Position numbers and translations under genes: made by a program. Shown one piece after another: positions 1 to 10,901 of a stretch of 10,901 nt of DNA. Source of the DNA: Candidatus Bathyarchaeia archaeon (GTDB lineage: Archaea; Thermoproteota; Bathyarchaeia; Bathyarchaeales; Bathycorpusculaceae); NCBI GenBank assembly GCA_037481775.1, contig JBBFKZ010000031.1:1-10901 (forward strand), read 5' to 3'. The notes beneath the pieces were generated by a model. That model was not told the DNA's origin, did no database searches, and saw only the letters and a list, made by a program, of their open reading frames with translations. How positions within the stretch are numbered: position 1 is the stretch's first letter; every line of letters starts with the position of its first letter.

Positions 1-495
1 CGCTGTGGCTTTATAACCGCGGTAGGTTCCGCTGGGATGAGTACCGAAAACGTGCGTGCCAGTCTTATCGACGCCGCCGAAGATTAGCGAAACGCCGAAA
101 GGTCTAACACCAGCATGCTGCGTGTACATCTGCTGTATATCACATATTCTCTTGGTTACAACCTCTACGTCTATGGGCTCATCATAAGTTAACTTGTTGC
201 TCTGCGCATATATGCGTGCTTGGTCAATGAGCACTCTGGCGTCGGAGCTTAAGCCCACTATAGCTACACCAACATGCTCGTCAATCTTGAAGAGCTTCCA
301 TGAGTATCCGGCGTCTTCAAGAGGTTCTATATTTTCTTCTGATGCTAAAACTACTCCTTCTGCGCATTGAATCCCCAAAATTGTTGCGCCACGGTTAACT
401 AGCTCCATGGCATATTCAACTTGAAAGAGTCGCCCGTCTGGAGAGAAAACGGTTATAGCGCGGTCGTATGCTCCTGGTGCTGCAAACACAGACAT
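1..495 (-). CDS. psmA: 20S proteasome alpha subunit (partial, C-terminus outside window)
   Basis: Manual translation from ATG at 495: MSVFAAPGAYDRAITVFSPDGRLFQVEYAMELVNRGATILGI...KIDEHVGVAIVGLSSDARVL...YTQHAGVRPFGVSLIFGGVD. Contains the alpha-subunit N-terminal signature YDRAITVFSPDGRLFQVEYA and the RPFGVS motif. Frame is open to position 1. SD-like GTGAGGT upstream. Confidence 0.97.
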   Translation of the reverse strand, partial: MSVFAAPGAYDRAITVFSPDGRLFQVEYAMELVNRGATILGIQCAEGVVLASEENIEPLEDAGYSWKLFKIDEHVGVAIVGLSSDARVLIDQARIYAQSNKLTYDEPIDVEVVTKRICDIQQMYTQHAGVRPFGVSLIFGGVDKTGTHVFGTHPSGTYRGYKATA

Positions 496-552
496 AATGT
501 TAACCTCACATCACTCTATACACTTTTGCACAGTTTCATATAATAACTAAAC

Positions 553-573
553 TAAAAACTTTTCCTATAAAAA
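553..573 (-). promoter_or_regulatory. Putative BRE/TATA promoter of psmA
   Basis: Minus strand reads TTTTTATA-GGAAAAG-TTTTTAG: two alternative TATA-like boxes (566-573, 553-558), the second preceded by purine-rich GAAAAG. Confidence 0.4.
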
Positions 574-632
574 GCGCATTTAATCACGTCAACATGCACT
601 TCGCCAACTTGATGAAGCGGTGAAACCACAAT

Positions 633-645
633 CCAAACTTATAAA
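633..645 (+). promoter_or_regulatory. Putative BRE/TATA promoter of the PRTase-cgi121 unit
   Basis: CCAAAC-TTATAAA about 40 nt upstream of GTG 686. Its position argues against the ORF-track start at 620. Confidence 0.5.
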
Positions 646-685
646 CTTTTCAGCAGTTCTAATCATACAGAAAAGGGGGAGACAT

Positions 686-1288
686 GTGAAAAGCGCTGTG
701 AGTTTTGAAGTGTTAACATGGGAAAAGACTTACAGCATGCTGCTTACGCAAGCGGAAAAAATCCGCCAAAGCGGCTTTAAACCAGATATCATTGTCGGCA
801 TCGCGAAGGGCGGCTGGGTTCCCGCGCGGGTTTTGGCAGACCTTCTTGAGGTTTCGGATCTTGCCGCGGTTCGAATAGAGTTTTACGTGGGTGTTGCTGA
901 AACCAAAACTGAGCCTACGTTAACAGAAGGCGTTTCCACAGCGGCGATAGCGGGCAAAAAAGCGCTGTTGGTTGATGATGTTGCAGACACGGGAAAAAGC
1001 CTGCAACTTGCCAGAGCGCATGTCCTGCAGCATGGTGCAGCTGACGCCAGAATCGCCACCTTGTACAAGAAGCCATGGAGCATAATTAAGCCGGATTACT
1101 GCGAGGCAGAGACAAACTGTTGGGTTGTGTTTCCATGGGAGAGAAAGGAAACCCTAAGAAAAATCGTTATGAAGCATCGAGAAAAAGGCGTGATTGACGC
1201 GGAAATGGCGAAACTGGTAAAAGCAGGTTTGCCCAAACAACTGGCAAAAAGGTTTCTTAAGGAAATATTTGAGGCGGGAAAGTGCTGA
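686..1288 (+). CDS. Type I phosphoribosyltransferase (purine PRTase-like)
   Basis: Motifs KPDIIVGIAKGGWVPARVLADLL and PRPP-binding LLVDDVADTGKSL, plus C-terminal WVVFPWE. Start placed at GTG 686 behind GGGGGAG (675-681). Confidence 0.9.
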   Translation: MKSAVSFEVLTWEKTYSMLLTQAEKIRQSGFKPDIIVGIAKGGWVPARVLADLLEVSDLAAVRIEFYVGVAETKTEPTLTEGVSTAAIAGKKALLVDDVADTGKSLQLARAHVLQHGAADARIATLYKKPWSIIKPDYCEAETNCWVVFPWERKETLRKIVMKHREKGVIDAEMAKLVKAGLPKQLAKRFLKEIFEAGKC

Positions 1289-1848
1289 AATACATCGAAG
1301 AGACGGGAAAATACGTGGAGATCACGGCTTTTAGACGCGCCAGAATCAGTAAAGTAGAAGATCTGCTTAGGGCAGTTGATAGAGAGAAGCCGCGGCATGT
1401 TTGGGTTCAGTTTTTTGACGCTGAACTTGTGGCTACTTGGCAGCACTTGTATTTTGCGGTTTTTAATGCACTGGTAGCCTCCAAAAATGCGCGAAATATC
1501 TCGAAGAACCCAGCAATGGAGGTTATGCTCTATGCTTCCGCCCAGCACCAGATCAGAAAAGCCATTGATTTGTTGGGTGTAAAATGCGGATCGGGAAACG
1601 TGGCGGCAGTCATAATCGGCGAGAATCCCGAACATGTTAAGGTCGTTCTCGCGGCGGTTTCCGCTGCCATCGGCGTTGCGCCTGACGACACGGCTCTTGA
1701 ACTTTCAGATAAGAAAATACAGAGAATCCGCGAAGCTTTCGAAATTTCAGATAAAGAGCTTGAAGCAGTCAAAGAGAAGGACAATATTGGGCAGGCGCTG
1801 ATTAAGCTTGTCATCGAGCGCGTGGCTTTGCTTGCTACTCAGGTTTAA
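1282..1848 (+). CDS. cgi121: KEOPS complex subunit Cgi121
   Basis: VQFFDAELVATWQHLYFAVFNAL...RNISKNPAMEVMLYASAQHQIRKAIDLLGVK matches the Cgi121/TPRKB pattern. GTG start overlaps the PRTase 3' end by 7 nt, with GAGGCGGG upstream. Confidence 0.9.
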   Translation: MLKYIEETGKYVEITAFRRARISKVEDLLRAVDREKPRHVWVQFFDAELVATWQHLYFAVFNALVASKNARNISKNPAMEVMLYASAQHQIRKAIDLLGVKCGSGNVAAVIIGENPEHVKVVLAAVSAAIGVAPDDTALELSDKKIQRIREAFEISDKELEAVKEKDNIGQALIKLVIERVALLATQV

Positions 1849-1851
1849 CGT

Positions 1852-2397
1852 TTAGAGCAGTTTTTCTTTTACAACCGTTAAAACGTCACTTGGTTTTATG
1901 AGCGATAAGCCCGTTAACCCGCCGACAACTTCAATTAACAGAATTTTGTCAGGATTCTCCAAGTCAACTTTTCTATTTATGCTTGTAGCAGCGGCTTTTA
2001 TGAAATCCCTACTGTGGATGCTAGTAAAGCGCTTTTCCACTGTGACTCTGAAGGTTTCGTTCTCTCTGATGCGCAACGAGAGCTCTTCGGCTGCACATTT
2101 CACTTCATCCAAATCGGTGCGCACAACCTTTTCGACTGGAATGATGCGCAGAGAGTACCGAAACTTGTATGGCTGCTCCTGCAGAATGGCGCGGAGTTTC
2201 CCTATGACCTCATAAGGGTTGAACGCGGATTTCGCCGCGACCAAACCGCTAATGCCAGTTTTGCCGACGACAGGCGCGGGGTCGCCCAAGTCTTCCTTAA
2301 GCAGGTAGAGTAGCTCATAGCACATTGGTTTTTCGTTTCCACGTGAAGTTGTAGCTAAAAGGTTGAAATCTTCAAGCAAGGTTTTCAGCTTCGCCAA
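1852..2397 (-). CDS. Stand-alone THUMP-domain RNA-binding protein (Tan1/THUMPD1-like)
   Basis: DFNLLATTSRGNE N-terminus, RIIPVEKVV, ETFRVTVEKR...VDLENPDKILLIEVVG THUMP core, and no fused catalytic domain. The TTG start is uncertain by a few codons. Confidence 0.88.
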   Translation of the reverse strand: MAKLKTLLEDFNLLATTSRGNEKPMCYELLYLLKEDLGDPAPVVGKTGISGLVAAKSAFNPYEVIGKLRAILQEQPYKFRYSLRIIPVEKVVRTDLDEVKCAAEELSLRIRENETFRVTVEKRFTSIHSRDFIKAAATSINRKVDLENPDKILLIEVVGGLTGLSLIKPSDVLTVVKEKLL

Positions 2398-2410
2398 CAG
2401 TTGTTTCTAA

Positions 2411-2477
2411 TGGTCAGTGCAGGTCTGTGGCTTTTCTCACAGCTTGACGCTCGAAGCCGTCGCCTCACATCATTCCA
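2411..2477 (-). ncRNA. Box C/D 2'-O-methylation guide sRNA (dual guide)
   Basis: Minus strand: TGG-A-ATGATGT (box C, 2467-2473)-GAGGCGACGGCT (D' guide)-TCGA (D', 2451-2454)-GCGTCAAGCT-GTGAGAA (C', 2434-2440)-AAGCCACAGACCTGCA (D guide)-CTGA (box D, 2414-2417)-CCA. Terminal TGG/CCA stem with canonical K-turn spacing, 67 nt, wholly intergenic. Both guides are complementary to SSU rRNA helix 34 motifs recalled from memory. Confidence 0.82.
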
Positions 2478-2579
2478 CCAGTAAAGTGGAAACCCGCGGA
2501 TTTATCCGTTTTGATACTTTCAGGCACTACGCTTAAATGCAGACGCTTTTCCCTTCTCTACTCAAAAAGGCGAGGCAGA

Positions 2580-3542
2580 ATGAGGAAAACTTGCAAGCCT
2601 GTTATTGTTGTTCACGGCGGCGCGGGCACTTGGGATTTAGCACGCAGTCAAGCAGCGCTAAAAAGCGTCAAAGAAGCCGCGGAAACGGGTTTTAACACAA
2701 TGCATACGGGCGGAACGGCAGTTGATGCTGTTGTTGAAGCCGTCGCGCTTATGGAGGACTCGGGCAACTTTAACGCTGGCTGCGGTTCAGCACTGAATGT
2801 AGAAAAGCGCGTAGAGATGGAAGCTTCAGTGATGGATGGCGCGACGCTGCAGGCAGGTGCCGTGGGGCTTTTAAGCGACGTGCGGAATCCAGTGCGTTTG
2901 GCACGGGTTGTGATGGAGAAAACGGATCATGTTTTCGTCGTAGGCAAAGGCGCTGAGGAATTAGCTCAGATTTTCGGTTTAGAAAGGCGTGAAGCCGTCA
3001 CTGCGGCGCAGCTTGAACGTTACGAAGCACAGCTGAAGAGTCTCCTCGCCGGTAGCGGCTATCTGCCACGGCTGGCGGATTTGGTTAAGGCGCATCCTGA
3101 AGTTTTTCAACTTGAAACCGTGGGCGCAGTGGCATTGGACAGCGCCGGTAATGTGGCTGCTGCAACATCCACTGGCGGGTTCCCGCTGAAACTGGCTGGC
3201 AGAATAGGTGATTCGCCTTCAATTGGATGTGGCACTTATGCGGATAACCGTTCCGGAGCATGCTCTGCATCAGGCGTAGGCGAAGTAGCAATCAGACTTG
3301 TACTGGCTAAAACCGTCTGCGACTACATTAGGAAAGGGAGGTCACCGCAGAAAGCTGTTGAAGCAGCAGTGGCGCTCATAAAGGAGCGTATCCCGAATGT
3401 TTACAATGTCATGGGTTTGATTGCGGTTGACGTTAACGGGAGAATAGGCGCTGCACATAGCACGACTAATCTCTGTTGGGCTTACATGACCGCGGCGCTT
3501 GAGGAGCCGGTGGCTTCGCTTAAAGCCAAATTTGTAGAGTGA
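2580..3542 (+). CDS. iaaA: Isoaspartyl peptidase / plant-type L-asparaginase (Ntn hydrolase)
   Basis: VIVVHGGAG, FNAGCGS, EMEASVMDG, autocleavage/nucleophile site E|TVGAVALD, ATSTGG, GRIGDSP. Start moved to ATG 2580 after AGGCGAGG. Confidence 0.93.
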   Translation: MRKTCKPVIVVHGGAGTWDLARSQAALKSVKEAAETGFNTMHTGGTAVDAVVEAVALMEDSGNFNAGCGSALNVEKRVEMEASVMDGATLQAGAVGLLSDVRNPVRLARVVMEKTDHVFVVGKGAEELAQIFGLERREAVTAAQLERYEAQLKSLLAGSGYLPRLADLVKAHPEVFQLETVGAVALDSAGNVAAATSTGGFPLKLAGRIGDSPSIGCGTYADNRSGACSASGVGEVAIRLVLAKTVCDYIRKGRSPQKAVEAAVALIKERIPNVYNVMGLIAVDVNGRIGAAHSTTNLCWAYMTAALEEPVASLKAKFVE

Positions 3543-3624
3543 AAAAGTTTTCAGAGATGAATAATGACGCAGAAAACAGCCTTTTTGTTTGTGCTTCCAC
3601 TTGAGAATACGACATTTGACGAAT

Positions 3625-3637
3625 GAAAATGTTTAAA
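3625..3637 (+). promoter_or_regulatory. BRE/TATA promoter of the acidic micropeptide gene
   Basis: GAAAATG-TTTAAA, predicting a TSS near 3660, just upstream of the leader hairpin and SD. Confidence 0.55.
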
Positions 3638-3678
3638 GCGCGCTATTGTAAAGCTACACTACCACTCGAGCCCGTAAG

Positions 3679-3686
3679 GGAGGTGA
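3679..3686 (+). promoter_or_regulatory. Full-consensus Shine-Dalgarno site GGAGGTGA
   Basis: GGAGGTGA lies 6 nt before ATG 3693 and is the strongest SD I noticed in the window. Confidence 0.8.
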
Positions 3687-3692
3687 AAAGGA

Positions 3693-3761
3693 ATGATATT
3701 CGAAGAGGACGAGGAATGGGAAGAAATTGAAGATGAAGAATGGGAAGAAGAAGAATGGTAA
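3693..3761 (+). CDS. 22-aa hyper-acidic Trp-repeat micropeptide MIFEEDEEWEEIEDEEWEEEEW, function unknown
   Basis: ATG..TAA ORF with perfect SD, upstream TATA and downstream terminator-like element. The two EDEEWEE copies differ only by three synonymous third-position changes. Confidence 0.75.
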   Translation: MIFEEDEEWEEIEDEEWEEEEW

Positions 3762-3773
3762 TCAAAAAATGAT

Positions 3774-3801
3774 TGTGAAAAACTTTTTACATCTTTCTTT
3801 C
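3774..3801 (+). terminator. Putative terminator after the micropeptide
   Basis: TGTGAAA-AACT-TTTTACA hairpin containing a T5 run, followed by TCTTTCTTTC. Confidence 0.5.
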
Positions 3802-3934
3802 GTATGTTCAATGCAGTTTTCTGCGCGATGATTTTTTGCGCCTAACTAGCCCAAGACCAAACAGGCTAAACGCATATTTTAAACAATCAAGAGAAGCAGC
3901 TCATGGCTATTTTTACTTTCCAGCGAAGTTACTG

Positions 3935-3940
3935 TTTATA
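3935..3940 (+). promoter_or_regulatory. Putative TATA box of ABCE1
   Basis: TTTATA 35 nt upstream of ATG 3976. No clear SD, implying a very short leader. Confidence 0.4.
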
Positions 3941-3975
3941 ACCAAGCAGCCTTCATTATTGAAGATGAGTTTGAT

Positions 3976-5769
3976 ATGACCCGCGTTGCCGTATTAGACG
4001 CCGACAAATGCAAAGTAAAAAAGTGCAATCAACTATGCGTGAGTTTCTGCCCTATGGTGCGCAGCCGCGTGGAAGCCATACGAATAGAAGGCAACAAAGC
4101 CGTGATCTCGGAAAGACTGTGCAGCGGCTGCGGCATCTGCGTCAAAAAATGCCCCTTCCAAGCCATCAGCATAGTTAACCTTCCAGACGAGCTGGAGAAA
4201 GACTGCAGCCACCGCTTCAGCGCAAACAGCTTCAAACTTTTCAGGTTGCCCACGCCTTCGCCGGGCATGGTTTTGGGCTTGCTGGGGCAAAACGGCATAG
4301 GCAAAACCACCACTCTGAAGGTGCTTTCAGGCGAGTTAAAACCTAACTTGGGCCGATACAATAGCCCGCCTGAGTGGGAAGAGATAATCCAGTACTATAG
4401 GGGTTCAACCCTACAAGATTACTTCCAGAGAATGAGCCAAAGCAATCTTAAGGTGGTGCATAAGCCGCAGTACGTGGACAGGATTCCAAAGGTTATTTCA
4501 GGCAAAGTCGGCGAACTTCTTGAAAAAGTAGATGAAAGAAAAATCTTAGATAAACTTGTCGCGGACCTTGAACTCAAGAAGATTTGGGACCGCCCATTGG
4601 ATGTGCTCAGCGGCGGCGAGCTTCAGCGCGTCGCGGTGGCAGCTGCTCTAAGCCGCGAGGCTGACGTGTACCTCTTTGATGAACCATCCAGCTACTTGGA
4701 TGTTAAGCAGCGGCTGCTGGTAGCCAAGGCCATAAGAAGCCTGAAACTTCAGCAGAAAACCATAATCGTAGCTGAACATGACTTAGCCATAATCGATTAC
4801 TTGTCGGATCAGATCTGCATTTTTTACGGTCAGCCCGGCGTCTACGGCGTAGTTTCCCACGTACATGGCGTACGCACAGGCATAAACATTTACCTGCAAG
4901 GTTACATTCCAGACGAGAACATGCTGTTCAGGAGAGAAGCCATAATCTTCCATGAGAAACCGCCTGCGGTGGGCGCAAGCGGCGGCGAACTCTTGCTGCG
5001 ATGGGGACGTATCGAGAAAACATTTGAGGGGTTCAAGCTTGTTGCTGAGCCGGGCGAAATAAGACGTGGCGAAATCATCGGCATTATGGGGCCGAATGGC
5101 ATTGGGAAAACAACCTTTGTGAAGATTTTGGCTGGGCTTGAAGAGACAGATGACAAGCAGAAGCTGGGCACGTTGACTGTAAGCTACAAGCCACAGTACA
5201 TCGCTGCAGACTACGCGGGCACTGTTCAAGAACTTCTCATGGGCATTGCCAAAGAAACCTTTACATCAAGCTGGTACAAAACCGAGATTCTCCAACCCTT
5301 AAAGATTAACCTACTTCTGGACAGATGTGTCATGGAGCTCAGCGGTGGAGAGTTGCAGAAAGTCGCAATCGCCGCCTGCTTATCGCGTAAAGCAGACTTG
5401 CTTCTGCTGGATGAGCCCAGCGCTTACTTGGACGTGGAGGAGAGGCTGAATATGGCGCGCACGTTACGGCGCGTTGTTGAAGCAAATAATGTGCCTGCTT
5501 TCGTCGTTGAGCATGACGTTGTAGCCCAAGACTTCATTGCTGACCGAATCATGGTTTTCAGCGGAGAACCAGGCGTGAAAGGCATCGCGAATGCGCCTAC
5601 AAGCCTGCGAAAGGGAATGAATGCTTTCTTAAAGGAAATGAATGTTACGTTCCGCCGAGATCCTGTTACGAGGCGGCCAAGAGTTAACAAGGAAGGCTCA
5701 AAACTTGACACAATCCAGAAACAAATTGGTGAATATTATTATACACGTTTGAAGCAAAAACAAGAGTAG
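3976..5769 (+). CDS. rli1: ABCE1/Rli1 ribosome recycling ATPase
   Basis: N-terminal two-[4Fe-4S] domain (CKVKKCNQLCVSFCP; CSGCGICVKKCP), two NBDs (GQNGIGKTT, GPNGIGKTT), two LSGGELQ signatures, two DEPS Walker B motifs, and hinge TFRRD...RPRVNK.GS..D. Confidence 0.98.
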   Translation: MTRVAVLDADKCKVKKCNQLCVSFCPMVRSRVEAIRIEGNKAVISERLCSGCGICVKKCPFQAISIVNLPDELEKDCSHRFSANSFKLFRLPTPSPGMVLGLLGQNGIGKTTTLKVLSGELKPNLGRYNSPPEWEEIIQYYRGSTLQDYFQRMSQSNLKVVHKPQYVDRIPKVISGKVGELLEKVDERKILDKLVADLELKKIWDRPLDVLSGGELQRVAVAAALSREADVYLFDEPSSYLDVKQRLLVAKAIRSLKLQQKTIIVAEHDLAIIDYLSDQICIFYGQPGVYGVVSHVHGVRTGINIYLQGYIPDENMLFRREAIIFHEKPPAVGASGGELLLRWGRIEKTFEGFKLVAEPGEIRRGEIIGIMGPNGIGKTTFVKILAGLEETDDKQKLGTLTVSYKPQYIAADYAGTVQELLMGIAKETFTSSWYKTEILQPLKINLLLDRCVMELSGGELQKVAIAACLSRKADLLLLDEPSAYLDVEERLNMARTLRRVVEANNVPAFVVEHDVVAQDFIADRIMVFSGEPGVKGIANAPTSLRKGMNAFLKEMNVTFRRDPVTRRPRVNKEGSKLDTIQKQIGEYYYTRLKQKQE

Positions 5770-5885
5770 ACCAAACTTGCGCCCAAAGTTTTCCCTGAAA
5801 ATCGCAGTTAACTTAAAGAATAAGCATAAACATATCAATAAGAAATTAATCATGAGAAAGGATCATATATTGGTGGAGGCTAGAA

Positions 5886-7409
5886 GTGGCGCAAGCAACC
5901 TTTGAGGAAATCAGTGCATCCGACTTTTTCTACCGCAACCGCGACATCGCAGGCTTCACTAACCCGTCAAGAGCCATTTTCGCGGCGATCCGCGAGCTAG
6001 TGGAGAACTCGTTGGATGCGGCTGAAAGCCAGAAGATACCGCCAGACATTTATGTGCGCCTCTCTTTTGAAGGCGAAGCCAGCAAAGACACTCAGATTTA
6101 CAAGTTAAGAGTCGAAGACAACGGTTGCGGCATTCACCCTCGGTTTATTCCCTCAGCCTTTGGGCAAGTCCTTTACGGTTCCAAGTACAAGCTGAAACAG
6201 ATGCGGGGCACGTTTGGCTTAGGCGGCAAAATGGCTGTGCTGTACGGGCAGATAACAACGCACCAGCCAGCCTATGTTACCTCGAGCACTGGCCTGCCTA
6301 AGATTTACTCGTTTAAGCTGATGATTGACATTCAGCGTAACCGTCCCATAATTCTAGACCGCAAAGTGCTCATCAACAAGGAGCAGTGGCACGGCACAAT
6401 TGTAGAGTTCACTCTTGAAGGCGACTACTTGCGTGCTAGATCCAAAATTCTGGAGTATTTTAAGCAGACAGCCATGGTGAACCCATACGCGAATTTGACT
6501 TTTGTTGACCCGAAAGGCAGGCTTTACAAGTTTACGAGAGCGACCACGGAGATGCCTAACCCGCCGAAAGAAACCGAACCGCATCCCTACGGCGTTGACG
6601 TGGAGCTTCTACAGCGGCTTATTCAAGTAACTCCACATAAAAATATGCTGGATTTTCTGAAGCATCACTTTCACAGAGTCGGCGACGTAACTGCACAGAA
6701 GTTCCTGGAGTTCAGCGGGTTAAGCCCCTCCAAAAATCCTAAAAAACTTTCACATGAGGAAATTGTACGGCTAATGCATAACTTGAAGAAGTTTAAGGAT
6801 TTTCTGCCTCCTGATGCCAGCTGTCTATCGCCTCTAGGCGAAGAACTTCTAAAGGCTGGAATTTCGAAGGAGCTGAAACCTGAATATCTTGTTGTTCACC
6901 AACGCAAACCCGCAACTTACGCGGGCCACCCCTTCATCATCGAATTAGGCATTGCCTACGGTGGGGAGGTTCCGAGCAAAGGAAGCTTTGTAATCTACCG
7001 TTTCGCCAACCGGATTCCGCTGCTCTATGATGAAGCAAGCGATGTTTCATTTAGAGTGATAAACGCTATGAATTGGCGCAGATACAAGGTTTCGCTTGAC
7101 ATGCCCATCGCCATTGTGGTGCACATCTGCAGCACCAAAGTGCCCTACAAAACAGTTGGCAAAGAATTCATAGCAGACCGCCCTGAAGTTAGAAGGGAAA
7201 TAGCAAACGCGCTAAGGGAAGCAGCCCGTCAACTTCAGCATTTTCTGTCTAAGCGGGAGCATGTGGATAAGGAGCGCAAGCGTCTCGGCATTTTCGCGAA
7301 GTACCTTCCAAAGATTGCGCAGTTTTCCGCCAATCTCGCTGGAAAAGAAAAACTTCCGGATATAGATAAATTGTTAAAGAGTGTGCAAAAATATGGAGAA
7401 GAAACGTAA
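5886..7409 (+). CDS. top6B: DNA topoisomerase VI subunit B
   Basis: GHKL motifs ELVENSLDA, VEDNGCG and RGTFGLG, H2TH region, transducer RFANRIPLLY and KVPYKTVGKE. GTG start with SD GGAGG. Confidence 0.98.
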   Translation: MAQATFEEISASDFFYRNRDIAGFTNPSRAIFAAIRELVENSLDAAESQKIPPDIYVRLSFEGEASKDTQIYKLRVEDNGCGIHPRFIPSAFGQVLYGSKYKLKQMRGTFGLGGKMAVLYGQITTHQPAYVTSSTGLPKIYSFKLMIDIQRNRPIILDRKVLINKEQWHGTIVEFTLEGDYLRARSKILEYFKQTAMVNPYANLTFVDPKGRLYKFTRATTEMPNPPKETEPHPYGVDVELLQRLIQVTPHKNMLDFLKHHFHRVGDVTAQKFLEFSGLSPSKNPKKLSHEEIVRLMHNLKKFKDFLPPDASCLSPLGEELLKAGISKELKPEYLVVHQRKPATYAGHPFIIELGIAYGGEVPSKGSFVIYRFANRIPLLYDEASDVSFRVINAMNWRRYKVSLDMPIAIVVHICSTKVPYKTVGKEFIADRPEVRREIANALREAARQLQHFLSKREHVDKERKRLGIFAKYLPKIAQFSANLAGKEKLPDIDKLLKSVQKYGEET

Positions 7410-8484
7410 GTATAGTGTAACCGAAAAGAAGAGTGAAGTTATAGGAAGCCTGCAGGCTTTCGGAGCTAAAATTTATGAGCAAATGGAACAAGGAGATTTC
7501 CCCTCTATTGCAATGCCCAGTCGCTCTACTCAGAACATCTATTACGATCAGGCGCTTCGCCAGTTTATTTTAGGCGATAAAAGCGTGCGCAGAAGCGCCA
7601 GGAACATTCGCCACGTGAAGCCTTTCACGCAGCTTGTTTGGGTTGCAAGATTTTCACATGAGCTTACCACGCAACGCAAGACCTCCACTTTAAGAGACGT
7701 GTACTATTCTGCTCAAGCCTACGAAATGACCTTCAAGGATCAGCAGGAGTCCGACAACATCATTACGGACTTGGAAACAGTTCTCGGTCTCTCACGGGAA
7801 GACTTCAACATTTTCCCCGAGGAACGCTCCGCAGTCTTCGGAGACCTCACCATAGAGTACACAGTGCCCGGCTACGAGGGCAAAACCCTAAACCTAACCA
7901 CACATCCAGACGGCGTGTTAATCGGTCCAGCGTTGACGTCAGCAGAATTTGTAAGCACCACAGCCGACAAAATCATAGCTATAGAGAAAGGCGGTTTATT
8001 CACACGGTTCATCGAGGAAAATGTGCATAAGAAATTTAATGCGCTGCTGGTGCTCACCGCCGGACAAGCGCCTAGAGCGACGAGGCACTTCATTAGGCGG
8101 CTGCACACGGAATTAAATCTGCCCGTTTTCATCTTCACAGACGGTGACCCATGGGGAATGCACATTGCCATGGTTATCATAAGCGGCTCTGCGAATGCGG
8201 CTCACCTGCGGGAGCTAAACACGCCTGACGCGAAATGGAGCGGCGTCTGGGCAACAGACATCGTCAACTATAAGCTGCCAACGGATCCGCTGGACGAGGT
8301 GGACATTAAGCGGCTTTATGAATTGCAGAAGGATCCGCGGTATAAGGAGGATCCATTGTGGCAGAGGGAAATCAAAACATTTCTGAAAATCAAGCGTAAG
8401 GCTGAGCAAGAGGCCTTCAGCCGCTACGGGTTAACCTATATCGTGGATGAGTACTTGCCTGCAAAACTTGAAGAGACAAAGTAA
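7393..8484 (+). CDS. top6A: DNA topoisomerase VI subunit A
   Basis: Catalytic-Tyr motif STLRDVYY, TOPRIM motifs IEKGG and TDGDPWG, KAEQEA. ATG 7393 is preferred over GTG 7381 and gives a 17-nt overlap with top6B. Confidence 0.97.
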   Translation: MEKKRKYSVTEKKSEVIGSLQAFGAKIYEQMEQGDFPSIAMPSRSTQNIYYDQALRQFILGDKSVRRSARNIRHVKPFTQLVWVARFSHELTTQRKTSTLRDVYYSAQAYEMTFKDQQESDNIITDLETVLGLSREDFNIFPEERSAVFGDLTIEYTVPGYEGKTLNLTTHPDGVLIGPALTSAEFVSTTADKIIAIEKGGLFTRFIEENVHKKFNALLVLTAGQAPRATRHFIRRLHTELNLPVFIFTDGDPWGMHIAMVIISGSANAAHLRELNTPDAKWSGVWATDIVNYKLPTDPLDEVDIKRLYELQKDPRYKEDPLWQREIKTFLKIKRKAEQEAFSRYGLTYIVDEYLPAKLEETK

Positions 8485-8571
8485 AAGCTTAATCAAGCTT
8501 GCTTACGTGGTAACTACGCCTTTGATGTGCAGAGTAGATAGTGCGGAAACGCGGGAATTAGTCGGTTGTAT

Positions 8572-8586
8572 GCGAAAGTATAAAAT
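8572..8586 (+). promoter_or_regulatory. Putative BRE/TATA promoter of the small membrane protein gene
   Basis: GCGAAAG-TATAAAAT about 55 nt upstream of ATG 8641. It overlaps a predicted hairpin (see findings). Confidence 0.45.
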
Positions 8587-8640
8587 AACCCTACTGTTTA
8601 TTGTAGAAAAGCATCGGAATAAAAGAGGACTGAATAAGAC

Positions 8641-8841
8641 ATGAGCGAAGGAGAAACATTTTGGCTATCTCTCGCCGAGAAATTCTTCGGCTTTCTCCTC
8701 ATCCTAATAGGTGCATTATTCTTATACTTCACAGTCACGAGCACGGCGGCGCTAGGCGCTTTCGCAGGGCTCTTCGGCTTCTTAAGCATCTCAGTTTTGA
8801 TTACGGGCATTTTCCTGCTTTTGGTTAGACCGCCAGAATAG
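8641..8841 (+). CDS. Small two-transmembrane-helix hypothetical protein (66 aa)
   Basis: Two hydrophobic stretches (FFGFLLILIGALFLYFTV; AFAGLFGFLSISVLITGIFLLLV), short polar termini, GAGGACTGA upstream. Confidence 0.8.
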   Translation: MSEGETFWLSLAEKFFGFLLILIGALFLYFTVTSTAALGAFAGLFGFLSISVLITGIFLLLVRPPE

Positions 8842-8843
8842 GC

Positions 8844-9161
8844 TTATTCTCTTCGCTCAACCACTATTCGGCAGTTTGTAGCCAACGCGGCGATGACGCC
8901 TAATGCTGCCAGCCAAGGTGCTAAAATCGTTCCAATAACGCCGACTGTAACGGGAATTTCAAGCAGCGCTTTCCCTTGCTCATCCTTCACGATTATCCGC
9001 GTTACGTTTCCTTCATGAAGCAACTCTTTAACGCGGTCAACAAGGTTGCTGGCTGAGACACTGAATTCTTCCCGCGTCACTTTGGCTACTGCGGCGCCGC
9101 AGACAGGACAAAAGTTATCATCTTCCTTGAGAGGCGCACCGCATTTTGTGCAAAAAGTCAA
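8844..9161 (-). CDS. Zinc-ribbon + DUF4342-like domain protein
   Basis: FCTKCG-X8-FCPVCG zinc ribbon followed by EEFSV...LVDRVKELLHEGNVTRIIVK...LLEIPVTVG...APWLAALG.IAAL...C.IVVER, recognised as DUF4342-like. SD GGGGTGA lies 6 nt before the TTG start. Confidence 0.85.
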   Translation of the reverse strand: MTFCTKCGAPLKEDDNFCPVCGAAVAKVTREEFSVSASNLVDRVKELLHEGNVTRIIVKDEQGKALLEIPVTVGVIGTILAPWLAALGVIAALATNCRIVVERRE

Positions 9162-9310
9162 TCATGCTCACCCCAGTTTGCCAGAGGCGGACACACACTT
9201 AAAAATATTGCTGAAATTGCTCATCTGCTTGCTGAGTGTTTATTAAGCAATGACGTATTAATTTCTGTCAGTTTCGCCTATGCACGATAAAAGCAGAAGG
9301 ATGCGTTCAA

Positions 9311-10901
9311 ATGCCTATCCGCCAACCAATAGTATGCGTACTCGGCCACGTGGATACAGGCAAGACTCTGCTTTTGGATAGAATTAGAAAGACAAGTGTG
9401 CAGGCGAGAGAAGCAGGCGGCATAACTCAGCACATCGGCGCCAGTTTCTTCCCTGTTGAAACACTCAAGCAGCTTATGGGACCCCTGCTTTCAGCAATAA
9501 AAGGCGAAATCCAGATTCCAGGCTTACTGATAATTGACACACCCGGGCATGAAGCGTTCACTAACCTGAGGCGGAGAGGCGGAAGCGTCGCTGACATAGC
9601 AATCCTCGTAATCGATATTCTACGCGGTTTTGAGGCGCAAACCTACGAGTGCATAGAAATCTTGAAAGCACGCAAGACGCCGTTTATAGTGGCCGTTAAC
9701 AAAATAGACCGCATTTCAGGCTGGAAACCTCAGCCAGACACACCCTTCTATAAGGCCTATGCGGCGCAGGACGCCTATGTAAAAGAAAGCTTGGATAACA
9801 AGCTCTACGAGATTATGGGCACGTTCTCACGCTTGGGTTTCCGCGCCAACCGCTTCGACCAAATCACAGACTTTACAACAACAATTGCTCTTGTGCCCAC
9901 CAGCGCTAAGACTGGCGAAGGCTTAAACGAGCTGCTCATGGTTCTCGTCGGCTTAACGCAACAGTACTTGAAGAAGCGACTGCAAACCACGGAAGGCCCA
10001 GCTAAAGGCTCTGTTCTCGAAATTAAAGAGGAGCCAGGTTTGGGCTTAACGTTGAACACCATAATTTATGATGGCTCGCTTAAAAAGGACGATTTAATCG
10101 TAATAGGCGGAAAAGAGAAGCCCATCATAACCCGCATAAGGGCAATTCTGGTTCCCAAACCTTTAGATGAAATCAGAGACCCCCGCGACAGGTTCTCGTC
10201 CGTTGACTGCGTCTTCGCCGCCGCAGGCGTAAAAATCGTCGCGTCAGGCTTGGAGGGCGCTCTTGCAGGCGCATCACTCTATGCCGTGCCTACTAGCGAG
10301 GACGCCGAGAAGTATGCTAAGCTGGTTAACGAGGAGATTGAAAAAATCAGAATCTCCACTGATGTGGAAGGCGTAGTTTTGAAGGCGGACACACTGGGGT
10401 CTTTGGAGGCCATTGCGGAAATTTTGAAACAGAACAACGTGCAGATCAGGATAGCCGATGTGGGAGATGTTTCCAAAAGAGATGTTATAGAAGCGTCAAT
10501 AGTGAAGGAGCATGAGCCGCTTCATGGCGTTATCTTAGCGTTTAACGTTAAGGTTTTGCCAGATGCTGCAGAAGAAGCGGAAGCAAGAAAAGTCCAGATA
10601 TTCCGCGAGCAAATCATCTATCATCTGGTAGAGAACTATTTGAAGTGGCTTAAGGCTCAACGTGAAGCTAAACTATCACAGGAGTTTGAAAACCTCATCA
10701 AGCCGGGAAAAATTCGCGTCCTTGAAGGTTATGTTTTCCGACGGGCAAAACCCGCAATCTTCGGCGTAGAAATTCTAGGCGGCCAGCTAAAGCCGAAGTA
10801 CCAACTCATAAGAGCAGAAGACGGCGCAGACTTGGGCGAAGTGCAGCAAATCCAAGACCGAGGCAAAGCCATATCAGAAGCCAAGCAGGGCATGCAAGTA
10901 G
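9311..10901 (+). CDS. infB: Translation initiation factor aIF5B / IF-2 (partial, C-terminus outside window)
   Basis: Manual translation from ATG 9311: MPIRQPIVCVLGHVDTGKTLLLDRIR...EAGGITQHIGA...IDTPGHEAFTNLRRRGGS...NKID...SAKTGEG...KADTLGSLEA. The frame stays open to the window end (530 codons). Confidence 0.98.
   Translation, partial: MPIRQPIVCVLGHVDTGKTLLLDRIRKTSVQAREAGGITQHIGASFFPVETLKQLMGPLLSAIKGEIQIPGLLIIDTPGHEAFTNLRRRGGSVADIAILVIDILRGFEAQTYECIEILKARKTPFIVAVNKIDRISGWKPQPDTPFYKAYAAQDAYVKESLDNKLYEIMGTFSRLGFRANRFDQITDFTTTIALVPTSAKTGEGLNELLMVLVGLTQQYLKKRLQTTEGPAKGSVLEIKEEPGLGLTLNTIIYDGSLKKDDLIVIGGKEKPIITRIRAILVPKPLDEIRDPRDRFSSVDCVFAAAGVKIVASGLEGALAGASLYAVPTSEDAEKYAKLVNEEIEKIRISTDVEGVVLKADTLGSLEAIAEILKQNNVQIRIADVGDVSKRDVIEASIVKEHEPLHGVILAFNVKVLPDAAEEAEARKVQIFREQIIYHLVENYLKWLKAQREAKLSQEFENLIKPGKIRVLEGYVFRRAKPAIFGVEILGGQLKPKYQLIRAEDGADLGEVQQIQDRGKAISEAKQGMQV

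Follow-up and report, generated by a model that had tools for sequence, protein, structure and literature searches.

[quoted passage not shown]

The locus on the minus strand at 2411..2477 of the window (the whole stretch of 10,901 nucleotides that was analyzed, positions 1 to 10,901 of contig JBBFKZ010000031.1 from the Candidatus Bathyarchaeia archaeon assembly GCA_037481775.1) is best explained as a genuine archaeal box C/D sRNA, which would be transcribed from its own promoter and act as a methylation guide for helix 34 of the 16S rRNA. We give this reading, taken as a whole, a probability of roughly 0.8. It builds on the anatomy of the element, its conservation, its promoter, the complementarity of its guides, the geometry of helix 34 and the protein genes of the host, and from these it predicts transcription, assembly of the ribonucleoprotein (RNP), methylation and a chaperone effect. 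The narrower claim, that the candidate is a real sRNA gene, is very probably correct.

Architecture and conservation of the candidate RNA

The candidate gene (~67 nt), delimited by the match of a covariance model and by a conserved sequence block, lies in an intergenic gap of 113 bp between two divergent genes, one for a THUMP-domain protein on the minus strand and one of the asparaginase family on the plus strand (2511-3542). Read from 2477 to 2411 on the minus strand, the RNA is UGG-A-AUGAUGU-GAGGCGACGGCU-UCGA-GC[GUCAA]GC-U-GUGAGAA-AAGCCACAGACCUGCA-CUGA-CCA. The UGG of the 5' half of the terminal stem (2475..2477) pairs with the CCA of the 3' half (2411..2413); the two G-C pairs of this stem, and with them the CC of its 3' half, are invariant in 28 of 28 relatives. 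Box C (AUGAUGU, 2467..2473) and the canonical box D (CUGA, 2414..2417) are invariant in the same 28. Next to box C sits the D' guide, a spacer of 12 nt (GAGGCGACGGCU, 2455..2466) assigned by its complementarity to the organism's own 16S rRNA, the core of which (AGGCGACGG) is again invariant in 28 of 28. It is followed by a degenerate box D' (UCGA, 2451..2454), in which the GA is invariant in all 28 and the two preceding bases vary. The linker between boxes D' and C' is a short stem-loop, GC[GUCAA]GC (2442..2450), with a stem of 2 bp (G-C in 27 of 28 copies, C-G in 28 of 28) and a loop of 5 nt; some relatives have longer stems made of other sequences. Box C' (GUGAGAA, 2434..2440) is degenerate as well and keeps the UGA core. 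Across the relatives it reads GUGAGAA, GUGAAAA, AUGAGAA or AUGAAAA at the same location, as seen in the rows of the MAFFT alignment, which are gapped there, and in the unaligned sequences. The D spacer (2418..2433) has 16 nt, and the guide proper, likewise assigned by complementarity to the own 16S rRNA, is its last 12 nt (CACAGACCUGCA, 2418-2429).

Box C agrees with the consensus RUGAUGA at six of seven positions. The departure is its final U, which can be accounted for by a possible pair with the A immediately before box D; of the 28 relatives, 26 have U-A here and 2 have U-G. A K-turn is defined by tandem G.A pairs, a 3-nt bulge and a flanking stem. By these rules the terminal C/D motif, with UGG and CCA flanking box C and box D, is predicted to adopt K-turn geometry. 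The D'/C' motif is predicted to be a K-turn and not a K-loop, owing to its short closing stem. The complete C-D'-C'-D architecture with a K-turn-type terminal stem that had been proposed in an earlier note on this DNA is thus present, both as boxes and as the GG/CC stem, with two of the four boxes (D' and C') in degenerate form.

The D' spacer has 11 nt in two relatives and 12 nt otherwise, and the D spacer ranges from 12 to 17 nt in the relatives. In the excerpts available from PMC7229835, archaeal spacers are typically 12 nt long, longer spacers extrude their extra bases as a loop, and full activity is seen for an archaeal RNP whose spacers measure 21-23 nt. We also observed that a conserved GCC opens the D spacer and is able to pair with the GGC that closes the D' guide (82% of cells paired, with little covariation). 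Such internal pairing would compete with target binding.

A query of 151 nt was compared with 40 relatives, and the element was found in 30 of 41 genomes (G000 included) at E < 1e-4. In the distant relatives the BLAST match shrinks to positions 54-119 of the query, corresponding to 2477-2412 of the window, a discrete block of ~66 nt that coincides with the predicted RNA. The alignment comprises the 28 full-length copies and excludes L008 and L030, which are truncated at contig ends. Boxes C and D, the GA of box D', the GG/CC stem and the core of the D' guide are invariant in this alignment; the loop, the first two bases of box D' and the D spacer are variable. The conservation of boxes and D' guide that the earlier note had expected of the relatives is therefore seen in 28 of 28 copies, and its expectation of a location upstream of the THUMP gene holds often, as detailed below.

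The same 28 copies were used to build a covariance model (R1). In the own genome it finds a sole copy, at exactly 2411-2477 (83.8 bits, E 2e-18). Among 151 sampled genomes of the class it finds 42, concentrated in the order to which the window belongs: 14 of 15 genomes in family f1, 6/6 in f11, 2/2 in f10, 3/4 in f6, 6/7 in f20 and 2/2 in f22, with none of 5 in f7, none of 27 in f24 and none of 11 in f35. Other classes of the phylum gave just two weak matches (26-28 bits) among ~131 genomes, a number estimated from family tallies; the Infernal filters are stricter for large samples, and weak matches may drop out of these counts. An exact pattern (box C and D' guide, followed at a distance by CUGACC) was matched in at least 120 GTDB species genomes, with one genome per species scanned, and the 80 matches listed are nearly all from Bathyarchaeia or Bathyarchaeota. 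These matches were selected by the D' guide itself and are uninformative on its invariance. At the gathering score, Rfam returned no match over the whole window, and a permissive Rfam scan of 2250-2650 returned a sole, weak match to yeast snR56 (RF01188). On the evidence of these alignments and searches, the element constitutes a previously uncatalogued, predicted box C/D sRNA family of Bathyarchaeia.

Might the boxes nevertheless be a chance motif in a promoter region that gives rise to no stable RNA? Among the 22 sequencing runs listed for 1500-4500 of the window none was of RNA, and the internal boxes of the element are degenerate. Folding of the single RNA provided no thermodynamic signal (z = -0.71), and RNAalifold found no meaningful structure in the alignment of the relatives. 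Absence of a folding signal is what one expects from a folding program that does not model K-turns. What speaks against chance is that the ends of the conserved block coincide with the predicted ends of the RNA across an order, that the positions of the boxes are invariant, and that the promoter upstream is conserved. In addition, a strict box scan recovered seven candidates in the genome, compared with none in the reversed genome. Judged by its conservation pattern, the element stands far beyond chance, and hardly any weight is left for a fortuitous motif.

Promoter and neighboring gene

The sRNA candidate is preceded on the minus strand by a predicted promoter (2499..2513), composed of a BRE-like CAAAA (2513-2509) and a TATA box, ATAAAT (2505-2500). 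Its assignment comes from conservation of the upstream region. In 158 distinct upstream sequences, the A/T content is 87-100% over positions -32 to -27 from box C, where the consensus is ATAAAT, and 75-92% over positions -39 to -36, which are mostly A and follow a C. The conserved BRE/TATA ends ~25 nt upstream of the sRNA. Archaeal promoters have a usual spacing between TATA box and start, and the position of the TATA box combined with this spacing places the putative transcription start near 2477, where the terminal stem begins. The conserved promoter is strong, if indirect, evidence for a transcription unit of its own that would begin with the sRNA.

The THUMP-domain gene (1852..2397, minus strand, 181 aa; Pfam THUMP, E 9e-6) is found 14 nt downstream of the sRNA in the window. 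With so short a gap, co-transcription of the two is likely here. A different function for the element could follow from this arrangement, namely that of a cis-acting K-turn in the 5' leader of the THUMP mRNA, through which L7Ae would control translation or stability, with any guide role being secondary. The THUMP frame starts on the same strand immediately after the 14-nt gap and leaves no space for a separate promoter, a THUMP gene on the same strand lies within 160 nt downstream of the element in 83 of 146 loci, and L7Ae-dependent translational regulation at K-turns has been reported by RIP-seq (PMC5539422, as excerpted). But the element stands without an adjacent THUMP gene in the other 63 of the 146 loci, and in most relatives the gap measures ~55 nt and often has an A/T-rich box of its own. 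The distribution of the two genes points the same way. THUMP was found in 112 of 151 class genomes, including the families f24 (25/27) and f35 (11/11), which are free of the sRNA, whereas family f10 has the sRNA in 2 of 2 genomes and, with this query, THUMP in 0 of 2. A leader would, moreover, leave unexplained a near-invariant guide of 12 nt that is complementary to the 16S rRNA. We consider the leader reading improbable. The linkage between sRNA and THUMP gene is real, and it is no strict co-occurrence.

Guide complementarity to helix 34

Against the organism's own 16S rRNA, the D' guide forms nine contiguous Watson-Crick pairs with 1021-1029 and a G.U pair at 1020 (target 1020-1029, GGCCGUCGCC). 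Its fifth base upstream of box D' pairs with G1024, the nucleotide selected by the N+5 rule, and G1024 corresponds to E. coli 1061 in a MAFFT alignment to rrsH. The target that the earlier note had named for this guide, the 1061 equivalent, is hereby located in the own 16S rRNA. The D' guide is nearly invariant across the relatives while its surroundings change. We judge it likely that the D' guide directs methylation of this nucleotide (predicted Gm1024).

The case of the D guide is different in quality. It matches 1159-1168 of the own 16S rRNA (GCAGGUCAGU) at nine of ten positions, as seven contiguous pairs and two further ones, separated by an A.A mismatch (guide position 9). The N+5 nucleotide is G1162, which is paired in the duplex and corresponds to E. 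coli 1197 in the alignment to rrsH. The site is the top rRNA match both for the D guide of the window and for the commonest D guide of the relatives. Complementarity of ~9-10 bp with a paired N+5 position is full for the D' guide and marginal for the D guide. In the substrate rules given in the excerpted text of PMC7229835, guide position 1 is unused, at most 10 nt are read, and a substrate of 8 bp is not modified. Methylation of G1162 is uncertain because the duplex has seven contiguous pairs plus two, and an 8-bp substrate stayed unmodified in that assay. Hence the earlier prediction for the D guide stands as regards the site, the 1197 equivalent, and falls short as regards the quality of the match, which is imperfect and is replaced in many relatives. 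The complementarity of at least 9 bp from which that note had reasoned is present for the D' guide; it is absent for the D guide if nine contiguous base pairs are meant.

The Rfam consensus structure for archaeal small-subunit rRNA (SSU_rRNA_archaea), projected on 960-1230 of the own 16S rRNA, pairs 1019-1027 with 1157-1169 as helix 34. The guides consequently address both strands of upper helix 34. Within it the partner of G1024 is C1160 and that of G1162 is C1023, so that the two predicted methyl groups would reside on neighboring base pairs and on opposite strands. The identification of the two targets as the paired strands of this helix, made in the earlier note, is confirmed by this consensus structure. 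Each strand is identical in 15 of 15 relatives for which that part of the 16S rRNA was recovered.

How probable such a coincidence would be was estimated by shuffling each guide 200,000 times. A 9/10 match anywhere in the 16S and 23S rRNAs was obtained for 14% of shuffled D guides and for 15% of shuffled D' guides, and each match is therefore weak taken alone. Only 0.03% of shuffled D guides find such a partner in the stretch of the opposite strand (1150-1175). The weightier argument comes from conservation, since the D' guide is fixed in changing surroundings. None of 36 tRNAs was matched at 9/10 by either guide. A site at 9182 of contig C10, ~236 nt downstream of the 16S gene, offers ten pairs to the D guide and is attributed to chance: in G005, which has the same guide, the best match within the 16S-containing locus is the helix-34 site, and perfect 10-mers occur by chance 4-5 times per guide in the genome.

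Comparison of the D guides among relatives defines the reach of the second pairing. From 160 distinct sequences, two in which box D was not found were set aside, and 158 were censused; 120 of the underlying loci had been selected by the D' pattern. The helix-34 type, with the 9/10 pattern, accounts for 55 of the 158 and occurs in several families, and 8 more have at least eight Watson-Crick pairs. Most of the 55 are ACUAACCUGC, with an A.C mismatch at guide position 8. Other D guides are present in ~95 of the 158; one example, GCCGUACUUACA, matches a GGGGAGUACGG stretch in the 16S-containing locus. With 55 of 158 sequences of this type, it is a subset of the family, to which the RNA of the window belongs, that is predicted to address helix 34 with both guides. 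The claim of a dual-guide RNA accordingly survives in the window, where both pairings are found in the own 16S rRNA, and does not extend to the family, across which the D guide is not conserved.

These same data bear on whether the RNA is a single-guide sRNA, in which only the D' guide (for G1024) functions and the D spacer is drifting or orphan. The internal mismatch and the run of just seven contiguous pairs favor it, as does the fact that many relatives have unrelated sequences in place of the D guide next to an unchanged D' guide; the inactivity of the 8-bp duplex in vitro (PMC7229835) would agree with it, and orphan and decaying guides are described as common in archaeal sRNAs in the excerpted review PMC7994747. 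On the other side, 55 distinct sequences from several families keep the 9/10 helix-34 pattern, four sequence variants pair with the same site, shuffled guides reach the partner strand as rarely as stated above, and the nucleotide selected is the site of yeast snR56. We regard an RNA with one functional guide as unlikely, and yet as the most serious of the alternatives. Binding or methylation of the 3' strand of helix 34 by the D guide we place a shade above even odds.

The four variants of the helix-34 type carry CUAAC (the 55 minus two), CAGAC (two: the window and G005), UUGAC (L201 and L204, with a G.U in place of the mismatch) and CUGGC (L203). They pair with the same target, and all of them are without CUGA. 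The perfect complement, ACUGACCUGC, differs from the commonest form by just one transition and is met in none of the 160 sequences. It would hold a second CUGA, 7 nt 5' of the genuine box D. We infer that the perfect guide may be selected against as a false box D. The stronger statement, that a guide for this 3' strand can never be perfect since the perfect one holds a second box D, is tentative and somewhat less probable than its negation, as its basis is the absence of the perfect guide among sequences that are related and non-independent. The rule that it suggests, that guides avoid embedding box D, could explain mismatches tolerated in other guide RNAs.

The host possesses the proteins that a box C/D RNP requires. 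The genome is archaeal (1.82 Mb in 54 contigs, 96.7% complete, with one 16S and one 23S gene) and encodes L7Ae (PF01248, 103 bits, on contig C3), Nop5 (PF01798, 244 bits) and fibrillarin (PF01269, 318 bits), the genes of the last two adjoining on contig C4. In the proposed mechanism, transcription from the BRE/TATA would start at or beside the terminal stem. L7Ae would bind both K-turns, the terminal one (C/D) and the internal one (C'/D'), on which a dimer of Nop5-fibrillarin would assemble. Pairing of the 12-nt D' guide with the 5' strand of helix 34 would lead to 2'-O-methylation of G1024 (E. coli 1061), and pairing of the D guide with the 3' strand, with its one mismatch, to methylation of G1162 (E. 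coli 1197). As each target is the pairing partner of the other, a single sRNP can hold the two strands, and it might keep the nascent strands apart, yet close, before the helix forms. Such holding of both strands during assembly of the head, proposed already in the earlier note, would be the chaperone effect of the RNA.

Relation to known guide RNAs

In the papers searched we found no described C/D sRNAs or guide RNAs for Bathyarchaeia. The present element adds a well-supported, predicted C/D guide RNA family to this large uncultured class of archaea, and annotating it in several hundred genomes should be easy, given how little the D' guide varies and that the promoter is conserved. Two sites of ribose methylation are predicted from it; they lie on adjacent base pairs of helix 34, a part of the decoding head of the small subunit. 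The mechanism and the idea of dual-strand targeting are both established concepts.

The neighboring THUMP protein invites comparison with the acetylation machinery of eukaryotes, the more so as its homologues are named 'tRNA acetyltransferase TAN1' by one source. A sequence search of the PDB with the protein returned nothing relevant. The CCG within the D' target is, we take it, the equivalent of yeast ac4C1280; the yeast positions Um1269, Gm1271 and ac4C1280 are apparently not the equivalent of E. coli 1061. A link to acetylation is disfavored. PF13718, the acetyltransferase domain of Nat10, gave no match in the own genome and exceeded the cut-off in just 3 of 41 genomes (G000 and 40 relatives), the match to PF05127 (28 bits) is a generic helicase-like one, THUMP and sRNA show no strict co-occurrence, and the candidate C is base-paired in the guide duplex.

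Small-subunit assembly in yeast involves the binding of snR40, snR55 and snR4 to the 5' strand of helix 34, with sites at Um1269, Gm1271 and ac4C1280, and snR4 guides acetylation by Kre33 (excerpts of PMC5464676). C/D RNPs on the 5' strand of helix 34 are common to yeast and to the candidate; the sites apparently differ, and the search of this genome did not recover the Kre33/Nat10 domain. One could conceive of the sRNA and the Tan1-like THUMP protein as a unit on nascent helix 34, where the sRNP would clamp both strands and the THUMP protein would be delivered in cis. By analogy, such a unit would be the archaeal equivalent of the network of snR4, snR40, snR55 and snR56 with Kre33-Tan1. Its partner would be one other than Nat10, given the negative search for the Nat10 domain in this genome. 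This is a speculative proposal, and we hold it to be very unlikely.

The 3' strand has its own parallel in eukaryotes. A stretch of 10 nt in the D guide, CACAGACCUG, is identical to the consensus guide of yeast snR56. The match to RF01188 has 18.6 bits, compared with a gathering score of 54, and an E value of 2.7; just the guide and box D align, and the candidate is not a member of that family. According to the excerpted text of PMC2794176, snR56 guides Gm1428 of the yeast 18S rRNA, which is in helix 34 and equals human Gm1490. By N+5, the consensus guide of snR56, the human counterpart of which is U25, and the D guide of the candidate select the same G of the CAGGUC motif. The archaeal 16S rRNA has GGUCAG where the eukaryotic guide implies GGUCUG, and hence the mismatch in the D guide of the candidate. 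snR56 has a single functional guide, and two are predicted for the candidate. The likeness reflects, as the sequences indicate, convergence on a target or retention of one, and not family membership. One predicted site being methylated in yeast and humans too, an ancient or recurrent need for the mark gains support.

Among archaeal dual-guide sRNAs, such as Sulfolobus sR1 and the Pyrococcus sR families (489 sRNAs in the excerpted survey PMC4644070), the candidate shares the length of ~60-70 nt, the order C/D'/C'/D, the terminal K-turn, the 12-nt D' spacer, the N+5 placement on rRNA, and a genome that encodes L7Ae, Nop5 and fibrillarin. It differs in that box C ends in U, boxes D' and C' are degenerate, the D spacer has 16 nt, and the internal motif is a predicted K-turn and not a K-loop; nor does it have a sequence relative in Rfam. 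Close parallels are sR17 and sR15 of Nanoarchaeum equitans, the D and D' guides of which pair with opposite strands of one future helix, helix 28 and helix 30, respectively. For these two sRNAs a chaperone role that brings the strands together has already been proposed (Dennis et al. 2015, PMC4644070, in the part available), an idea restated in excerpts of the review PMC7994747. There is no sequence relationship between the candidate and sR17 or sR15, and one guide of the candidate is imperfect, whereas the targeting of both strands is alike, on helix 34 in the one case and on helices 28 and 30 in the other. The bathyarchaeial RNA would thereby offer a clean natural example of one sRNP that addresses both strands of a helix.

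Internal pairing and the D guide of the sRNA

The candidate box C/D sRNA of the window (2411-2477, minus strand), whose D' and D guides match the two strands of 16S helix 34, has the capacity for pairing within itself. The D' guide ends at its 3' side in GGC (2455-2457), and the D spacer begins at its 5' side with a conserved GCC (2429-2431, both on the minus strand); these two triplets are able to pair. Among 28 relatives, 82% of cells are paired for this GGC/GCC combination, with two compensatory changes at one pair. Such pairing would lengthen the internal K-turn stem and would compete with target binding.

The 3' end of the sRNA bears its own likeness to the D guide. The sequence shows directly that the segment ACUGACC, comprising box D and the terminal stem, is fully complementary to 16S GGUCAGU, a portion of the D target (window 2411-2433, minus strand). 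By virtue of this complementarity, the D guide resembles an imperfect tandem duplicate of the sRNA's own 3' end.

The D guide also finds a 10-pair match (one G.U) at position 9182 (minus strand) of contig C10 of the same genome, past the 16S gene and approximately 236 nt downstream of it. In the sole other genome with the same D guide, the best match within the 16S-containing locus is the helix-34 site and not a site of this type; hence the match at 9182 is probably due to chance.

Genes surrounding the sRNA

Across the window (1-10901), the sRNA is surrounded by genes with housekeeping and informational roles: proteasome alpha (1-495, minus strand), a phosphoribosyltransferase (620-1288), CGI-121/KEOPS (1282-1848), ABCE1/RLI (3976-5769), topoisomerase VI B and A (5886-8484) and aIF5B/IF-2 (9311-10900). 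An ORF at 1096-1635 (minus strand) gave no match in the family search and overlaps plus-strand genes, which makes it unlikely to be a real gene.

The longest frame of the asparaginase-family gene opens with TTG at 2511 and would overlap the sRNA promoter at 2511-2513. In relatives, the alignment of the matching protein stops 40-140 nt from the sRNA, which argues that the true start probably lies farther downstream than this TTG.

The gene at 1852-2397 (minus strand) encodes a stand-alone THUMP protein of 181 amino acids, named TAN1 by one source. No Nat10/TmcA acetyltransferase domain was found in this genome, and the domain scores above the cut-off in only three of 41 genomes (this one and 40 relatives).

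Further box C/D candidates in the genome

A strict scan for the box architecture returned seven candidates in the genome, compared with none in the reversed genome. Outside the window, on the minus strand of contig C2 from ~2943 downward, there is another good candidate for a box C/D sRNA (ATGATGA...CTGA, ~60 nt). Its D guide makes a perfect 9-bp match with the 16S of the same genome, for which the N+5 site is position 1366. Upstream of this candidate is a CAAAAG..TTAAGT box, which closely resembles the promoter of the sRNA in the window.

Follow-up and report, generated by a model that had tools for sequence, protein, structure and literature searches.

Upstream of ABCE1, we identified a gene of 22 codons plus a TAA stop codon, at positions 3693 to 3761 on the forward strand of the window (the whole 10,901-nt stretch of DNA analyzed here), that encodes the peptide MIFEEDEEWEEIEDEEWEEEEW. 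The open reading frame (ORF) is defined by its translation and by homologous intact ORFs in relatives, and its conservation in many lineages makes it almost certain that the gene is real. Our comparisons demonstrate that this gene is coding-constrained, ancient, unannotated, and tightly tied to ABCE1, an essential ribosome-recycling factor found universally in archaea and eukaryotes. A gene of ~70 nt, conserved over much of a phylum to which the genetically tractable Sulfolobaceae belong, has thus been missed by all annotation, and it provides a clear case of conserved coding sequence beneath the length limits of gene calling. What has been overlooked could be a component or regulator acting in ribosome recycling, or one acting in the homeostasis of polycations and ribosomes. 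In the openly searchable literature, we found no small accessory peptide or leader for archaeal ABCE1.

The composition of the peptide sets it apart from other short ORFs. A preliminary description of this DNA had reported a 22-residue product with 15 acidic residues, three Trp, and no basic residue, which is what translation of 3693 to 3761 gives (D/E 15 of 22, W 3, basic residues 0). It had also drawn attention to repeats that differ only synonymously, and indeed the two 21-nt repeats (3705 to 3725 and 3729 to 3749) both encode EDEEWEE, with mismatches at three third codon positions only. The window's own genome (1.82 Mb) holds 1481 short ORFs (10–60 aa) with a Shine–Dalgarno (SD)-like site in front. 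Just two of these are at least 50% D/E, and one of the two, MIFEEDEEWEEIEDEEWEEEEW, contains Trp. Because a single ORF among 1481 is both acidic and Trp-containing, the micro-ORF stands far above chance.

Conserved elements flank the ORF on both sides. We assessed their conservation in alignment A1 (nine rows, eight of them functional copies, with the rows picked by DNA similarity). The SD site GGAGGTGA (3679 to 3686, forward strand) is separated by 6 nt from the start codon, an ATG at 3693. Farther upstream, a BRE/TATA-like box, gaaaatgtttaaa / gaaaatgTTTAAA (3625 to 3637, with TTTAAA at 3632 to 3637, forward strand), is by its sequence and conservation a putative promoter of the micropeptide gene. 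Directly upstream of this box is a TGACGAA motif (3617 to 3623, forward strand) that is invariant or nearly so in A1 and may be a regulator site; it is also present in two more distant relatives (loci L019 and L035), and together with the TATA box it occurs only twice in the window's own genome. The block GTAAAGCTACACTACCAC (3648 to 3665, forward strand), conserved within the genus in A1, is likely the transcription-start region, and its distance from the TATA box is that expected for an archaeal start site. Downstream of the stop codon lies a conserved T-rich, terminator-like tract, ctttttacatctttctttcg (cttttta catctttctttcg; 3783 to 3802, forward strand); oligo-T termination is established in archaea. 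In A1, mean pairwise identity reaches 0.91 (promoter box, 3617 to 3640), 0.97 (SD site), 0.89 (ORF), and 0.82 (T-tract); outside these elements it is 0.40 between them (the 22 nt from the stop codon to the T-tract) and 0.38 beyond them. Thus, the BRE/TATA box, SD site, and terminator-like element of the preliminary description are all located in the sequence and conserved, and we infer that they have promoter, SD, and terminator roles.

The same elements recur in a catalogue of 176 distinct micro-ORFs that we assembled within the phylum Thermoproteota. An SD-like site lies 3–16 nt upstream in 163 of the 176, a count that includes a subset (genome_contigs) ascertained with GGAGGTG. TATA-like motifs are found 25–100 nt before the start codon in 105 of 174 loci and cluster at 55–64 nt, with 76 hits in the two bins there. 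Of 173 loci, 145 have a run of at least five T no more than 90 nt past the ORF. ABCE1 has a promoter-like box of its own in the window, TTTATAA (3935 to 3941, forward strand), 41 nt before the ABCE1 ATG, and the region around it (query part 375–431, window 3917 to 3973) is separately conserved within the genus. Among the catalogued gaps, a TATA-like motif 18–65 nt before the ABCE1 start was found in 90 of 119, with a peak at 35–44 nt, some of them by chance because the gaps are A/T-rich.

Variation within the ORF is that of a coding sequence. Among the eight functional copies in A1, the variable columns at codon positions 1, 2, and 3 number 2, 2, and 10 of 22, respectively; eight codons vary synonymously only, three alter the residue, and 11 are invariant. 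The third-position changes include GAR to GAY (E to D), non-acidic codons appear at three codons only, and the TGG codons are preserved. One genome (G018) carries a second copy that retains the promoter and has in-frame stops, and is hence a decayed duplicate, while in its functional copy (G018a) Ser replaces the middle Trp. The preliminary description had proposed a self-contained, protein-coding micro-gene under the usual length cut-offs and had named loss of the SD site, start, or frame in relatives, or frame-breaking indels, as evidence against it. We looked for such changes and found SD, start, frame, and stop kept in relatives. Among contigs from four DNA runs, those of the same organism are identical across the ORF. 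A variant strain (X6) has five substitutions and two indels, all outside 3693 to 3761, which is not significant given that the ORF makes up 15% of the stretch, and high read depth at 3708 to 3767 stems from homologous ORFs of other organisms.

The pattern search with synteny analysis suggested in the preliminary description, which we ran on archaeal genomes of the Thermoproteota, uncovered homologous ORFs in many lineages, and each batch of relatives inspected contained them. A 433-nt intergenic query finds DNA matches in 31 of 41 genomes of relatives; the distant ones match only query positions 137–219 (window 3679 to 3761), so that the core of SD site and ORF is the most widely conserved part. 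The loci of 19 relatives comprise 18 with an intact ORF and one in which the start is masked by N. A genome_contigs scan that required GGAGGTG returned such a micro-ORF in at least 97 of 120 loci among the matches listed, and the pattern [DE]4-W-stop occurs in 139 of 401 Thermoproteota genomes, compared to ~30 for a reversed control. Outside the class Bathyarchaeia, micro-ORFs were present in 33 of 40 places examined. The range takes in Bathyarchaeia, the class of the window, and further Thermoproteota, among them genomes that are Sulfolobaceae-like or labelled Desulfurococcaceae; in the Sulfolobaceae-like genomes with the micro-ORF, ABCE1 matches PDB 6tmf_d and 3ozx at 846–1036 bits. A scan of viral_contigs for W-EEEE-W-stop gave no match.

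From 133 unique peptides, we derived a common plan: a hydrophobic or bulky N-cap followed by runs of 3–8 Glu/Asp (mode 4), each mostly closed by a single W. Homologous ORFs are 18–53 aa long, and the net charge of their products runs from –9 to –34 (median –16). The C terminus is EEEW in 162 of the 176 catalogued peptides; a C-terminal Trp is present in 175 of 176, a figure inflated by the retrieval of most loci with patterns demanding a W before the stop. Because loci retrieved without such patterns end in WEDEE (L035), WEDEEM (L247, L248), or WEEEE (L242), the terminal Trp is not absolute. We propose on these sequence features a new family, the acidic-Trp micropeptides of Thermoproteota, marked by a length of 18–53 aa, a bulky cap, acidic runs with W, EEEW before the stop, and its own SD site; the window peptide has these features.

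Gene callers overlook the micro-ORF, and database searches are in line with the preliminary description, which knew of no named family. We scanned six proteins, four micropeptides and two Zn-ribbon proteins, against Pfam (E up to 1) and NCBIfam; the Zn-ribbon proteins matched families, and none was found for the window peptide or the three other members (26–41 aa). None of 10 exact peptide sequences occurs in a collection of 15 billion proteins. A HMMER search with a 49-aa member, hampered by low complexity, yielded 0 of 1553 candidates at E ≤ 0.001, and the best ESM Atlas score was 0.82, under the useful range. At the RNA level, there is no Rfam match for the region at E up to 1, and its predicted fold is unremarkable (z = +0.86; 160 of 200 shuffled sequences fold equally well). 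We rejected a RiPP or scaffold-peptide precursor, as no conserved modifying enzyme lies alongside.

In the window, the neighbors of the micro-ORF are Asparaginase_2 and ABCE1 (RLI; 3976 to 5769, forward strand; Pfam Fer4_RLI, Fer4, and two ABC_tran domains). ABCE1 lies downstream on the same strand of 142 of the 176 distinct micro-ORFs; the gap between them has a median of 128 nt and stays within 260 nt in 119 cases. The preliminary description had listed ABCE1 among several possible partners, of which it alone has synteny behind it: the pair survives loss of the remaining block (tested apart from topo VI) and is kept while the upstream neighbor varies among a transposase, ribose-5-P isomerase, 2-hydroxyacid dehydrogenase, and an ABC ATPase. 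For the other partners that it had named, topo VI, the proteasome, histones, and Alba, we found nothing specific in support, and we rejected a topo VI, proteasome, or histone link on that ground. The association has exceptions. In eight genomes entered via ABCE1 (G028, G038, G039, G035, G041, G058, G065, and G054), the peptide was not found within 1.5 kb of ABCE1. In family f30, ABCE1 is not nearby in any of six loci, and the micro-ORF lies upstream of S-adenosylmethionine decarboxylase (AdoMet_dc) on the same strand in four of the six; in family f22, it is divergent from ABCE1. The ORF that follows downstream is convergent at no fewer than 11 loci, which come from several families (L214, L215, L217, L226, L222, L211, L207, L210, L029, L037, and L017), four of these ORFs with Pfam support. 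The synteny of micro-ORF and ABCE1 could in part be inherited gene order. No acidic-Trp extension was found on the ABCE1 proteins inspected, and a complex prediction for ABCE1 and the 35-aa L212 peptide, with an alignment for each, scored 0.00 (controls were not run), which speaks neither for nor against binding.

The best reading of these data, to which we assign a little less than an even chance, is that the product is a disordered, polyanionic, Trp-anchored peptide that works in trans, with ABCE1 or the translation machinery as its target. The micro-ORF would be independently transcribed and efficiently translated, giving an intrinsically disordered polyanion with a short bulky N-cap, runs of 3–8 Glu/Asp with Trp, and a free C-terminal Trp. 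Its acidic runs would mimic a phosphate backbone and settle on a basic nucleic-acid-binding surface, with the Trp side chains, chiefly the C-terminal Trp-COO–, serving as anchors. The most probable target would be ABCE1 or the ABCE1 docking site on the ribosome, and binding would tune ribosome splitting and recycling. We infer the expression level, trans action, binding mode, and target. We favor trans action over an obligate leader because a conserved promoter box and T-tract belong to the micro-ORF itself and because ABCE1 has a TATA-like box in most gaps. A further reason is that proteins of 90–92 aa (L218, L219) carry the same acidic-Trp tail on a LysW-like Zn-ribbon domain. The spaced bulky Trp residues and the N-cap may additionally enable the ribosome to complete the acidic chain; for E. 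coli, a preprint reports that bulky residues near the peptidyl-transferase center offset the ribosome destabilization that acidic nascent chains cause (10.1101/2021.02.02.429294).

Extreme N-terminal acidity and a place just 5′ of a gene are leader-like, and we considered, as an unlikely alternative, that the ORF is a leader or sensor acting in cis. A chain acidic from residue 4 would trigger intrinsic ribosome destabilization (IRD), or its stop codon would need ABCE1 for recycling; the share of aborting or unsplit ribosomes would set read-through or re-initiation into the downstream gene (ABCE1, or in f30 AdoMet decarboxylase, which serves polyamine supply), so that a homeostatic loop would govern either the stability of ribosomes or the capacity to recycle them. 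Same-strand ABCE1 downstream in 142 of 176 loci, with gaps as short as 37–48 nt in Sulfolobaceae-like loci, speaks for such a leader, as do the f30 micro-ORFs ahead of AdoMet_dc and the attenuator-like T-tract directly after the ORF. In published work on bacteria, yeast, and human cells, consecutive N-terminal acidic residues are reported to destabilize the ribosome during translation; MgtL senses via IRD, and ribosome-bound ABC-F ATPases relieve IRD (PMC12673854, PMC11282234, 10.1101/2021.02.02.429294, PMC9718836, PMC11162784). The peptide composition is extreme (64% Glu, 15% Trp), a chain of this kind is predicted by published work to be hard to translate, and by analogy it fits published IRD inducers; however, we found no demonstration of IRD in archaea in the literature covered. 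Like MgtL-type acidic leaders, the micro-ORF is very short, has an N-terminal acidic run, and lies 5′ of a ribosome-stability/recycling or polyamine gene, but it differs from them in its own promoter and T-tract, stand-alone convergent copies, full-length peptide conservation, and fused version. A leader should always have its regulated gene downstream on the same strand, whereas the convergent copies, at least 11, have no gene there to regulate, which makes a purely cis-acting leader unlikely; the f22 copy is divergent from ABCE1. Nor does the region have the alternative or conserved RNA fold of a leader (z = +0.86, no Rfam match). ABCE1's own TATA-like box and the occurrence of the same tail on a Zn-ribbon protein weigh in the same direction, and the conserved Trp spacing and EEEW end would be superfluous for a mere recycling-dependent uORF. 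We have still less confidence in a composite reading, in which the hyper-acidic ORF would be a gauge of ribosome integrity that works via IRD and sets the expression of ABCE1 (AdoMet decarboxylase in one family) while the completed peptide also acts in trans on ABCE1 or the ribosome. Aborted versus completed translation would then report how strongly the subunits associate (Mg2+, polyamines) and how much capacity there is for recycling. If true, this would be the first archaeal nascent-chain sensor described, with an autoregulatory loop on the archaeal–eukaryotic recycling factor.

Other explanations dispense with a leader. The net charge of the family could point to a general buffer or chaperone for polycations (polyamines, Mg2+, and peptides or proteins rich in lysine), not one specific to ABCE1, which we regard as distinctly doubtful. 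The adjoining AdoMet decarboxylase in f30 is consistent with it, as is a lysine-rich micro-ORF of 14–18 aa at five places (L163, L166, L218, L219, and L024), which has its own SD-like site (mostly GGAGGTG) 28–52 nt 3′ of the acidic ORF or Zn-ribbon fusion. Yet such partners occur in few families only, the window genome has no ATG-started, SD-preceded lysine-rich micro-ORF, and phylum-wide ABCE1 adjacency, the Trp positions, and the terminal Trp would be left unexplained. It is very improbable, in our judgment, that the peptide is an Fe-S targeting adaptor for ABCE1 whose acidic-Trp C terminus docks on an Fe-S delivery factor as in Lto1, even if its conserved neighbor carries two 4Fe-4S clusters and its end is E-W. 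Yeast Rli1 (the ABCE1 orthologue) depends on adaptors that bind the targeting complex through a conserved C-terminal Trp, and it is by this residue of eukaryotic Lto1 that the Yae1–Lto1–Rli1 complex docks on the CIA targeting complex (PMC4523923); CIA clients are reported to be recognized through a C-terminal [LIM]-[DES]-[WF] tripeptide (PMC10245660). The micropeptide shares with this ABCE1/Rli1-dedicated system a C-terminal Trp after an acidic residue (PMC4523923, PMC10245660), but the Lto1 system is eukaryotic and the likeness is one of analogy only. Positions 0 and –1 fit (E-E-W in 162 of 176), whereas position –2 is E, not L/I/M; the deca-GX3 motif and any ABCE1-binding module are missing (Gly is 2% of residues, with no GX3 repeats), some variants lack the terminal Trp, and no Fe-S assembly gene lies beside the peptide in the loci scanned. 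To our knowledge, the Cia1 and Met18 components are eukaryotic, which also counts against an adaptor. Finally, the GAA/GAG low complexity of the region, and a purine run that pairs with a downstream CUUUCUUUC tract in the MFE fold, might suggest a purine-rich small RNA or DNA repeat with an incidental open frame. We give this almost no credence: the families all keep the SD site, start, frame, and stop, third positions take most of the variation with TGG codons retained, the fold is unremarkable (z = +0.86, no Rfam match), and the duplicate decays through stops.

The proposed trans-acting peptide has partial counterparts among known proteins. DSS1/Sem1 is a small, disordered, very acidic eukaryotic protein with Trp/Phe anchors that acts in trans as an adaptor and as a DNA mimic on basic surfaces; its partners, PCI-domain proteins and BRCA2, are eukaryotic. 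The preliminary description had likened the micropeptide to it, and the likeness stands for composition (acidity, disorder, aromatic punctuation) and fails for the family profile and length: DSS1_SEM1 (PF05160) matched none of four micropeptides in Pfam at E up to 1, and DSS1 is ~70–90 aa with a C-terminal helix and no ABCE1 link, whereas the micropeptides are far shorter (18–53 aa) and have a Trp end. LysW/ArgW is a tiny archaeal/Thermus carrier whose acidic, Trp-containing C-terminal tail docks on basic enzyme surfaces and ends in Gly-Glu, the Glu serving as attachment point. The LysW-like Zn ribbon (PF21344, E 6.5e-7) bears the same acidic-W tail in L218 and L219, and on the LysW model of NCBIfam, where the cut-off is 75, a fusion of this type reaches only 38.6. 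Unlike LysW, the micropeptide has no Zn ribbon and no Cys, does not match PF21344 or NF041070, ends in Trp rather than Gly-Glu, and is without lysX/argX neighbors. The bacterial SSB tail and the tail of the archaeal stalk protein aP1, which binds translation GTPases and ABCE1, likewise combine an acidic run with an aromatic or hydrophobic end whose side chain and carboxylate plug partner pockets, but these tails belong to larger proteins and have other end motifs, whereas the micropeptide is the entire gene product.

Family f30 also has a conserved divergent neighbor of ~189 aa in all six loci. Sequence searches of Pfam, NCBIfam, and the PDB gave no match for this protein, it is not detectably the THUMP protein, and Foldseek against the PDB gave no match at E ≤ 0.001; its predicted fold is confident (pLDDT 88.6).

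The micro-ORF encodes MIFEEDEEWEEIEDEEWEEEEW followed by TAA (window 3693-3761, +). Upstream of it lie a BRE/TATA-like box, gaaaatgTTTAAA (3625-3637, +), and, 6 nt 5' of the ATG, the SD site GGAGGTGA (3679-3686, +), while a T-rich tract, ctttttacatctttctttcg (3783-3802, +), lies downstream; checked against the window sequence and its translation, the preliminary description of these elements was right in every detail. Pfam matches place proteasome alpha (1-495, −), a phosphoribosyltransferase (PRT; 620-1288), CGI-121 (1282-1848), a THUMP protein (1852-2397, −), and Asparaginase_2 (2511-3542) on the 5' side, the last being the adjacent gene, and ABCE1 (3976-5769, adjacent), topo VI B and A (5886-8484), and aIF5B (9311 to the end) on the 3' side. 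The window's own genome (1.82 Mb, 45.5% GC) contains 1481 ORFs of 10 to 60 aa with an SD-like site upstream, only 2 of which have at least 50% D/E, and the micro-ORF, which is single-copy, is the only one of these 2 with Trp. A TGACGAA motif (3617-3623, +) abuts the BRE/TATA box on its upstream side, is kept from the genus out to other genera (L019 and L035), and occurs in combination with the TATA box only twice in this genome; a regulator may bind there.

We queried 41 related genomes, among them that of the window itself, with the 433-nt intergenic sequence; 31 matched, and outside the genus the matches narrowed to query positions 137-219, which is exactly the SD and ORF. The homologous ORF was intact in 18 of the 19 relatives' loci returned; the remaining locus, L006, has N over its start codon and is otherwise intact. 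Sixteen further matched places comprised 12 complete micro-ORFs with a terminal W, one terminating in WEDEE (L035), one interrupted by a contig end (L026), a fragment of a Zn-ribbon fusion (L024), and a decayed second unit in genome G018 (L023; G018:C1 about 729,175-729,323, −), which retains the promoter box and SD while its ORF is disrupted by in-frame stops and the sequence past the ORF reads N. We aligned this decayed copy with 8 functional ones, drawn from the genus and from two further genera, picking rows by DNA similarity alone. Mean pairwise identity was 0.91 for the TGACGAA and BRE/TATA block, 0.67 for the TATA-to-SD spacer, 0.97 for the SD, 0.89 for the ORF, 0.40 for the 22 nt 3' of the stop, 0.82 for the T-tract, and 0.38 past it. 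Of the 22 ORF columns at each codon position, 2 varied at the first, 2 at the second, and 10 at the third; 8 codons varied only synonymously, 11 were invariant, and 3 changed the residue (codon 2, I/V; codon 12, E/F/G/I; codon 17, W/S in one genome). An Rfam scan of the region at E up to 1 returned no family, and its RNA folding was no better than that of shuffles (z = +0.86). From the third-position variation, the segment identities, the lack of an Rfam match, and the unremarkable fold, we conclude that the ORF is selected as protein-coding sequence, which bears out the earlier proposal of protein-level selection, and that it is very probably a conserved protein-coding gene.

The grammar of the peptide was drawn from 176 distinct micro-ORFs (133 unique peptides). 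Lengths range from 18 to 53 aa (mode 22), net charge from −9 to −34 (median −16), and the composition minus Met1 is 64% E, 15% W, 8% D, and 3% F. N-caps such as MF, MIF, MVF, MIWL, MPIWY, and MKWLL precede acidic runs of mostly 3 to 5 residues (mode 4, maximum 12), separated predominantly by a single W (270 cases), then by G, F, WW, or WP, and with one exception each peptide carries 2 to 7 W. The last four residues are EEEW in 162 of 176, and W is terminal in 175 of 176, a share inflated by the manner in which loci were retrieved; among loci found through ABCE1 or DNA similarity, some end in WEDEE, WEDEEM, or WEEEE. Starts are ATG (112), GTG (36), or TTG (28), an SD-like site is present for 163 of 176, and a run of at least five T lies within 90 nt 3' in 145 of 173.

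Scanning the pattern GGAGGTG-N45-75-EEEW-stop over the genomes of 185,579 species gave at least 120 loci. Among the matches listed, 97 of 120 passed our filter as acidic-Trp micro-ORFs, nearly all in Bathyarchaeota, Bathyarchaeia, or Bathycorpusculum records, and one in a Desulfurococcaceae record (L131) whose ABCE1 is just 45% identical to that of the window; the other 23 were 19 bacterial records without such an ORF, which are chance matches, and 4 Bathyarchaeia variants missed by the filter (L054, L076, L106, and L143). The L106 variant is an 18-aa ORF with an SD, MCAKKKPAKKKEKKEEEW, in which a lysine-rich stretch is joined to the EEEW end. A second pattern, [DE]4-W-TAA/TGA, matched 139 of 401 Thermoproteota genomes versus about 30 for a reversed control. 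Matches were very uneven among families, which were rich (f27, 25/32; f30, 18/23; f36, 10/15; f22, 8/16) or poor (f21, 1/56; f34, 1/24; f25, 1/17). The pattern, which leaves out TAG stops and other endings, undercounts: G046 of f25, for example, has MSEDFGEEEEEEEEWEEEEEDWEEDWEEEELEEEW 57 nt 5' of ABCE1. Forty of roughly 150 listed places were fetched, with each family outside the window's class represented by one or more, and these held 33 micro-ORFs, 2 Zn-ribbon fusions, and 5 chance matches within long ORFs. Family f36 is Sulfolobaceae-like, its ABCE1 scoring 846-1036 bits against PDB 6tmf_d and 3ozx, which we take to be Saccharolobus solfataricus ABCE1; a relaxed pattern revealed the ORF 41-48 nt 5' of ABCE1 in 3 of 5 further f36 genomes. 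The micro-gene is ancient and real.

It is also tightly linked to ABCE1: ABCE1 lies downstream on the same strand of 142 of 176 micro-ORFs, at gaps of 37 to 2083 nt (median 128; 119 of at most 260 nt). Among the matches listed from the GGAGGTG-EEEW scan, 90 of 97 show this arrangement, and in 6 of the remaining 7 the sequence ends too soon. An older block of PRT, CGI-121, THUMP (−), peptide, and ABCE1 is common to Bathyarchaeia and f27, which belongs to another class, and the peptide-ABCE1 pair persists where the upstream gene is instead a transposase fragment, a ribose-5-P isomerase, a 2-hydroxyacid dehydrogenase, or an ABC ATPase. Several relatives lack Asparaginase_2, so that THUMP directly adjoins the micro-ORF; in L015 and L047 Asparaginase_2 matches as two or three shifted pieces and may carry frameshifts or be in decay. 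A small RPB9/TFS-like Zn-ribbon gene (PF02150) stands directly 5' of ABCE1 both in f27 (L188-L194), where it separates micro-ORF and ABCE1, and in f22 (L207:3249-3572), where the peptide gene is oriented oppositely about 600-650 nt away. This protein does not reach the TFS and TFS4 model cut-offs; that of f27 has an acidic C-terminus. No acidic ORF was found within 1.5 kb of ABCE1 in G028, G038, G039, G035, G041, G058, G065, or G054, and f7 has extra paralogs placed elsewhere. ABCE1 was nearby in none of the 6 f30 loci, four of which (L195, L196, L197, and L199) have the micro-ORF on the same strand 5' of an S-adenosylmethionine decarboxylase gene (PF02675; gap 116-246 nt as measured in L195, L197, and L199) and a SIS-domain gene. 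All six (L195-L200) carry a divergent gene of about 189 aa (e.g., L197:3136-3702, +), whose product matched nothing in Pfam, NCBIfam, or PDB sequences; its AlphaFold model, though confident (pLDDT 88.6, mostly beta), had no Foldseek PDB match at E ≤ 0.001, and it may represent a new fold or family.

As anticipated, the peptide belongs to no named family in Pfam and NCBIfam scans of four members. Of 10 exact sequences, none was among the roughly 15 billion predicted proteins of one collection, indicating that gene callers do not call these micro-ORFs, which lie, as had been supposed, below their cut-offs. Openly available full-text literature, without supplements, yielded nothing on Bathyarchaeia with ABCE1 and no description among archaeal acidic Trp small proteins with ABCE1 or in Sulfolobus ribosome profiling and small ORFs. 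DSS1/Sem1, the LysW tail, and leaders that act by intrinsic ribosome destabilization are nearest in working principle, and the micropeptide fails the membership tests of each. We therefore place this unannotated micro-gene in a new family, for which no counterpart has been described.

As candidate target, gene order suggests ABCE1 or the surroundings in which it works, whereas composition suggests a nucleic-acid-binding surface of basic character; the free Trp at the C-terminus, nearly invariant, would resemble hub tails, in which an aromatic side chain and a carboxylate plug into a pocket. The main rival to a trans-acting product is a cis leader or sensor for the downstream gene, as the upstream same-strand position, the T-tract directly after the micro-ORF, and the extreme N-terminal acidity suggest. 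Published work (PMC12673854, PMC11282234, 10.1101/2021.02.02.429294) shows that runs of consecutive acidic residues close to the N-terminus make ribosomes unstable during translation, in bacteria as well as in yeast and human cells. It also shows that MgtL senses by this means, and that recycling factors and ABC-F ATPases bound to the ribosome handle the effect. Four features argue against an obligate leader: the promoter box and T-tract that the micro-gene has for itself are conserved; ABCE1 has a TATA-like box 18-65 nt 5' of its start in 90 of 119 gaps (peak 35-44 nt); at least 11 loci in several families have a convergent downstream ORF, and Pfam supports four of these ORFs (two PhoU, one methyltransferase, one URO-D); and the same acidic-Trp tail occurs on a LysW-like Zn ribbon in proteins of 90-92 aa. 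Because of these features we favor a product that would act in trans, which we consider reasonably probable; the fuller account, a disordered, polyanionic, Trp-anchored peptide acting on ABCE1 or its ribosome docking site, is more tentative, a little short of an even call. The trans-acting and leader models are not mutually exclusive. Bulky residues near the peptidyl-transferase center are reported to counteract destabilization (10.1101/2021.02.02.429294), which may explain why Trp recurs periodically and the N-cap is bulky.

Two further readings are less probable than the trans-acting peptide on ABCE1. According to PMC4523923, yeast Rli1, the ABCE1 ortholog, depends for Fe-S loading on Lto1, an adaptor that binds the CIA targeting complex through its conserved C-terminal Trp, and according to PMC10245660 CIA clients end in the tripeptide [LIM]-[DES]-[WF]. 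We rate a Lto1-like adaptor role as low because the archaeal peptide matches only the last two positions, the third from the end being unmatched, and has no other Lto1 feature. A polycation buffer, which we regard as improbable, would suit the AdoMet decarboxylase neighborhood in f30 and the lysine-rich micro-ORFs of 14-18 aa, each with its own SD-like site, directly after some paralogs and Zn-ribbon fusions. In the fusions (L218:2830-3108, +; L219, −, 90 aa; L024, a fragment), the acidic-Trp tail is long, ends in EEEEW, and is attached to the LysW-like Zn ribbon (PF21344, E 6.5e-7; FYDLN_acid matches as well); 28-52 nt after each fusion comes a lysine-rich micro-ORF of 14-17 aa (MAEKKPEKKGKKKK and relatives). 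In f7, the paralogs L166 and L163 (G040 and G203), which lie away from ABCE1, are followed by MPKKGKKDKKSTKANKK and MGKKKGKKSKAQKEK, and these units look like acidic/basic micropeptide gene pairs. Separately, the ABCE1 frame of L230 (G058:C2) is 925 aa, about 330 aa above the usual length, with an insertion, starting CLDPNTPVV, directly after the second Fe-S motif; this insertion looks like a candidate intein.
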